This document shows, one piece after another, positions 1 to 64,000 of a stretch of 64,000 nucleotides of DNA. The translations under genes were made by a program, and so were the position numbers. Numbering within the stretch: the first letter of the stretch is position 1; every line of letters begins with the position of its first letter. The notes below the pieces were generated by a model, which saw nothing but the letters and a program-made list of their open reading frames with translations, ran no database searches and was not told the DNA's origin. Source of the stretch: a virus; IMG/VR virus record IMGVR_UViG_3300045988_179268, positions 160,001 through 224,000 of that record. One strand, given 5' to 3'.

Positions 1-139
1 ACTAGGCTTATCCTCCTTTGAGGGATTGGTTGATTACTGTTGGGATTCCCCTGGCGACCTGTTGCGTGGCGTTAAATCATATTTAGCACGATGGGTTGCC
101 AGGGGTTTCCTGCACTCTAGACAGAAAGAATAATCCACT

Positions 140-961
140 ATGGAAACTTTGCATACTTTGGCAGGCAGTATGCCACTGGCATACATTACGGCAACACTTG
201 ATACAGTAACTCCACCCGAATCTCTTATCACTCTATTTGATGAGTACTTTCAGTATTTCGCGCGTAAGGGTCATGTTGAACCGTCGGACGCTGAGCAAGT
301 ACGCCCCATTCTAGACCTCATCAACTATGATTACTCACTGCCGAGTGGTGATAATGGGTTGCCAGGCGCAAACAATAATGTATCTCTGCTGGATAGCATT
401 GCTGGGTTGCCGCCTGTAGCAACTCTAGCCGCCCGATACAGGTTCATGCAGGAAGTTTACGGCAATAATCCACAGAAAGATGGAATCCCGGCGGCATTGA
501 CGGGCGAAATGCTTACCAGCGAGGCAGTGGCAGAAGCTCTAGAAGTTACTGAACGACACTTAGCGGAACGCCTTGACGTAAATGAAGGCGGCGGTGTCCT
601 TAGCGTAGACACTCCGGGCGGCGTTCGGTATCCAGCAAAGCAGTTTAATGCTGATGGCTCGGTGAATAGGCTTGTGGCGACGCTGATTCGATGGCTACCA
701 CGCAGGCTTATCGAGGGGCAGGAATGGGTAAAGCTTTTCATCCCCCATGTCGCCCTTGGGTACGTATCCCCGGTGGAGTATGCGAAGATTAGTGATGACC
801 ATAGGGAATCTCTTGCTTTTGCGTATTCGCGCTGTGAGGAATGGGTAGATGACGCGGCTCACATGGAAGCATACATGAGTGGCGATTTTGAAAATAGCCC
901 CTATTGGGATGACTATGCCGATAGATTGGAGGAGTGGGTTGTTGAAGATGGTTTAGCGTGA
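140..961 (+). CDS. hypothetical protein, 273 aa; possible HTH-like segment (LTSEAVAEALEVTERHLAERL)
   Basis: Long ORF with balanced composition; overlapping antisense ORFs are S/R/P-rich; no family recognised. Confidence 0.6.
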   Translation: METLHTLAGSMPLAYITATLDTVTPPESLITLFDEYFQYFARKGHVEPSDAEQVRPILDLINYDYSLPSGDNGLPGANNNVSLLDSIAGLPPVATLAARYRFMQEVYGNNPQKDGIPAALTGEMLTSEAVAEALEVTERHLAERLDVNEGGGVLSVDTPGGVRYPAKQFNADGSVNRLVATLIRWLPRRLIEGQEWVKLFIPHVALGYVSPVEYAKISDDHRESLAFAYSRCEEWVDDAAHMEAYMSGDFENSPYWDDYADRLEEWVVEDGLA

Positions 962-1061
962 GTATTGCGCGTGAAGCCCCTTGGGAAAAACTCTTCAAAA
1001 ATCGTCCCCACTAAGTTGCATACGGTTTCAAGGCATTCCTGCCCCGCAGACAGTTAAAAGA

Positions 1062-1072
1062 TATGATACAAT
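1062..1072 (+). promoter_or_regulatory. extended -10 promoter motif (TATGATACAAT)
   Basis: Member of the recurring TGNGNTAYANT motif; 8 nt upstream of RNA module A. Confidence 0.55.
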
Positions 1073-1079
1073 CCAAGTA

Positions 1080-1290
1080 TCACCTCGCCTGTGAGAGACG
1101 GGAGAGGTACCTAAAATAAACGGACATTACCAACCCCAATAGCAATTGGGTGAAGATGGTGTCAAGACCAGGAAGGCTGGCGATAGCCAGCTGGAGGGTT
1201 ACCGTCAGGGCTAAGCCTTGACCCGCCTAACCGCGTAGAGGTATTTCCTTATGCGCGGGGGTGGCTCTAAGAGATGGCACATTGCAAAAT
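1080..1290 (+). ncRNA. structured RNA module, copy A (5' leader of ORF 1353 or independent ncRNA)
   Basis: Begins about 8 nt after the -10. Hairpin CACCTC-N17-GAGGT 1081-1109. Conserved blocks GTCAAGACCAGGAAGG and CTGGAGGGTTACCGTCAGGGC are shared with 42808-42978. Hairpin arms covary between copies. Confidence 0.6.
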
Positions 1291-1352
1291 GAGCACCCTA
1301 ACCTCAGGTGTAAACAGGTATAACTCATCCAGTAATTAAGAGAGAGGCACCC

Positions 1353-1835
1353 ATGTCATCCGAGAAGCACCCCTACGTACAGCGCGAGAACTTCGACTCT
1401 GGAGAACTCTACAAGTTCTTTAAGGATAACCTTATCGGTCGCAAAATCACCAAGATTACCCATGAAAGCATCAAGCTTGATAACGGTTATGTTGTCAAGA
1501 TTCACCCTAACTATGGTTGCGACTGTGGCAAGGGCAACTCATTTATTGACTTCCCCTCTGCCAAGGGCGCCTTAGATGCCGCCATCATGAACATTGAGTA
1601 TGAGGAGACGGAGTATGACGAGAAGTTCGGTGAGCCTGGCTTCAAAATCTTCATCCTCATGAAAAACAACAAGATTTGCTTCGAAGGCAACGACGCATCC
1701 GATGGTGAGCCTTACTATGGCTCCGGCTTCTGGGTGGACGCGACCATGCCCGCAGACCGCGAACGCGAAGCCGAGGAAGCTAAGCGTAGGGAAGAGGCGC
1801 GCCGCGCCCGCAATGGCGGTATCCTCTGGTGGTAA
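1353..1835 (+). CDS. hypothetical protein, 160 aa, charged R/E-rich C-terminus
   Basis: ATG preceded by GAGAGAGG; clean ORF. Confidence 0.7.
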   Translation: MSSEKHPYVQRENFDSGELYKFFKDNLIGRKITKITHESIKLDNGYVVKIHPNYGCDCGKGNSFIDFPSAKGALDAAIMNIEYEETEYDEKFGEPGFKIFILMKNNKICFEGNDASDGEPYYGSGFWVDATMPADREREAEEAKRREEARRARNGGILWW

Positions 1836-2250
1836 GCAGTCTCATAGACGGTCATAACGAAAGAGGAATTACTAATACTTACTCCGCCAGAGCCACATGC
1901 AACGCATAAGTAATGCCTGTGTGTGGCTCAAGGATTACCTACTGCAAGGCACTCAAGCTATGCACCCTGGAACCCCAAACACTTGAGGTCAAAGCGGAAT
2001 GTCTGCCATAGGGAGGGGTGGCTTTCCGTTGGTTACCATTGGGCTTACACCCCTTGAGTGTTTGATGCTGACCGTTGGGTCGTGCAGGGCTGGCATCTCG
2101 TTACATAACACCCCGCGCTAGGTAAATTCATGCTGTGGTGTGCGGTTGTAGTATGAGCTGTATAAGGCTTCCGCATAAGAGTGTCTAGAAGTATCTGGAG
2201 CGCCCCTCTGGAGGCTTTTGGGCACCCTTGGGTAAAAACTGTATACGGGG

Positions 2251-2298
2251 ACACAGTTCACCCCCTCTCAGGGCTTTCTGGGAGGGGGTGAACTGTGT
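2251..2298. terminator. 17-bp perfect hairpin terminator
   Basis: ACACAGTTCACCCCCTC / GAGGGGGTGAACTGTGT just downstream of the minus-strand gene 2318-3493. Confidence 0.7.
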
Positions 2299-2317
2299 GT
2301 TATGTGTGTTTGTCAGC

Positions 2318-3493
2318 TTACAGTCCGTATGCCCTGTTGGTGAGGCGTTCAGCTTCCAGGAGGAAGTCGCTCTTGCACTGTTCTAGTTCACGCTGGGTCT
2401 TCTGTGCGCTGTTTACGAAGTCCTGAATGTGGGCGATGTTGTCGGACAGGACATAGGTGGAGGGCGGGCGGCGGCGGGCGATGTTTGCGAAGTCGGTTAC
2501 GCGGGAGCAGTCAGCTTCCTCAATCATGCTCTGCATCTTGCGGTAGTGTTCTTCCATGATTTCCTGTACCTCGTCGGTGAGCTTGTCGAGCTTGACCATT
2601 TCGGCGGGGGTGGAAGCCGGGTAGGTTACGTATTCCCACTTGTTGCGGCGGCGCTTATCTTCGGTGGGTGCGTTCTTGATGGTGACCTTTATGCCGTCAG
2701 TTTTGCTGGAGCTAATGTATCCGGCTTCTTCTCCGTTGATGTCGGTAATGTATGCGCGGGTAGTAGATACGCGGGTGATGGTGTACGGCTCACCTTCACG
2801 CATGATGGAGGTTCCGACGCGGAAAGTGCGGGGCGTGCAGTAGGGCGCTTCGGTGGTGAGGGTCACCACTTCGGGGCTGTACACATACTTGATGTCAGCT
2901 TCCTGTACCAGTTCCATAATCTGAGAGTAGACCTTGCTAGACTCTTCGCGGATAGATTCAAGGAGAGTGGCTTCCTTAGCTGACTCCTTGTCGTACATGT
3001 CGCGTACACCTTCTAGTATTTCACGCATCATGTTGTAGCCTGCGGCAACGTTTGATACATAGCTATTGATGTCCTTGTCGATAGCGTAAGCTTTTGCGTA
3101 GAACTTTTCGATGAACTGGTCTACAGGGCGAGGAGTTAGGGTGTCGAGGCGGGTGGATAGGTGTCGTCCCAGCAGGCGCTCAGCCTGGATTCGTTCACTC
3201 ATGCGCTTTTCACTGGCTTCTGCATGTGACATCTGGAATACCTCACAAGTGGTTGCAGTGGCATTGCCAGACATGGGGGCGATGGTGGTCTGACCGTCTG
3301 CGGAAGTGGTGAGTAGGTTTGCTGTGCCGTTACTAGTGTCAGCAAGTACAGCGGTCAGGTTCTCAGTATCTACAGACTGAACAACATAGAGGCTGGTAGA
3401 CATACCCAGGTCACCAATATTGCGCCACTTCGTCTTAGGTACGGTCAGTACAATGTCGCCAATGTTCAGGGTTTCAAAGTTGAGGGACTGCAT
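2318..3493 (-). CDS. two-barrel (GD-motif) paralog family member, 391 aa
   Basis: N-terminal LNIGDIVLTV motif and second barrel-like segment, as in 9504, 49878 and 59311-63971; SD GAAAGGA. Confidence 0.8.
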   Translation of the reverse strand: MQSLNFETLNIGDIVLTVPKTKWRNIGDLGMSTSLYVVQSVDTENLTAVLADTSNGTANLLTTSADGQTTIAPMSGNATATTCEVFQMSHAEASEKRMSERIQAERLLGRHLSTRLDTLTPRPVDQFIEKFYAKAYAIDKDINSYVSNVAAGYNMMREILEGVRDMYDKESAKEATLLESIREESSKVYSQIMELVQEADIKYVYSPEVVTLTTEAPYCTPRTFRVGTSIMREGEPYTITRVSTTRAYITDINGEEAGYISSSKTDGIKVTIKNAPTEDKRRRNKWEYVTYPASTPAEMVKLDKLTDEVQEIMEEHYRKMQSMIEEADCSRVTDFANIARRRPPSTYVLSDNIAHIQDFVNSAQKTQRELEQCKSDFLLEAERLTNRAYGL

Positions 3494-3556
3494 GGGGTAA
3501 GTTCCTTTCAGGGGATGATTTGATGGTGTTTGCGGGGTTTACCCACCTATAAGATA

Positions 3557-3567
3557 AGTGTACCACA
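3557..3567 (-). promoter_or_regulatory. extended -10 promoter motif (TGTGGTACACT)
   Basis: Reverse complement AAAATCTGTGGTACACTTATC upstream of 2318-3493(-); divergent with 3641-3651. Confidence 0.7.
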
Positions 3568-3640
3568 GATTTTATGAGCAATGCAACCACCTGTTTTAAA
3601 GGGTGGCAATATGGCTACCTCTTGTGCCGCCCGGCAAATA

Positions 3641-3651
3641 TGTGATACAAT
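3641..3651 (+). promoter_or_regulatory. extended -10 promoter motif (TGTGATACAATGG)
   Basis: Upstream of ORF 3726. Confidence 0.7.
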
Positions 3652-3725
3652 GGATATGTAAGCGGTCGGGTAGATACCCCACCTTGTAAAAATAACAAAC
3701 ACTCAACCTTTGGAGGGTAATCATC

Positions 3726-4757
3726 ATGTCACGCACTCTCACTACTGAAAAGCGCGTATTTACTACCGAGGACGCGGAACGATTCAAGGCACAGCGCCGA
3801 AAGATGAATACCCGAGCAAATGAAGGTGACATCTCCTCTGTAGAGTTTTTCTGCAATGAAATGGACGCTCTTGCGGAAGCAGGCGTAGAACTATTCTTTA
3901 TCACCCGCCCCGACAGCAATAACCCCACCATTGTCACTGAATCCCTTGCCGCTATCCCTGGCATCAATGCGGATAACCCTGACAAGACCCGCCTCCCTGC
4001 CGGTTCAAGCGAGATTTTCACCGAGGGTTCAACCACCTTCATCATGGGTAACGCTGTGCTGGATATGCGACCTTTCCGCCCTCGCAAGGGTGTGGGTACC
4101 CGCCTGAGCAACCTCAACTTTTTCAAGGGTACCGGCAATACCTCCGTGGTCTTCTCAGGTTCGTTTAATAGTACCGTTATTAAGACGGACAGCCCTCTCA
4201 ATAACGGCATCTTTGACGATGTTATTATTGACGTTACTGCATCAAGCTTTGACGGTGTAACCGCGATGTTTGCCACCCTAATTAGCGGCACCTTTAAGAG
4301 TGCCGGTAAGTTCGCTCTTGCGCGCATCGGTCTGGTTGGCGACATTACTATGGACGTAGATGAAGAGATGGGCGGCGCTCCCTTTGTGGAAAATCGTAGC
4401 GGCTTCATCACCTCTGCTGGTGCGGACTGGGTGAGCACTGCGGAAAAGGCAACTGGCGAGGGCGGCATGGAAGGCTGGTCGCTAGATATGCAGGAAATTA
4501 TGCGCGCAAACGTCGAAGCTGGCGACCTTCCGCGTTTCAATAATTTCTGCGTCAGCCCCGCTACCGATGTTATTGACTGTGACTGTGCAACCTGGCTATT
4601 TTTCCGCGATACCAATAAGAAGAAGAAGCGCCGCGTATGGGTTTGGCGTAATTTTGAGCTGGGCAACCCGGTAGACCCCGAGGAACTTCGCGGCATCAAC
4701 ATTGGTGCTGTTAAGCGTGCCTGGCAGAAGAATGTCGCTAAGACCTGTGTCGAATAA
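3726..4757 (+). CDS. hypothetical protein, 343 aa, central beta-strand repeat-like region
   Basis: SD GGAGGG and own promoter; the longer antisense ORF 3596-4837 is S/L/R-rich and lacks signals. Confidence 0.75.
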   Translation: MSRTLTTEKRVFTTEDAERFKAQRRKMNTRANEGDISSVEFFCNEMDALAEAGVELFFITRPDSNNPTIVTESLAAIPGINADNPDKTRLPAGSSEIFTEGSTTFIMGNAVLDMRPFRPRKGVGTRLSNLNFFKGTGNTSVVFSGSFNSTVIKTDSPLNNGIFDDVIIDVTASSFDGVTAMFATLISGTFKSAGKFALARIGLVGDITMDVDEEMGGAPFVENRSGFITSAGADWVSTAEKATGEGGMEGWSLDMQEIMRANVEAGDLPRFNNFCVSPATDVIDCDCATWLFFRDTNKKKKRRVWVWRNFELGNPVDPEELRGINIGAVKRAWQKNVAKTCVE

Positions 4758-4764
4758 TTAGTAG

Positions 4765-4800
4765 TAAGCCGGGTGTCCCGTAAGAGGGGTGCCCGGCTTA
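4765..4800 (+). terminator. hairpin terminator
   Basis: TAAGCCGGG / CCCGGCTTA after the stop of 3726-4757. Confidence 0.6.
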
Positions 4801-4849
4801 CTATATTTAAGATGCAAATGAACGTCGAGACTTCCACTCATGAAGAATA

Positions 4850-4860
4850 TGTGGTACACT
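4850..4860 (+). promoter_or_regulatory. extended -10 promoter motif (TGTGGTACACT)
   Basis: Upstream of ORF 4905. Confidence 0.7.
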
Positions 4861-4904
4861 ATTATTACTAGTTGAAGAACCAGCCCTGAAAGGATGATTG
4901 ACGC

Positions 4905-5390
4905 ATGTACACGCGCAAATATTACACCCCCGGTAGCTATGAGTGGATGCCGCATGGCGATGAAGACGAAATCTGGGAACTTTCCCGCCTCATGCACCTA
5001 GAGTACTGGCATGTCTGCAACATGCTAGGCGAACTTGAAGCGGGGCTAATCGACCGTATGCAGGATGTTCGTTACCATATCCAGCGCAAGGACTGGGATA
5101 CTAAAGCAAGTCGCGAATACCTTGAAGCTATTGAAGGTGCCATTGGCAACCTCTCTCAGGGTACGCTCAACTTGTTCTTCATGGACGGCGCATACTACGG
5201 AACCGAACTTTACGGCGGTCGCGCATGGGTCGTGCCCAATGAGAAGATTCAAGCCACTGAATCGGCACTGAAAGAAGTGGACGATTACATTGTCACGGCT
5301 ATCGACACCTACAACGAGTACCACGAAGAAGCTAAGGAACTGCTTGCACGGGAAAAGGCTCCGCGCCGCCGCACCTGGGTTAAGCCCTAG
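4905..5390 (+). CDS. hypothetical protein, 161 aa
   Basis: SD GAAAGGA, promoter 45 nt upstream. Confidence 0.75.
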   Translation: MYTRKYYTPGSYEWMPHGDEDEIWELSRLMHLEYWHVCNMLGELEAGLIDRMQDVRYHIQRKDWDTKASREYLEAIEGAIGNLSQGTLNLFFMDGAYYGTELYGGRAWVVPNEKIQATESALKEVDDYIVTAIDTYNEYHEEAKELLAREKAPRRRTWVKP

Positions 5391-5558
5391 CAAGATTTTG
5401 TAGTCCAACCCACCAATAGGAATAATAATGAGTAGTAATCGAAACGATAACCCTGACCGAAACATCACTATCGGGTTGTGCGCTATGGCGTTTTTCATTG
5501 TCCTTGGAGCAATCTCCACAATGCTACCGTTCTAGACGTTCCCGCAATAGATTGAAGC

Positions 5559-5569
5559 CGTGCTAGAAT
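5559..5569 (+). promoter_or_regulatory. weaker extended -10-like motif (CGTGCTAGAAT)
   Basis: Fits TGNTANNNT; upstream of ORF 5614. Confidence 0.4.
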
Positions 5570-5613
5570 AGGCACACATATAGAGTTATTTTTAGATACG
5601 GAAGATAGACCAA

Positions 5614-6606
5614 ATGAGCGTAGATATTCGCGTAAGGCGCTTCGCGCAGAGCGACGCAGAACGCACCCTAATGCACACCACTGATGAACGAAACCGCGCA
5701 CCCCTCACGGACGCTCTAAACAAATACTACAAGAAGCTTAAAGCTGACGAAAAGAGCGTCACCAAGGAAGACCTCGAAGAATTGCTCCGTGTCGCCTTCT
5801 ATGTGAGTACGCGACAGTCCAATCGCAACCTAGACATCATCGACCAGTACAAGGCATTTAAAGGAAAGCACCTGTATAACATGCGTGAAACCCACCCCAA
5901 TACCGCAACCCTCAAGCATCTACATGCCCAAGCGCGACAGGAATTAGGCGAAGTCGCGGAGCCTCACGGTAACCTCCAGAACCTACTGGCAAGCTACCAG
6001 AGTGAGTATGACACGCTAACCCGTCAAATTGACAACTACGGTGGCGAACTGGATGACCCGGAAGTTATCGAAAAGGCGGCGCGTCATACCTTCCTCGAAG
6101 GCTCCATTGAGCACATTAAGAAGAGCCTCAGCGACATCAAGGGGCACATGCAGGCGCTTGATGCGAACATTACCCCCGCAACCGCAGAACAGGTAGCAGA
6201 AAACTTCCGACACGCTTACGCAGAGTGCAAACAGTACGCAGACTACACCAAGGTGCTCAAGGATAAGTTCGAACAACACCTCAACGACAAGCTGGAAGCC
6301 AGCTTGCCTAATGCGGCATTTATTGACAAGGCGGCAAAGCGTAAGCGTGAGGTGGATGTAACCAAGTCTCGCGTACACTCTGAGTTGAACACCAAGCGAA
6401 ATGAACTGCTATTCATCGCTAAGTACGGCGAACGACTGAACCGACTCTACGAAGCAATGACTAAAACCCTTATTGATGAAGGTCTGTGCATCACCCGCCT
6501 AGAAGAAGCTCACGTTAAGGCACTCCAGCTCAAGCTAAACGAATATCGCAAGGAATACGAAGACCTCAAGCGAGCAATCGGCGTAAACTGCGACGATAAG
6601 AAGTAG
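5614..6606 (+). CDS. hypothetical coiled-coil-rich protein, 330 aa
   Basis: Long K/E/L-rich ORF; antisense ORF is implausible. Confidence 0.7.
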   Translation: MSVDIRVRRFAQSDAERTLMHTTDERNRAPLTDALNKYYKKLKADEKSVTKEDLEELLRVAFYVSTRQSNRNLDIIDQYKAFKGKHLYNMRETHPNTATLKHLHAQARQELGEVAEPHGNLQNLLASYQSEYDTLTRQIDNYGGELDDPEVIEKAARHTFLEGSIEHIKKSLSDIKGHMQALDANITPATAEQVAENFRHAYAECKQYADYTKVLKDKFEQHLNDKLEASLPNAAFIDKAAKRKREVDVTKSRVHSELNTKRNELLFIAKYGERLNRLYEAMTKTLIDEGLCITRLEEAHVKALQLKLNEYRKEYEDLKRAIGVNCDDKK

Positions 6607-6616
6607 CCCACCCCCA

Positions 6617-6643
6617 CCCCCTAGCTAAGAACCAAGCTAGGGG
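6617..6643 (+). terminator. hairpin (CCCCTAGCT / AGCTAGGGG)
   Basis: Directly after the stop of 5614-6606; no T-run. Confidence 0.45.
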
Positions 6644-6875
6644 TGAAGTAGTGAGCTATTGAACACACCATAAGTTAGCAGAAACCACTGCCCACCCTGA
6701 AACTTGTCTATAATTAGAGAGTAAAGGCACCCTGTAGGCAACATGTGTCCACTCATAAAGAGGTGGGAAAAATGCGAAAAACAAGTAGGTAGCCAGCTTT
6801 AACTGTCACCAAGCCAAGATACCAAACTCTGTAAAGAAATCACCCCCGACCCCTTCTATGTAAGATTGACCCCCA

Positions 6876-7757
6876 ATGCTCGAAATAACACTTGATAGAA
6901 TTAACAACCCAAGCTACGGTACGCCAACCCTCAGCGGCAGGAAACTGCAACGATACATCACCCCTGAAATTGGGTGGTTACTAACCCGCATGGATAACCG
7001 GGCGGAAATACTCAAAATGACAGCAAATAGTGAGCACTTCCTCATCAAGGAAGTACTCACTATTCAGGGGCGTGTTATCGGAACTATTGCCCAAAAGGGA
7101 AATGCCGCCCGCGCCCTGCGCCGCCAAAAGAAGCGAGAATACTACGACGAACTTGCAAACCTTGCCGTCAATCTAGAAATTCTAGGCGACGTACCTCAAA
7201 GCAAGAACGTCATCAATGCTGACATAAAACCCCGCGAGAAAAGGATTGAACAAGTGCGTGAAGACCGTAAACTCAACAAGACATTAGCTGAAACCCGCAA
7301 AGCAAACGGCATCAACATTGCGCTACTTTGGCAAGCAGAAAATTCTCTCGCCGTCAGCCGTAATGACCTGCAAACGCTTACAGCATCAATTCGCCGCGAC
7401 CATGCGGAAGGTAAGCCCGTCAAGCCCGAAGCAATTAGAGCCGCGAACACTCTAGAAAACCGCACCATCAAAGCACAGGAAGATGTCGTGAAGCACCTAC
7501 AGGAACTCGTTCGAACTGGTAAGGATGCAGAGAGTAAGCTTATTGATAAGCTACAGAACGAACGCCTAGCCAAAGCAACTAAGGCAATGCTTAACAACGT
7601 GAAACAGGTTAAGTCAATTGCTGACATTGACGGGGCAGAAAGTTCCCTTAGCCTCGAAACACTTAAAGCATACAACCATGAGGTAGACCCCCATAGCCAG
7701 ATGCAGGAGATTGACGACGAAATCTATCTTAAGAAGCTACTCAACAAGAACTACTAA
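6876..7757 (+). CDS. hypothetical coiled-coil protein, 293 aa; paralog of 52033-52998
   Basis: Shared N-terminal motif (ITPEIGWLLTRM vs ATPELGYLLNIM) and same downstream gene order. Confidence 0.75.
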   Translation: MLEITLDRINNPSYGTPTLSGRKLQRYITPEIGWLLTRMDNRAEILKMTANSEHFLIKEVLTIQGRVIGTIAQKGNAARALRRQKKREYYDELANLAVNLEILGDVPQSKNVINADIKPREKRIEQVREDRKLNKTLAETRKANGINIALLWQAENSLAVSRNDLQTLTASIRRDHAEGKPVKPEAIRAANTLENRTIKAQEDVVKHLQELVRTGKDAESKLIDKLQNERLAKATKAMLNNVKQVKSIADIDGAESSLSLETLKAYNHEVDPHSQMQEIDDEIYLKKLLNKNY

Positions 7758-7788
7758 AAACATACCAAGAAAGGAGGCGGTAAACCTC

Positions 7789-8337
7789 ATGAAACTAACC
7801 GACCATGAGCTTCTAGAAGCCGCCATTATCGAGAGAAATAAAGACCTTTATCTGAATCAGTACAGCACGCTGTTGGCAACCCCTAATGCCACCTCCAGGG
7901 AACCCATCTACTATGAATGGGGTGGCGAGGCAGATTCCGCTATCAAATCAGATGCTGAACTAGCATTATTGCCTGTCGCCTCACCTATTGGGTATATTAT
8001 TGCCTCCACTGCGGTATATGCGACCGGGCGACTGACTGGGTACTGCAATGGGCGGTCTGCAATAACTGACGAAGAGCGTCCCCATTTCGCATATGCTGAG
8101 GTGTTATACTTTATAGTTTTTACACTTTTACATATTGTCATTACGGGATTTGTAACAGTTCTTTTGATGGCTTTTATGAATGGCACTTTTAACTTTACTC
8201 TAGCGTTTCATTATTTTTGCGATGTTTCATTATTATTAAACGTTGTCGCGGGAGTTTGGCTACTTACACGCGAGGTAATTAGCCTTGTGAGGATGTTTAA
8301 GTATTTGAAATCGCACGACTCAGAGATGATTCACTAA
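7789..8337 (+). CDS. membrane protein, about 182 aa; counterpart of 53001-53597
   Basis: Start moved to ATG 7789 behind SD AAGGAGG; hydrophobic C-terminal half. Confidence 0.7.
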   Translation: MKLTDHELLEAAIIERNKDLYLNQYSTLLATPNATSREPIYYEWGGEADSAIKSDAELALLPVASPIGYIIASTAVYATGRLTGYCNGRSAITDEERPHFAYAEVLYFIVFTLLHIVITGFVTVLLMAFMNGTFNFTLAFHYFCDVSLLLNVVAGVWLLTREVISLVRMFKYLKSHDSEMIH

Positions 8338-8356
8338 GGGAGGGGTAAGTAAAGCT

Positions 8357-8863
8357 ATGGATACGACCATTCAGGATGCCTCTATGCGCACATGCGACTT
8401 TTTTGGTGATAAAAGGCATTCTTCGCTTTCGCTTATTGGGTTGCTGTGCTTGGTTTTCTTTGCGCCGGTGGGCGTACTTACTATCGCTGGATTGGTTAAT
8501 TTGGCACGTATTTTAGGATGGAAGGGTGGACACAGGTCTACCTTGGTGGCATGTAAAGATAATAACGTCCTTTCTCGGGAATCTATGTTGCAGTGGGTAA
8601 CCTTTGTTGGCATTGGCACAGTTCTTAATGTTATGTTGGCGGCTATTGTGCCGCTCTTGTTTATCCCAAGCCCTAGCTATATTCCGGCTAGTGGATTACT
8701 GACAGTTGATGAGATTTTTGGCTTTAAAGTTGCTTTCTTTTGGGGTGTAAACGCCACTGGCGGCTTGTTGCTACTGATTTTCGAGTTGGTTAGCGCCCGT
8801 AAAGCGCAAGCTACCTTGCAAGCACAGTATGAAAAGGGCAGTATGTGGCGAGTTTCTAAGTAG
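8357..8863 (+). CDS. multi-pass membrane protein, 168 aa
   Basis: SD GGAGGGG; several hydrophobic helices. Confidence 0.7.
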   Translation: MDTTIQDASMRTCDFFGDKRHSSLSLIGLLCLVFFAPVGVLTIAGLVNLARILGWKGGHRSTLVACKDNNVLSRESMLQWVTFVGIGTVLNVMLAAIVPLLFIPSPSYIPASGLLTVDEIFGFKVAFFWGVNATGGLLLLIFELVSARKAQATLQAQYEKGSMWRVSK

Positions 8864-8867
8864 AGAC

Positions 8868-8904
8868 GGGGTGGAGTGTTTTGGTATGTGAAGCACTTCA
8901 CCCC
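8868..8904 (+). terminator. hairpin terminator
   Basis: GGGGTGGAGTG / CACTTCACCCC after the stop of 8357-8863. Confidence 0.55.
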
Positions 8905-8931
8905 CTACTGGGTTGCATAGCCTTCAAAATC

Positions 8932-8942
8932 TGTGGTAGACT
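8932..8942 (+). promoter_or_regulatory. extended -10 promoter motif (TGTGGTAGACT)
   Basis: CAAAATCTGTGGTAGACTATAGG upstream of ORF 9001. Confidence 0.7.
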
Positions 8943-9000
8943 ATAGGTGTAACGAGGTGAACACCTCAAGATTCTAGTTTTCTACCGAAAGGTTCTCATC

Positions 9001-9414
9001 ATGGCTATCCGCGTTGGCTTCATTGACAAGAAGGCTTACGACTTCATTGGCAAGTCCACTGCAATCGACGCTAAGCATGTCATCCTGAGCGGCTACTTCC
9101 TGGAAATGCTCAACAAGGCAAAGAAGACCAATAAGGTAGCGCCTGAGCACTTCCTCTTTGAAGGCTACACCTGGCATGAAGCGCTCAAAGACCTCACCAA
9201 GACCCACAACCTCGAAGAAGCAAACCTCTTCGCAAAGGAAGTCAGCCGAACCCGAACCTACGCCCGCGTAGCAGTCTTCCTGGACGAAGAATGCACTCAG
9301 GAAGCCGAATTTGAGTTCCGAATCAAGCGGAAATACTCATTCAAGGGCATCAAGCGCGTGGCAACCATTACTGCACACCAGTCAGCCATTTCCTTTATCG
9401 TCCAGGACATCTAG
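9001..9414 (+). CDS. hypothetical protein, 137 aa
   Basis: SD GAAAGG; first gene after a consensus promoter. Confidence 0.75.
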   Translation: MAIRVGFIDKKAYDFIGKSTAIDAKHVILSGYFLEMLNKAKKTNKVAPEHFLFEGYTWHEALKDLTKTHNLEEANLFAKEVSRTRTYARVAVFLDEECTQEAEFEFRIKRKYSFKGIKRVATITAHQSAISFIVQDI

Positions 9415-9503
9415 TTCTTATCATCAATATCCCCGGCAAGAATCCCCCTTGTCGGGGATACCCGCACCCCACCACTTAACCCACTACAGAAGGAAACAAT
9501 CTC

Positions 9504-10724
9504 ATGCTCGCTGTAACCCCCGGCGACGCAATCGTCACCCAGACCACCCAGCACGCCGAATCTCATAAGGTTTACAACTACGCCCCATACATCATTACTG
9601 GAATGTCCGGCGACATGGCAATCCTCAACAATGGCACCCATGCCCTGATGCCCGCCACTGGCAAGGATGGCGCATACACCATTCAGAAGCTCATCACCAG
9701 TTTCAAACAGCGCATTGAAATAACCGCACCTTATATGGCTGACGTTACCACCTGGCAGGTGGACATTATTAAAACCTTCACTGGTAACACTGCAAAAGCT
9801 GATGCACACAACTATTCAAAGCTACTCAATAAGGCACGCAATCTACTCAAAGGTGTAGCGGACGCATCAGACCTACAATGCGCACCTCACGCCATCACCA
9901 GCGACATGGTAGAAGATGTGGTGGGACTTGCGGGTAAGCATATCCAGCGGGGCGTTAATTCCACTCTGGAAGTCCTAACGTTTATCCGTGACGAAATGGA
10001 TAAGCTCGCCTCAGCTGATGCGAAAATGCGCGCCAAGTATAACGCCACTACCACCAGCGGCAAGCTACACATTCTCGCCAACAAGGATGGTGAGCTAACC
10101 AGCTATGGCTTCCTGGAGGGAGTCATCATTGAAATTGAGAGTCGTTACAACATCTCCACCTTGCAGGTAAGCGGCGGCGATAACACCACTATCCACCTAA
10201 CCAATGATATTGGCAAGGCGGCAGGAATCATCACCCTACAGCGAGAACACCTGGAACACGCCGGAGGCATGGCTATCCGCGACCTATACGGCGACTATGA
10301 GGAAGATGAGGTGTGCCACCAGTGCGACGACCCGGAATGGCAAGTTGATGTACCAATGTTCACCGCCACCGGCGGCAAGCCCGAACCTATTGAGGAATAC
10401 TCTATCAATGGCAATCTGAGCTTTGAACAAGAATCAGCTTACCGAGAGCTACAGGCATGGCAGGAATCAGCGCTACGCAACCTCTACGACATCGCCAATG
10501 AAGTTATCAACGAATACCTACAGTACGGCTTCTACGCCGCCCACGATACCGCAGAACACATCTACGACCTGATGGTAGACCGTAGCGACATTGCCCGCAT
10601 TCAGCGCCGTAGCACTGCACTAAAAGATGCTCTAGATAAGGCTGTTCTGGACACCGAATATGTCGGCAAAGAATACGTTGCAAAGGTCAAGAAGACCCTG
10701 GAAGACCTAACCACTGCCCACTAG
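9504..10724 (+). CDS. two-barrel (GD-motif) paralog family member, 406 aa
   Basis: N-terminal VTPGDAIVTQ and mid-protein barrel-like segment; SD AAGGAAA. Confidence 0.8.
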   Translation: MLAVTPGDAIVTQTTQHAESHKVYNYAPYIITGMSGDMAILNNGTHALMPATGKDGAYTIQKLITSFKQRIEITAPYMADVTTWQVDIIKTFTGNTAKADAHNYSKLLNKARNLLKGVADASDLQCAPHAITSDMVEDVVGLAGKHIQRGVNSTLEVLTFIRDEMDKLASADAKMRAKYNATTTSGKLHILANKDGELTSYGFLEGVIIEIESRYNISTLQVSGGDNTTIHLTNDIGKAAGIITLQREHLEHAGGMAIRDLYGDYEEDEVCHQCDDPEWQVDVPMFTATGGKPEPIEEYSINGNLSFEQESAYRELQAWQESALRNLYDIANEVINEYLQYGFYAAHDTAEHIYDLMVDRSDIARIQRRSTALKDALDKAVLDTEYVGKEYVAKVKKTLEDLTTAH

Positions 10725-10756
10725 ATTAAAAGGTACAGCAAGCAGGAGCCACCAAT

Positions 10757-10801
10757 AAAGAAGCCCCTAACCTCAAAATTACTGAGGTTAGGGGCTTCTT
10801 T
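10757..10801. terminator. bidirectional 19-bp hairpin terminator
   Basis: AAAGAAGCCCCTAACCTCA / TGAGGTTAGGGGCTTCTTT between convergent genes. Confidence 0.8.
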
Positions 10802-10812
10802 ATTCCGTTTAA

Positions 10813-11250
10813 CTAGTGGTTCGCAGTGAACAGTGCAAGGTGACGTTGAAACTCAACCCAGCCGACAGCCAGCCCTGAGATAGTTTCAATTGCCAAGGAT
10901 TCCAAGGCGCGCGCTTCCTTCATCACGCTACTTTCGGATTCAAAAGCGTTCAGAGACAACCCGCCAACAGCAAGAACAGCAAGGCGGAGGCGAATCTCAG
11001 ATTCCGCCACGTAAGCGTCATTAGCCAACTCAGATGATTTCTGTAGCAGAGTGAACATCTTCGCATTCATGGGCTTGGAGGCAATATCGCCGCCCTCGAT
11101 AGCATCAATACTCTGATACAGGTCACAGGACTGCTTATTGATAAACGCCTGCGACTGAGCGCGAATAAACGCAATGGTATTCAGGTGACTCTTTGCGCAC
11201 TCCAGAATGATGGGGAGGTCGTCGTGCTTATAGGGGGTAACCGTAGCCAT
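10813..11250 (-). CDS. hypothetical protein, 145 aa
   Basis: SD GAAAGGA; helical-looking sequence. Confidence 0.7.
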   Translation of the reverse strand: MATVTPYKHDDLPIILECAKSHLNTIAFIRAQSQAFINKQSCDLYQSIDAIEGGDIASKPMNAKMFTLLQKSSELANDAYVAESEIRLRLAVLAVGGLSLNAFESESSVMKEARALESLAIETISGLAVGWVEFQRHLALFTANH

Positions 11251-11436
11251 GTGGCGTATTCCTTTCGGTGTGGGTGTTCGGCTTCACTAGATACGCGCTG
11301 TATCAGGTTGCCGTTTGTCGGGTACGTAACCATACTCTCACCGAATCGGCGCTACCGCATCTCATTTGGTCATTCACGAGTAGTCAATAACGCGGAGCAA
11401 TAAAACTAGGTAATGATTTGAGGGCGCGCCGTAAAA

Positions 11437-11447
11437 TGTGGTACACT
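11437..11447 (+). promoter_or_regulatory. extended -10 promoter motif (TGTGGTACACT)
   Basis: Lies inside the ORF-track N-terminus of 11418-12062, so the true start is downstream. Confidence 0.7.
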
Positions 11448-11498
11448 TTATGTAGTTGTAAATTTTACCCCAAGAGAAAGACAGGGAACGGAATCATC

Positions 11499-12062
11499 AT
11501 GTATAAAACTAAGCCCATCATGGATGCCCTAAATGCACTACCCGAAGATGACGAAAAGCTTCAAGAAGCATTTAAGTACCTGCGCACACAAGACGTTGAG
11601 ACGCAAGTATATGTGCTGGAGTCATTTACTCGCACGCCCAATAAAGCGGGAGGCTATAGCGACCGATACACTCATGTTTTCCATCACCTCGCACTGTATT
11701 GGATTGCGCCCGATGGCGAAGTACTGGATGCCGCGCTAGTGATGAATAAATACCTTGAAGGTGAGGAGGTTGATGCGCAACTACTGGACGCTTTTAATGC
11801 GGCACATGAAGCAGGTATCTTTGCTATCTCTGTTGAACATGAAATTCCTGAACAATATGAACATGAGCGGGAGTTTGCGAACGCCTACCTCGACAAGGCG
11901 ATTTCGTTCCTGTTGCGCCGCTGGACTGCTAAGCTTATGCGTTTCCCTCTGACCTACAGTGATGCCAAGTTCATCTATCAACACATGAGTGAAGGGGGCG
12001 GAGCTGTTATTAGTTATTGGCATACGTCGGAAGATGACTTCAAAAGCGTGCACGGTAGCTAG
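11499..12062 (+). CDS. hypothetical protein, about 187 aa
   Basis: First ATG after the promoter (MYKTKPIMDAL). Confidence 0.7.
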   Translation: MYKTKPIMDALNALPEDDEKLQEAFKYLRTQDVETQVYVLESFTRTPNKAGGYSDRYTHVFHHLALYWIAPDGEVLDAALVMNKYLEGEEVDAQLLDAFNAAHEAGIFAISVEHEIPEQYEHEREFANAYLDKAISFLLRRWTAKLMRFPLTYSDAKFIYQHMSEGGGAVISYWHTSEDDFKSVHGS

Positions 12063-12160
12063 ATGTCATCATGACACCAGCCCTACCCTTCTCGTCTAGC
12101 GAGCATCTAAAGAGGTGTATACAGTCACTCACCTGTTTCCCTGTAAATCTACCGCCGGTT

Positions 12161-12171
12161 TGTGGTATAGT
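12161..12171 (+). promoter_or_regulatory. extended -10 promoter motif (TGTGGTATAGT)
   Basis: Upstream of ORF 12215. Confidence 0.6.
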
Positions 12172-12214
12172 TACAGGGAAATATTGTTTTAAATTGTTAT
12201 AGGTGCGATAAGTA

Positions 12215-12661
12215 ATGGCGCAGGCACTCAATGTTATACTTTTCTGGGTAGCTTACATTGTGGCATTTATTGTTCAATGTAAGTGGTACCGAAACCTTGA
12301 GCTGATTGATGAGATTAAGTCGTCAGATGGCAGGGAATACGCGGAATGGTATAGACGCGCATTACCTTGGCTTATTGGTAGCTGGGCATTAATTGCGACA
12401 GAAATGCTTTTCTTTGCACCTTCTCCATTAGGTGCATACGATGGTGTTATTACCGCCGGTGCCACCGCAATGTCCTTCATGTGGAATATCTACACATGGG
12501 GTTCTGATATGTCGGGCGACGCATCACAGTCACCTAGTGCTCATGCTTCACGTTTCTGTAGCAATCTCATGTTTGCAAGCGTTGGGGTCATGGTCATTTT
12601 TGGTGTTATATGTGCTTTGCGACTCTGTGGTTTATTAACATTTAACATCCCTACTATGTAA
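12215..12661 (+). CDS. multi-pass membrane protein, 148 aa
   Basis: Hydrophobic helices throughout. Confidence 0.65.
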   Translation: MAQALNVILFWVAYIVAFIVQCKWYRNLELIDEIKSSDGREYAEWYRRALPWLIGSWALIATEMLFFAPSPLGAYDGVITAGATAMSFMWNIYTWGSDMSGDASQSPSAHASRFCSNLMFASVGVMVIFGVICALRLCGLLTFNIPTM

Positions 12662-12740
12662 TTCAAATAAGAGGCGGCACACATAGCTTCCACAGCAACC
12701 CCTTGTGCGTCACGAAAAGCGTTGCACAAGGGGCTGTTTT

Positions 12741-12751
12741 TGTGCTACACT
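12741..12751 (+). promoter_or_regulatory. extended -10 promoter motif (TGTGCTACACT)
   Basis: Inside the ORF-track N-terminus of 12703-13404; the true start is downstream. Confidence 0.65.
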
Positions 12752-12825
12752 ATAAATGTAGTCGGGTGAGAACCTTGCATACCGCTACAGACAAAACACT
12801 CTACACTACCGAAAGGTTTGCCACA

Positions 12826-13404
12826 ATGTTTATTGCCAAGTCTTCCCGCCGTACCGCAGTAGCCACCGCACTGCTGGTTGCCGCATCCCTCACCGCTTGC
12901 GCCACCTCACGCACCGCCCCTGCAAACGCAGAAACCCCCACCCAGACGGTTACCGTGACCACAACCCCGACCGCAAGCCCGACCCCCACGGTAACCGCAA
13001 CCCCCAAGGTGGAACAGTACGTTGTTATCAGTGCATCCATGAGCAACCGCGCCTACACTGACGCAACCCTGCACCCCTACCGCTTTCAGCCCGGCGACAC
13101 CATGCAGGAATACGATAACGGTCGAGTCATTGAGCACTACCACGGGCTTGTAACCTCCGAAGGCGAAGCTCACACCCGCTACGACGTAACTGTCACCTAC
13201 ACTCTGCGTGGCGTTGATGGTGAAATTATCACCAAGACCGTACCGCGTGACAAGATTCGAGTCGTCACCGTAGATAAGGACTACACCCTCGCATTTGGTA
13301 CTAAGGAACAGGTAGCTAATGGTGAAGTTACCTTTGAGGTTCCCCTTAATGCTGTAAGCAACAAGGATGGCAACGCCGTAAACCTGCGAGAAGTAGCGGG
13401 ATAA
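12826..13404 (+). CDS. secreted lipoprotein with T/P-rich linker, about 192 aa
   Basis: Signal peptide ending in lipobox LTAC (MFIAKSSRRTAVATALLVAASLTAC), then a TPT-rich linker. Confidence 0.75.
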   Translation: MFIAKSSRRTAVATALLVAASLTACATSRTAPANAETPTQTVTVTTTPTASPTPTVTATPKVEQYVVISASMSNRAYTDATLHPYRFQPGDTMQEYDNGRVIEHYHGLVTSEGEAHTRYDVTVTYTLRGVDGEIITKTVPRDKIRVVTVDKDYTLAFGTKEQVANGEVTFEVPLNAVSNKDGNAVNLREVAG

Positions 13405-13445
13405 GTAAACAAACTCCAACCCCCTCTGATTGAGATAACTCAGCT

Positions 13446-13548
13446 AGAGGGGGTAAATCAGCAGTTTCAGATAATGTAGAAAAACAATGAAATTAACCTG
13501 GGAATAGCGAGTATCGTTTCGCGATTTTTGTTATTCCCAGTTACGGTT
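13446..13548 (+). mobile_element. 103-bp mini-copy (MITE-like internal deletion derivative) of the TnpB element at 48094-49794
   Basis: 13446-13495 is the reverse complement of 49745-49794. 13491-13548 is the reverse complement of 48094-48151 with 1 mismatch. The junction falls in the shared TAATTT. It retains the hairpin CTGGGAATA/TATTCCCAG. Confidence 0.75.
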
Positions 13549-13673
13549 GAAGTTTATGCATGTGGATAGATGTTTGAAGCCTGCGACACAGAATAAAAGA
13601 AAATGGTTGTCACTTCTTGGTATTATTTTGCTATTATTTATAGATAATATTTTGTCGTAGGAAGGATTTTTAG

Positions 13674-14396
13674 GTGAGTGCACGTAACCCCTATCTGAAT
13701 GGTCGCATGAAGGACATTCAGGGCTTGAGTGGTGCTATCACTGAGCCACTAACCACTAGTAGTGTTATCTCCAAGACGGGCTTCTCGTTTGCGGTCTTAC
13801 TTCTTGGCGGCATTGTTGGCTGGCACACGCCCATGCTTGCTTTACCGGCGGCGCTTATTGCGTTTGTGCTTGGTCTTGTGCTTGCTTTCAAGAGTGGCGG
13901 CAACATTCCTGCCTGGGCTGTGCTGTTATACGCTGGCATTGAAGGTGTAGCTCTTGGTGCTGTGACTATGTGGGCGCAGACCCAGTATCCCGGCATCGCT
14001 GTGACGGCTGTGCTAGGAACGCTTATTGCGTTTATGACGGTGTTTGCGGCATACATGTTCGGTGCTAGGTCGAATCCGAAGCTAACGCGCATCGTCCTTA
14101 TTGGCATGGTCGCATACATTATCTATCTGTTTGCTTCTATTGTGATACAGGCGTTCACTGGTTTCAGTATCGGTAGTACCGTCGTTTTCGGTCTGCCTCT
14201 TGGCGCTATTCTTGGTGTGCTTGCCGTCGGCATGGGTGTCTACTGCCTCCTTATGGACTTTACTGAAATTGGTGAGGCTGTAGATGCTGGTGTGCCAGAT
14301 GCTTTTGGTTGGACTCTAGCGTTCGGGTTGATGCTGTCTATCATTTGGGTGTACCTAGAGATTCTGAGACTTCTAGAGTACGTCTATAAGAGGTAA
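13674..14396 (+). CDS. BI-1/YccA-family-like integral membrane protein, 240 aa
   Basis: GTG start behind GGAAGGA. N-terminal NPYL motif followed by about 7 TM helices, resembling actinobacterial Bax-inhibitor-1 family proteins (recognised by eye only). Confidence 0.6.
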   Translation: MSARNPYLNGRMKDIQGLSGAITEPLTTSSVISKTGFSFAVLLLGGIVGWHTPMLALPAALIAFVLGLVLAFKSGGNIPAWAVLLYAGIEGVALGAVTMWAQTQYPGIAVTAVLGTLIAFMTVFAAYMFGARSNPKLTRIVLIGMVAYIIYLFASIVIQAFTGFSIGSTVVFGLPLGAILGVLAVGMGVYCLLMDFTEIGEAVDAGVPDAFGWTLAFGLMLSIIWVYLEILRLLEYVYKR

Positions 14397-14435
14397 CGCA
14401 AGATAACCCTAACCCTATAGGTTCTCAGTAAGCAA

Positions 14436-14480
14436 AAAGCCGTCCCACCTACCTTTTAACACGGTAGGTGGGACGGCTTT
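14436..14480. terminator. bidirectional 18-bp hairpin terminator
   Basis: AAAGCCGTCCCACCTACC / GGTAGGTGGGACGGCTTT between convergent genes. Confidence 0.8.
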
Positions 14481-14502
14481 CATCATGCCTTACAGGTCTG
14501 TT

Positions 14503-14988
14503 TTATCCCGCGAAGCAGGCGATTACAGCACACAGCGCACCGAAGAACACAAGCATGAAGGATAACGTCAGCGCCGCTACAACAGCAGGTATCTGATGGA
14601 GCTTGCCGCCGCCAGGGAACTTAGGCATAGTACCATCAGGTTTCGGTACAGCACCTAACGAACAAACACCCATGACCTTAATCTCTTCTTCGTCATCAGA
14701 GACATTTACCGGCATATAGTACCCCAAGGCAACATATGAGAGTAGCATCCATAGCGCCATTGCCGCCACAGCAAATGAACCATTCAGTACCGCCGCTACA
14801 GCCGCAACCAGAAGCGCCGCCGCCCCAAGCTTATGAGCCACCGAATAGAGGTTATAATAATCATTACCCTCTGGCTGTTCACCCCTGCGAATCAGATAAT
14901 ACCTGGCAATAAAAGAAAACCCAATAACAATGAACACGCCTGCAAAAATTGAGGTGAGCATGGGCGTGGAAAACATGGGGGTAACCAT
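14503..14988 (-). CDS. multi-pass membrane protein, 161 aa
   Basis: SD AAGGAG; hydrophobic. Confidence 0.7.
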   Translation of the reverse strand: MVTPMFSTPMLTSIFAGVFIVIGFSFIARYYLIRRGEQPEGNDYYNLYSVAHKLGAAALLVAAVAAVLNGSFAVAAMALWMLLSYVALGYYMPVNVSDDEEEIKVMGVCSLGAVPKPDGTMPKFPGGGKLHQIPAVVAALTLSFMLVFFGALCAVIACFAG

Positions 14989-15133
14989 TAAATCTCCTTG
15001 TATGGTTTAGGAATAACTAACGTAACCATTATATCCATGCAAGGCAATAAAATCTATGCGGTCACAGTCGTCTACACATTATGCCAGGTAAACCATGTAG
15101 GCAACCTGGCATAATGTGGTAATTGTTCTATGC

Positions 15134-15517
15134 TTAGAAAGCAAATTCACCTTCAAAGAAACGCTCACCGTTTACGCAATCAACGTAAAGCTCGATACCG
15201 TGAAGCCTGTTGTAGGCAAGGGAGCCTTCCACGTACTCTGCCTGCTCAGCGGTGATAGGCTCGGTTGCGGTGAAGGTTGCGGTTCGAAGGGTTGCACCCT
15301 CTACGGGGTTCTCCCACTCGTCAAGGTCGTGGGTCTGAGTTTCGATAATGGTTACGGTCATGCGCTTCATGCCGTTACCTGCATCCTCAGCCTTGTAGGA
15401 GTCAATGTAGAACTCATCGTTATCATCCCAGATGGTAGTTTCTTCGCCGCGTGCGTCAGCCTTAGTGTCGGTGACGGCAATGAGGTCGAACTTGAGGTTG
15501 AGGGTGGTGAACCCCAT
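15134..15517 (-). CDS. hypothetical acidic protein, 127 aa
   Basis: SD AGGAAG and minus-strand promoter at 15556-15566; the + strand ORF 15116-15562 lacks signals. Confidence 0.7.
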   Translation of the reverse strand: MGFTTLNLKFDLIAVTDTKADARGEETTIWDDNDEFYIDSYKAEDAGNGMKRMTVTIIETQTHDLDEWENPVEGATLRTATFTATEPITAEQAEYVEGSLAYNRLHGIELYVDCVNGERFFEGEFAF

Positions 15518-15555
15518 GATTACACTTCCTATCTAGAAGAACTTTCTATACATAT

Positions 15556-15566
15556 AGTGTAGCACA
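15556..15566 (-). promoter_or_regulatory. extended -10 promoter motif (TGTGCTACACT)
   Basis: Reverse complement AAAAATCTGTGCTACACTATATG. Confidence 0.7.
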
Positions 15567-15606
15567 GATTTTTCATATATGCAACACTGAGTTTTGAGGC
15601 AAAGAG

Positions 15607-15649
15607 AATGTGCCTGCAAGTCACCATTTCAGTAACTCACAGGCACATT
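15607..15649 (-). terminator. hairpin terminator
   Basis: AATGTGCCTG / CAGGCACATT downstream of 15660-15983(-). Confidence 0.6.
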
Positions 15650-15659
15650 TGAAGCTCCC

Positions 15660-15983
15660 TTAGTCCCTATTTAGGCTGGCGCTAAAGCCGCCACCAATAA
15701 CAAGGGCAACATATGAAGCCAGGATTAGGTACTGGTCGGTATAACCCCACAAACCAAGCCACCAAGGGTAGTTGAAGAACAGAACAATAGTTCCAGCAAT
15801 GCAACCCACAGGGATAATGATGCTACTCAAAAAGTCAGACATCCAATCCCAATCCAAAGCATTGCCAATCAGATACAGAATGAATGAAGCTAAAAATGAA
15901 GCGCCAATCACAATAAGCCCCGGCAAAAACAATCCAAGGAACAGCCACTTAATAACCTCAATGGCATCAAAAACATTAATCAT
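15660..15983 (-). CDS. small membrane protein, about 107 aa
   Basis: The ORF-track start overlaps the promoter; start moved to MINVFD behind AGGAAG. Confidence 0.6.
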   Translation of the reverse strand: MINVFDAIEVIKWLFLGLFLPGLIVIGASFLASFILYLIGNALDWDWMSDFLSSIIIPVGCIAGTIVLFFNYPWWLGLWGYTDQYLILASYVALVIGGGFSASLNRD

Positions 15984-16022
15984 CGCAAACTTCCTAAACA
16001 TTAAAGGGAAACTGACATCTAT

Positions 16023-16033
16023 AGTGTACCACA
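16023..16033 (-). promoter_or_regulatory. extended -10 promoter motif (TGTGGTACACT)
   Basis: Reverse complement CTTGTGGTACACTATAG. Confidence 0.65.
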
Positions 16034-16117
16034 AGATAGTTTAAGCAGGGTGCTTCGCCATAGGTTCTGTCTAACGCAGGCAATTAGAACCCACCTACCT
16101 CATCCCACGTAAAGTGG

Positions 16118-17167
16118 TTATGACTGATTCAGAATCCACTGATTATAAGAACCTCGCGGGATATGCATAACAGCTTCATCCCCCTTACTCCAGGCGTTAC
16201 GGTCAGAACAAAGCGCAGTCGAAAAGTCAGACGTGCTACGCCCAGTACAAACCTCACTGTCAGCATACCCATTCAACACATTAAACGTATGATAATGAAT
16301 AACATAAGGAGCTTCACCCTCACCCAGGTCATCCATGAAACGAACCTGCTTAGCCGTATCGCTCTGATGGTAGGAGTCATAGGTGCGCTTCACGTTATTC
16401 GAATCAACCTCCGCCCAAGAATAATTAACATCATCCAAACCTCGTTTAGACACCGTACCATCCAGCCGCATCTTAGCCGGTTCACCAACACCATATGTGC
16501 CATCTGCCTGCTTCGCAAGTTTCACGGTGTGGGTCTGCGCAACCCAGCCCGGCGGCGGGTTAGTGGTAGCCGCCGCAGATACGGGAATCAGTATCGCGGC
16601 AACTATGGCGGCGACGGCAATATTTGCGGGGATATGCCACAGCCACGTAGGTCCGTATTCAGAATCACTATCAAAAATGAAGAAGCCTGTCGCAAATAAG
16701 AATGCGAAGAAAGCAAGAATAGCCACACCCCATAGCCCCGCCACCATCAGCATCAGCAGTAGAAGAGCCACCAAAATGAAACCAGTCATAAAATACATGT
16801 TGTGAATAAACGACAGGTTCTCATACTTGCGGGTTTCAGCGGCGGACAGCTCATCCCCTATATACTTTGTAGGGTTAGCTTCATAGTCATCCCACATCTG
16901 CACGTTCTTATCCCAGATAGCTTGCTTATCTGGGTAATCCGCATCAAGGTACTCCTTATGGTACTTATGGCTACGTGTCCAAAGGCGACTCTCAGCCTTA
17001 TCCCTAGCCTCGCGAACGCGGTCAAGGGCGGCTTCAATTTCCTTAGCGTCACCACGATAACGCACCCAAAAATACAGCGACGAAACAAGCGCCACAGCAC
17101 TCAAAACCAAGAACACAATAATCGGGTACGTGTACACCCCATCAGCCACAGTCATCATCAAGACCAT
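16118..17167 (-). CDS. membrane protein, tandem paralog 3 of 3, 349 aa
   Basis: TM N-terminal part plus C-terminal domain with GEAPYVIHYHTF, a Cys pair and HIPRGSYNQW. Confidence 0.75.
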   Translation of the reverse strand: MVLMMTVADGVYTYPIIVFLVLSAVALVSSLYFWVRYRGDAKEIEAALDRVREARDKAESRLWTRSHKYHKEYLDADYPDKQAIWDKNVQMWDDYEANPTKYIGDELSAAETRKYENLSFIHNMYFMTGFILVALLLLMLMVAGLWGVAILAFFAFLFATGFFIFDSDSEYGPTWLWHIPANIAVAAIVAAILIPVSAAATTNPPPGWVAQTHTVKLAKQADGTYGVGEPAKMRLDGTVSKRGLDDVNYSWAEVDSNNVKRTYDSYHQSDTAKQVRFMDDLGEGEAPYVIHYHTFNVLNGYADSEVCTGRSTSDFSTALCSDRNAWSKGDEAVMHIPRGSYNQWILNQS

Positions 17168-17179
17168 ACCGACTACCTC

Positions 17180-18103
17180 CTAAGAAGAAACTTTCACATA
17201 TTCGTTATAGGAACCCTCCGGGATATGGATAGTTGCTTTTGACCCAGCACCCTTGGCGTTCACAGAACAATTACTCCGGTCAGAATGATACCTAGTACAT
17301 ATTGGAGCGTTACCATCATATGATTTGGGTACCTCGAAACTAATATGATGCACCACATACGGTGCCTCACCAGGCTTCAAATCATAAACCACTTCAACAT
17401 CACCCACCCGAGTATTAACCGGGGTTTCATCCGTACTATCTAACAGGAGGTACGCCCCAAAATCAGACCTGGGCTTCCTGTACATAGTGCGAACCTCACC
17501 ATCACCAGTTCGCTCAACCCACTCATAAGCAGGGTCGCTCGCCTTCGCATATCTGCCGGAGGTCTCCACATTCACAGTACCAACTAGCGGATTCTTCACC
17601 TCACTCTCTAGCGGACTATACCCGTCACCGCGATAAAAGGTGACCACTTTAGTGCCGTCAGCACTATAGAAGAAGACCTTCGGCAAAGATGGCGCAAACA
17701 TCGTTAAGAAAACACCCAGCAGGACGGCGTTCACCGATAGAAAGATAGCCCAAGCACGTAGATTGGCGAACCCTTGAAGTTCATCACTATCATCCTTAGA
17801 TGGGGCACCATCCGCATAGATAACAGCCGCAAAGATGGCGGCAAAGGTGATACCGATAGCCGTAAGGGGAATGAGTAAGCTGTTCGACAAAATGACCGTA
17901 ACAATCATAGAAGCAAGCCCGCCAGCCAAGAAATACAGCATGGAGATAATACCGAAAAGGTCAGCTTTACCACTTGCCGCATCCACGTCCTCAATCCGCT
18001 TCACATGGAAAGACATAACCAATGCAACAACAGCACATACAGTCAGCCCAGCAATATACAATATGACGGGCCATGTAGTATCAAAATTAGGAATCATTAA
18101 CAT
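17180..18103 (-). CDS. membrane protein, tandem paralog 2 of 3, 307 aa (alternative start 18097)
   Basis: GEAPYVVHHISFEV, a Cys pair, IHIPEGSYNEYV. Confidence 0.75.
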   Translation of the reverse strand: MLMIPNFDTTWPVILYIAGLTVCAVVALVMSFHVKRIEDVDAASGKADLFGIISMLYFLAGGLASMIVTVILSNSLLIPLTAIGITFAAIFAAVIYADGAPSKDDSDELQGFANLRAWAIFLSVNAVLLGVFLTMFAPSLPKVFFYSADGTKVVTFYRGDGYSPLESEVKNPLVGTVNVETSGRYAKASDPAYEWVERTGDGEVRTMYRKPRSDFGAYLLLDSTDETPVNTRVGDVEVVYDLKPGEAPYVVHHISFEVPKSYDGNAPICTRYHSDRSNCSVNAKGAGSKATIHIPEGSYNEYVKVSS

Positions 18104-18121
18104 CCTCTACTTCACTAAACC

Positions 18122-19024
18122 TTAACTACCCACTGGGTTAGAAATGACATACTTATCACGTTCACCAGATGGAACATGAATGATGCTGACAGCACTAGCT
18201 TTACCTGCATCAAGCTCATCATGGCTACGGCTACAAAACAATGTATTCACGTTGTCCTGAACAGGGCAAAGAGTAGTACGGGCGGAAACGCCTAAATGCT
18301 CGCCCACATCAATTTTACGAACAACATACGGAGCTTCACCAGGACTCAAATCCTCAACAACCTCAACACGCCTCAACGCATCTACAGTATCGCCAGCATT
18401 AGGCATCACAATATTACCACCCTGAGTATTCTGCTCACCCCACTGATATTCAACCACCCCATCATCCTTACGGCTCTCAATAACCTTACCCACAAGAAGG
18501 TTGCGCTGAACAGAGTCATGGTAGCCGCCAGAAGCATCTTGATAATAGGTAGTTGCAGGAATCGGCTGGTTCATGAAATATGCATCCACGCCAACAGGGA
18601 CAGCAACAGAACCGAGGATGATAGCTGATAGTAAATAGTTACACTTGTCGGAACGCGACAAAAGCCCATCTTTACTTTTTGATAAGAAGAACTTAACTAC
18701 TGGGAGCAAAATAAGCACCGCAGGCATAGATAAGAGCCACATCAAAGACCCACTAAAGGCACCCAGAATATTAACCAAGAAAAGCACCGTAAAAGCCAAC
18801 GTAAACGCGACCTCAGAGTCGGCAAGCTCTCCCTTAAACTCACCCCACCAGCCAGCACCACCTTCAGCATTAGCATTGTCAGCGTTTTCAGGTGAACGTC
18901 CCTGCTGACGCTTGAGTAGGCAATATGGTGCCACCGTAGCAACTCCAGCCACCACCACAAGAAACGTAATGACAGCATAATAAATATTCATCAGTCCAAC
19001 AGGTAATAACGGATAATGGAACAT
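18122..19024 (-). CDS. membrane protein, tandem paralog 1 of 3, 300 aa
   Basis: GEAPYVVRKIDV, a Cys pair, IHVPSGERDKYV. Confidence 0.75.
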   Translation of the reverse strand: MFHYPLLPVGLMNIYYAVITFLVVVAGVATVAPYCLLKRQQGRSPENADNANAEGGAGWWGEFKGELADSEVAFTLAFTVLFLVNILGAFSGSLMWLLSMPAVLILLPVVKFFLSKSKDGLLSRSDKCNYLLSAIILGSVAVPVGVDAYFMNQPIPATTYYQDASGGYHDSVQRNLLVGKVIESRKDDGVVEYQWGEQNTQGGNIVMPNAGDTVDALRRVEVVEDLSPGEAPYVVRKIDVGEHLGVSARTTLCPVQDNVNTLFCSRSHDELDAGKASAVSIIHVPSGERDKYVISNPVGS

Positions 19025-19173
19025 GGTGGTACTTTCTTGAGATATATTACATCACCTATCAGGATACCATTATCGGCATCTCGCGCCCCTTCTAAATCTG
19101 TAGAGCCTATGAAATGTGGTGAGTGTAACAGTATGACCAGCGCCCCCAGAACTCGCCCCATAAGCCGCAAATC

Positions 19174-19184
19174 TGTGCTACACT
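19174..19184 (+). promoter_or_regulatory. extended -10 promoter motif (TGTGCTACACT)
   Basis: GCAAATCTGTGCTACACTTTAG; inside the ORF-track N-terminus of 19016-19507. Confidence 0.7.
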
Positions 19185-19234
19185 TTAGCTATAAAGTACT
19201 TACAACATCCCACAAGAAAGGTGGGCATCATACC

Positions 19235-19507
19235 ATGTCCAATCGTGACGGCAAATACAACCACTGGCATTGGAAAGGTGGCAAGCGGTACACCTTAGAG
19301 GAAAACGAGAAACGCAAGGTGTATTACCCGTGGCGCAACGGCGAAGACCTTGCCAATATCGCTAAGGCATACAATACGACTGGCGCAGTTGATGAGGACT
19401 ATGAAGACCGCGCATCACGCCGCCACCGCCGCCCCCACCCAGAAGGGTGCGAATCCAAGTCATGCGACTCTTGCTGGGTTATCGTAATGGATAAACACCT
19501 CCTCTAA
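19235..19507 (+). CDS. small basic protein, 90 aa
   Basis: First ATG after the promoter (MSNRDGKYNHW), SD AAAGGTGGG. Confidence 0.6.
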   Translation: MSNRDGKYNHWHWKGGKRYTLEENEKRKVYYPWRNGEDLANIAKAYNTTGAVDEDYEDRASRRHRRPHPEGCESKSCDSCWVIVMDKHLL

Positions 19508-19534
19508 CATTGAGAGAGAGGGGCTGGATGCACC

Positions 19535-19582
19535 AAGGGCACTGAGTGAAAGTTACAGGTTCACCCAGTGCCCTTTTCTTGT
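19535..19582 (+). terminator. rho-independent terminator
   Basis: AAGGGCACTG / CAGTGCCCTT followed by TTTCTT. Confidence 0.7.
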
Positions 19583-19702
19583 GCCTACTTGTGAATGGCT
19601 TACGAGCATCGCCGCTACAGCCACTCACGGTATAATTAACCTTTAATCCAATTTGTGTAAAATTGTAGTTTCCTGTAGCCCATTGTTGATGCATACTCAC
19701 CT

Positions 19703-19713
19703 TGTGGTACAAT
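19703..19713 (+). promoter_or_regulatory. extended -10 promoter motif (TGTGGTACAAT)
   Basis: Overlaps the ORF-track ATG at 19712, so the tnpB start is 19739. Confidence 0.65.
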
Positions 19714-19738
19714 GAGCATAAATGAAAGGAGGAACCTG

Positions 19739-21010
19739 ATGCAACTGACGGAGAGGCACCTTGTTAAGCCGAACCATGAGCTTTATGCGACCCTGGATGA
19801 CTTAACGTTCAAGGCTAAGAACCTTTACAATCATGGGCTATATCTGTACCGTCAGTCGTATTTTGAACACAAAAAGAGCCCTGATGCGCCGGTCTTAACC
19901 TGGGTGGATATTGATAAGAGCCTGCGTAAACAGGGGCACGATGATATTCGTGCTTTGCCGTCTAAAGTCGCTAATGCTGTGCTAAAAAACTTAGGCGAAA
20001 ACATCACGTCGTTTTGGAAATTAGTGCGCCTAAAAAATAGTGGTAAGCTGGCACAAAAGCCTAAGCTCCCTCATTATCTTCATAAGACTGATGGGCGTTA
20101 CGCTGTGTCTTTTAATTATCAGACTTTTGGCAATAAACGTGGCGCTAACGGGGAGCTATTCTTATGCCCAAAGGGTATTAATCTCCCCATTCCTACTAAG
20201 ATTGCTAATCCTAAGCAGGTTCGTATTGTTCCCAACCTCAATAATTTTATTATTGAGGTTATTTATGACGCGGAAGAAAGTGCGCCTAAAAGCACGTCTA
20301 AATATGCTGGTATTGATTTAGGAGTAGATAATTTTGCTACCATCACATTCTCCACCCAAAACCAACCCCTCATTATTAAGGGTCTTGAATTAAAGTCCAT
20401 CAATCAGGGCTATAACCGTCTTATCGCCAAGGCACAGTCTTTGCTTCCAGGTTCCCAGAAGACAAGTCAGTCCATCCACCGTCTTTGGTCACGTCGCTCG
20501 TGGATTCTTCGCACGAAAATCCATCAGATGACAGCGTTCCTAGCTACTCTTTTTGACGAGATGCAGATTGAAAAAGTCTTCATTGGGAAAAATACTGGCT
20601 GGAAGCAGAACCTGCCTTTCGGCAAGAAGGTTAAACAGCGATTCGCATTTCTACCTTATGAAACTTTTATTGAGCAATTGCAGTATAAATGCCAATTGCG
20701 AGGAATTACTGTCATTACCCAGGAAGAATCCTACACATCTAAGGCGAGCTTCCTAGATAATGATGATATTCCTGTTTACGGTGAGACAGAGAATCCAAAG
20801 TTTTCTGGACGCAGGATTAAGCGAGGACTTTACAAAACCAGTGATGGGCGACTAATCAATGCTGACGTTAATGGGTCATATAACATTATGCGAAAAGGAC
20901 TGATGAACAATAATCAGTCCTTACGTGTGGACAACCCATTAATTCATCCCCTTGTCGTCAAGGGAATTGGGCAGGAATCTAACGATAAGTTGGTTCAACT
21001 ATACATGTAA
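19739..21010 (+). CDS. tnpB: TnpB-like protein (IS200/IS605 OrfB family), subclass without zinc ribbon, about 423 aa
   Basis: GIDLGVDNFATI (RuvC-I Asp), IGKNTGWKQ, EESYTSKASF, NADVNGSYNIMRKG (RuvC-III Asp); SD AAAGGAGG. Confidence 0.85.
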   Translation: MQLTERHLVKPNHELYATLDDLTFKAKNLYNHGLYLYRQSYFEHKKSPDAPVLTWVDIDKSLRKQGHDDIRALPSKVANAVLKNLGENITSFWKLVRLKNSGKLAQKPKLPHYLHKTDGRYAVSFNYQTFGNKRGANGELFLCPKGINLPIPTKIANPKQVRIVPNLNNFIIEVIYDAEESAPKSTSKYAGIDLGVDNFATITFSTQNQPLIIKGLELKSINQGYNRLIAKAQSLLPGSQKTSQSIHRLWSRRSWILRTKIHQMTAFLATLFDEMQIEKVFIGKNTGWKQNLPFGKKVKQRFAFLPYETFIEQLQYKCQLRGITVITQEESYTSKASFLDNDDIPVYGETENPKFSGRRIKRGLYKTSDGRLINADVNGSYNIMRKGLMNNNQSLRVDNPLIHPLVVKGIGQESNDKLVQLYM

Positions 21011-21073
21011 CCCTAAACATTTTTTTGTGAGGGGGTAGAGGTGCTGTAGGGTGCCTATAACAGGCTCTACCTG

Positions 21074-21451
21074 TTATGAATTAAATGTAAACAGATTGTT
21101 GTTTTTGCAACGCTTCGATACACCATTTAAACCTATCTGTTCGGGTGTTGCGCCTAGTTGCTGGGCACCCGGCGTAGCTTGAATAGCTTCAACTATTTCA
21201 TCAACCTCAACGGTAGACACATTCAGCATGGGGTTATTCTTACCAATATCGTCAATAACCTCATGTACCGCTTCTGCGTTCATGTAGTCCACATTGAAAA
21301 AGGGTAAGGTGTTCCACATGTCTTTCCCTAGTGTGGGTTCACAGCTTACGGTGAGCGCTACAATGACGTCGCGCATGAACGCATCTAGCATGACGTTGCG
21401 CTGTACCTTCTCAGGGTTGCGGTTTCTGAACCACCCTAGCGGATTAAACAT
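21074..21451 (-). CDS. hypothetical protein, 125 aa
   Basis: SD GGAAGGA. Confidence 0.65.
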   Translation of the reverse strand: MFNPLGWFRNRNPEKVQRNVMLDAFMRDVIVALTVSCEPTLGKDMWNTLPFFNVDYMNAEAVHEVIDDIGKNNPMLNVSTVEVDEIVEAIQATPGAQQLGATPEQIGLNGVSKRCKNNNLFTFNS

Positions 21452-21547
21452 CTAAAAAGTTCCTTCCAGCAGTAGTTAGGTGATGTTACGAAATATTCTA
21501 CAGCATCAATGCCGCTAAACAGCTATCTGTACATAAAACAGGCAATA

Positions 21548-21558
21548 TGTGGTACAAT
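21548..21558 (+). promoter_or_regulatory. extended -10 promoter motif (TGTGGTACAAT)
   Basis: Upstream of ORF 21599. Confidence 0.7.
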
Positions 21559-21598
21559 ACTTCCTGTAAGGAACTTTATTAACTAGGAGAAAATCATC

Positions 21599-22021
21599 AT
21601 GACCACGACTGACGTATTTACTCGTAAGTACACTTCGGAAGAGGCACGCGCCATCAAGGAAGTGGGCTATGGGCTTCACTCCACTACACCGGAAACCGCG
21701 AAGAAGTACCTCAACACAGGAGGTATCCTCGCCCTCCAGTGGAACCACAGCAACAGCATGTACTACTCAGAGCATGACGAAACCTACGTACCCGTCTGTG
21801 TACTAAAGCTTGTAGCCTTCAACATTGAAGACGACACAGTAACCCGTGAATATGACCTACGCGATGAGAGGGATACCCTCGAAATTGACACAGACGTACT
21901 GCTACTCAGCTCAGCTATTAACGCCGAAGACCCTGAACCGTACAAGTCACTAGAAGATGTCATGCTAAAGGTTGCTGGGCTGACCCGCAACGACCTCGTA
22001 GGCATCATCAACTATCTTTAA
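21599..22021 (+). CDS. hypothetical protein, 140 aa
   Basis: SD AGGAGA. Confidence 0.7.
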   Translation: MTTTDVFTRKYTSEEARAIKEVGYGLHSTTPETAKKYLNTGGILALQWNHSNSMYYSEHDETYVPVCVLKLVAFNIEDDTVTREYDLRDERDTLEIDTDVLLLSSAINAEDPEPYKSLEDVMLKVAGLTRNDLVGIINYL

Positions 22022-22058
22022 CAATACCTCTATCCAACCCCGCCGAAAGGAACCACAG

Positions 22059-22724
22059 ATGAACAACGTTAGCGACTACCGCGAAAAGCACGCAGAAACC
22101 GCTGAGAAATGCCTCAACGCCATCCAGAAAGAAGTTACCGATGCAACCACGCTACATGCCACTAGCATCAATAAGGTAAATAACGCAGGTGAGGCACACC
22201 ACATCGCCCGCGACATGTTCCGCCATGCACAGCGCCTCCGCCGCCTGGCAGACACCCTCACCCTAATCTCTGTACACCAGATGAGCATGAATCACCTAGT
22301 GCTGGCTGGCGAGCCTCAGGAAAATATTGAGGCAATTGACCGTAAATATTACTGGGAACTACATGGCGACATTGAGCCGCCTCTGCTTAACTACGACGCT
22401 CCCGCATCCCGCATCCAGATTGAAATGCTTATCAAGCTGTCCGACTCTGACGCGGTAAAGATTTTCGACACGCCCCGCCACCTTGTAGATGTCACCTTCC
22501 GACAGGCGAGCACTGGTGCATTCTATGTTGATTTCAAGTGTGGTGCTGAGGACGTTATTACCGCATCATCGGCTTTGGGGATGGATTCTCTAACCCGTGA
22601 GATTGTTGCTAATGCGGCTTTGAACCATTTGCGCGGCTTGGCGTGGGCTGTAACCCCTGTCGATAACTCAGGCACCTACAAGCTTAACGCTACGATTGAG
22701 GTTGCCGTCGCACCCGCGCTGTAA
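22059..22724 (+). CDS. hypothetical protein, 221 aa
   Basis: SD GAAAGGA; probably co-transcribed with 21599. Confidence 0.7.
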   Translation: MNNVSDYREKHAETAEKCLNAIQKEVTDATTLHATSINKVNNAGEAHHIARDMFRHAQRLRRLADTLTLISVHQMSMNHLVLAGEPQENIEAIDRKYYWELHGDIEPPLLNYDAPASRIQIEMLIKLSDSDAVKIFDTPRHLVDVTFRQASTGAFYVDFKCGAEDVITASSALGMDSLTREIVANAALNHLRGLAWAVTPVDNSGTYKLNATIEVAVAPAL

Positions 22725-22742
22725 GACTCCATAGAGTAATAA

Positions 22743-22779
22743 ACGCAAGGGGGCGAGGAAATACCTTGCTCCCTTGCGT
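22743..22779 (+). terminator. hairpin terminator
   Basis: ACGCAAGGG / CCCTTGCGT. Confidence 0.55.
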
Positions 22780-22833
22780 ACTTGCAGGCAGACCAGCTTC
22801 AAAGACATCTACATATATGAGAAGAGATATTCT

Positions 22834-23493
22834 ATGTTCAACATTCCTCCGCTAATTGTTGTTGAGAACCCTTGGTGGTTTGTCCTTATTGCGCCAGCCT
22901 TTGCTGGAGTCCTTATCGGCATCATCTTGTGGATTATCAACACCTTAGACAGGCTGTCCGCCACCCAAGGATGGTTTGGGGTGGAGAAAATCACGGCAGA
23001 GGAATACAGTAAGCGTTGGAAAGCCAGTAGGGAAAATCTGGTAGCTGAGGTTGAATCTGGCAAGCCGCTTCACGAGATTGACGTAGCAGAAATTAGCCCT
23101 CAGACCCTAATCCTGAGGCGACTGCATATGGTTAGCTACATCCCCGTCCTATTGATTATTTGGAACGCCGCCCATAATGCACATGTTGGTGACTGGCAGA
23201 TTATTGGTATGACCCTAGCCGCTGTTGTATCACATGTGCTCATTGGTCTAGGCATCGCATACCTGACCCTCCAGATACTTAACATCCTAACCTACATCAT
23301 CATGACACCTGTTGTCTTCATCAAGGTTGCCATCAATTTTGATGAGTATTCTGAGAAGTACCATGAGGAGAAGAAACGTGCATCTGCTACAGAGGAAGCT
23401 AATGCCACTGATGTGAATAAAGATGATGAATTATACTCTAAGAAGCTGTCTAAGCGCCGACACCGAAACAATTCAGAGGAAAGGTTTGAGTAG
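22834..23493 (+). CDS. membrane protein with K/E-rich tail, about 219 aa
   Basis: Start moved to MFNIPPLIVV; TM helices. Confidence 0.6.
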   Translation: MFNIPPLIVVENPWWFVLIAPAFAGVLIGIILWIINTLDRLSATQGWFGVEKITAEEYSKRWKASRENLVAEVESGKPLHEIDVAEISPQTLILRRLHMVSYIPVLLIIWNAAHNAHVGDWQIIGMTLAAVVSHVLIGLGIAYLTLQILNILTYIIMTPVVFIKVAINFDEYSEKYHEEKKRASATEEANATDVNKDDELYSKKLSKRRHRNNSEERFE

Positions 23494-24038
23494 TGCATTC
23501 TCTCATTCATGATTACCCCGCACTATTCCCCATTTTAGGAGGAGTATTCTTCGCTGTTGGCTTTGGCGTAATGCTGGGGCTGATAGTGGTGCAAGATGAG
23601 TCCAACAATCTCTTACGAAACACTGCTCTGGAATATAAGAGCATCTTCTATTTCATTGGTTCAGTACTTGCGGTAGGAACAATTCTTCATGCAGGTATTA
23701 CCGCCCCAACTGGAGGCTTCACGGACTCGCTTACCAATGCGGGCGGCACAGCGGTAGGCATCGCTGTCTACTTCCTGCTGGCACCTATCATCATGGCGGT
23801 AGTTAGCGGCATAGTTCAGCTACTTGTTATCACACCTGTCTGCTGGCTGTATCGGGTCTGCAAAGAAGCCGTACAGGACGAAAAGAGGGTGAAGCCTCTT
23901 GCAGGTAAGCTTACAGAACCACGGAAGCCCCTAATGGAGACACGGGTCGGAAACATTGTGCGGGGTGTGTTGAAAGCCGTTTCTGCGTTTTGTAGTTTCA
24001 CTTACAAATGCATGACATTCAATATTAACCGCCGATAA
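23493..24038 (+). CDS. membrane protein, 181 aa
   Basis: GTG start 8 nt after GAAAGG; overlaps the preceding stop. Confidence 0.6.
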   Translation: MHSLIHDYPALFPILGGVFFAVGFGVMLGLIVVQDESNNLLRNTALEYKSIFYFIGSVLAVGTILHAGITAPTGGFTDSLTNAGGTAVGIAVYFLLAPIIMAVVSGIVQLLVITPVCWLYRVCKEAVQDEKRVKPLAGKLTEPRKPLMETRVGNIVRGVLKAVSAFCSFTYKCMTFNINRR

Positions 24039-24049
24039 TAGTTGAACCC

Positions 24050-24059
24050 ATGTTACAAT
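24050..24059 (+). promoter_or_regulatory. extended -10-like motif (ATGTTACAAT)
   Basis: TGNTACAAT; abuts the terminator hairpin 24061-24100. Confidence 0.4.
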
Positions 24060-24060
24060 T

Positions 24061-24112
24061 GGGGTGAATGAAGAACTGACCAATGTCCTCCATTCACCCC
24101 AATTATTTTTTC
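24061..24112 (+). terminator. rho-independent terminator
   Basis: GGGGTGAATG / CATTCACCCC followed by AATTATTTTTT. Confidence 0.7.
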
Positions 24113-24131
24113 ACTTTAAGGAGCAAAACCT

Positions 24132-24602
24132 ATGGGAAATATCCCCAATATTGGTGAAAGCTACACCAGCCGCGCAGACGCTTGCGCAAAATACATTGAA
24201 AAGAAGCTCAGGTCACACGGAAACACCCGCAACGACCTTAAAGAGTACCTTAGCAAAGATGGCTGGACTCACGACATCGAAGTAGCGAACAATGTGTACC
24301 GTCACCCGCAAGCGCACGCAGAGTTTGACGGCAACGAAACTCTTGCCGCCGCACACAAAGCTTTTGAAACCACCGACATTATCGGCAAACTTGACGAGTA
24401 CCTTGCCCGCAATAACGACACGCTAAGCGAGAATAGTTTGGCGATACTTGCAACCCATTTCGCGTACTCCATTGTTGGTGCTATTGACCGGGTAGACAAT
24501 AAGCGGTACGGGGCACTGTTTAACGGCGCACCTAATAATGACAACAATCAGCATATAAGGAAGCCAGGCAAAGGATTCTTCTCCCGCATTTTCGGGTTTT
24601 AA
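24132..24602 (+). CDS. hypothetical protein, 156 aa
   Basis: SD AAGGAG. Confidence 0.7.
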   Translation: MGNIPNIGESYTSRADACAKYIEKKLRSHGNTRNDLKEYLSKDGWTHDIEVANNVYRHPQAHAEFDGNETLAAAHKAFETTDIIGKLDEYLARNNDTLSENSLAILATHFAYSIVGAIDRVDNKRYGALFNGAPNNDNNQHIRKPGKGFFSRIFGF

Positions 24603-24678
24603 TGGAGATGGTCGGCATGTATCTATCAGCATCATGTAGAGGTGGTGTTAAACTTGTAGAACATAAAGGAGAAATAAG

Positions 24679-25242
24679 ATGCTTAAATCTGAGAATTATG
24701 ATGAGCTACAGATAATTTTAGAGAACCACGGGCTAGACAATCTTTTCGTTCGTATCAAAGATGGTGTAGATGATTCACCGCCAACCTTAATCTTTAATGT
24801 GCCCTCATCCATTACTGTAAGCTATTTTGAGCGACTTTTGAAGCACTATCTACCTGACAACACTATTCAAGTTATTTCCGGGTTTAACGCCGTAGAATCG
24901 GTTCAAACGTTTACCCGGCGCGAGAAGCAGAAATGGCGTGATGTTCTGTGTGCCGTACTTCCTGACGGTGATAAATGCTTCTTCGGCATTCACAGCCAAA
25001 ACACATCCGGTAGACGCAACCTGAGTATATTCCGGGATGAATCTTGCAATCCGAAGATACCTACTGGTCTTCACTACAGCTCAAGCGGCTATGCCGTTGC
25101 GTTTCTTGAGAGCGATATAGGGCACGGAATCCTCAATGCCATATCTGCCGCCGAAGATATTATCGACGTACCTAACGCACCTCGTTCACTTGAACAAGTT
25201 TGGGATGCCGCTATCAATGATTGGCTCAACATCCAGCATTAA
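24679..25242 (+). CDS. hypothetical protein, 187 aa
   Basis: SD AAAGGAG. Confidence 0.7.
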   Translation: MLKSENYDELQIILENHGLDNLFVRIKDGVDDSPPTLIFNVPSSITVSYFERLLKHYLPDNTIQVISGFNAVESVQTFTRREKQKWRDVLCAVLPDGDKCFFGIHSQNTSGRRNLSIFRDESCNPKIPTGLHYSSSGYAVAFLESDIGHGILNAISAAEDIIDVPNAPRSLEQVWDAAINDWLNIQH

Positions 25243-25297
25243 TTCCACCAACATTTCCCAATAAAGACCAGGCACATCCTTAAGGAGAGCTACTTAC

Positions 25298-26257
25298 ATG
25301 AAAAACTATGAAGAGTTTACGCCAACTTACATTTTTATCCCGAAAGAAGAGGGGGATGAGTCAGGGGTTTTCGGTATTGGTCTAAATCCCAGCCCCGTTG
25401 AACCTGAGGAAGATGGCGGTAACTCGAAAGACGAAGAATCTTTTACTGAACTCATTAAAAGCTGTTTGAAGAAGGTATCGTTTTGGAAGAAAGAAGAGAG
25501 TGACATAGCGGAGCCTCAGCATAACGAAGATACCGGGAAAATCACTGTTCTTAATAAGAGCGGTGATAACATTACGGCTATCTATGTGCACACTTCCAAT
25601 CCCCCGAAAAATTCAGATGTAATGAATGCGCCACTAACACCAATGGCGCTCCTCATGGGCACTGGAGCAAGCAAATACCACCCTACCCCACTGGTAGATT
25701 TAACACCGCCTATCTCGGATGAGGAACGGGCGGCTATCGAGGCTGAGAAGCAGGAGAAGGCGCGTCTACACGAAGACTCTGCCAAGCTATCTGGTATCCC
25801 TATCACGGAAGAAGAAGCCGAGGCGTATATTCAGAGGCGATGGAACCCAGACCTTGTAAGAAGCTTTGACCACGGAGGCGGCAAAGGCAAAGAGTACTAT
25901 GTCTCCGTATGGGTCCATTGCCACCCGAGTAAGCGTTTCGGCAAGAAAGGTTTCACGAGGGCACTTGAAGCACTCAACCCTGACCTGTTCCACGAAATCA
26001 TTATTGATGACGAAGATGGTTATTGGGGTTGGGATGATACCCGCATCTACTTTAAGGGCGCATCTGGTACACTCTTTGAAGTAACCTGCTATAAGGTTAG
26101 GCGCGGCGACTTCTACATAGACATGGGAGCCGGATTACACGGCGGTGAAACCCCTATTACGGCAGAAAACTTTGCAGAACTAGAAGCTGTGATTGAAGTA
26201 TTCAAATATTTCAATTCGTTGCCGCCAACCCTACTTAGCGATGATGATGACGAATAG
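25298..26257 (+). CDS. hypothetical acidic protein, 319 aa
   Basis: SD AAGGAG. Confidence 0.7.
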   Translation: MKNYEEFTPTYIFIPKEEGDESGVFGIGLNPSPVEPEEDGGNSKDEESFTELIKSCLKKVSFWKKEESDIAEPQHNEDTGKITVLNKSGDNITAIYVHTSNPPKNSDVMNAPLTPMALLMGTGASKYHPTPLVDLTPPISDEERAAIEAEKQEKARLHEDSAKLSGIPITEEEAEAYIQRRWNPDLVRSFDHGGGKGKEYYVSVWVHCHPSKRFGKKGFTRALEALNPDLFHEIIIDDEDGYWGWDDTRIYFKGASGTLFEVTCYKVRRGDFYIDMGAGLHGGETPITAENFAELEAVIEVFKYFNSLPPTLLSDDDDE

Positions 26258-26310
26258 TTGTGCGACCGGCTACTCGACATACAGGTAGCAGGTCACTGGC
26301 AAAACTTTTT

Positions 26311-26356
26311 ATAATCCCCCTATATGTCCACTAGTTGTGACACATAGGGGGATTAT
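26311..26356 (+). terminator. 13-bp perfect hairpin
   Basis: ATAATCCCCCTAT / ATAGGGGGATTAT. Confidence 0.6.
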
Positions 26357-26427
26357 GCGGTATGATTAACCTTGACATGCTATGTCACATAACATTTCAC
26401 AGCCAACAAACCATAAGGAAATCACAC

Positions 26428-27720
26428 ATGAACCCTGCCCCCTCACCCCATAATGACCTCTCAGAGGTTCAGGAAGCCGCACAGAACGCACTAGACACAT
26501 GGAACGACCAATCAGCAACCATTGACAAGAACCCACACCCTAACAGGCTTCTAAAGGCTATTGCTACTGCTGGTGCTGGCGCATTGATTATCTCTGGCTG
26601 TAGCGTACCCGAGGCTAATACTCAGCCTACCCCTAGTGAGACACCTTTCAGTACCCAGGGTATTGAGTATGTTCGTGTGTGCCAGAAGGTTGAAGATGGC
26701 ACCCGCGCTGAGGATACTAGCTGTGAAGCTACCGAGTCAGCTTCGCCTTCCCCGTCGCCTTCTACGTCTGAGTCTGCAACCGCGAGTGCATCACCCAGTG
26801 AGTCTACTAGCGCAAGCCCCTCACCCTCACCTACTGGTAGCCCCACCAATAATGGTGGTGGTACGAATATCAACATCAATAATGGTGGCAATAGTGGCGG
26901 CGGTAGTGGTGATACCCATAGTGGTAACAGTGGGACTAATATGTTCATCTGGTATTACATCGGGTACATGATGGGTCAGAACGGCTCCGGTGGTACTACC
27001 TACATCAATAATGGCAATAATGGTAACGTGCCCGCTGTAGGTGCGCCCCTGCATGGTGGTAGCACTAGCACGCCCAGTAAGGGTACTGTCTATCAGGGTT
27101 TGCCTTCTAGTGGTGGTTCTTTTGCTGACTCGTACCGTGCCGCTAAAGCTAAGGCTGGCATGAAGGACGGTAAAGTTGCAACCATTGAGCGCTACAACTA
27201 TAAGTCGAACTCTAGTAATGGCAGTAAGTCGAATACTACTACCGGCAATAGTAGTAGCTCAAACTCTAGCAACGGCAATAGTGGTTCCACCGCTAACAAC
27301 AATAGTGGCGGCAACTCAGCGGCGGCGGCTGGTGCAGGTGCGGCGGCGGGAGCGGCGGCTGGTGCTGTAGCCGCCAACAAGAGTGGGTCTACCGGCAACA
27401 CTGGCAACAGCAACTCCAAGGACTCTAATACTTCCAAGAATGGCTCTAATGGCGATTCTAGCAACTCTAAGTCCAATGGTGGCAATACTTCCTCTAATAG
27501 TGGTAACACTAACGGAAATAACAGTAACTCCAGTAGCTCTAACAGTGGAAACAAGTCCAGCAACTCCGGCAATAGTAGCGGCGGCAACTCTAGCTCCAAG
27601 TCTGGGGGTAATAGCGGCGGTTCTTCCGGTGGGTCTAAGTCCGGTGGTTCATCGTCATCTGGCGGCTCCAAAGGTGGCTTTGGCGGCGGCTCCAAGTCTG
27701 GTGGTTCTTCCGGTGGGTAG
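26428..27720 (+). CDS. lipoprotein with extreme S/G/N-rich low-complexity region, about 430 aa
   Basis: Start moved to MNPAPS behind AAGGAA; lipobox IISGC; more than 250 aa of S/G/N/T repeats. Confidence 0.7.
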   Translation: MNPAPSPHNDLSEVQEAAQNALDTWNDQSATIDKNPHPNRLLKAIATAGAGALIISGCSVPEANTQPTPSETPFSTQGIEYVRVCQKVEDGTRAEDTSCEATESASPSPSPSTSESATASASPSESTSASPSPSPTGSPTNNGGGTNININNGGNSGGGSGDTHSGNSGTNMFIWYYIGYMMGQNGSGGTTYINNGNNGNVPAVGAPLHGGSTSTPSKGTVYQGLPSSGGSFADSYRAAKAKAGMKDGKVATIERYNYKSNSSNGSKSNTTTGNSSSSNSSNGNSGSTANNNSGGNSAAAAGAGAAAGAAAGAVAANKSGSTGNTGNSNSKDSNTSKNGSNGDSSNSKSNGGNTSSNSGNTNGNNSNSSSSNSGNKSSNSGNSSGGNSSSKSGGNSGGSSGGSKSGGSSSSGGSKGGFGGGSKSGGSSGG

Positions 27721-27890
27721 TGGGCAGGAAGCGCTGATACTCACTGCATAGTAAATAAAATATCCCTACATCTTCTTCATGCGTCTTGATGGGCATTGAA
27801 GAGAATGGTGGGGGTATTTTATTATGGCTAAGGCGTGCTTAACCCCCTTTATTGATTGGCGCTAGTTAGTAACTATGCCTGAGTAAAAGT

Positions 27891-27945
27891 AGTACCAATG
27901 TGTGAAAAATCCCCTGTGATATATCCAAAATTGGTACTATTTTCT
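27891..27945 (+). terminator. hairpin plus T-rich tail
   Basis: AGTACCAAT / ATTGGTACT followed by ATTTTCTTCT. Confidence 0.5.
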
Positions 27946-28039
27946 TCTAAAATTTAATAATTGCCACCCGGTACCGCCGTAAACGTATTGCAGGCGTGTC
28001 GCTCAATGCGCCTACTTCACTTGCGTATGGATTAAAACC

Positions 28040-28050
28040 TGTGGTAGACT
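28040..28050 (+). promoter_or_regulatory. extended -10 promoter motif (TGTGGTAGACT)
   Basis: AAAACCTGTGGTAGACTATAG upstream of ORF 28121. Confidence 0.7.
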
Positions 28051-28120
28051 ATAGATATACCCGAGGGGTTGAGCAACTTCTCAGGCGCACTCCAACCGCA
28101 TAGTGAAAGGTAAAACCTTA

Positions 28121-28492
28121 ATGGCACGCTTCGACGCAATCCTCATTGGCCCCGACTGCAACGCACCGGAAAACGCCGACAAGCCCGCAAGCGAAATCTT
28201 CAACAAAGTCTACCTTGAAAAGTATGAAGCGGCAACTGGTCACAATAACTGGAAACCCCGCGTACTTGTAAACATCATCAGTGAGAACTCCACCAACCTC
28301 TACTGGGAGGGACAGATTCAGTTCGGTTGGGAAGACCAAGACCCCTACGAGGGTTTTAAGATGGCAGGTCACGTACCCGCCGACAGTGCAGAGGCGAAGT
28401 TCCTCAAGAAGAAGAACGACTACAGCATCACCCCATCCGGCATTAACGGTGACACCGTGAGCCGCGCAATGCACTTCACCATCAACATCTAG
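28121..28492 (+). CDS. hypothetical protein, about 123 aa
   Basis: ATG (MARFDAIL) behind GAAAGG. Confidence 0.7.
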   Translation: MARFDAILIGPDCNAPENADKPASEIFNKVYLEKYEAATGHNNWKPRVLVNIISENSTNLYWEGQIQFGWEDQDPYEGFKMAGHVPADSAEAKFLKKKNDYSITPSGINGDTVSRAMHFTINI

Positions 28493-28497
28493 CAAAC

Positions 28498-28537
28498 AAA
28501 GCCCCTACCACCCAACACTCCGGGAGGCAGGGGCTTT
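28498..28537 (+). terminator. hairpin terminator
   Basis: AAAGCCCCT / AGGGGCTTT. Confidence 0.6.
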
Positions 28538-28554
28538 GCCATGCACCGAAATCA

Positions 28555-28565
28555 TATGCTACACT
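28555..28565 (+). promoter_or_regulatory. extended -10 promoter motif (TATGCTACACT)
   Basis: GAAATCATATGCTACACTAGG. Confidence 0.55.
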
Positions 28566-28566
28566 A

Positions 28567-28701
28567 GGGGTGTGTTACGCGGGTAATGCCGCACACTCTC
28601 CCCATGAGGGGTGGAGGGAGAATAAAGTCCCGTGACTATAAAAGGTTGCGGGGACTACGACGTGTGACTTGCGCCTACATAATGGTGCGGCATGTCACCC
28701 C
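28567..28701 (+). ncRNA. structured 5' leader or small RNA upstream of ORF 28743
   Basis: Long-range pairs GGGGTG 28567-72 / CACCCC 28696-701 and ATGCCGCAC 28586-94 / GTGCGGCAT 28685-93 enclose internal hairpins. Confidence 0.4.
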
Positions 28702-28742
28702 TCACTGGCGGATTTGTCTGCTAGATATTTGAAAGGTTAATA

Positions 28743-30107
28743 TTGGTGGTTACGTCAAAGAAAAAGGGCAAGTCTGAGACTGGCTTGTCACTACCTGGAG
28801 ATGGTTCGCTGTACGACGCGCTAACTAAGCCGCTCATGAAGCCTGCACCTAGTAGGGGTATGTGGTTCCTTGCAGGGCTGGCATGTCTGCTTATTGGTTC
28901 TGGCATGGCGCTTATCTTGTTCACCACGTTTAAGCCGCATGGTGGCTTGGATTATACTCTCAGCCTGTTTCTCCTGGCTTACGCGATGTATACTTTCTTG
29001 CGCGGCATCACTAGTGTAGCAAAGGGATTCTTCAAGGGTGCTAATGAGCCAACACTGCATTACGGTAAGAGGTTCGATGAGGAGTACGAACTTATTCCTC
29101 AGCCTGACACACGTGAAGATGCGCCATATGCGGAACGCTACTTTAAGCGCGACGGCAACACCCTTTATGTACGCATCAAGGGTGACGCTGGCGGGTTTTA
29201 TGACCTCCCCATCTCTTGCTTCTTCGCCAAGGAGCCACTGGATAAGGCAGACAGTATTCGCACTGTCTACGATGGTCTAGATGGGTTCCCGCCGCACATT
29301 AGAATCACTTCTAGCAAGTGGTTTGCTGACAGGCGCTTCCTGCATTACGAGCTTCATGCCCCGAAGTCTGAGAAGCCCGACATTAAGAAACTCATCCACG
29401 AGGTTAATAGTGCCACCTACGGCGAACTTTACACTGAGGCGGCAAGCTCTTTCGATGAGAGTGCTGTAGCTAAGCTGATTGATGAGCCTGTGCGATACCC
29501 TGGCGTGGGTAATCTAGTGGAGGCAATCGACAACATCCTTGAGGATGATGACGACAATGAGGCTGTAGAGGCAACTGTTGAGGAAGCGTACAGTTTTGCG
29601 GCACGCAGTGTGGGTCTGTTCTTCTTGCATCTAGTCACATTTGTGCTTCTTGCGGTTGTAAACTGGCAGATGCACTTTGGTGGCGGCATACAGGCAGTGC
29701 CCCCGGCATTAGTGTCAGTGACACTGTTCCTTGTAGCGCTATCAGCGGTTTCTTCGGTTGCATCCGCAAGGAGCCTAGCTAAGGCTGAAAATAAGTTTGT
29801 TGAGGTTTGGGAGTACGACGACCTACAGTTCGATATGCTCCCCTTCACAAGCACTAATCATGCTGGCGCTAAGGCGGAGGATTACTTCGCTGAGCATAAC
29901 GGTGAGAAGTATGTGCTGTTGCGTGAAGTTGAATACGGAATTATCGGCACCTACAAGATTCCGGCTAACGCGAGGGTTCACTATTCGCTTGATGATGATG
30001 AAACCCCCGGCTGTAACATTGTCGGAAAGGAAGGTGTTCTCAAGGAATTTGTTATTCTGTTCCCGAAGAAGCTTTCCCCATCAGCTACCCCGGCAAGTGA
30101 AGAGTAA
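28743..30107 (+). CDS. membrane protein with internal duplication (TM pair plus soluble domain, twice), 454 aa
   Basis: TTG start 6 nt after GAAAGG; the two halves share an EYELIP/YDDLQFDMLP...YF..GN.YV pattern. Confidence 0.6.
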   Translation: MVVTSKKKGKSETGLSLPGDGSLYDALTKPLMKPAPSRGMWFLAGLACLLIGSGMALILFTTFKPHGGLDYTLSLFLLAYAMYTFLRGITSVAKGFFKGANEPTLHYGKRFDEEYELIPQPDTREDAPYAERYFKRDGNTLYVRIKGDAGGFYDLPISCFFAKEPLDKADSIRTVYDGLDGFPPHIRITSSKWFADRRFLHYELHAPKSEKPDIKKLIHEVNSATYGELYTEAASSFDESAVAKLIDEPVRYPGVGNLVEAIDNILEDDDDNEAVEATVEEAYSFAARSVGLFFLHLVTFVLLAVVNWQMHFGGGIQAVPPALVSVTLFLVALSAVSSVASARSLAKAENKFVEVWEYDDLQFDMLPFTSTNHAGAKAEDYFAEHNGEKYVLLREVEYGIIGTYKIPANARVHYSLDDDETPGCNIVGKEGVLKEFVILFPKKLSPSATPASEE

Positions 30108-30143
30108 ACACTAGCCCGCTATCACAGCGGCTAACCTTGCAGT

Positions 30144-30185
30144 AAATGCCTCACACCTAGATTAACGTCTAGGTGTGAGGCATTT
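30144..30185 (+). terminator. 17-bp perfect hairpin terminator
   Basis: AAATGCCTCACACCTAG / CTAGGTGTGAGGCATTT. Confidence 0.75.
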
Positions 30186-30206
30186 ACCATACCTGGCACA
30201 GGTTTG

Positions 30207-30217
30207 CGTGCTACAAT
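30207..30217 (+). promoter_or_regulatory. extended -10 promoter motif (CGTGCTACAATGG)
   Basis: Upstream of ORF 30262. Confidence 0.6.
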
Positions 30218-30261
30218 GGAATAACTTTGACGAATCTAAATAAACACAATGGAGGGGCGAT

Positions 30262-31017
30262 ATGGCAATCCATATCCATAACAAAACCACATCAGACACC
30301 ACACCCAAGAAAAGAGGGCGTTCCTCACAGAAACAGGCAACAGCTGTTAGTTCGTGGCGCACACAAGAACTAACAGTCCATCCTCTCGCGTTGAACCACC
30401 CAAAACAGACACATACCCCATGTGAGAACGAAATTCAGGTCGATACCTGCAACCACCTCAAAGAAATGTCTCATAGTGAGTCGCCATTTATTGCAGAGTG
30501 GCTGGCAAACAACAGGATTGCCAAAGCCCTGCGGAAGAATAAGCGGTCACGGTCAAAAAAGTGGGAAACCATCAACCTTCTCTACGACCACTCCTTCAAC
30601 TTCATTGCAATGGACGAGATATATCACCACCCGAATGACAGGCTCCCACGCCTACAAGAGTACGCCGACCCCATGCATGAGCACCTTGAAGAAGCAGACG
30701 AATGGTTCACTAACCGAAGGGAGCTTGGCGATGATAACGGACTAATTGACGTAGAGTTTGATTCAGTAACCGAGTTATTGTCAGAGCTTACTCTAATGAT
30801 GGGGCGAAACCTCTACTTTTGGGATGCTGAATCTGTAGCACATGCTGAGAGTGAGCGACGTAAAGCAGAGGGGGTGAGCCTACTAGGAGGGATACACCTT
30901 CTTAAGAAAGGTGTCAGTGTTGATGACTTTATGATGGTATTACGCCCAGTTGCCGGAGTCATCATGCATTGGGTAGAGAGCGACGGGAACTGGGAGGCAG
31001 AATGCACTGATGTGTGA
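30262..31017 (+). CDS. hypothetical protein, 251 aa
   Basis: SD GGAGGGG. Confidence 0.65.
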   Translation: MAIHIHNKTTSDTTPKKRGRSSQKQATAVSSWRTQELTVHPLALNHPKQTHTPCENEIQVDTCNHLKEMSHSESPFIAEWLANNRIAKALRKNKRSRSKKWETINLLYDHSFNFIAMDEIYHHPNDRLPRLQEYADPMHEHLEEADEWFTNRRELGDDNGLIDVEFDSVTELLSELTLMMGRNLYFWDAESVAHAESERRKAEGVSLLGGIHLLKKGVSVDDFMMVLRPVAGVIMHWVESDGNWEAECTDV

Positions 31018-31062
31018 CGCATCTTCACCCCCGCTTTCTAAATCATTTAGGAGAACAATAAA

Positions 31063-31626
31063 GTGACTACAATTCAGGCGACGTGGCGTAATGAACGCCC
31101 ATCAGTGTATCTCTACAACTACCAGGAAGCTGGTAGCGACAATGCTGTTGTGACCCGCAATGCGATTTACCCCAAACGCAAGCGACAGGAGCGCACTATA
31201 ACATCAGCAGACGTGGAGAAATATTACCACAGTGGCGATGAGGCATACTCGATTATTAAAAAACAGGTTATTCAAGGGCTGGCGAAGACCTATAGTGGTA
31301 GGCGCAACCTGAGAGATGTTATTGGTTTAGCAACAAGTGACCTTTTGGATAAGAACCCGTTATGCATTCCTTATGATAAGTTGGAAGAGTTCTTGGGTGA
31401 GCTAGACGCATTGCAGAAACCTTTGCGTCTAGATGGGTACCGCCACATTTTCTTAGGTATCCCCGACAGGGCGGTTTGGCATAAAGCTCTTTATGCAGAG
31501 GATACCTATAATCAGCGCCTCTCCAATATCTGCAAGAAGCTAAGTAATGGGCGCGTGTACTTTTGCACGATTGACGGCGGGCGCTTTGGGGAGCCGAATT
31601 TCAAAGCGACAACCCGAGATGTGTAA
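31063..31626 (+). CDS. hypothetical protein, 187 aa
   Basis: GTG start behind AGGAGA. Confidence 0.65.
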   Translation: MTTIQATWRNERPSVYLYNYQEAGSDNAVVTRNAIYPKRKRQERTITSADVEKYYHSGDEAYSIIKKQVIQGLAKTYSGRRNLRDVIGLATSDLLDKNPLCIPYDKLEEFLGELDALQKPLRLDGYRHIFLGIPDRAVWHKALYAEDTYNQRLSNICKKLSNGRVYFCTIDGGRFGEPNFKATTRDV

Positions 31627-31639
31627 TTATACCTAAATC

Positions 31640-31650
31640 TGTGGTACACT
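31640..31650 (+). promoter_or_regulatory. extended -10 promoter motif (TGTGGTACACT)
   Basis: CTAAATCTGTGGTACACTTTAG. Confidence 0.7.
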
Positions 31651-31689
31651 TTAGATAAGTAATTGTCTTCCCCTAAGGAGTGCCCAACC

Positions 31690-31983
31690 ATGCAGAGCAA
31701 CAACCACAAGAACGACGAAATCATCAAGCGCCACATTGAGAACATCCTCAGTAAGAAGCATTCCTGGGAATATGGCGGCGAAGACTTCGGGAAGCCTGGC
31801 GATGTTATCATTGAATCTCTGACATACAACTCCAAAGGTGAGCCTGTGGTAGAAGCTATTCTCTCCTACGACAATAATCGCGGCTCCGCCTGGCAGACCG
31901 TCTGGGCGGTAACCATGCACAGCGCCACCGAATACACAGCAATTGAGGACGAATATTCCCGTGAAGAGTTCAGCTATCTATAA
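31690..31983 (+). CDS. hypothetical protein, about 97 aa
   Basis: ATG behind TAAGGAG. Confidence 0.65.
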   Translation: MQSNNHKNDEIIKRHIENILSKKHSWEYGGEDFGKPGDVIIESLTYNSKGEPVVEAILSYDNNRGSAWQTVWAVTMHSATEYTAIEDEYSREEFSYL

Positions 31984-32500
31984 GTCCCTGGCTAATGTAA
32001 ACGCATCGGCTCACAACGAGTATGCCAAGCGCCACCTGACGCATTGCGCCGTGGAAGCCATTAAGCGCGGCGAATACACGCTTTCACCACATCCCAGTGA
32101 AGAGATTCACCTTACAAGCGCAGAGCCTCTAAGCATTACCTGGCCCCCTGAGACGCTAGAACCGACACTCACACTAGAAACAACATGGGAAGGGTATTGG
32201 TGGGTAAGCGACACGATGAGAGCAATCGGCGCAGTTGTCACCACCCTCAATGTTACGATGCATTCACTTTCCGACTGTAGCCCCATAGAGGATGTAAGTC
32301 AGCGTACTTACATTGTGGGAAGGTATGACTCTATCGCCATGTCAGGAGAGATTCGAAGTAACTTTATGGACAGAGTGTACCGGGGCGCGTCGAAGGCTCC
32401 ATCAGGGGAAAGTTTTCAGCGTTCCCAATGTTCAAAAAATGAGCCACGCATAGGCGAGAGCATCCTCACGTTTAAACCTATGGAAATTGAAATTTCATAA
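31943..32500 (+). CDS. hypothetical protein, up to 185 aa (start uncertain: TTG 31943 or GTG 31961)
   Basis: Clean ORF overlapping the preceding gene's end; no clear SD. Confidence 0.5.
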   Translation: MRTNIPVKSSAIYKSLANVNASAHNEYAKRHLTHCAVEAIKRGEYTLSPHPSEEIHLTSAEPLSITWPPETLEPTLTLETTWEGYWWVSDTMRAIGAVVTTLNVTMHSLSDCSPIEDVSQRTYIVGRYDSIAMSGEIRSNFMDRVYRGASKAPSGESFQRSQCSKNEPRIGESILTFKPMEIEIS

Positions 32501-32507
32501 TCATACC

Positions 32508-32518
32508 TGTGCTAACAT
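32508..32518 (+). promoter_or_regulatory. extended -10 promoter motif (TGTGCTAACATGG)
   Basis: Upstream of pseudogene 32576. Confidence 0.55.
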
Positions 32519-32575
32519 GGTAATACCCCCATGTGCATGGGGCGCATTGCTCTAACCTGAAAGGAGAATTTAGTT

Positions 32576-32843
32576 ATGCCTATTCTCAGCATCTTCATCT
32601 CTGGAATATGCTGAGCCACACTCATTTTTATTAGTGTACAGTTCTTCCGCCTCGGCGGTTCGCTTAATCCCATGAGGAATGATGCGACGCAGAATTATGT
32701 GCTAATAGCCATGATTAACCTATGCGTTTCGTATCCTGACGCTATTCCTAAACCCAATTGTTATGCTCATCATTTACGCCGTATCAATTATGGTTTCGGT
32801 GGGTGTGATTATCGCTTCCCTGGTTGCCACTAACCGCCTATAA
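32576..32843 (+). pseudogene. disrupted paralog of the small SLNP(R/M)(K/R)N membrane-protein family
   Basis: ATG behind AAAGGAG. In-frame TGA at 32612. FRLGGSLNPMRND aligns to FKLGASLNPRKNN of 32951-33280. The hydrophobic C-terminus continues in the +1 frame from about 32733 to the stop at 32841. Confidence 0.6.
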
Positions 32844-32950
32844 GCACCCCTACGCACTGTAATTGTCATTGATATTAAACAGCATCACTAGCCAACTTTT
32901 GAAGCGTTCAATATGGCGCTTCAACTATTTCATTGAAGGACTTTTTAATC

Positions 32951-33280
32951 ATGTCCACTAACGCGATATTCGCTTCTGGTTTTGCCTTTATTATTGTTAT
33001 CCTCGCGACTGTTTTTCTGTTTAAGTTGGGTGCTTCGCTAAACCCCCGAAAGAACAACGCACTGATTAACATTTTTGAGTTTGGTACAGTAAACCTTTTT
33101 ATTTGTGCTTTGCTCCCTATCGTGTCTCTCTGCTTTGGCAATGCTGTTGCGGCGGCTGTTCAGGTTGCAACTCTTATTGGCTCCGCTGTACTTCTTGCGT
33201 CTCTGCTGGTGTGGTGGAAACGTACCGAGCCTGAGATGGGCTTGCTTGCGGCAATGGATAAGCACCTATACGGCAACTAA
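32951..33280 (+). CDS. small membrane protein (SLNPRKNN family), about 109 aa
   Basis: ATG (MSTNAIF) behind GAAGGA; 3 TM segments. Confidence 0.65.
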   Translation: MSTNAIFASGFAFIIVILATVFLFKLGASLNPRKNNALINIFEFGTVNLFICALLPIVSLCFGNAVAAAVQVATLIGSAVLLASLLVWWKRTEPEMGLLAAMDKHLYGN

Positions 33281-33314
33281 ACACTATTTTCGTTCTACCT
33301 GGAGGTTTTTAATA

Positions 33315-33752
33315 ATGACTGACACTTTACCACCCGTCTTGACCCCGTTTGAAGCTGGCTTTTCTGTAGCCCTGCTGGTTATTTCCTTGGGTTGCTTTAT
33401 CGCGTTAAAAGGCTCATTGAACCCGCGTAAAAATAACTTCAGACTCAACGTTCTTCTACTGGCTGTTGTAACTAACGGTTTTACCCTAGCGAAGCCTTGG
33501 ATAGCTGACACTTTTGGCATGGACACGTATGGGGTTGTTTCGGGCGCGGTGACTGTTGTTGCCATTATTGGTCTTATGCTGATTATCTTTCATCTTGCAG
33601 GGTTTGCGGTTGGCTCTAATGATGGCGACTGTATTGCGGAGTGTGATAGCCATCATGTATGCATGGCGAGCGGCAGGTGTGCCCATGCCACGAAGGATTC
33701 TGGGACCAACAAGGGTGCTGTTATCCAGCCTGATAAGGATGCGGGGGTATAG
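33315..33752 (+). CDS. small membrane protein (SLNPRKNN family), about 145 aa
   Basis: ATG (MTDTLPP) behind GGAGG; motif GSLNPRKNNF. Confidence 0.65.
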   Translation: MTDTLPPVLTPFEAGFSVALLVISLGCFIALKGSLNPRKNNFRLNVLLLAVVTNGFTLAKPWIADTFGMDTYGVVSGAVTVVAIIGLMLIIFHLAGFAVGSNDGDCIAECDSHHVCMASGRCAHATKDSGTNKGAVIQPDKDAGV

Positions 33753-33754
33753 GC

Positions 33755-34120
33755 GTGGAGGCTCAGAATGTCTCTCAAGCTATTAGTATTATCCTCCCGA
33801 CAGCTCTTCTAGCGCTTTATGTTTTTGCTATTGGGTTGCCCCGTAAGAAGGCTGGGTTTTATCGTAAGCAAGCTGGTGTTTCTGGACGTGCGCGGCGCGG
33901 TAGGATTCTGAATTTTTGGGGTTTCTTTGCGTTAGGTGCAATTGTGTTGGCTAGTAATATCGTGTTTATGACCGGCTTACTTGCATCTGACGTGATTGCC
34001 GTGTATTCTGTAGCCATTGGCAGTTTCTTACTACTGGTCATGCTCGGTCACGCTATCTATGTGTGGCTGGCTGATGGTAAAGAGACTACGAGTGTAGACG
34101 ACTGTTGCCAACTTTATTGA
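33755..34120 (+). CDS. small membrane protein, 121 aa, similar architecture
   Basis: GTG start; TM - basic loop (PRKKAGFYRK) - TM. Confidence 0.55.
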   Translation: MEAQNVSQAISIILPTALLALYVFAIGLPRKKAGFYRKQAGVSGRARRGRILNFWGFFALGAIVLASNIVFMTGLLASDVIAVYSVAIGSFLLLVMLGHAIYVWLADGKETTSVDDCCQLY

Positions 34121-34193
34121 TATTGCGTTCATGGGCTAATATTGATAGCATTAGATACATTAGCCGTAGTCCAAGGATACCAGATGGGAGGGT

Positions 34194-35750
34194 GTGTTGG
34201 CGAAAAATCAGACGTACAGAGCTTTTACCGTGCGCCCGATGCATATTCTAGACCTGAACGGCGAACTAATGGACAGTGCATCTGTCATGTCCCAGCTTGC
34301 CGCTGAGGTTCGAGACATTTCAGCGTATGCCACTTACGTGGTTCGTAATGACACGAAGCTTGCGGCTGACCTGGCTCAGGTTACTGCTGTTCAGCCAGCG
34401 GTTGCGGGTCGTCGGGCGGGTGTGACCATGCCTAACTTCCTTGCGACAGGCAAGTCGGGTAGGTCGCGTAAAGAGTTTCTGGTTCAGCATAACGTAGTTA
34501 CAGCTTTCCGGTCATGGCAGGAACGCATTAAAGCCATCGAGGGCACCTCTTCCAAGTACGTTTCCCAGGGGTGGAGGCGTACTGTGGATACATCTGCACC
34601 CACGTATGGGGATGCTGATTTCATCAACTTGGGCGCTGTAGATAAGCAGTATGCGGTCATCGAGAATAACCCTGTCGCGGATGGCAAAATTGTCCTCAGG
34701 ATGGTAATTTGCGGTCAGTGGTATCGTCTGATTTTCCCCTTTGATAACTCACGGTTCCCTGAGGGTAAAGTAACTCTACCTGTCATTAAAGTTGAAAATA
34801 ATCAACCTGTTTTCATCTTCACGGTCGTTACTGATAACCCTATCATTCAGTTTTCGGGTGACTACACTATCGGTGTAGACGTTGGCATCAATGACTATGC
34901 TACTGTCGTTGTTCGCAACAGTGCTACAGGGCAGATAACCCGGAAAACCACGCTCTCTCAGCGTGTTCATTCGCTCTGGAACAGTGTTCGTGCGTCTGAA
35001 CGGCAGGTTCGCGCGCTTAATAATAAAGCAGATAAGCTTATCTATGACCGTCAGGCTCACATGTCTGCGTTTGATGAGGCTCAGTTTCATCGCGAGGCGG
35101 CTTCTCGTAAGAAACGTGAGTTGGCGATTCTTGTGGCGCAGGAAATTGCCTACCTATCTCACCGTTGGAATAACGCTGTTGTGGTGGTTGAAGACTTGGG
35201 GTGGATTCGCAATACCATGAGTAACGGCAGGTGGAATCGCGGTGCTTTCGTACAGTGGCTCACTCACTATGTCACCCAGAATGGTGGCTGGGTTGTCGCC
35301 GTGAATGCGTCTAATACATCCCAGGTATGCCATGTGTGCGGTGAAAAGGTCACCCATCCTGAGTACAAGGTTTCCATCTGCCCCGAGCACGGTGACATGG
35401 ATAGGGACGTTAATGCCGCCGCAAATATTGCCTCTAGAGCTGTCCCGAAGGTGGATAAAGCTCGTAAGACTCGCGCTAAGAACCGCAAGCTACAGCCACA
35501 GGCGGCTCTTAAGACTCCGCCTGCCCGCGAAACTCTAAAGTATCCCGGCAGGGATAGGACTAAAAATGTTCCTACTCCGAAGAGGAAGAACCGCATTTCT
35601 GAGGAGGTGAATCTCCCCTTTAGCCCCGCTAGGGTGAATATGACTACGGTACTAGCGGACTGCGACACATACGGTGCCGTGGAGACCTCTAAGGCGGCTA
35701 TCAATCAGGGTAATGTAACTCGCGAATATGGGTTATGTAGCCTAAATTGA
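34194..35750 (+). CDS. tnpB: large TnpB-like RuvC nuclease with zinc ribbon and K/R-rich C-terminal extension, 518 aa (start GTG 34194 or TTG 34197)
   Basis: IGVDVGINDYATVV (Asp), VVVVEDLGWIRN (Glu), TSQVCHVCG...CPEHG (zinc ribbon), DRDVNAAANIASRA (Asp). Confidence 0.85.
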   Translation: MLAKNQTYRAFTVRPMHILDLNGELMDSASVMSQLAAEVRDISAYATYVVRNDTKLAADLAQVTAVQPAVAGRRAGVTMPNFLATGKSGRSRKEFLVQHNVVTAFRSWQERIKAIEGTSSKYVSQGWRRTVDTSAPTYGDADFINLGAVDKQYAVIENNPVADGKIVLRMVICGQWYRLIFPFDNSRFPEGKVTLPVIKVENNQPVFIFTVVTDNPIIQFSGDYTIGVDVGINDYATVVVRNSATGQITRKTTLSQRVHSLWNSVRASERQVRALNNKADKLIYDRQAHMSAFDEAQFHREAASRKKRELAILVAQEIAYLSHRWNNAVVVVEDLGWIRNTMSNGRWNRGAFVQWLTHYVTQNGGWVVAVNASNTSQVCHVCGEKVTHPEYKVSICPEHGDMDRDVNAAANIASRAVPKVDKARKTRAKNRKLQPQAALKTPPARETLKYPGRDRTKNVPTPKRKNRISEEVNLPFSPARVNMTTVLADCDTYGAVETSKAAINQGNVTREYGLCSLN

Positions 35751-35836
35751 TACTGTAATTGTTGCTGAGCTTGACCGATTGAGGGCCGAGCAGGCGACCT
35801 GGAAACAGGATGCAAAAGATTTGGAAGGAAACTCTG

Positions 35837-36256
35837 ATGTTTAACTTTATTACCCATGATATTTACGGCTACGGATTCGCGTTTATTGGTTTTTCTGCAA
35901 TGTTCGTTGGCTTTGTCCTTAAGTATATTGTTGGAATGTTGGATAAGCGCAAGGGAACCGATATTGCCAACATGAAGGAAGCAACCTTTTTGTCGCCTAG
36001 TTGGTTCACGTACTGGAGTCTGGCTATCGCCTTTGGTGTGACTGCTGTAGGTGCTTTCCTTGGCGGTAATGGTCTACTTGATGATACCGCCAAGCAGACG
36101 CTTGTCATTATCACGTTCTTCGTTATGGTGACTGGAATCATCTCTGTGCTGGTAGACATCTTTAAGTCATGGGGTAAGAAGGATGACGATGGCGATAAGG
36201 GTGCGGATGCTAAGCGTGAGATTGAGGCATCTGTGGATAAGGTCGCTGGTAAGTAA
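35837..36256 (+). CDS. membrane protein, about 139 aa
   Basis: ATG (MFNFITHD) behind GGAAGGAA. Confidence 0.7.
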   Translation: MFNFITHDIYGYGFAFIGFSAMFVGFVLKYIVGMLDKRKGTDIANMKEATFLSPSWFTYWSLAIAFGVTAVGAFLGGNGLLDDTAKQTLVIITFFVMVTGIISVLVDIFKSWGKKDDDGDKGADAKREIEASVDKVAGK

Positions 36257-36372
36257 AAGGTACCTCTCGCAGGGGGTTTGGTCTATGTGGTGTATAGACC
36301 AAACCCCTTTTTTTGTACCCCTGGACTTGTGTCACACCTCACCACCATTAGACTTGCATGATATTTTAAATC

Positions 36373-36383
36373 TGTGATACGAT
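36373..36383 (+). promoter_or_regulatory. extended -10 promoter motif (TGTGATACGAT)
   Basis: TTTAAATCTGTGATACGATAGG. Confidence 0.65.
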
Positions 36384-36457
36384 AGGTTTATCAGCAAGAG
36401 GTGAGACGAAATGCTCACCCATACAACAAAACATCCCTCGATTGAAAGGTGACCAAC

Positions 36458-36829
36458 ATGGCACATCTCGACCCGACCCTCTACGCAGTAGCAACCGGCG
36501 AACACCTCGACGGTGTAACCCCTTACGCAACCGCCGGTCAGCGCCTAGATGTGGACTCCTTCGACCTTCACGAAGAACTCGACCCCCTGGAAGAGCTAGA
36601 AGTTCGCGTTGCAGACGAAGAAGAAGGCGGCGTTTACACCCTCCAGCTCTTCGCATATGGCGAACCCCTGGTGGGCTATACCCCCGAAGGCGCGCAGTAT
36701 CACGTCTACGCAACCGTGTACACCCTCCAGTCGGATGTGCGCCTTGTACACGCTTTCCAGTCCCACGTAGGCACGGACGCACTTCTCGCAACGACCTACG
36801 TAGACTCTGAACTGTACTTCCAGTCCTAA
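36458..36829 (+). CDS. small acidic protein, about 123 aa
   Basis: ATG (MAHLDPT) behind GAAAGG; overlapping R-rich ORFs rejected. Confidence 0.7.
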   Translation: MAHLDPTLYAVATGEHLDGVTPYATAGQRLDVDSFDLHEELDPLEELEVRVADEEEGGVYTLQLFAYGEPLVGYTPEGAQYHVYATVYTLQSDVRLVHAFQSHVGTDALLATTYVDSELYFQS

Positions 36830-36867
36830 ACCCAATCGTTTAACCACTTTAAGGAGAGCATCTAACT

Positions 36868-37398
36868 ATGCAGACCCGTATTACTGTTACCCCGGAAACC
36901 CTGGTCAAGGCTCACGAACAGGCACGCAAGATTATGGAACTGACCGGCGGGAAGGCTAATGCAACTTTCACCACCCGCTTGGGCGCACGCATTAAGCCTG
37001 ATGCCCTTAACGAAGTCCTGGGTGCCCTCGTGGAAACCCTGGCAGACGGCAACGCCACCTCCATCTCCATCTACCGAACCGAAGTTTCCCCCATCGAAGC
37101 GGCACAGATGCTTGGTACCGACCGCCCGACCATTATGGCACTCATTCGCGGCGGTGACCTCAACGCTGTATCGAGTGGAAAGTACTACTCCATCAAGGTT
37201 ACCGACCTTGAGAAGGTTGCAGGTAAGGTCGAGTCCATGCGACAGCAGAAGGCTTCGCCTGTAGTGGTCAAGGTTGAGGAACCTCAGGCGGCTAATGAGT
37301 CGATTCAGAAGATTAAGAACGCTGTTTCTGTAATCCGAACCAGTGAAACTTTTGAAAAGGTTCAGCGCGCCACCCTCAAGCACTTCTTCCACGTGTAA
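36868..37398 (+). CDS. DNA-binding protein with excisionase/MerR-type HTH, 176 aa
   Basis: SPIEAAQMLGTDRPTIMALIRGGDLNAVSSGKYYSIKVTDLEKV resembles excisionase-family HTH; SD AAGGAG. Confidence 0.65.
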   Translation: MQTRITVTPETLVKAHEQARKIMELTGGKANATFTTRLGARIKPDALNEVLGALVETLADGNATSISIYRTEVSPIEAAQMLGTDRPTIMALIRGGDLNAVSSGKYYSIKVTDLEKVAGKVESMRQQKASPVVVKVEEPQAANESIQKIKNAVSVIRTSETFEKVQRATLKHFFHV

Positions 37399-37412
37399 AG
37401 TTGCAGTGCATT

Positions 37413-37465
37413 AAACCCCCTAGATATTCATCTTCTCGTGAGTATCTAGGGGGTTTGTTTGTTTT
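37413..37465 (+). terminator. rho-independent terminator
   Basis: AAACCCCCTAGATA / TATCTAGGGGGTTT followed by GTTTGTTTT. Confidence 0.8.
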
Positions 37466-37524
37466 CTATTATGCGACACGGCGTGAGTAGCCGCCCTTGG
37501 AGTCGCTATCTAATCGCGCCTGAG

Positions 37525-37558
37525 TAAAAAAGAAGCCTGGTAGGAGGGAAAGGGCTTC
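37525..37558 (-). terminator. rho-independent terminator (minus strand)
   Basis: GAAGCC / GGCTTC hairpin with a T-run on the minus strand, after the stop of 37568-38995. Confidence 0.55.
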
Positions 37559-37567
37559 CTGAGGCGG

Positions 37568-38995
37568 TTAGTAGGCGTACATCATAGCCAACGAGCCTCG
37601 ATGCGACATATAGAACCTCAAGGTGACCAATGTATTATCACTCACACCAGTCACGGCGTTCATCCTCTGAGGGTGGTACGACCCCCACGCCCATGCGGAA
37701 TCATAATTCATGCCCGCAACACGAATGTTTGGGTTATCGAGAGTTGGCTCGCTCATTCCATGAGGCGCGTCAATAGTTAGCTTCTCACGAGTGCCACTAA
37801 CGCCATTATAGACAACGCAATTCTTACCAACTGTGATGCGGTTCTTAACGGTTGTAATGATGCCGCCAGCCACCTGCGCCCCATCGCCAAGCTCAAGGGT
37901 AGCTCCGCCCCTCAGCGCAATCCGACCATCCACAAAAGAATTAGCAGGGATAACGAGCCGCTTATGGGCAGGCACCTCAATATCTCCAACCACAAAAGAA
38001 TCCCTCCATAGCTGGACAGTCTTATTGCGGTGAAGCAGGTAGCCAACATTCCTACCATAGTAAGGCTGGACATAGTAGTGCCCCTTATCGGCAGGGTCAT
38101 TTGAGAGGTAAGAACCTCCATTGGGCATACAACGGCTCTTCTGATACCCATCATTAACAGGTACGTAGTCAAATTTATTATCCCATGCCTTTGTCCAGGC
38201 TTCGTTGGATTTACGCCAATCTCGACGCTGACCACCCTGCAAATAGTAACGCTCACCAAACATGCTAGGCGTATCGCCAGACTCTCCAGCAGTGAAGCGC
38301 GCCCCTAGCGGAGAATAGGGGACGACACGACCCAAAAGGCTGTGAGCATCCAGGTAAGTTAAACCGTGAGGAGGTAGCCCGGTGCCTTTATCGTAAACCT
38401 GACCGTAAACCTTAGCACCCTCAGAAACCTTCACGCTTCCATCAAGCGAAATAATGCTACCAAAGATATGCGCATCCTCTGCGATAGTGATGTCACCCTT
38501 GGCTAGAATCGCCACCGAACACCACAATGGTAACGGTAACTTGTCATAGTCTACGCGGTTCGGGTTGCCCACAAATGCGTTGGAACCCACTAGTACGCCG
38601 CCACCGGCGCTAACACCACCCATAACCAGAGCGCCAGACTTAACGGCTGTAGTCGCGCTTGATAGCATTGAGCCAGTAACTACGCTGTTTACGCCTGCTT
38701 CTAGTCGCCCGTTTGCGGAGTGCATATCGCCTATGACAAAAAGGTTCTCTGGCAGAGCGAAGCTTCGCGGCGTATTGATTGAAGAAAATCCGTAAAGGTC
38801 ATTATTGAGGTAGAGTCGAGCGGCATTATCACAGGTACTTTCCAGGGCGGCATACTCTTTGCGGCTCAACATAGGGGTGACATTCTCACCCTCCCATCGA
38901 ATATTGGAGGGCACAACGTTTTTAGGGGCGTGACTTGTTGCGAATCGCCACCCGCCCAGAGTAGTCTCAGTAGTGACGTTGCCTTTCAGTGGCAT
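37568..38995 (-). CDS. beta-helix-repeat-like protein (bactofilin/hexapeptide-like segments), about 475 aa
   Basis: Start moved to ATG (MPLKGNV) 7 nt after GAAAGG. Repeats such as GSIISLDGSVKVSEGAKVYGQVY and FVDGRIALRGGATLELGDGAQVAGGII. Confidence 0.65.
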   Translation of the reverse strand: MPLKGNVTTETTLGGWRFATSHAPKNVVPSNIRWEGENVTPMLSRKEYAALESTCDNAARLYLNNDLYGFSSINTPRSFALPENLFVIGDMHSANGRLEAGVNSVVTGSMLSSATTAVKSGALVMGGVSAGGGVLVGSNAFVGNPNRVDYDKLPLPLWCSVAILAKGDITIAEDAHIFGSIISLDGSVKVSEGAKVYGQVYDKGTGLPPHGLTYLDAHSLLGRVVPYSPLGARFTAGESGDTPSMFGERYYLQGGQRRDWRKSNEAWTKAWDNKFDYVPVNDGYQKSRCMPNGGSYLSNDPADKGHYYVQPYYGRNVGYLLHRNKTVQLWRDSFVVGDIEVPAHKRLVIPANSFVDGRIALRGGATLELGDGAQVAGGIITTVKNRITVGKNCVVYNGVSGTREKLTIDAPHGMSEPTLDNPNIRVAGMNYDSAWAWGSYHPQRMNAVTGVSDNTLVTLRFYMSHRGSLAMMYAY

Positions 38996-39043
38996 AAACA
39001 AACCTTTCCGTAGTGAGTAACTAGCATTAAGTGATTATCTATT

Positions 39044-39054
39044 AGTATACCACA
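39044..39054 (-). promoter_or_regulatory. extended -10 promoter motif (TGTGGTATACT)
   Basis: Reverse complement TTTATTTGTGGTATACTAAT; divergent with 39094-39104. Confidence 0.65.
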
Positions 39055-39093
39055 AATAAAAAATCACCCAAGAGTTGCACACTCTCAAATATC

Positions 39094-39104
39094 TGTGGTA
39101 GACT
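39094..39104 (+). promoter_or_regulatory. extended -10 promoter motif (TGTGGTAGACT)
   Basis: Overlaps the ORF-track start at 39095. Confidence 0.7.
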
Positions 39105-39145
39105 ATTTATATAAGTTAAGTTTTCCCTACGGAAAGGCATCAGCC

Positions 39146-39475
39146 TTGTACATCACCGCAAACCACGCAATCAACACCACCGCGAACATCACCGCACAGC
39201 AGGTCTTCGACACCCTCACCGAAAACACCGCTAACCTTGGTATCACCAAGATTACCACCCTCGATGTAGACCCCAACACTGCATACCTCGTAGAAAGCAT
39301 TAACGGCGCATACATGGTCACCTATGCCCCCGGCGAAAACGCTACTATCTACATCAGCCCCGTAAGCGGCATGGAAGACCTCGACCCCAACACTCCTGAG
39401 GGCGAACTGGCAGACGGCTTCGAAGGCTCCACCACCCACAAGGGCATCATCAGCCTCCTCGAAAACCTCGCCTAA
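39146..39475 (+). CDS. small acidic protein, about 109 aa, TTG start
   Basis: Only start candidate after the promoter: TTG 8 nt after GAAAGG. Confidence 0.55.
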   Translation: MYITANHAINTTANITAQQVFDTLTENTANLGITKITTLDVDPNTAYLVESINGAYMVTYAPGENATIYISPVSGMEDLDPNTPEGELADGFEGSTTHKGIISLLENLA

Positions 39476-39526
39476 CCTCAAAGCTTCCCCACAACCAACC
39501 ATCAACCAACAAAAGGAGACATCCTA

Positions 39527-39856
39527 ATGATGAAGATTAAGATTACCGACATGAACTTCCACATCGAAGGCGACACCCTCAACAATATCAACACCTCCAA
39601 CTATGCAGAAACGGGTGAAGGAATCACCATCCCTGACGCACGATTCGAAGTGAACCCCAGCTACGGCGAAAGCTACGAGGTCGAATATCTCGACGGAACC
39701 GTAACCGTCGGAGATTCAACCCACAACATCACTATCGACCCTGGACATGAAATGGGTATGCTTGTCTTCGACATCGCCAACGAAAACGACATGAAGCTCC
39801 TCTATCGAAACGGCAAGTTCTACATCCACATTGACGAACTCAACACCCGCATCTAA
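39527..39856 (+). CDS. small acidic protein, 109 aa
   Basis: SD AAAGGAG. Confidence 0.7.
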   Translation: MMKIKITDMNFHIEGDTLNNINTSNYAETGEGITIPDARFEVNPSYGESYEVEYLDGTVTVGDSTHNITIDPGHEMGMLVFDIANENDMKLLYRNGKFYIHIDELNTRI

Positions 39857-39874
39857 CACAAGAAAGGCGCACTC

Positions 39875-40255
39875 ATGGATGACATGTTCTACAACAACAT
39901 CCCCGCATCAGCGGTACCACTCCACACCTATAATGACTTCACCGTCCCCCTGCAAGTAACACCCTTCAACGGTTGCTCCATCGAGGAAACTGTAGAGTTT
40001 TTCAAGCGAACCATCTTCGATGCAATCCTCACCATCGACACCACCAACAAGCGCTACCTCATTGAGTTTTACCAAGGCAACACCAAGCTAGGGGAAACCG
40101 CCTACAGCCTCCCCAACCCACCCCACTACCACCACCTCGCACTAACAGAAGAACTCTTCGGAGAAATCACCATCCCATACCCCACCCTAGAAGCAGGCTC
40201 AGAAACAGAAGGGGCTAACGCAGAACTTAAAATTCACGCCATCGACATTAGCTAA
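39875..40255 (+). CDS. hypothetical protein, 126 aa
   Basis: SD GAAAGG. Confidence 0.7.
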   Translation: MDDMFYNNIPASAVPLHTYNDFTVPLQVTPFNGCSIEETVEFFKRTIFDAILTIDTTNKRYLIEFYQGNTKLGETAYSLPNPPHYHHLALTEELFGEITIPYPTLEAGSETEGANAELKIHAIDIS

Positions 40256-40289
40256 ATCACAGGCTTACGGCAACAGCTGACGCGAATCT

Positions 40290-40300
40290 TGTGATACTAT
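40290..40300 (+). promoter_or_regulatory. extended -10 promoter motif (TGTGATACTAT)
   Basis: The promoter plus downstream hairpin are homologous to 42790-42838. Confidence 0.65.
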
Positions 40301-40306
40301 ATTCAC

Positions 40307-40420
40307 AGCACCTCATCTGCAAAAACAGGAGGGGTGCCGTGAAACAAACTGTCGAGGAAACCCCCGACCCGCCCTGCACGTGGACGACTCTAACTCATCC
40401 CGGCATATTATTTAGGAGAA
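40307..40420 (+). ncRNA. structured RNA module, minimal copy C (5' leader of the 40430-41707 operon)
   Basis: CACCTC-N16-GGGGTG 40309-40336, then GTCGAGG-AAA-CCCCCGAC-CCGCC 40351-40373. These match the first hairpin and the GTCAGGGC..GAC-CCGCC hairpin of copy A. Confidence 0.5.
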
Positions 40421-40429
40421 ATCATAACC

Positions 40430-40987
40430 ATGCCCCTTTCTACTACTGCAACTTCCATTACTGGTAAGCTTTCTACCACTTTCACCGAACTTCTTGCATC
40501 CAAGGCTTCCTCCCCTGCCTCCCGAAAGGCGAAGATGGATACCGCGACCCGCAATTTTGTCGATACTCTCTTGGACGCTGGCGAGAAGGGTCGCACTCTT
40601 TCACGCCTCGCCTACGATGAAGGCATGTCTGATTCTAAGTGGCTGAGCGAGATGCTGGAGGCTAAGCGCCAGCGTATCGGTAAGCCGGACGAACCGCTCA
40701 CCGGGGTCGAGAACGCCCGCACTAAAGCCATTCTCGCAATCAACACTAAGAAGCGTCGCAAGGCTCTAGGTATCGTCTTCGCCGCCAATTCAATCATGGC
40801 GGCATCCCTGGAAGACGACTTCATCGCCCTGCTTGAGATTGAGGACGACTCCACCTGGATTGAATACGCCCTCACTCGCGGCACTCTTTCACTAATGACG
40901 AACCTTGCTAAGTTTGGCAACTATCTGGCTGACAAGAATATCGCCAAGCTAAAGCGTGAACAGGCAGAACGCGGCGGCAGTCTGTAG
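40430..40987 (+). CDS. hypothetical protein, 185 aa
   Basis: SD AGGAGA; immediately upstream of the recombinase. Confidence 0.7.
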   Translation: MPLSTTATSITGKLSTTFTELLASKASSPASRKAKMDTATRNFVDTLLDAGEKGRTLSRLAYDEGMSDSKWLSEMLEAKRQRIGKPDEPLTGVENARTKAILAINTKKRRKALGIVFAANSIMAASLEDDFIALLEIEDDSTWIEYALTRGTLSLMTNLAKFGNYLADKNIAKLKREQAERGGSL

Positions 40988-40999
40988 GGAACAGTCAAT

Positions 41000-41707
41000 A
41001 TGACCACTCGAAAGCTATTGCCTACTAAACGCATTTATGGGTATGTTCGTGTCAGTACCGCCGGGCAGAATCCTGACCGGCAGGTGTACAACATTCACGA
41101 ATGGGTCAAGGAGAACTATGGTGAAGACGTTTACCACAGCTTAACTCTTGACGGCGCAGATTTTGTCACGGCTGATAAGGTTAGTGGCGCTACCTCAGCT
41201 AATGAGCGTGACGGGCTATCCTATATCCTCGACAATATCCAGCCGCACGATGTGCTTATCACACCTACGGTTGAGAGGTTGGGGCGTGACTCAAAGCATG
41301 TCACAGAGGTGAGGGATATGCTTGAGAAGCGTAAGGTCATCGTTATTTATAGTGACGAGTTGCCGCTTCTTAGCACCCTTGCTACGGAGTCCGGTGAGTA
41401 TCCGCCGGAAAGCTCACTTGAAGCTAACCTTACGCATAAGCTTATCTCGGGTGTAATTTTCGATATTCTGGCGCGTGTTGCCGCATACGAGTACGAAAAC
41501 AGCCGCAAAAGACAGCGCCAAGGCATCGAACGAGCTAAGGCGCGCGGCGCGTACAAGAAACCTAAGTCTCTTACTAACGACAAGCTAGAGGATGCGCGCC
41601 GCAAGATTGACATGGGTATCCCAAAGGCTGAGGTAGCACGTCAGCTTAAGATTAGCCGCGCCACTTTGCGCCGCTACCTTGATGGAATCAGCGTTCCCGA
41701 CGAATAA
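41000..41707 (+). CDS. small serine recombinase (resolvase/invertase family) with C-terminal HTH, 235 aa
   Basis: IYGYVRVSTAGQNPDRQ catalytic-Ser motif, VERLGRD, C-terminal HTH KAEVARQLKISRATLRRYL. Confidence 0.9.
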   Translation: MTTRKLLPTKRIYGYVRVSTAGQNPDRQVYNIHEWVKENYGEDVYHSLTLDGADFVTADKVSGATSANERDGLSYILDNIQPHDVLITPTVERLGRDSKHVTEVRDMLEKRKVIVIYSDELPLLSTLATESGEYPPESSLEANLTHKLISGVIFDILARVAAYEYENSRKRQRQGIERAKARGAYKKPKSLTNDKLEDARRKIDMGIPKAEVARQLKISRATLRRYLDGISVPDE

Positions 41708-41709
41708 TT

Positions 41710-41758
41710 ACAATTCACCCCTCTATGACTAAGCTTCATAGAGGGGTGAATTGTTTCC
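41710..41758 (+). terminator. 19-bp hairpin terminator
   Basis: ACAATTCACCCCTCTATGA / TCATAGAGGGGTGAATTGT followed by TTCC. Confidence 0.8.
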
Positions 41759-41773
41759 ATACACTCGCTAATC

Positions 41774-41784
41774 TGTGGTACAAT
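41774..41784 (+). promoter_or_regulatory. extended -10 promoter motif (TGTGGTACAAT)
   Basis: GCTAATCTGTGGTACAATTATT. Confidence 0.7.
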
Positions 41785-41824
41785 TATTTCTGTAAGGAAT
41801 TTTAGGCAACAGAAAGGCATAGTC

Positions 41825-42763
41825 ATGGAACTTTCCCACGAGGAAATCGCAGACGCTATGCACGACCACTACCGTGAACTCACGCGACTTGAGTATAGTC
41901 TCGTCAGCGTAAGCCTTGAAGCAAGTAAGGCACTCAAGCACTACACGGCAATTATTACCAAATCCATCAACCTCATGGGGTCAGGTCAGTGGTACCCCTG
42001 GCAGGAAGACCGCCACCTACGCATGGTCTGGGCAGTAGTGAAGCAAACTCTCTACAAGACCGACCACTACATCCACCACCTACACAACGACATGAGTGAA
42101 ATGCTCACTAACTGGCATGAAAACTCCAACTGCGTTGAAACGTGCCAGCTTCTACTAGAAGAAGCTGAACAGTATGCGACCACTCGCTTCATTAAAAACG
42201 CTAAGCAGGTCATCCACCGCTGGAAAAACGTTTCACCCATCATTGACGAGATTCTATCCCAGGAGCGTGTACAGCCAGCCGAATACCCACTAGAGGTTCA
42301 CTGCGACGACTACATCACAATGATTAAGGGGTACCTGGAAGCAATGGATGCGGCTACCGACGGAATGATTCAAGCCATGAACATTGTCCGGCGCACAAAG
42401 ACCGTGTACGACCTATGGGATGCTGAGACAATCAACATGAGCACCGGGAAGCCATACCGCAACCGGCAGTACATCCACGACTTCCTCAAGCTTTTCAATT
42501 ATGCGGCAAATGATTCATACCATGAGTACCTGAACGCCCACCATGAGATTCTTTTCTGTTCCGAGACATACAGTCTAGGCGGTGGCTGGGCTGACAACCC
42601 GGAAGGGTTCGCCGGTCGCCTGGAACGCATCACTAAATGGCAGAACGAAAGCCCTGCCATCACTGTAGAAAGTGCAACTAAGGACTTGCGACGCTACAAG
42701 GAATGGTACCCTGACATGCTTAATCTGGTGAATGAAATCGCGGAGAATAATGGGTTTTATTAG
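41825..42763 (+). CDS. hypothetical protein, 312 aa
   Basis: SD GAAAGG. Confidence 0.75.
   Translation: MELSHEEIADAMHDHYRELTRLEYSLVSVSLEASKALKHYTAIITKSINLMGSGQWYPWQEDRHLRMVWAVVKQTLYKTDHYIHHLHNDMSEMLTNWHENSNCVETCQLLLEEAEQYATTRFIKNAKQVIHRWKNVSPIIDEILSQERVQPAEYPLEVHCDDYITMIKGYLEAMDAATDGMIQAMNIVRRTKTVYDLWDAETINMSTGKPYRNRQYIHDFLKLFNYAANDSYHEYLNAHHEILFCSETYSLGGGWADNPEGFAGRLERITKWQNESPAITVESATKDLRRYKEWYPDMLNLVNEIAENNGFY
42705..42759 (+). repeat. direct repeat copy 1 (functional 3' end of 41825-42763)
   Basis: 44 of 55 nt identical to 42981-43035. Confidence 0.8.
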
Positions 42764-42789
42764 GGAAATAAACTAAAACCATTAAAATC

Positions 42790-42800
42790 TGTGATATTAT
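42790..42800 (+). promoter_or_regulatory. extended -10 promoter motif (TGTGATATTAT)
   Basis: TAAAATCTGTGATATTATATT, 9 nt upstream of RNA module B. Confidence 0.6.
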
Positions 42801-42807
42801 ATTCGAT

Positions 42808-42978
42808 AACACCTCGCCCGTGAGAGACAGGAGAGGTGGATAATCTAAACGGGTAGGTAGCTTCGGTTGCCTGTCAAGACCAGGAAAGTTAGCCCTCTTG
42901 GGTTAGCTGGAGGGTCACCGTCAGGGCGAAGCCCTGGCTCATCCCCTGGGTGGCTCTCCCTTACACACGGGGATGACT
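42808..42978 (+). ncRNA. structured RNA module, copy B (no ORF downstream)
   Basis: CACCTC-N17-GAGGTG 42810-38; GGTAGC-TTCG-GTTGCC 42856-71; GTCAAGACCAGGAAAG; GTTAGCCC-TCTT-GGGTTAGC 42888-907; CTGGAGGGTCACC; GTCAGGGC-GAA-GCCCTGGC 42920-38; TCATCCCC/GGGGATGA 42939-76. Confidence 0.6.
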
Positions 42979-42980
42979 CA

Positions 42981-43035
42981 GGTATGCCGACTTGCTAAAT
43001 CTAGTGAATGAAATAGCCGAAAATAACGGGCTTTA
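42981..43035 (+). repeat. direct repeat copy 2: orphan, diverged copy of the last 17 codons of 41825-42763
   Basis: Would encode YADLLNLVNEIAENNGL* versus YPDMLNLVNEIAENNGFY*; a TGA lies immediately upstream in frame. Confidence 0.8.
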
Positions 43036-43070
43036 ATCACCCGACCATATACTACACTCTCCGGCAGTGC

Positions 43071-43125
43071 ATAATAAATGGGAAAACCAATCAATGTAAT
43101 TTTGATTGGTTTTCCCATTTATTAT
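43071..43125. terminator. bidirectional 24-bp perfect hairpin terminator
   Basis: ATAATAAATGGGAAAACCAATCAA / TTGATTGGTTTTCCCATTTATTAT. Confidence 0.8.
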
Positions 43126-43141
43126 AGGCTAGTCGCCTACT

Positions 43142-43612
43142 CTAGAAAAGAGTGGGTTCATAGTCATTAATGAGGTTTCCTAGTGCTGGGCGTTTACGCA
43201 CACCCATGTACTCATCGTGGGTCACGCCTTCTAGTAGACCTAGTTCATAGTATTTAGCTTCGGTTGCAATAATTGCTGATACCATTAGCCTGATGCGTGA
43301 TACGCTGGCGCGCAACATTGAGTCGGATTTGTGGAAGCGAACATATTTAGGGTGTTCCATGCATTCTTCATGTATCCGTGCGTCCGTGTAGGCGTATCCC
43401 TCTGCGTCGCTACTGAGAGGAGATAGTCTTAAATCACCGACAGGGGGTAGGAGTACGCCTTGCCGGGCGGCTTTTAGGTACGACTCAGTGGCATATCTGC
43501 GATTGGTTGTGGCGCATTTTTCCAACGCCATCGCTAATTTAGTATCATTTGACACCCGGAGGGCACCCCCTTCAACATTAGGACTGTGGCTTATCCACCT
43601 GGGCGAAAGCAT
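43142..43612 (-). CDS. hypothetical protein, up to 156 aa (start uncertain)
   Basis: ORF overlaps the upstream gene by 35 nt; an internal GTG or ATG start is possible. Confidence 0.5.
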   Translation of the reverse strand: MLSPRWISHSPNVEGGALRVSNDTKLAMALEKCATTNRRYATESYLKAARQGVLLPPVGDLRLSPLSSDAEGYAYTDARIHEECMEHPKYVRFHKSDSMLRASVSRIRLMVSAIIATEAKYYELGLLEGVTHDEYMGVRKRPALGNLINDYEPTLF

Positions 43613-43958
43613 CAGCGTCTACACGTAGGCGAGTTAGATGCTTGTATGGCTGGCAGTAAATGTTTGTGGCGTGGATATTGTTCGCCTTCATGACATCTAG
43701 TGCTTCGAGTACGTCCGGGTCGGTGGATACAACTTCGCCTGTGACATAAGGGGTTTTAATCTTGCGGTGAACCAAGGGTTTGCCGTCACTGTCATAGAAT
43801 CGAACAATATACTTTTCAGGGTTGTGTGGGTCACGTTCTGCACCGAAACTCTTGGCGTTGGCGCAGATGAACTCCATGAGGGAGCGTCGCTCAAGCGTAG
43901 TGTCTAGCTCTAGGTGAACTTCCAGAGGGTCATCGGCGGTATAAATCTTACTGGTCAT
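43578..43958 (-). CDS. hypothetical protein, 126 aa
   Basis: Clean ORF; weak SD. Confidence 0.6.
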   Translation of the reverse strand: MTSKIYTADDPLEVHLELDTTLERRSLMEFICANAKSFGAERDPHNPEKYIVRFYDSDGKPLVHRKIKTPYVTGEVVSTDPDVLEALDVMKANNIHATNIYCQPYKHLTRLRVDADAFAQVDKPQS

Positions 43959-44084
43959 GAGGTGTTTCTTCTCTGAGTTGTTTATTGTGCATGTAGTCCC
44001 AGCCTATTGGCTGATGGCTTTATGTATATTATTTTAGCATAGGAGGTTTACCTAAAAACTTTATTCATGCACTAACAGGAAAAA

Positions 44085-44945
44085 GTGCCACAAAACACAT
44101 CATTTAGGAACAACAGATTTGACTGGAATGAAGCTATACTAATGGGGTTACAGCCCCTACAGTACGTAAAGGTAAACGGGTACATGTCAGTTAAATATAT
44201 GCAGAGCATCAAAGGCACCTCCGAAGAGAACGAAGATGCTGTCGGCTATCAGGGCAACTATTATTGGGTTATTGATGGCGCAACCGCCCTATTCGAAAAC
44301 CCTATCTACCCACCCTTCACAGTAGCAGACATTGCGAACGACCTGAATGACACGCTACCAGAAAGCATTGACGACAATAAGTCACTAACCGAAATCCTGC
44401 ATGATGCGATTCAGACGGTCGCCCGATACCGCCTCTACACATCAGAGAACACGACCAGCCGCGAACAGTACGCAAAGTTACCGACGTTCGCCATTATGCT
44501 TATCAGAGTTGTGGGCGACACGCTGGAATACCTCTCGCTAGGCGACTGCTACCTTTCTGTCAATGGGAAAACGTTTACAGATAAACGCATTGAACCATTC
44601 GTTGCGAAGAATCGCGCCCTAATCCAGCAACTCATTAACGAAAACGGCTCCATTACGACAGAGCAACGCACACATATCTTCCAGGAGACACGACTCAAAG
44701 CTAACGCACCTAATGGATACCCCATCGGTAGTCTTGACCCGCACAGCGCATACGGTGCAAAAACGGGCACCATCAGCCTCCACAATATGAACGCCACCAT
44801 TATTCTATACTCAGACGGCTTTATGCCTTGCTATAATCCAGAGGAGCCTATCGAGAGTTCCCTAAAGAGCCTCGCATACTCAAATTGCACAGATAAAATT
44901 TATGGAAAGCGCGACGACGCTTCCGTCCTAGTAGTAGAGGTATAA
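44085..44945 (+). CDS. PP2C-like (PPM/SpoIIE-type) protein phosphatase, 286 aa
   Basis: NEDAVGYQGNYYWVIDGATA near the N-terminus, YSDGF, and a terminal DDASVLVVEV typical of PP2C_2-type phosphatases (recognised by eye). Confidence 0.6.
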   Translation: MPQNTSFRNNRFDWNEAILMGLQPLQYVKVNGYMSVKYMQSIKGTSEENEDAVGYQGNYYWVIDGATALFENPIYPPFTVADIANDLNDTLPESIDDNKSLTEILHDAIQTVARYRLYTSENTTSREQYAKLPTFAIMLIRVVGDTLEYLSLGDCYLSVNGKTFTDKRIEPFVAKNRALIQQLINENGSITTEQRTHIFQETRLKANAPNGYPIGSLDPHSAYGAKTGTISLHNMNATIILYSDGFMPCYNPEEPIESSLKSLAYSNCTDKIYGKRDDASVLVVEV

Positions 44946-44950
44946 ACCCT

Positions 44951-45733
44951 ATGACTCAGTATGTTCCCCTTGACGGCTACACTGTAACTGCAACCACCGC
45001 CACCTCCAGGCTGAATATGCCATTCACCTCTGATGAGGTAGCTGAGCTTGCCCGCGTTGTCGGTGGCGAGAATGTGGTTAATGCGCCGGTTGCTCGACTG
45101 GAGGAGTTGCGTTTAGACGATGAGGCGAAGGTTGCTGAATTAGCGCTTTCTGAGTCTGACTTCTATAGCTTCCTGGCAACGAACATCCTCTATGGCGCGC
45201 CGGTTACTGTAGTCTCTCAGATTGAAGATGAGGCTCTGCGTGAGAAGGCGCTACTATTTAAGGACACTATGGTACCTGTGGGTGTTGTGACGACTCACGA
45301 TGTTCGCCTCGCTAACGCCCTGGCAACTAGCCTCATTATTGAGGATTCTGACAGCAATATTGTTCTGACTGAGCGTGTGGCTGGTCTGCCTGTGGGTGCT
45401 GGGCTGTATGGTGTCTCTGCAACAAGCGGTGTCAGCATTGATGATGTCCTTGATGGGGCACCTGTTGTGGGCGCAGTCGCACGTGAGGCACGCAAGAGCC
45501 TTGGCGTAGACATTGATGCAGGCGATATTGTTATTCAGGGTATCGGTTTCGGTAAGACGAAGCATCAGCCTGCTATTCTCTGCCATGTGAAGCTGTCTCA
45601 CCCTCTGTCTGTCGAGGATATTCAGGTGGGCGACAAGAATAAGCGTGCTCTTCTTGTGGCGAAGGATGACCAGGAGTTCTTCGATAGTGTGCAGATGAGT
45701 GAAATTGCGCGCCTGCACTTAAGCAAGATTTAA
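44951..45733 (+). CDS. hypothetical protein, 260 aa, probably co-transcribed with the PP2C gene
   Basis: 5-nt gap to the upstream gene. Confidence 0.65.
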   Translation: MTQYVPLDGYTVTATTATSRLNMPFTSDEVAELARVVGGENVVNAPVARLEELRLDDEAKVAELALSESDFYSFLATNILYGAPVTVVSQIEDEALREKALLFKDTMVPVGVVTTHDVRLANALATSLIIEDSDSNIVLTERVAGLPVGAGLYGVSATSGVSIDDVLDGAPVVGAVAREARKSLGVDIDAGDIVIQGIGFGKTKHQPAILCHVKLSHPLSVEDIQVGDKNKRALLVAKDDQEFFDSVQMSEIARLHLSKI

Positions 45734-45748
45734 GTAACAGTATAGAGA

Positions 45749-45796
45749 TGATGCCCCTTCCAGGATGGTGAAAACCTAAATCTGGGAGGGGCATCA
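45749..45796 (+). terminator. hairpin terminator
   Basis: TGATGCCCCTTCC / GGGAGGGGCATCA. Confidence 0.65.
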
Positions 45797-45828
45797 CTAT
45801 GCCGCAAACACGCCATTCATCAAGTATT

Positions 45829-45839
45829 TGTGGTACACT
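45829..45839 (+). promoter_or_regulatory. extended -10 promoter motif (TGTGGTACACT)
   Basis: Upstream of ORF 45891. Confidence 0.7.
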
Positions 45840-45890
45840 ATTCATGTAAATTAATTATTTCCAATTCCTCTCAACTCAAGGAGTGAACAC

Positions 45891-46736
45891 ATGACCGCTT
45901 ACGCAGACATCGACCTTGCCGTCAAGGAAGAAGTCATGAAGCGTCTTCGCAAGCAGAACAAGACCCTTCACCAGGACGCTTGCGAAGCATTTAAGACCCG
46001 CCGCCTCGACATGACCAGCATTATTGCGCAGACATTCGACTTCTCTGAGGGGCTATGCTCATATATCCCCAAGAACATTAGCGATAGCGAATTTGAGAAC
46101 ATCATCTCTCGAAGCATTGTAGACGCAGATAACGCTGAACCTGTCGCTCGACTGTACTATGACCCCATTGAAGAGGATGTTAAGCGTTCCGAACTTACCC
46201 TGTATCGAGACGTTCTGCCTGAGTGGGAGAAGGACGAAGACCTTATCCGAGTACTGACTATGGACATCAGTATCCCCGACTGTAAGTATGATTGCACTTT
46301 CAACGTTGAGGAAGCCGCCCACATCAACCCCACTATGGAGGCACTGCTTCGCGTTGCCATTCTTGGCGACGAAGCACCTTCCCGCACTAAGATTTACGTG
46401 CTTATTTGGGGTTGCTATGCCTCTATCCGCGTCGCTCAGCTTCTCATCAACAAGTATCGTGGTTCTAGTGAGTCACCCGCATCGGATTGGGGCAAGCCTG
46501 ATTGGGAGGAGTTGTGTGATACTCACGCTCTAGCGTATTGCCTTGATACCGTTGATGACGCAGATATTGACCTTGATGCCTTGTATGCTATTGAGGATGA
46601 GGGTGAGAAGGAGCAGTTTGTGCGTGACTGGATTACTCATGAGTGGGCGGAGGCATATGCGGACTATGCGGAGTCCTTCTTGAGTGATTGGGCGAAGGAA
46701 GTTCAGGTTGAGATTGTGGACTACTCCCAAATGTAG
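45891..46736 (+). CDS. hypothetical acidic protein, 281 aa
   Basis: SD AAGGAG. Confidence 0.7.
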   Translation: MTAYADIDLAVKEEVMKRLRKQNKTLHQDACEAFKTRRLDMTSIIAQTFDFSEGLCSYIPKNISDSEFENIISRSIVDADNAEPVARLYYDPIEEDVKRSELTLYRDVLPEWEKDEDLIRVLTMDISIPDCKYDCTFNVEEAAHINPTMEALLRVAILGDEAPSRTKIYVLIWGCYASIRVAQLLINKYRGSSESPASDWGKPDWEELCDTHALAYCLDTVDDADIDLDALYAIEDEGEKEQFVRDWITHEWAEAYADYAESFLSDWAKEVQVEIVDYSQM

Positions 46737-46754
46737 GTGCTTTGTCACTGAATT

Positions 46755-46809
46755 AGCATATTGCCCCCATGCGACCGTTACTTATGATGTCGCATGGGGG
46801 TAATATGCT
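46755..46809 (+). terminator. 21-bp hairpin terminator
   Basis: AGCATATTGCCCCCATGCGAC / GTCGCATGGGGGTAATATGCT. Confidence 0.75.
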
Positions 46810-46837
46810 ATAGGTTCCAATTGCATATTTCTGAATT

Positions 46838-46848
46838 TGTGGTACACT
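46838..46848 (+). promoter_or_regulatory. extended -10 promoter motif (TGTGGTACACT)
   Basis: Upstream of ORF 46893. Confidence 0.7.
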
Positions 46849-46892
46849 GATTTGTAGTTAGAAATTTTCCTACATCTAAGGAGCGACATTCA

Positions 46893-47300
46893 ATGTCCAC
46901 CCCTAAGCACCTCACCGAGGCAACCCTCATTACCTTCAAGCCGACCTGCACGAATCAGGCACCCTCTGCTATCGACCTTGCTCGCATTGCGGCGACTGCC
47001 GCCGGTTACGGCGTAAATAAGGATAAGAAGACCGGCTATTGGCGAGTTTCCCTCATCACCAACAACGGCTCTAACCTGATGGGACCCGGCAAGGTAGGCA
47101 TGATTCAGGGCGAGGTTACGTCGGTAACCGTCGGTCAGAACACCACCAAGGAAGAAGTGCTCGAATATCTCGACAATGAGATGATGTTCGCAGTCCTCAC
47201 CCCCGGCGACACCACCACCAACATTAACTACGACACCGGCGAAGTCACCTTTGCGTTCAAGGGTACCGAGGAAGACTTCAATATCTTCCTGATTGACTAG
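46893..47300 (+). CDS. hypothetical protein, 135 aa
   Basis: SD AAGGAG; antisense ORF 46890-47315 rejected. Confidence 0.7.
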   Translation: MSTPKHLTEATLITFKPTCTNQAPSAIDLARIAATAAGYGVNKDKKTGYWRVSLITNNGSNLMGPGKVGMIQGEVTSVTVGQNTTKEEVLEYLDNEMMFAVLTPGDTTTNINYDTGEVTFAFKGTEEDFNIFLID

Positions 47301-47315
47301 GCGGATATAGCCCAC

Positions 47316-47738
47316 ATGATGAAGAAGGAAACTGAAAAGATTGAGTTCTATCTAGAGGGCATCTGTGAGCTACCAGCATACCAGCGCCAGCTAGTGAACG
47401 ATGTAGTTAATCATGCAGACACTATCACTCTCCAGCCAGGGCGATACTTACCGTCAATACTGGAAGTCCTTGTGGGGCGCGCAGTATTCAGCAATAGCGC
47501 TACGGGTGAAACCATTATGCACCCAGAATCAGAGATTTACCACGCCGCCCCACAACCAGCAGTCTTCCCATACCTAGAGAAAGTGCTGGAACCTGGCATT
47601 GATTGGGGTGAGGATGAACACCCTCAGCCCAAGACTTTTCGCATCAAGAAGATTGAGCTACCCACCTTTAACAAGCAAACAAAACTGCATGACTATCTCA
47701 CAGTAACTCTTTTCACCACCCCTATTACCTCAAACTAA
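47316..47738 (+). CDS. hypothetical protein, 140 aa
   Basis: Operon position; weak SD. Confidence 0.6.
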   Translation: MMKKETEKIEFYLEGICELPAYQRQLVNDVVNHADTITLQPGRYLPSILEVLVGRAVFSNSATGETIMHPESEIYHAAPQPAVFPYLEKVLEPGIDWGEDEHPQPKTFRIKKIELPTFNKQTKLHDYLTVTLFTTPITSN

Positions 47739-47756
47739 AAGGATAAGCTACCAATA

Positions 47757-48095
47757 ATGAGTAACACCACCTTTGAACTTCGATATGCCCGGATGCACAC
47801 CCGCAAGTACCTCAAGGGAAAAATGTCGCCCGCCTACGACAATAGGGACGTACACGATGCCTCCCTCAACACGAAGTACGACATGACCGTCACTATGAGC
47901 ATGGTTGAGCGCGACAGCTGGCGCTTACACAATGTGACTGTCCCTAGAGAGAATGTCACTGTTATTGGCGACCTTCGGAACGGGGAGCCTTACGTCATTG
48001 CTGATGATGATTTCAAGCGCTTTGAGGTGCATATTGACATGACCTTTGTTCACGGTGACATGATTAATTTTGTAGTCCCTGAGGTTAATTTCTAA
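47757..48095 (+). CDS. hypothetical protein, 112 aa
   Basis: SD AAAGGA; the stop codon overlaps the end of the TnpB element. Confidence 0.65.
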   Translation: MSNTTFELRYARMHTRKYLKGKMSPAYDNRDVHDASLNTKYDMTVTMSMVERDSWRLHNVTVPRENVTVIGDLRNGEPYVIADDDFKRFEVHIDMTFVHGDMINFVVPEVNF

Positions 48096-48153
48096 CCGTA
48101 ACTGGGAATAACGAAAATCGCGAAACGATACTCGCTATTCCCAGGTTAATTTT

Positions 48154-48327
48154 AGGGTTTTTCAACCCAAGGTCTTACGGCTAACCTACTCCACATAAGC
48201 TCACCTGGTTTCAACTAAAGAGCCACACAACCAGACTTATCACTTACGCTTCTAAGGAGAACACTACCTTAAAGGGAGATGCGCCACTGCCTTGCGTGGC
48301 TACATCTGTATAAGGCTGTATGTAAGT
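48154..48327 (-). ncRNA. candidate omega-RNA scaffold region of the TnpB element
   Basis: Non-coding stretch between the tnpB stop and the terminal hairpin, which is where omega RNAs are encoded in characterised TnpB loci. No transcript evidence. Confidence 0.3.
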
Positions 48328-49644
48328 TTATTTTACGCTATCTTTGTAGCCTTGTCCACGTCGCGCGATAACGTATGCGGCACCAACATGTGTGTTTAGT
48401 TTCATTGTTGGGCAGTAGAGTTGTTTCGCTAACCATGATGTCCACGCGGGGTTTACACGCCTCACAGATATAGCGCTCCTGTAGGCGCGTCGCTCGATTT
48501 TGTCTATAAACTGCCGATACGCAAGTGAGTGTAGCATCTCGTTGTACTTCCGCCCCTGTTTACGTAGGGTGCTTGCTTTTGCAGTCTTGAAGTTAAGGTC
48601 CTCAACGCAGATGTCCTTTCCTGTCGTTAGCGCGCGTTCCACAACCTTTGTCGCAATCAACTCTAAATCTGTGGACGTTCTATTTCCTGCCTTGAAACGA
48701 TAGGGTAGGAGTTGCGTGTCGGTTAGGTGTCCATACTGGTTCGTTTCCGCTAGGGTCACGAAGCCCTTGTTGAAGTCTAAGCCAATGGTTCCATGCGTGG
48801 AACGTGTCTGAAAGTCGCTCTTGTCCATCTGAATTTCAAAGGTGCAGTACAGGTAGAAACGTCCACGCTTTTTAATAATTTTGAAGCTCAAAGGGGTGTT
48901 GCGCTGGCGGAGCGCCTCTTTAATCCACCTTTTATGGTGGTTAAAATACACGCGACCGTAAACATACTTATCCTTAGCGTTCTTAAACCCGCCAATATCC
49001 TTGCGCAACCTCAGTTCAAACTGATTGTTCTTCGAGTTAAACCACAAATGCAAGATTTGGTTACCTGATGCTTCACTCTTCGAGCCAATAAACGACATAT
49101 GGGCGTCGCGTCTATCTATAAAAGCTTGGTAATCGGTTTGTAAGAGCCGCTTGCTACCAAAGCAGATTTCGTGCCGCCCAGATTCTATCTGGTAGCTCAA
49201 GTTTGCTGATTTTTGCTTCAGCTTATTGAGCTTACTTTTCTGAGCGACAAGCTTCCGTTTAAGGTTTCGGTACTTACCTAGACAGACAGGCAAACCTGTC
49301 TTTAGCGCGGACTTTCCAACCTCTAGGGCGTGGATATTGGCTTCTAGGACTTTGATTTTGTGGGCTAGTTGCTTTTGCTCATGAGCTTTCAGCTCTTTTA
49401 GTGCGTTGAGCTGACCTTGCGCATCGGCAATGATGGAGTTCGCTGTTCGTTTCAGAATTCCGTAAGTTTTTTGAAGATGGGTGTTGTAGCTAGATTTGTT
49501 AAAATCTGGACTGTTTCTGATAGCGTAGAAAGTTTTTCGCTGAGCCTGCGCGTAAGTCCCGCGAGCGCTCTCGAAATAATCGATAATGTCTTGGTTATTC
49601 TTTTCATGAAGCTGTGTCACAGTAGTGAACTTACGCTTAATCAC
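48328..49644 (-). CDS. tnpB: TnpB-like protein, divergent: no zinc ribbon, His where the RuvC-III Asp is expected, 438 aa
   Basis: GTG start behind AGGGGAG. IGLDFNKGFVTLAE (Asp), ICVEDLNFKT (Glu), RVNPAWTSW, NTHVGAAYVIARRG. Confidence 0.8.
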   Translation of the reverse strand: MIKRKFTTVTQLHEKNNQDIIDYFESARGTYAQAQRKTFYAIRNSPDFNKSSYNTHLQKTYGILKRTANSIIADAQGQLNALKELKAHEQKQLAHKIKVLEANIHALEVGKSALKTGLPVCLGKYRNLKRKLVAQKSKLNKLKQKSANLSYQIESGRHEICFGSKRLLQTDYQAFIDRRDAHMSFIGSKSEASGNQILHLWFNSKNNQFELRLRKDIGGFKNAKDKYVYGRVYFNHHKRWIKEALRQRNTPLSFKIIKKRGRFYLYCTFEIQMDKSDFQTRSTHGTIGLDFNKGFVTLAETNQYGHLTDTQLLPYRFKAGNRTSTDLELIATKVVERALTTGKDICVEDLNFKTAKASTLRKQGRKYNEMLHSLAYRQFIDKIERRAYRSAISVRRVNPAWTSWLAKQLYCPTMKLNTHVGAAYVIARRGQGYKDSVK

Positions 49645-49699
49645 GCTTCTCCCCTTACATCTTGTAACTTAAACCCATTAGCAAGTTCCTCAGTACTCA

Positions 49700-49711
49700 C
49701 ATAATACCATA
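49700..49711 (-). promoter_or_regulatory. extended -10-like motif (TATGGTATTATG) upstream of tnpB
   Basis: Fits TGNTANNNT on the minus strand. Confidence 0.4.
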
Positions 49712-49831
49712 CACCCAATGAATACAAAGCACGAAAAATAGGAATAATTTCATTGTTTTTCTACATTATCTGAAACTGCTGATTTACCCCCTCTCCTATT
49801 TCTACCCAAGCATTGTCGAAGCCCTTAAATA

Positions 49832-49842
49832 TGTGGTACAAT
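49832..49842 (+). promoter_or_regulatory. extended -10 promoter motif (TGTGGTACAAT)
   Basis: TTAAATATGTGGTACAATTTAAC. Confidence 0.7.
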
Positions 49843-49877
49843 TTAACTAAGTATTTTTCTAAATAGAAGGAACTATT

Positions 49878-51059
49878 ATGCACATCTATGATAAGCATGG
49901 AAACACCCTGCATTCCCTCAAGGCAGGCGAAGAAGTCATCATCTTCAAGAAGGGAATTATTGCACCCAGGGCAGAACACACCTTTGGCAACCCCAATGTA
50001 ATTTTGGGCAACATCCTTGCCGCAACCAACACATCCGCCCTATTTATGCAGTGGAACACATCAGCCCCTACCCACCGCATCCCTGTAGGTAACGCTAAGA
50101 CTAACGCTCGAACCCTTCTCTACCCCCTCACTGACCAGGAACGACCTTACGGTATTGAAAGTATCCAGACTTGCGGTAAGAACCACCGCTACCGCGACAT
50201 TATGGAAGCTTACGCCTGGGCTAAGCACTACCTCACCACAAGCCCTGTTTACAGTTCCGCGCAGATGCAGAAGAAGCTGTCTGACGGCGCATACAAGAGC
50301 GACCTCAACTTCTCCGCCGAAGAACAGTTGAAAGAAAGCCTCTGCAACACGCTAGCGTCAGTCATTACGCTCACCACCTCCCTATTCCAGGCGGCGAAGT
50401 CCGAAGCGCTAGAAGCTAACGCTAAGGCGCTGAACGCGGTCAATAACCGCTACACCGTCGCCATGCACAACTTCACTGCGCTAGAGGCTGACACGGAGCG
50501 ACACTTCCTGCACGAACGTCTCCTAGTGGCAACTGGTGACATCCTGCGCCTCCATCTGCCCGGCGGAATTGTCCACTACGCGCAGGTGACAGGATTCACG
50601 AAGAAGGGCGATGGCGTGTACCAGGTTCATCTAATGTATGGCAACGGTAATGCTGGTAGCGTCATGCATACTCGCGACCGTGTAATGAATGGTTACATTT
50701 TGGAGGGTGTAGATGCGGCTATCACCGCTGAGAGCATTGACGTTCTCCCTCTTAAATCTATTCAGCAGGCGGAAAGTTGGGCAAGTAAAGCAGAATGGCG
50801 TAAGGTAGGCGAGAATAGCCGCGAAAGCATTATTGCCGCATACGAGAACAATGCCGCAACCCCTGAGGTATTTAAAGCTCCCCTGCGAGAAATTCACCTG
50901 TACCCCAACCCCTATGAAGTAGACCGTCACTATGACATGGAGGACATGCTTGAAGAAGTTCTACTTGAAAACTTCTACACCGAAGGTGAAGGCTACCAGG
51001 CATACCGCAAGGCAGTAGAAGCCCTCACTAATATTATTGCTCACATCAAAACCTGCTAA
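49878..51059 (+). CDS. two-barrel (GD-motif) paralog family member, 393 aa
   Basis: LKAGEEVIIFKKG N-terminus and VATGDILRLHLPGGIVHYAQVTG second barrel. Confidence 0.8.
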   Translation: MHIYDKHGNTLHSLKAGEEVIIFKKGIIAPRAEHTFGNPNVILGNILAATNTSALFMQWNTSAPTHRIPVGNAKTNARTLLYPLTDQERPYGIESIQTCGKNHRYRDIMEAYAWAKHYLTTSPVYSSAQMQKKLSDGAYKSDLNFSAEEQLKESLCNTLASVITLTTSLFQAAKSEALEANAKALNAVNNRYTVAMHNFTALEADTERHFLHERLLVATGDILRLHLPGGIVHYAQVTGFTKKGDGVYQVHLMYGNGNAGSVMHTRDRVMNGYILEGVDAAITAESIDVLPLKSIQQAESWASKAEWRKVGENSRESIIAAYENNAATPEVFKAPLREIHLYPNPYEVDRHYDMEDMLEEVLLENFYTEGEGYQAYRKAVEALTNIIAHIKTC

Positions 51060-51076
51060 AAGGAGTTTAACCTCAT

Positions 51077-51829
51077 ATGATTAAGACTGATAGTCGAGAG
51101 TTAATGACTGACCAGCAGAGGTGGGTTATGGACAATCTGCTAGGCGAAACGGTAACTAGCACCCAATATGAGGTAGCTAACCTTCCCGCCTATGGTATCC
51201 GTGGTTCACGAAGCTACCAGCCATACATCATTGCGACGAACCAGCTGGGCATGAAAATCTACGAGCCTGTTTCTAGGCTTATCAATAAGTCGTCTATCGA
51301 CAGCCAGGGGTATCTCACAGCCCTTCTAAAGCAGGTGGGCGAGGATGATGACGCTACCTTGCGTCTCATTGAACATTTCTGTGTACTATCCACTAATGTT
51401 GATAGTGGTTCGCACTGGGTGCCAGTGAAGCGTGACCGCAAGGCGGGACATGTGGGTAAGTCCTACCGCCTTATGCCCATTGGAAGGGACTATGTGGTGC
51501 TTCGCCTATGGAACCAGACAGCGGAATTGGCGAACGTGGGTGAGTTCCTGCCGTTTTCCGCATGGCAGACCATCAGTTCCTCGGAGTGGGCGGAGATTGC
51601 GCCACGTCAGCGAGGGGTTATCCCTCATGCCTCCCTGGGTAATGGTGACGACAAGTCGGCTCTTGCCTTGGTTGCGCAGTGGAAGAGCGGTTCTGTAGCG
51701 ATTAGCGATGTGGAGGTGAATCCAGGTAGGGTTTCCCTCGACTTCACTGCCGCAACATACGCTTTCACAGCAGATTCTCATAACATTAAATATGCCGACT
51801 TCATTATCCCCCTAGAGGAGCTTGCGTAA
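51077..51829 (+). CDS. hypothetical protein, 250 aa
   Basis: SD AAAGGAG. Confidence 0.7.
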   Translation: MIKTDSRELMTDQQRWVMDNLLGETVTSTQYEVANLPAYGIRGSRSYQPYIIATNQLGMKIYEPVSRLINKSSIDSQGYLTALLKQVGEDDDATLRLIEHFCVLSTNVDSGSHWVPVKRDRKAGHVGKSYRLMPIGRDYVVLRLWNQTAELANVGEFLPFSAWQTISSSEWAEIAPRQRGVIPHASLGNGDDKSALALVAQWKSGSVAISDVEVNPGRVSLDFTAATYAFTADSHNIKYADFIIPLEELA

Positions 51830-51842
51830 TCTGGAGGTCGTT

Positions 51843-51888
51843 TACCGTTGCTGGTGGTAAAATTATTTCTGTGCCACTCGCAACGGTA
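51843..51888 (+). terminator. hairpin (TACCGTTGC / GCAACGGTA)
   Basis: After the stop of 51077-51829. Confidence 0.5.
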
Positions 51889-51908
51889 GTTGCGCAACCT
51901 TCAAAATA

Positions 51909-51919
51909 TGTGGTATAGT
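51909..51919 (+). promoter_or_regulatory. extended -10 promoter motif (TGTGGTATAGT)
   Basis: Followed by an approximately 110-nt leader before ORF 52033. Confidence 0.65.
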
Positions 51920-52032
51920 TTAGGTAGATTGAAATTTGAGGTGGCTACAGGGAGGAAACCTGAAAGCACCTACAAACCAACCACAGCTCAAAGAATACCT
52001 GTGGCGACCGCTACCCCCTAAGGAGAGACGCA

Positions 52033-52998
52033 ATGACTTCAAGTAACCCACAAGTCAAGAACGCAATCAACATCATCAACAACACCCTAGAGAGCATGAA
52101 GAAGCCATCCCAGTATGGCACGGAACTCACTAAGGACAAGCTGGATAAAATTGCAACCCCTGAACTGGGGTATCTGCTGAACATTATGCATCAGCAGTGG
52201 GAAATCATTAAGACCGTAGGTGTCACTACCAACAGTGGTGAAAAGCGACGCAATTACGAGCGTGCAACCAATATCCTGCGCGAAACGCTCATCACCATCC
52301 TGGACGAAGGTCATAAGACCAACTCCCGCAAGCAGGAAGTCCGCAAGGAATACTACACTAAGCTTGCACGTCACGCCGGTAAGCTCAACGCAATCTGGCA
52401 CAGCATCACCCCTATCGGAACCCCTCGAAAGACCCCTAACGCACCCTACACGGAGGAATACATGGAACGCCGCAACACTCTTAACGCCGACAAGGAACTG
52501 AACACCCTGCGCGGAATCAACGCCGCAAACATCATCACCCTCTGGGAAGCTGAACTGCGTAAGTCCGTAGCGAAGGCTAACAAGAACGCCCTCGATGAAA
52601 GCATCCGAACCATCTACGCAAGTGGCAGTAAGGACACTGAGGCGAAGGGTGTAGCAAGCCGCGCGGCAACCGGCGCTAACTACATCAAGAACACCGTTAT
52701 GCGTAACCTTGACTCCGCAATGGAACAGCTTAACACCATCATCGACTCCACTAGCGACCTCATTATCAAGCGTGAGAACCAGCTGACCAGTGAAGCACTT
52801 AGTGACAGTGGTGAAAACATCCTGCACCTCATCAAGACCCCTAAGAAGGGTTCTGCTGACGGCAAGGAAGTGAAGCGTAAGGCTGAACAGGTTAGCCAGC
52901 ACCTCAAGGCGTACAGTGAAATCACCAGCGAAGATAAGAAGTTTGAAGATATTGACGCTGACATGTACATTGACCAGTTGCTCAAGGACGGTGAATAG
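52033..52998 (+). CDS. hypothetical coiled-coil protein, 321 aa; paralog of 6876-7757
   Basis: SD TAAGGAG; antisense ORF 52087-52902 rejected. Confidence 0.75.
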   Translation: MTSSNPQVKNAINIINNTLESMKKPSQYGTELTKDKLDKIATPELGYLLNIMHQQWEIIKTVGVTTNSGEKRRNYERATNILRETLITILDEGHKTNSRKQEVRKEYYTKLARHAGKLNAIWHSITPIGTPRKTPNAPYTEEYMERRNTLNADKELNTLRGINAANIITLWEAELRKSVAKANKNALDESIRTIYASGSKDTEAKGVASRAATGANYIKNTVMRNLDSAMEQLNTIIDSTSDLIIKRENQLTSEALSDSGENILHLIKTPKKGSADGKEVKRKAEQVSQHLKAYSEITSEDKKFEDIDADMYIDQLLKDGE

Positions 52999-53000
52999 CC

Positions 53001-53597
53001 ATGCGTGCAGACAAGACGCTCACCCGCATCAATGAACTGGAAGCCGCCCTCTGGGATGAAATCACCAGCGAGTCCACTTTGTGCGACCAGTACGGTCTTA
53101 TCCCTAATCCCACCCGCGTCGAACAGCTGAACAGCACCGCTAAGGTAAGCCGTGAAGTGGCACAGGCGCAAGGATTCGACGTATTGGGTGAAAATGTGGC
53201 AGGCGTGCTACTCTGGTTCCTCGGCAGTATCATTGCCCCCATTGCAACCCTACTACTTATCCTCGTGTCACCCTATTCGCTCATCCCGGTAGTTCTTATT
53301 CATGTTTGGGCGCGATATGTCCACAAGGTAGTGAACGCAAGCTCACTCATGGGCGCTATCCTGTTCGTGCGCGGCACCACCGAAGAAGATAAAGACATCG
53401 ACAAGATGTTTATCGGCGGCATTTGCGCCGCATTTGCCCTCCACGTCGTCACGGCGCTTTTCTTCATTGGCTGGAGTCCGGTAATCAGTACCGCACATAT
53501 GCTCCTGTGGTTGTCTGTGCCGCTACTGGTACTGGAAATCATTGGTTTGATTGGTGCTAAGGTAATGGCTGTTCGTGACCGTAAGGCAACCGACTAG
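53001..53597 (+). CDS. membrane protein, 198 aa; counterpart of 7789-8337
   Basis: N-terminal helix plus 4 or more TM segments. Confidence 0.7.
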   Translation: MRADKTLTRINELEAALWDEITSESTLCDQYGLIPNPTRVEQLNSTAKVSREVAQAQGFDVLGENVAGVLLWFLGSIIAPIATLLLILVSPYSLIPVVLIHVWARYVHKVVNASSLMGAILFVRGTTEEDKDIDKMFIGGICAAFALHVVTALFFIGWSPVISTAHMLLWLSVPLLVLEIIGLIGAKVMAVRDRKATD

Positions 53598-53620
53598 TCA
53601 CGTAGTGACATGCCCTTAAC

Positions 53621-53694
53621 AAAAAGTTAGGTTGAAAGTGTTCCTCTTCCGATATGGGAGAAATAACACTTTCAACCTAACTTTTTTCTTTTAT
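53621..53694 (+). terminator. 22-bp hairpin plus T-run terminator
   Basis: AAAAAGTTAGGTTGAAAGTGTT / AACACTTTCAACCTAACTTTTT followed by TCTTTT. Confidence 0.85.
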
Positions 53695-53704
53695 TGAGGG
53701 GCAT

Positions 53705-54278
53705 ATGGGCGCTACTGACGTTATTGTTCAGATTCTAGGTCTTGGCGTAAGCGTTGGGCTTTGCTTCATGGGGTATGTTGGCAGGGGGGGGGGTGAGGTA
53801 TATTTCTGTCTATACGGCGACCCTTACTGCTATCCAGTCAATTCTTCTAAATCAGCCCGCCGTACTAGCAATGAACCTTGTGAATTTGCTCTACTACACG
53901 GCTACTCTCTTTGAAGGTAAATTCCCTTTTCTTGAAAAGGCGGGTTACCGGGTTGCCGCAATTTCAATATCTTTAGGAACGGCGGCATACGTCCAGTATG
54001 TTGTTTTGGGGTGGGGCTTCTTCTCACCTGGTACTTTAGCGATTCTTGGGGGCGCTACGGGGTTGTTGATGGTTATCGCGCATAGTTTCGCCGCACTTAA
54101 GACATATACGGTTCTGAATGTTATCTGCTGGTCGTCATACTGTATTGTTGTTGGTAGTTTTGGGAATCTGGTAGGCAACGCATTTGTCCTTATTGGAGTA
54201 GCTATTTCGGTTTGGAAACACGTTAAAGCGAGACGTTGCGCCACAGAATCGAGAACCAGCATGTCAGAACAGCTTTAA
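53705..54278 (+). pseudogene. membrane-protein gene split by a frameshift at a G10 tract (phase-variable, pseudogene, or homopolymer sequencing error)
   Basis: The ATG 53705 frame (MGATDVIVQILGLGVSVGLCFMGYVGRGG) stops at 53914. The +1 frame continues the TM protein from the tract to 54278. G9 would fuse the two. Confidence 0.6.
53784..53793 (+). repeat. G10 homopolymer tract
   Basis: Counted directly: GCA GGGGGGGGGG TGAGG. Confidence 0.95.
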
Positions 54279-54281
54279 ACC

Positions 54282-54292
54282 TGTGGTATAAT
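54282..54292 (+). promoter_or_regulatory. extended -10 promoter motif (TGTGGTATAAT)
   Basis: TTAAACCTGTGGTATAATATT. Confidence 0.7.
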
Positions 54293-54330
54293 ATTCATAT
54301 ATATTGACAATCAACTTTGGAGGATGCCTC

Positions 54331-54657
54331 ATGGCAACTATTGATATTGATTCACTATTCGGAGTGGTAGACATTGACAATGTGGCTATCCGGGTTTTTG
54401 AAGAACCTGCCCAGGAGCCTGAGATGTGGGGTAAGCAGACCTTGCATCACTACCACATCGAAGTTATTAACAACGCTACTGGAGAGCCTATTGGTGGTGA
54501 AATCTCTACCGTAATGCCGCTGACAGCTTCTCTAGCGACCTGTTCTGATGATACTGTACGCTGGCTCGTCGGTGAGCAGATTAGCCTCCTAGAGGGCGGT
54601 CTGACGGATGACAGCATCGACGCTCTTGTTGGCGGACTCGACGTAGTTCGAGAATAA
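54331..54657 (+). CDS. small acidic protein, about 108 aa
   Basis: ATG (MATIDIDS) behind GGAGGA. Confidence 0.7.
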   Translation: MATIDIDSLFGVVDIDNVAIRVFEEPAQEPEMWGKQTLHHYHIEVINNATGEPIGGEISTVMPLTASLATCSDDTVRWLVGEQISLLEGGLTDDSIDALVGGLDVVRE

Positions 54658-54663
54658 AACATT

Positions 54664-54706
54664 AAGTGAGTCACAATATAAATAATATTGCGGCTCACTT
54701 TTTCTT
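54664..54706 (+). terminator. rho-independent terminator
   Basis: AAGTGAG / CTCACTT followed by TTTCTTT. Confidence 0.6.
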
Positions 54707-54740
54707 TACGTTCAACACAACAAAACGGAGTTTTTAGAAA

Positions 54741-55271
54741 ATGCACCCAGAGGAACTACAAAGTCGCATCTCAACCCCAACTCTCGCTATCGGAGACGGA
54801 TTACTCCTCTTCCTACACGTATCAAGAAACACCCTAAAACCGCAACTATACAGAATCAGTGAAATAACAACGGGCGACAGATTCAAAGCAACGGCGGCAG
54901 ATAATAGCGACACTACTATTACTGGAACTTTGAGAAATGGCGACATAAAAGACATTGCAGGAGACGTAGACCCCTTATCTGTCCAGTATGCGCTGAATGT
55001 TGGCGGCAAGGTCAGCCAAACAGCCCTAGAGCCATACACTCCAGATGGAGAAGAGACGGTTCTACACCTATACCGACTGGGCGACACCTACACCCCACCT
55101 GACGGCAAACCCACAAGGATTAAAGCAATTTACGACTATGGACTTATCGCCTTAGATGACGGGGAGTTAGTTATGGATGAAGAACTACGCGAAGACGTAG
55201 AACACGACATTAACCTAAATACTATTGCCCCGCAAGAAATTTTAATGCCCCGATTGGCTGGGAACATATAA
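54741..55271 (+). CDS. hypothetical protein, 176 aa, GDGLL N-terminal motif
   Basis: LAIGDGLLLFLHV resembles the start of 55340-56278 and of the GD family. Confidence 0.65.
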   Translation: MHPEELQSRISTPTLAIGDGLLLFLHVSRNTLKPQLYRISEITTGDRFKATAADNSDTTITGTLRNGDIKDIAGDVDPLSVQYALNVGGKVSQTALEPYTPDGEETVLHLYRLGDTYTPPDGKPTRIKAIYDYGLIALDDGELVMDEELREDVEHDINLNTIAPQEILMPRLAGNI

Positions 55272-55274
55272 ACA

Positions 55275-55285
55275 CATGGTACTAT
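55275..55285 (+). promoter_or_regulatory. extended -10-like motif (CATGGTACTAT)
   Basis: TGGTACTAT upstream of ORF 55340. Confidence 0.45.
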
Positions 55286-55339
55286 AGAAGTGACAGCGCA
55301 GAAACACTGCGACATACAACTAAAAGGAAAATAAATCCG

Positions 55340-56278
55340 ATGACTATTCAGCCTGGCGACGGACTGCTCGCCATCTACGAACTCGATAAGAGTGACCAGC
55401 CTGATACTCCTACTATCGACGGCGACCTTGTAGATTTGCAAGAGGTGCTTGACCGCCTCGAAACTCACAAAGCAACACTTCTTAAGGTTACCGACGTTCA
55501 TAAAGAGGGTTGGGGAGCAAAGACCATTGCTGTAAGCGACAATGATAAAATTGTCACCTATGCCTACAATAATGGTGAGAACAAGCTTGTTGCAGTGGAC
55601 GGCGAACCAGCGCTAGAAGGCACCGTTGGTGAACCTGTTACCCTAATCCATTTAGGTCCCCCACTCCCTTTCCACACCCCACTCTCTGAGGAGCTGTACC
55701 TGCCTGAGGTGCTTGTGCGTTGGTGGAGTCCCGACGCTAAGCCTGGTAACACTCAGACTGCGCCCATCACCAATGCTTATAAGGATGTTTGCACTGTCTC
55801 CGGCGTGCCGGGGATTCTTGCCTCTGGTCCGCTTCGCGAGTTTATTTACGGAATTATTGGCAATGACACTCATGTTGTGAATCTGAATGCGCGAAGCCGA
55901 TATATCCCTATTCCTGGAAGTTCAGCTGTGGCTCTTGATGCGGTGGAACAGGCGGATGGATGGCGTGACCTACTTAATCTAGTCATGGATGTGCGCGACA
56001 TCTCCTATGAGGATGATTACTCTTTCCTGTTAGATGACTTCTATGCGGCTCACAGCAATGTGGAAGGCGCACCTTATGGCAGGCTTGAGGCAGAAATCGT
56101 TGCAGGATACCTTGACAATGTTCGCGTATCCCTTGAGGCACTATCAGAGAAATTGCCCCAACTTGTTTCTGTAATCAATGAGCAGGTTAAGTATCTCGAA
56201 CACACCCATAAGTTCAACCTTAATGATGACTCTGTAGAGGTTGAGGGAAATGAAGATGCCGAAGAGGTCAGTCGGTAA
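55340..56278 (+). CDS. hypothetical protein, 312 aa, GDGLL N-terminal motif
   Basis: SD AAAGGAA; MTIQPGDGLLAIYEL. Confidence 0.7.
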   Translation: MTIQPGDGLLAIYELDKSDQPDTPTIDGDLVDLQEVLDRLETHKATLLKVTDVHKEGWGAKTIAVSDNDKIVTYAYNNGENKLVAVDGEPALEGTVGEPVTLIHLGPPLPFHTPLSEELYLPEVLVRWWSPDAKPGNTQTAPITNAYKDVCTVSGVPGILASGPLREFIYGIIGNDTHVVNLNARSRYIPIPGSSAVALDAVEQADGWRDLLNLVMDVRDISYEDDYSFLLDDFYAAHSNVEGAPYGRLEAEIVAGYLDNVRVSLEALSEKLPQLVSVINEQVKYLEHTHKFNLNDDSVEVEGNEDAEEVSR

Positions 56279-56296
56279 TTAAATTAAGCGTTCGAT

Positions 56297-56338
56297 GTGG
56301 CGGTTTGTTATGAATGTGGTTTCATGACAAACCGCCAC
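56297..56338 (+). terminator. 12-bp hairpin terminator
   Basis: GTGGCGGTTTGT / ACAAACCGCCAC. Confidence 0.65.
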
Positions 56339-56366
56339 TGTCTTGTATTATGCGATGCTTTAAAAA

Positions 56367-56377
56367 TGTGGTACAAT
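56367..56377 (+). promoter_or_regulatory. extended -10 promoter motif (TGTGGTACAAT)
   Basis: TTAAAAATGTGGTACAATTTATT. Confidence 0.7.
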
Positions 56378-56412
56378 TTATTAGTTAAGATTTTCCTATT
56401 GAAAGGCAAGAC

Positions 56413-57981
56413 ATGCGACACATGTACTTCCTCACAGGGGCACCTGGTTCTGGTAAGAGTACTTACGTCAAGAATGTAATTAAGCGACACAAACTGGGTC
56501 GCGTCATCTCCTGGGATGACTACCGCAATCGTTTCCGTGACCCTCACAATGATGAAACCTACGACATCCCCGTATATGCCGAAGAAGACGGGGTTGCTGT
56601 AGAAACCAGTGTGAAGCCACTCACCAAGGCGCAAGAAAAGATGGCAATCGACATCTCCTATATGGAAACTGAAATGCATGTACGCAACGGTGAAACCATC
56701 TTCATTGATAACACCAACACCAAGGTTCGCAATATGCGCGGCTTCCTCGACCTTGCGGAACGGTACGCCTACAAGGTATGGTTCATCGACATTCAGGGCG
56801 ACCAGACCCTAGAGCAGATTCTTGAACAGAACGCTTACCGCACCGGATACAAGCGAGTCTCTGATGAAATTGTGTCCAACATGCACGCACAGAACATTGA
56901 GCTACGTGCGAACTGGCGCAACATCTTCCAGGACAAGGATAACGTCAAGGGGTATATTGCCCCTGATGCCCTCATTGATAATCTCAAATCCTACGTGAAC
57001 TTCCAGAAGCCTGTTCGTTCACTCACTATGGGCACAGACTTTGGCAGGCAATACGAGCGAGTATGCATCTTTGGCGACGTTCAGGGAATGGGCGACACTC
57101 TAGAAGCCGCAATCCATAGCCTTTCACCTGACAAGGGGCTACACGACATGAGCACCCTTTGGATTTTCATTGGCGACCTGTTCGACCGAGGCAACAACCC
57201 CGTCAAGGTGGCAGAACTTGTACTACCTCACCTGCTTAACAACGCCCGCAACGTGAAGCTCATCAACGGCAACCACGAGTCGCAGGTACTTAACGCATAC
57301 GCAGGCGCTAACACCAATAAAGACACCCTGGACACTATTCGGGCACTTAGGGCGGCTGGGTATGGAGATGCCTGGGTCAAGACGGCTTTAACTGAGGCAC
57401 TACCCGCCGCCGAGCTTCGCCTCGACAGTGTAGATGAAGACGGTAGTATCTACAGCAAGTACCTGTACCTAACCCACGCGGGCGCACACCCGAAACTACA
57501 CGTCGATTCACTACACATCAAGGAGAATGGTTCCGGTAGGGGCAACCCCTACGGTAGCATCTACCGCTTACCTCTCAAGTATTGGGAAACCGGCTATAGT
57601 GACATTGAAGACTTCCGATACGGGTACAGCACCTACAAAGGTTGGGCTGAACCCCTCAACGACCTCTATGCTAAGGCGACCCGCCTGCACGTAGAGAACG
57701 GTGGGCACCCCAAGAGTGAACTTGTCGCAGTGTGTGGGCACCGTGGCGGATACGGCGACCCTGCACAGTACTCGAACCTTATTCCCCTGGAGTCCGAGGT
57801 AGAGTACGAGGGTGGCTCCCTTAGCGTTGCGGTATTTACCGCCCGCAAGGTGAAGCCTGTCACCTTTGGCTATCGGAAGACTTTTAAGCATGTTTGGGAT
57901 TATGAGCGACGCGAATACCCAGGCAATAGTGATGCTGAAAGGTTCTGGGTTTCCACTTCGGAGAAGCGCCAGAGCAAATAG
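56413..57981 (+). CDS. bifunctional P-loop (polynucleotide-)kinase / calcineurin-like metallophosphatase fusion (Pnkp-like), 522 aa
   Basis: Walker A FLTGAPGSGKST at the N-terminus. Metallophosphoesterase motifs IFGDVQGMGD, GDLFDRGN, NGNHE, LTHAG, CGHRG in the C-terminal half. Confidence 0.8.
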   Translation: MRHMYFLTGAPGSGKSTYVKNVIKRHKLGRVISWDDYRNRFRDPHNDETYDIPVYAEEDGVAVETSVKPLTKAQEKMAIDISYMETEMHVRNGETIFIDNTNTKVRNMRGFLDLAERYAYKVWFIDIQGDQTLEQILEQNAYRTGYKRVSDEIVSNMHAQNIELRANWRNIFQDKDNVKGYIAPDALIDNLKSYVNFQKPVRSLTMGTDFGRQYERVCIFGDVQGMGDTLEAAIHSLSPDKGLHDMSTLWIFIGDLFDRGNNPVKVAELVLPHLLNNARNVKLINGNHESQVLNAYAGANTNKDTLDTIRALRAAGYGDAWVKTALTEALPAAELRLDSVDEDGSIYSKYLYLTHAGAHPKLHVDSLHIKENGSGRGNPYGSIYRLPLKYWETGYSDIEDFRYGYSTYKGWAEPLNDLYAKATRLHVENGGHPKSELVAVCGHRGGYGDPAQYSNLIPLESEVEYEGGSLSVAVFTARKVKPVTFGYRKTFKHVWDYERREYPGNSDAERFWVSTSEKRQSK

Positions 57982-58064
57982 GTGTATGTGCGGTGCTTGC
58001 CGCCTCGAAATGTTGTGCTAATCACAATATGGTAAGCACCCGCATTACACCATCAGCACTTAGA

Positions 58065-58075
58065 TGTGATACACT
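58065..58075 (+). promoter_or_regulatory. extended -10 promoter motif (TGTGATACACT)
   Basis: Inside the ORF-track N-terminus of 57993-59183. Confidence 0.6.
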
Positions 58076-58112
58076 TGATAATGACCAGCCAGCACTACGA
58101 AAGGAAACCCCT

Positions 58113-59183
58113 TTGGCTACTGTAAAGACTTATGAACTGACCGTCCAGCACGAGCGTGTCGATGGCAACCCTAAGGCAAATCACACCTTCACCTATGAGG
58201 GTACCCTCCAGCAGATTGCAGACCAGATTCGTGAAGACGTGAACCGCGTCTCCAGCGTAGACGATGTACCCGCTATTACCGAACCGCTGGATAAGACCGA
58301 CAATATCCACATGACCAACAACTACATCAACCTGGAAACTCAGGTTGTGGCGCATAACAGCGAACTACATGTCTGGTTTACCGATGTTGCGGACATTAAT
58401 CCTGACCTGCTGACCTCCAAGACTCGAACCCTTATGGAGAAGATTCCTTCCAGCATCTTCCAGCCTTACGATATTTGGAACCTTATTGATTCTGAGCGTC
58501 GTGGCGATTCCAAGGTTCCCGGCGAGTCCATTCGCAAGATGGCAGAAGTTGTCGCCGCCGCCGCAACCGTTGTTACACATGCTGAGGCGATGCCGCTGAC
58601 CCCGAAGAACCTTGTTAGCTACGCTCAGGTGATGTATGATGAGTACTTCTTTGACGCGGCAGGGCGCGGTATCACGACTGCATCTATCGAGTTCCTGGGT
58701 AAGGAAAAGGTGAAGAAGGAAGCGTCTAATGATGCTGAGGAAGAAGCTCCTTCTCACGATATTGCAGATGAGATGCTTGAAGACTTCCTACTTGGCTCTC
58801 TGGGCAACCTCTTCTCTTCCTTGCTGGACGACAAGGACTCCGAGGAAGGTGACTCTGAATGCGGCGATTGCGACTGTGGCGAGGTGCCGGACTTCATTTT
58901 CTCCAAGATTGCAGAATTTGCTAAGCAGTTCGGTGGTTCTGTTGATGGTGAAGACTGTGACTGTGAGTCCGAGGAAGACTGCCGCCCGGACGTGAAGTCT
59001 TTCCTGGACGCAATGTTTGCTACTGAGGAAGACGAGGAGCCTTGTAACGAGTGCCCTGCCAAGGAGTCAGGTTGCGAAAAGGGCTCTGAGGATACTGAGC
59101 ACCGCTATGTTGTGGTTGGCTCCTGCGACTCCCTTAAGAACTTGGACAACCTGGCAGATGCCCTGGATAAGCTTGACATCTAG
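58113..59183 (+). CDS. acidic protein with Cys/Asp/Glu-rich C-terminal region, about 356 aa, TTG start
   Basis: TTG 8 nt after GAAAGG, downstream of the promoter. C-terminus has DSECGDCDCGE, GEDCDCESEEDC, EPCNECPAKESGC. Confidence 0.55.
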   Translation: MATVKTYELTVQHERVDGNPKANHTFTYEGTLQQIADQIREDVNRVSSVDDVPAITEPLDKTDNIHMTNNYINLETQVVAHNSELHVWFTDVADINPDLLTSKTRTLMEKIPSSIFQPYDIWNLIDSERRGDSKVPGESIRKMAEVVAAAATVVTHAEAMPLTPKNLVSYAQVMYDEYFFDAAGRGITTASIEFLGKEKVKKEASNDAEEEAPSHDIADEMLEDFLLGSLGNLFSSLLDDKDSEEGDSECGDCDCGEVPDFIFSKIAEFAKQFGGSVDGEDCDCESEEDCRPDVKSFLDAMFATEEDEEPCNECPAKESGCEKGSEDTEHRYVVVGSCDSLKNLDNLADALDKLDI

Positions 59184-59198
59184 AGTTGAGTCGTAGCG

Positions 59199-59242
59199 AA
59201 GGCGCTGTAGCGAGTAACATCTTCGCTACAGCGCCTTTCTTT
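59199..59242 (+). terminator. 15-bp hairpin plus T-run terminator
   Basis: AAGGCGCTGTAGCGA / TCGCTACAGCGCCTT followed by TCTTT. Confidence 0.8.
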
Positions 59243-59254
59243 ACCCCTCAAATA

Positions 59255-59265
59255 TGTGGTACACT
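59255..59265 (+). promoter_or_regulatory. extended -10 promoter motif (TGTGGTACACT)
   Basis: CAAATATGTGGTACACTATT. Confidence 0.7.
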
Positions 59266-59310
59266 ATTTACAGATAATTGTTAGTTTGCCTCAACCTGAA
59301 GGAGTAAGCC

Positions 59311-60438
59311 ATGAACGCATGGTCAGCAGAAGACATTAAGGCTGGCGACGTAATCCTCGCCATCAGGAACCACGATGTATACATTCACGGTGGCGGCGTA
59401 AGCAACACGCTACTCATGGCTGAAAAATTCAACAGCGAGAAGGGTGCAATCGACTGCCTCAAAGGTAGCTGGGCACTCACCAAACGCGAATGCCTCAACG
59501 ACCTCAAATCCTATGAATATGTAGGCAACGGCGATAACGTGTACGCAGAATACGTAGAACGCATTGAGCTGGCTAAGAAACTGGACAAGCTGTCCGTATG
59601 GAGCCACACCCACTATGGACGCTACTTCACCTACGCTGACCGCTCCCTCAACATTACCGACAAAGCACAGGCGGAAGCACTCAAGGCGCACCTGGCAAAA
59701 ATCAAGACCGAACTTAAAAAGGTTCGCAACTACATCCAGGAACACTACTACGCCCTCTATGTCGGAACCCTACGCGAGTGGAAGCACATAAACATTCTGG
59801 ACACTACCGGCTTCACTGGACGCATCTACGCAAGTGGTAACGCCTTCACTGAGGCAGGTATCACCGCCGGAACCATCCTAAACATCTACACCAGTAATGG
59901 TCAGTTTGAGGAGCACTTCAATATTGTTGCCCGCGTCAAATCTGCAACCAAGAAGATGCTGACCCTCACCTTTGCAAACGGATTGACCGGCACCCTCAAG
60001 GCAGGAAAGAACCTAGAGCTCACTATCGACGGTAGCCGAATGCACTTTGCCCGTGTCTACGTTGCCGGATGCGGCACCGAAAAGCAGATGCAACAGTATA
60101 TTGACGCTCTTGCCGCCGACAAGGATAATGCACTCAACGCAATCAGCCTGTATCAGAACTTCTTCCTCAGCAAGGACACCTTTATGCAGAGGTGCGTTTT
60201 TGACTATGTTGCCAGGAGCACTAAGATTAACCATGACCACAGGTGGTTGCTTGGCTTGAGTGAATACTGGCGAAAGGGTAATCTATGGGATGACTACAAC
60301 GTCGCCCACATCAACGAAATCCTAGCTGTCACCCAGGAAGTCATGGATGATGCCATGTCTAACCTAGACCGCCTAAATGCCTCCGTAAGCGAAGGATACA
60401 AGCTAATCAATAAAGTGTACGCCTTGGAGGAAAACTAA
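59311..60438 (+). CDS. two-barrel (GD-motif) family, tandem copy 1, 375 aa
   Basis: IKAGDVILAIRNHD; second barrel ITAGTILNIYTSNGQFEEHFNIVARV. Confidence 0.8.
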   Translation: MNAWSAEDIKAGDVILAIRNHDVYIHGGGVSNTLLMAEKFNSEKGAIDCLKGSWALTKRECLNDLKSYEYVGNGDNVYAEYVERIELAKKLDKLSVWSHTHYGRYFTYADRSLNITDKAQAEALKAHLAKIKTELKKVRNYIQEHYYALYVGTLREWKHINILDTTGFTGRIYASGNAFTEAGITAGTILNIYTSNGQFEEHFNIVARVKSATKKMLTLTFANGLTGTLKAGKNLELTIDGSRMHFARVYVAGCGTEKQMQQYIDALAADKDNALNAISLYQNFFLSKDTFMQRCVFDYVARSTKINHDHRWLLGLSEYWRKGNLWDDYNVAHINEILAVTQEVMDDAMSNLDRLNASVSEGYKLINKVYALEEN

Positions 60439-60453
60439 CGTCACAGTGGCGTG

Positions 60454-60493
60454 TAGGGGTGATTGAGTGGCATAAAACCTGCAATCACCCCTA
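60454..60493 (+). terminator. inter-paralog hairpin
   Basis: TAGGGGTGATTG / CAATCACCCCTA. Confidence 0.5.
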
Positions 60494-60537
60494 TGCGCAG
60501 AAACACACCTGCATATTCCACGGAAGAAGGCTCACAT

Positions 60538-61671
60538 ATGACCACCAAAGACATCCGAAACGTTACCACTGGTGACGTAATCCTCGCCACCAACAAGCTT
60601 CACGGAATGTGGTGGAACCCAGACGACGAAGTGTACTATGTTCTACGTCCCGAAGAACCCCACGACACCCGCTACAAAGGAGGTGTCACTGTAAGTGGTG
60701 AAACCGCCTACCTCTCAAACTTACCCCTCGTCAAGCTTGACGCTTGCGACGCAGAAATTGTTGGTCATGGGTATAAGGACTACGCGCATAAAGCGTTAGA
60801 GCTAAATCTGCACGAACTGCAAAAGAGCATGAACTACTCACCTAGCAACTACACTTACCCTGTGAGTAGCGTCAGAACGGAAGCTGACGTGGATAACATT
60901 GTGAACACAATGCGGAGCGACCTGAAAACCCTAGAGGGAACCCGTCAGTATCTCAACGAGAAAATGTACCCCTTCATTGAAAAGGTGGAAGCAAGTCAAG
61001 TCACATACCCTAAGCATCATGAGTTGATGAGTCTAGCCATTACACGTCTTACCGACCTAGCGGCAGAGGTGTACGAGGGCGATGTAATCATCCTCTCTGA
61101 GAAGAACCAGGAAGTTAGCCCCTACCACTCAGTAATTGTTCGCGTAGAAAGCAAGACTAATAGAACCTTTAAAGTAGCCACCCCTGACGGTATCGAAGGA
61201 ACCATTAGAAAGGGAACGGTGAACACTGTTAATGGCAGACTTCTAGATGTGACTATTGACGGCGTTACCATGCCCTGCAACTATGCGGTAATCGTCCGAC
61301 TCATCAAGCCCACTACCGAAAAAATGCAGGCGTACATTGACGCTAAGCATCAAGAGCACGCCAACATTCAGAAGCTTATCGCCGCATACCGAGACATCTT
61401 CTTCCACGAAGACACGCCTCAGTTCATTAAAGACACTTTCCAGGAATACGCCCAAGATAAGTATAGTTACACCTCGCACCAATGGACTGTAAGCCCTACT
61501 CTTAACTACCGAGCATGGGACCTTGCGGACACAAACCCCATGTTTGACATCCTCAACAGTGCGCTAAAGATTTGGGCTACCATCCTTACAGCAATCACAA
61601 ACACGGCGAGACGAATCGAATCAGCTACGGACTTTCTAAGTTATGAAGGTCAGCGGCTAATCTCCGAATAA
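60538..61671 (+). CDS. two-barrel (GD-motif) family, tandem copy 2, about 377 aa
   Basis: Start moved to MTTKDIRNVTTGDVILATNK behind GGAAGAAGG. Confidence 0.8.
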   Translation: MTTKDIRNVTTGDVILATNKLHGMWWNPDDEVYYVLRPEEPHDTRYKGGVTVSGETAYLSNLPLVKLDACDAEIVGHGYKDYAHKALELNLHELQKSMNYSPSNYTYPVSSVRTEADVDNIVNTMRSDLKTLEGTRQYLNEKMYPFIEKVEASQVTYPKHHELMSLAITRLTDLAAEVYEGDVIILSEKNQEVSPYHSVIVRVESKTNRTFKVATPDGIEGTIRKGTVNTVNGRLLDVTIDGVTMPCNYAVIVRLIKPTTEKMQAYIDAKHQEHANIQKLIAAYRDIFFHEDTPQFIKDTFQEYAQDKYSYTSHQWTVSPTLNYRAWDLADTNPMFDILNSALKIWATILTAITNTARRIESATDFLSYEGQRLISE

Positions 61672-61677
61672 ACCCCT

Positions 61678-61726
61678 GTATGGTGGCGCTAACCCTAAAT
61701 CTAGGTAAGAGTTAGTGCCACCATAC
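61678..61726 (+). terminator. inter-paralog 16-bp hairpin
   Basis: GTATGGTGGCGCTAAC / GTTAGTGCCACCATAC. Confidence 0.55.
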
Positions 61727-61746
61727 GCGACACACCAAAGGAAACC

Positions 61747-62832
61747 ATGAGCCACATCAGCAACATTGCTAACCTCAAGGCAGGTGACGTACTCTATGCG
61801 CCTAACCTCACCTATCCAACCTTCGTAAATGGCTCCATCAAGCGTAACGTCATGATGGTAGAGGCGACAGACCCAGAAAGTGACAGTATCAACCTCATTC
61901 GCGCCGATGGGGTGGTCATTAGTGCAAACCTAGCCGACAGTGAGCTACACGCCGCTGGTCATGGCTACCAGAGGTTTGCAGAACTTATCTATGCCCACTA
62001 TCAGCCAGACGGTTCTATCCGCCCATTAGGAACCGGGCTTGGCATCATGCGCCTTAGGGGGCAAATATCGGATGACACGCTGGAATGCCTATGGGACAAA
62101 GCTACCGACGCAATGAAGATGGCAGAGGATATGATGCAGAATGTTGCTCTCTGGAAGGGGATTCTCCCCTCAGAAATTAGCACCCTCGCTTCCACTGGCT
62201 ACCCTTTTATGGATAGGTCTTCACCCCATCTTCACCTCTATCCGGTAGCGGCTTTTCAGCGCCATTTTTCGGAAGGAGCGACGTTCGTCATATCTACAAG
62301 TAGTGCCGCTTCGCCGGAAACGTCTTTCATTGTGACTGTCACCAGCCGTAAGGGTAAAGTAGCGCAAATTGCCACCATTCAGGGTGCGACAGGAACGGCG
62401 ACTTATTCCCCTATGTCCTCAAAAGAACTACGTGTAGTCATTGACGGAATTAAGGTACCTGTCACTTCCATCTATCAGGTAACCCTTAAAGATGGAAGTC
62501 AGCTAGAGGAGTATGTGGAAGCATATAACCTGGAGCACGACAGGAAGCGTCAGGCGATGCAACTATGCCAAAGCGTATTCGGGGAGGAAATTAATCTTGA
62601 ACCCCTATTTAAAGGTACAAGGGGCTGGTACAATAGCAACTGGGAGACAGGTACACGCACTTATGACTACATCCAACCACACATGGGCAACCGAAGTATA
62701 ATTCCGCACATTCTTTCCATCTCAATGATGCTTCTCAAAACTGCAATCGACTACGCCGAAAGGACAATCAGCGAAGCACATGAAACTCTAACCCTTCTCC
62801 AACAAGAACACCCAGACCTATTCCAATACTAG
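61747..62832 (+). CDS. two-barrel (GD-motif) family, tandem copy 3, 361 aa
   Basis: LKAGDVLYAPN; FSEGATFVISTSS...FIVTVTSRKGK. Confidence 0.8.
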   Translation: MSHISNIANLKAGDVLYAPNLTYPTFVNGSIKRNVMMVEATDPESDSINLIRADGVVISANLADSELHAAGHGYQRFAELIYAHYQPDGSIRPLGTGLGIMRLRGQISDDTLECLWDKATDAMKMAEDMMQNVALWKGILPSEISTLASTGYPFMDRSSPHLHLYPVAAFQRHFSEGATFVISTSSAASPETSFIVTVTSRKGKVAQIATIQGATGTATYSPMSSKELRVVIDGIKVPVTSIYQVTLKDGSQLEEYVEAYNLEHDRKRQAMQLCQSVFGEEINLEPLFKGTRGWYNSNWETGTRTYDYIQPHMGNRSIIPHILSISMMLLKTAIDYAERTISEAHETLTLLQQEHPDLFQY

Positions 62833-62858
62833 CCCCCATACGAAAGGCATCCATTGCA

Positions 62859-63971
62859 ATGTTTGACGCAAAGACCAATAGTATCTACGGTAGTCACATC
62901 AAGTACACCCCCAAAGAAGACCTTAAGCCCGGTGACGTATTCTACCTGCCTGGCAGGGATTGCCCAGAGTATGTAGAAGACCTTACCACTCTCAAGGAGG
63001 ACTTCGGAGTCTTTGTCGGTACTTCGGGACATTACGGCTGTAGCGAACTAGCGAATGTAGATAAGGTTGAAGTGGCTGGCAACGGGCTTGAGGTGTTGGC
63101 TAATAAATGGGTTAAGTATCGCCTCGATAATTGGTATCGTTGCGTGTGCCCCACTGTGCCGCCAACAGATATTGCGGAACAGCTAGAAAATGCTCGAAAG
63201 CAGTACCTAGAACTTAAAGCCGTCATGAAAAAGGCTGACAACCTTAAGAAGCATGTCAAGGGCAACCTGTCTGCATTTGCGCAACAGGCAGAGCTACTTA
63301 AACCGAATTACCCCGCAGGGTCTTTGCGTCACCACAGACCTATCAGGCACTTTCACTACCTAAACAGTGTTGCTGTGGGAGAGATGCTTGTTATGAACTC
63401 TACACCAGCTAATGAAGAGGGGCTTGAATCAGCACGTAATGTTGCCATCATGGTTACTAAGAAGCGCAAGCGGAGCGTCGAGTTTATGACACTCACGGGT
63501 GTTAAGGGGTTGCATGGGGAAATTAAGCATACGCAGAAGACTGAGAAGCACGGAGTTTTGAAAGTAACCCTTGATAATGTGAGTATGTTTTGCAGGAGCA
63601 TCTACACTACGGGTATTGTGAATCGCCATGCCATCAAAGAGTACATCGACATCCTCTTGAATGAAGAAGAGCGGACTCAAAACATGCTGGATGCATACTG
63701 GAGCATGTTCCTTGATGATTCCATGCGTGACCTTGCGGCTGAGTTTATTCAGTACTGCGAGGAGAAAGAAGTTGATAACCCCTGGAAGTATCGCGAGGGT
63801 GCTAGTTTCCGACTTGCACCTGACTTTGTTGATGATGAAGAGGTCGTTTTCCATATCCTGCATGGCGCATGTGAGATGGCGACTGACATTTTCGACTGGG
63901 CATCAAAAATGCACAGAGGCGCGGAATATGCCATTGAGCGACTATTTATCCACTATCCCTCTTTGAAGTAA
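62859..63971 (+). CDS. two-barrel (GD-motif) family, tandem copy 4, 370 aa
   Basis: LKPGDVFYLPGRD; VAVGEMLVMNSTP...VAIMVTKKRKR. Confidence 0.8.
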   Translation: MFDAKTNSIYGSHIKYTPKEDLKPGDVFYLPGRDCPEYVEDLTTLKEDFGVFVGTSGHYGCSELANVDKVEVAGNGLEVLANKWVKYRLDNWYRCVCPTVPPTDIAEQLENARKQYLELKAVMKKADNLKKHVKGNLSAFAQQAELLKPNYPAGSLRHHRPIRHFHYLNSVAVGEMLVMNSTPANEEGLESARNVAIMVTKKRKRSVEFMTLTGVKGLHGEIKHTQKTEKHGVLKVTLDNVSMFCRSIYTTGIVNRHAIKEYIDILLNEEERTQNMLDAYWSMFLDDSMRDLAAEFIQYCEEKEVDNPWKYREGASFRLAPDFVDDEEVVFHILHGACEMATDIFDWASKMHRGAEYAIERLFIHYPSLK

Positions 63972-64000
63972 GCCGTATAAGCAAAGAGCTTTACAGTGTA

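Follow-up and report, generated by a model that had tools for sequence, protein, structure and literature searches.

A tnpA-less IS607-family element with an RIIIr-4-type tnpB and its omega RNA in a large phage genome

The inserted element was found on the minus strand at positions 48095-49785 of the window (the whole 64-kb stretch of DNA analyzed here), having 1,691 bp and corresponding to an IS607-family derivative without tnpA. On the element strand it includes the left end (LE, 49645-49785, minus strand), which starts with AAATCAGCAGTTTCAGATAATGTAGAA according to the alignment of left ends, followed by a tnpB gene of the RIIIr-4 type (48328-49644, minus strand) for a protein of 438 aa, and the scaffold of an omega RNA, Rfam RF03065 (IS605-orfB-I), at 48095-48316 (minus strand), which contains the terminal hairpin (48102-48145). 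The initial annotation described the element as TnpB-only, in agreement with the lack of any serine recombinase gene in the 64-kb window, either at this copy or elsewhere. The phage genome that hosts the element is large and comes from human-associated metagenomes, and a megablast search with positions 45000-53000 gave no match among GenBank phages.

The position of the element was fixed by two vacant alleles in related phages (L109 and L110, with the junction ...TTTCTA|ACCCAC...) and by 40 independent insertion sites, and the alignments of its ends in 16-50 loci agree with these bounds. An insertion at 48094-49794 had been proposed previously, together with a comparison with genomes lacking it, which the vacant alleles now provide; the insertion is real, although its ends are those given above. 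The nine surplus nucleotides at the earlier right bound (AGAGGGGGT on the element strand) are target sequence, common to the full copy and a mini-copy by chance. Both junctions carry an ACC triplet, which is GGT when read on the element strand (48095-48097 and 49786-49788), leaving a 3-nt uncertainty in each boundary. The overlap of the element end with the TAA of the ORF at 47757-48095 was confirmed. The motif TTATTCC of the LE is also found in the right-end hairpin, making it a candidate recombinase-binding repeat. The 10-nt direct repeat AGGTTAATTT, noted previously on both sides of the terminal hairpin segment, is present at 48082-48091 and 48143-48152, and 10-mers common to flank and scaffold occur in 0.4% of control pairs; as a feature of the family or of target choice this repeat was discarded, the means of word sharing being 5.35 with the own scaffold and 5.43 with the scaffolds of other loci.

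The 438-aa ORF contains GLDFNKG, CVEDLNF and NTHVGAAYVIARRG on the minus strand, as had been read from its translation, with Asp290 in RuvC-I, Glu348 in RuvC-II and His419 at the RuvC-III position. Its five cysteines are isolated and form no CxxC, supporting the earlier claim that a zinc ribbon is absent. The protein matched the NCBIfam model TIGR01766 with 41.9 bits (cut-off of 32); nothing above the cut-off was found in Pfam and nothing useful in PHROGs, and phmmer and the family profile gave no TnpB or Cas12 match among PDB sequences. With tblastn, only four Thermus phage TnpBs (28% identity) were recovered from GenBank phages, and by single-sequence methods the similarity to TnpB/Cas12f was detectable only over residues 324-403. 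The AF2 model (alignment A3), with a pLDDT of 93.5, has a WED-REC-RuvC fold with the RuvC-I Asp and the RuvC-II Glu, and its best Foldseek matches are Cas12f, CasX, Cas12m, Fanzor2, ISFba1 TnpB and RuvC. This architecture is common to ISDra2 TnpB (PDB 8EXA, 8H1J) and Cas12f, with alignable RuvC-I and RuvC-II motifs. By profiles, hhalign of the family against an alignment of seven canonical TnpBs gave 96.3%, with GLDFN and CVEDL aligned to GiDlG and IxiEdL, whereas against the single sequence InsQ only RuvC-I was aligned (31.7%). The window TnpB differs from ISDra2 TnpB and Cas12f in the absence of the TNB zinc ribbon, in having N-T-H-V-G instead of DRDxN or NADxN, and in the great length of the two helices that build its REC (residues 65-116 and 122-155).

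A histidine at the RuvC-III position had been proposed from an alignment by eye, with a profile alignment to TnpBs suggested for fixing the catalytic column. The hhalign result sustains this proposal, leaving no acidic residue in KLNTHVGAA and only the histidine in or beside the Asp column. A two-residue gap directly follows His419 in that alignment, so the equivalence of His to Asp has no unambiguous column; it appears probable from the flanking GAA/NAA helix anchor, the secondary structure of the AF2 model, in which H419 is at the N-terminus of the last helix, and the published alignment. In the 18 sequences of alignment A1, D290, E348 and H419 are invariant. A further residue, the near-invariant D435, is a candidate stand-in for the missing Asp. 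The dN/dS of tnpB is 0.13-0.16 (about 0.14), which places the gene under purifying selection.

The substitution of Asp by His, together with the lack of the C4 zinc finger and the enrichment in viruses, had been published as characteristic of RIIIr-4, a major TnpB clade (Altae-Tran et al. 2023, PNAS, PMC10691335), and the same three traits are found here. The histidine is present in 119 of the 120 family representatives, and none of the 120 has two CxxC between RuvC-II and RuvC-III. The family profile (A3) was aligned by hhalign to ortholog #39 of Nocardiopsis, assigned to RIIIr-4 by its authors, with 99.1% (E of 8.2e-19, 243 columns); this ortholog, from the supplement of Nety et al., is a single clade-labelled sequence, of which the first 399 aa were aligned and the C-terminus was translated from its listed RNA sequence. 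The C-terminus of the Nocardiopsis dassonvillei RIIIr-4 ortholog reads SRHDAASIAVGRRAQG, and that of the window protein NTHVGAAYVIARRGQG. From these comparisons, the window TnpB appears to be a typical RIIIr-4 member, with the histidine as a signature of the clade and not a one-off defect. As differences, the window branch occurs in Bacillota MAGs as well as in large phages from human-associated samples, and no RHH/MazE-like partner gene was noted for it. The tested RIIIr-4 ortholog is also larger, with 529 aa and an omega RNA of 466 nt, compared with 438 aa and ~220 nt in the window.

An omega RNA had been anticipated in the non-coding stretch 3' of tnpB, and a full-length Rfam match supports it: cmscan with RF03065 gave 195.9 bits (gathering score of 94.2) over model positions 1-214 of 214. 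The 3' UUACGG of the scaffold pairs with an internal CCGUAA, compensatory changes were found at 32 of the 61 predicted pairs (16 loci), and the folding z-score is -4.9. With no structural difference from the Rfam family, the RNA lies directly 3' of tnpB, ends at the transposon end and can be interpreted as an omega RNA for which both TAM and guide boundary are defined. Conservation among loci ends sharply after ...GTTACGGT, at the boundary of scaffold and guide. The predicted guide portion (UAGAAAUUAACCUCAGGGAC, 48075-48094, minus strand) runs antisense to the final codons and the stop of the ORF at 47757-48095, in line with the earlier suggestion that any guide would extend into that gene's 3' end. 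Additionally, a Sigma-70-like promoter match, TGGACA-17-TAAAAT (48330-48358, minus strand), lies within the last tnpB codons, with 10 of 12 positions matching in a consensus scan, and the aligned relatives repeat both hexamers (TGGACA or TGGGCA, N17, TATAAR); this pattern match is placed where it could start the omega RNA.

Directly 5' of the left end is GGGT (ACCC on the plus strand; 49786-49789, minus strand), the target motif and predicted TAM. Of 40 independent sites, 26 have this motif at -6 to -3 from the conserved ATCAGCAG, compared with 0.9% at random positions. The vacant alleles L109 and L110, recovered through homologues of the neighboring proteins at 91-94% identity, agree with the predicted guide flank at 30/30 positions directly after GGGT; exact copies of those proteins had led only to the same strain or to contig breaks. 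Between vacant and occupied alleles there is no duplication beyond the common GGT. An exact 20-mer of the predicted vacant junction gave no match among viral contigs; the real vacant alleles differ just past ACC. Compared with them, the window lacks ~56 nt beside the left end, so the history of this junction goes beyond a simple insertion. The element has been recently mobile, since a copy with 99.35% identity is present at another site in diverged phages (L001-L003), with flanks only 82% identical. The vacant site for that insertion is in the window at 28063-28099 (plus strand; GAGGGGT|TGAGCAAC...), and GGGT is absent at the left junction of the L001-L003 copies. Several phage contigs contain two to three copies of the element.

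The mini-copy reported previously at 13446-13548 is also real, with its coordinates corrected to 13455-13547 (plus strand). In this MITE-like sequence of 93 bp, the initial ~41 nt of the LE and the terminal ~52 nt of the right end (RE) are fused at an AAATTA microhomology. The GGGT that precedes it (13451-13454) forms the 3' arm of a hairpin resembling a terminator. The left part of the mini-copy matches the LE over 50 nt with 100% identity and the right part the RE over 73 nt with 93% identity, with no match in 100 shuffles.

The affiliation of the element comes from its relatives and its ends. In eight loci (L030, L036, L038, L091, L092, L094, L102 and L103), the gene immediately preceding the tnpB homolog encodes a protein with MerR-HTH and Resolvase domains. 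Of these loci, L030 is about 70% identical to the window copy, and both L030 and L038 have the same LE start ahead of their serine-recombinase gene. This is the order of the autonomous IS607 relatives (IS607, IS1535 and CboIStron), with tnpA (MerR-HTH and serine-recombinase catalytic domain) followed by tnpB. Because tnpA, the serine recombinase expected upstream of tnpB in IS607, is present in the relatives only, the window copy was filed as a tnpA-less IS607 derivative rather than an autonomous member of the family. Its target and ends agree with the description of IS607 (PMC6188088), with a (G)GG target and GG at the terminus, the RE ending in ...ACGG(T). Target-site duplication and terminal inverted repeats are also lacking, the LE start and the RE end not being inverted repeats of each other. 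In CboIStron, TGGG is both target and TAM, and TnpB-driven retention has been demonstrated (bioRxiv 10.1101/2023.11.20.567912); the identity of TAM and target motif is likewise predicted for the window element. Besides the missing tnpA, the differences from IS607 are the extra T of the window motif (GGGT, with the RE ending in CGGT) and, compared with the studied IS607 TnpBs, Asp-Glu-His instead of Asp-Glu-Asp.

It is very improbable that the element is an IS200/IS605 proper, in which a Y1 (HUH) TnpA moves single-stranded DNA via the terminal hairpin, even though the Rfam family name cites IS605, a strong hairpin adjoins the right end and a Y1 transposase gene is present in one distant locus (L094). 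A phmmer search with IS608 TnpA (sequence verified against 2A6M) found no Y1 transposase in the window and that one match in about 100 loci, where the gene is ~500 nt upstream of the serine recombinase abutting tnpB, outside the tnpA(Ser)-tnpB unit, and looks like part of a neighboring element; no Y1 HUH transposase is therefore associated with the element. In contrast, the eight loci have a serine recombinase in the canonical IS607 position, including the relative with about 70% identity and the same LE, the GG-type target and GG end fit IS607, and the hairpin is an omega RNA helix with covariation. The loss of its own transposase gene and the left flank rearranged with respect to the vacant alleles could also indicate a dead relic without current function; with an intact ORF under purifying selection, an RNA matching its model over the full length and a near-identical copy at a different site in diverged phages, this is hardly credible.

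For the histidine, the initial annotation had offered two readings, a nuclease-impaired RNA-guided binder or a lineage with a different third ligand. The second is favored, as the histidine is fixed in the very large RIIIr-4 family, and the first fits poorly because the element is mobile and multi-copy, tnpB is under purifying selection and Asp290, Glu348 and His419 are invariant. To our knowledge, DNA cleavage has not been reported for any His-type TnpB; Other nucleases with an RNase H fold, Cas9 RuvC and Argonaute among them, use His to coordinate metal. A nuclease-dead TnpB would act as a roadblock or repressor, similarly to TldR or Cas12m, with the upstream gene's 3' end or the vacant alleles as its target, and would be consistent with the replacement of the third catalytic Asp and of both Asn of DxNAAxNI. 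It would also agree with the only RIIIr-4 ortholog tested, which gave no activity in a TAM screen on dsDNA, while its omega RNA was processed (Nety et al., supplement). TldR and Cas12m are likewise derived from TnpB with an altered RuvC-III region; however, they are immobile, located beside fixed target genes, and have a decayed or truncated active site, whereas the window TnpB is in a mobile element with Asp-Glu-His strictly conserved. Since the element is mobile and multi-copy and each site has its own guide, there is no fixed regulatory target, unlike in TldRs, and on the occupied allele the element itself parts the guide target from GGGT. The conserved Asp-to-His substitution has also been taken as retained activity (PMC10691335). 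A binder of this kind is accordingly considered unlikely.

Here it is proposed that the window copy is, with good probability, a non-autonomous IS607-family insertion that lost tnpA and kept its ends, the RIIIr-4 tnpB and the omega RNA. The serine recombinase of full-length relatives would act in trans to excise the element as a circle, which would re-insert beside (G)GG(T) through an exchange over the GG common to the target and the right end, without target duplication. TnpB would bind the omega RNA, whose last ~20 nt would come from transcription into the DNA beyond the right end, and the complex would recognize GGGT plus this flank, a combination expected only on the vacant or excised allele. 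The Asp-Glu-His site, if active, would cut that allele, and recombination with an occupied genome copy would then restore or spread the element. In phages this may take place during co-infection, a setting suggested by the vacant allele of related phages, which matches perfectly. It is possible, though not expected, that the Asp-Glu-His site is no standard double-strand cutter and nicks, cuts only single-stranded or R-loop DNA, or only binds.

Nothing in the element is new in kind, as the histidine, the missing zinc finger, the RNA and the IS607 traits are all of known types. The analysis ties Rfam RF03065 and this TnpB clade to serine-recombinase (IS607-type) mobility, a link unstated in those portions of the literature that were consulted. 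What is named an 'IS605' RNA motif serves an IS607-type element as its omega RNA, and the odd histidine is clarified as a clade signature. RIIIr-4 is the largest TnpB clade with a RuvC-III variant, and the TnpB of 438 aa with its ~220-nt RNA, defined GGGT TAM and guide boundary is a well-specified candidate for activity testing. Related phages offer both allele types, occupied and vacant, with the 30/30 guide match, a configuration suited to tests of RNA-guided homing between phages. If the site is indeed no standard dsDNA cutter, spread between co-infecting jumbo phages would bypass the double-strand-break homing of Asp-Glu-Asp enzymes, and this phage family, in which occupied and vacant alleles occur naturally, the guide match is perfect and the TAM is rich in G, would be a system in which to show such non-standard spread.

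The limits of the tnpB-carrying element, which lies on the minus strand, were fixed with two related phages (L109 and L110) that have the same neighboring genes and no insertion, a comparison that the initial annotation had recommended. The vacant alleles read ...TTTCTA/ACCCAC... and the occupied window allele ...TTTCTA[ACCGTAAC...GATTT]ACCCCC..., so the inserted DNA corresponds to 48095-49785 (1,691 bp). Among the aligned loci, conservation begins at (A)AATCAGCAGTTTC in the left end (LE) of the element and ends after ...AGTTACGG(T) in the right end (RE). Both junctions carry ACC, which reads GGT on the element strand, and the comparison of vacant with occupied alleles shows no duplication of the target. 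The previously proposed boundaries, 48094-49794, ran 9 nt too far on the right-hand side, the excess at 49794 being target sequence, AGAGGGGGT, shared by coincidence with the site of a reduced copy in the same window. The TAA of ORF 47757-48095 is native, kept because the last base of the element is A on the plus strand, as is the base with which the target motif starts. Next to the LE (window 49786-49815 versus L109 2846-2920), about 56 nt of L109 and L110 are missing from the window, and with them one arm (5') of a rho-independent terminator. ACCC, or GGGT as the element strand reads, opens both the missing stretch and the sequence kept after it, a hint that a recombinase deleted adjacent DNA or that the element inserted at the second GGGT.

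GGGT was found just 5' of the LE in 26 of 40 independent insertion sites, versus 0.9% at random positions, and the RE terminus is CGG(T). These features match the IS607 pattern, for which PMC6188088 describes insertion at (G)GG, a terminal GG, and neither target duplication nor inverted repeats. The same pattern includes CboIStron, whose TGGG target equals the TnpB TAM and for which TnpB-dependent retention and homing have been shown (bioRxiv 10.1101/2023.11.20.567912). Eight loci encode a MerR-HTH and Resolvase protein directly upstream of the tnpB homolog, including L030 (TnpB about 70% identical), L038, and L036, and L030 and L038 begin with the same LE sequence as the element. A Y1 transposase was not found in the window or in almost all loci, the single match (L094) being outside the tnpB unit. 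In L094, this Y1 (IS200-like) gene occupies 244-663, and a serine recombinase abutting the tnpB homolog follows about 500 nt downstream (1165-1848); the locus probably holds two elements, side by side or nested. From the IS607 pattern, the window copy is therefore a tnpA-less derivative.

The reduced copy, reported earlier at about 13446-13548, is real (93 bp, 13455-13547; no chance match in 100 shuffles) and is a further reduced derivative of the IS607-type element, with 50 nt 100% identical to the upstream end and 73 nt 93% identical to the downstream end, joined at an AAATTA microhomology. Three other contigs (L001-L003) encode an identical TnpB protein at a different site, which corresponds by homology to window ~28063-28070. 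Their element and the window copy share 99.35% identity and the flanks only ~82%, which indicates recent movement between diverged phage genomes. GGGT is not present at the LE junction of these contigs, as judged from TAGATGTCG/AATCAGCAG (L001 5850-5861) versus ATACCCGAGGGGT in the vacant window site, and without the motif neither excision nor TAM recognition should be possible at that allele. About 95 further loci were found in IMG/VR and metagenome scans, mostly on contigs of 180-390 kb, several of which have two or three copies. The phage of L011 has, ~35 nt upstream of a complete element, a solo RE with omega-RNA scaffold (2652-2864) that shares 92% identity with its L010 counterpart. A variant LE (L015, L022, L024, and L025, versus window 49700-49760) has a perfect hairpin of 20 bp, AATGAATACAAAGCACGAAA...TTTCGTGCTTTGTATTCATT, with a loop that is inverted relative to the matching window sequence.

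The tnpB gene (48328-49644, minus strand) encodes 438 aa with the motifs GLDFNKG (RuvC-I) and CVEDLNF (RuvC-II), as first annotated, and NTHVGAAYVIARRG. Its dN/dS is 0.13-0.16 against four ~90% relatives. Single-sequence methods recognize only residues 324-403 as TnpB-like: TIGR01766 matches with 41.9 bits (cut-off 32), guided_TnpB with 44 bits, under its cut-off, and Pfam and PDB sequence searches gave no match. The family itself is large, with 4,084 matching clusters at 90% identity and, at E<=1e-3, 1,567 representatives at 50% identity. The reported lack of a zinc ribbon holds: the protein has five isolated cysteines and no CxxC, and 0/120 representatives have such a ribbon.

Across 18 sequences of 54-87% identity, D290, E348, and H419 do not vary and D435 is almost constant, and His occupies the RuvC-III position in 119 of the 120 representatives with a recognizable C-terminal helix. 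A profile-profile alignment with seven canonical TnpBs (probability 96.3%) pairs GLDFN with GiDlG, CVEDL with IxiEdL, and KLNTH--VGAAYVIARRG with G...drD.NAA.NIl..G. The alignment has a two-residue gap directly after the His; counted back from the GAA/NAA anchor with no gap, the His falls on the catalytic Asp. The segment has no acidic residue either way, in agreement with the proposed replacement of the third Asp. A confident AF2 model (pLDDT 93.5, pTM 0.85; 72 sequences) places H419 at the N-terminal end of the final helix, and its Foldseek matches are Cas12f, CasX, Cas12m, Fanzor2, ISFba1 TnpB, and RuvC.

The family profile matches an RIIIr-4 ortholog of Nety et al. 2023 (Nocardiopsis dassonvillei, #39; 99.1%, E 8e-19), whose C-terminus, translated here from its listed RNA, is SRHDAASIAVGRRAQG. 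RIIIr-4 is a published major TnpB clade, defined by the Asp-to-His change, lacking the C4 zinc finger and enriched in viruses, whose conservation its authors take to mean retained activity (Altae-Tran et al. 2023, PMC10691335), and ortholog #39 processed its own omega RNA and was inactive in the TAM screen (Nety et al. 2023). No later literature on His-variant TnpB was found. The initial observation stands with corrected boundaries, and its interpretation, an impaired nuclease or a lineage with a different third ligand, is partly supported.

Two other genes, both on the plus strand, bring the window to three different TnpB lineages. One (19712-21010, 432 aa; Pfam OrfB_IS605 and Cas12f1-like_TNB matches) has the motifs FIGKNTGWKQ, EESYTSKASFLD, and INADVNGSYNI, which resemble the RuvC-II-rearranged clade RIIr-5 (cf. 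Mitsuokella ortholog #38 in the Nety supplement); the other, TnpB-like (34194-35750, 518 aa), matches the TNB domain and phrog_506 'transposase'. A promoter-like motif, TTGC...N...TGTGGTAGACTATAG (extended -10 type), is repeated upstream of many genes (8913-8951, 19166, 28021-28059, 31632, 39075-39113, 51890-51928, and 54274; also 49830-49842), probably the phage's own promoter class. The 522-aa product of 56413-57981 (plus strand) combines an AAA_33 kinase with a metallophosphatase domain and matches the PHROG 'RNA ligase / polynucleotide kinase'; it looks like an RNA-repair-type enzyme.

The omega RNA suspected in the non-coding stretch gave a full-length match to Rfam RF03065 (IS605-orfB-I; 48092-48316, minus strand, model positions 1-214/214) with 195.9 bits, versus a gathering score of 94.2. 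Its fold z-score is -4.9, and 32 of 61 predicted pairs remain paired through changes on both sides across 16 loci. The transposon end belongs to the scaffold, since the UUACGG at its terminus is base-paired to a CCGUAA inside the RNA. A sigma-70-like TGGACA-17-TAAAAT (48358-48330), within the last tnpB codons and recurring in relatives, is by pattern match a candidate promoter placed to start this RNA. The 10-nt direct repeat noted around the terminal hairpin is compatible with chance. The element falls into known groups: TnpB clade RIIIr-4, IS607 family, and RF03065. The predicted guide reads, as anticipated, into the 3' end of ORF 47757-48095, antisense to its last codons, and the 30 nt after the RE match L109 and L110 at 30/30 positions directly 3' of GGGT, which is what an attack of TnpB and its omega RNA on these vacant alleles would require.
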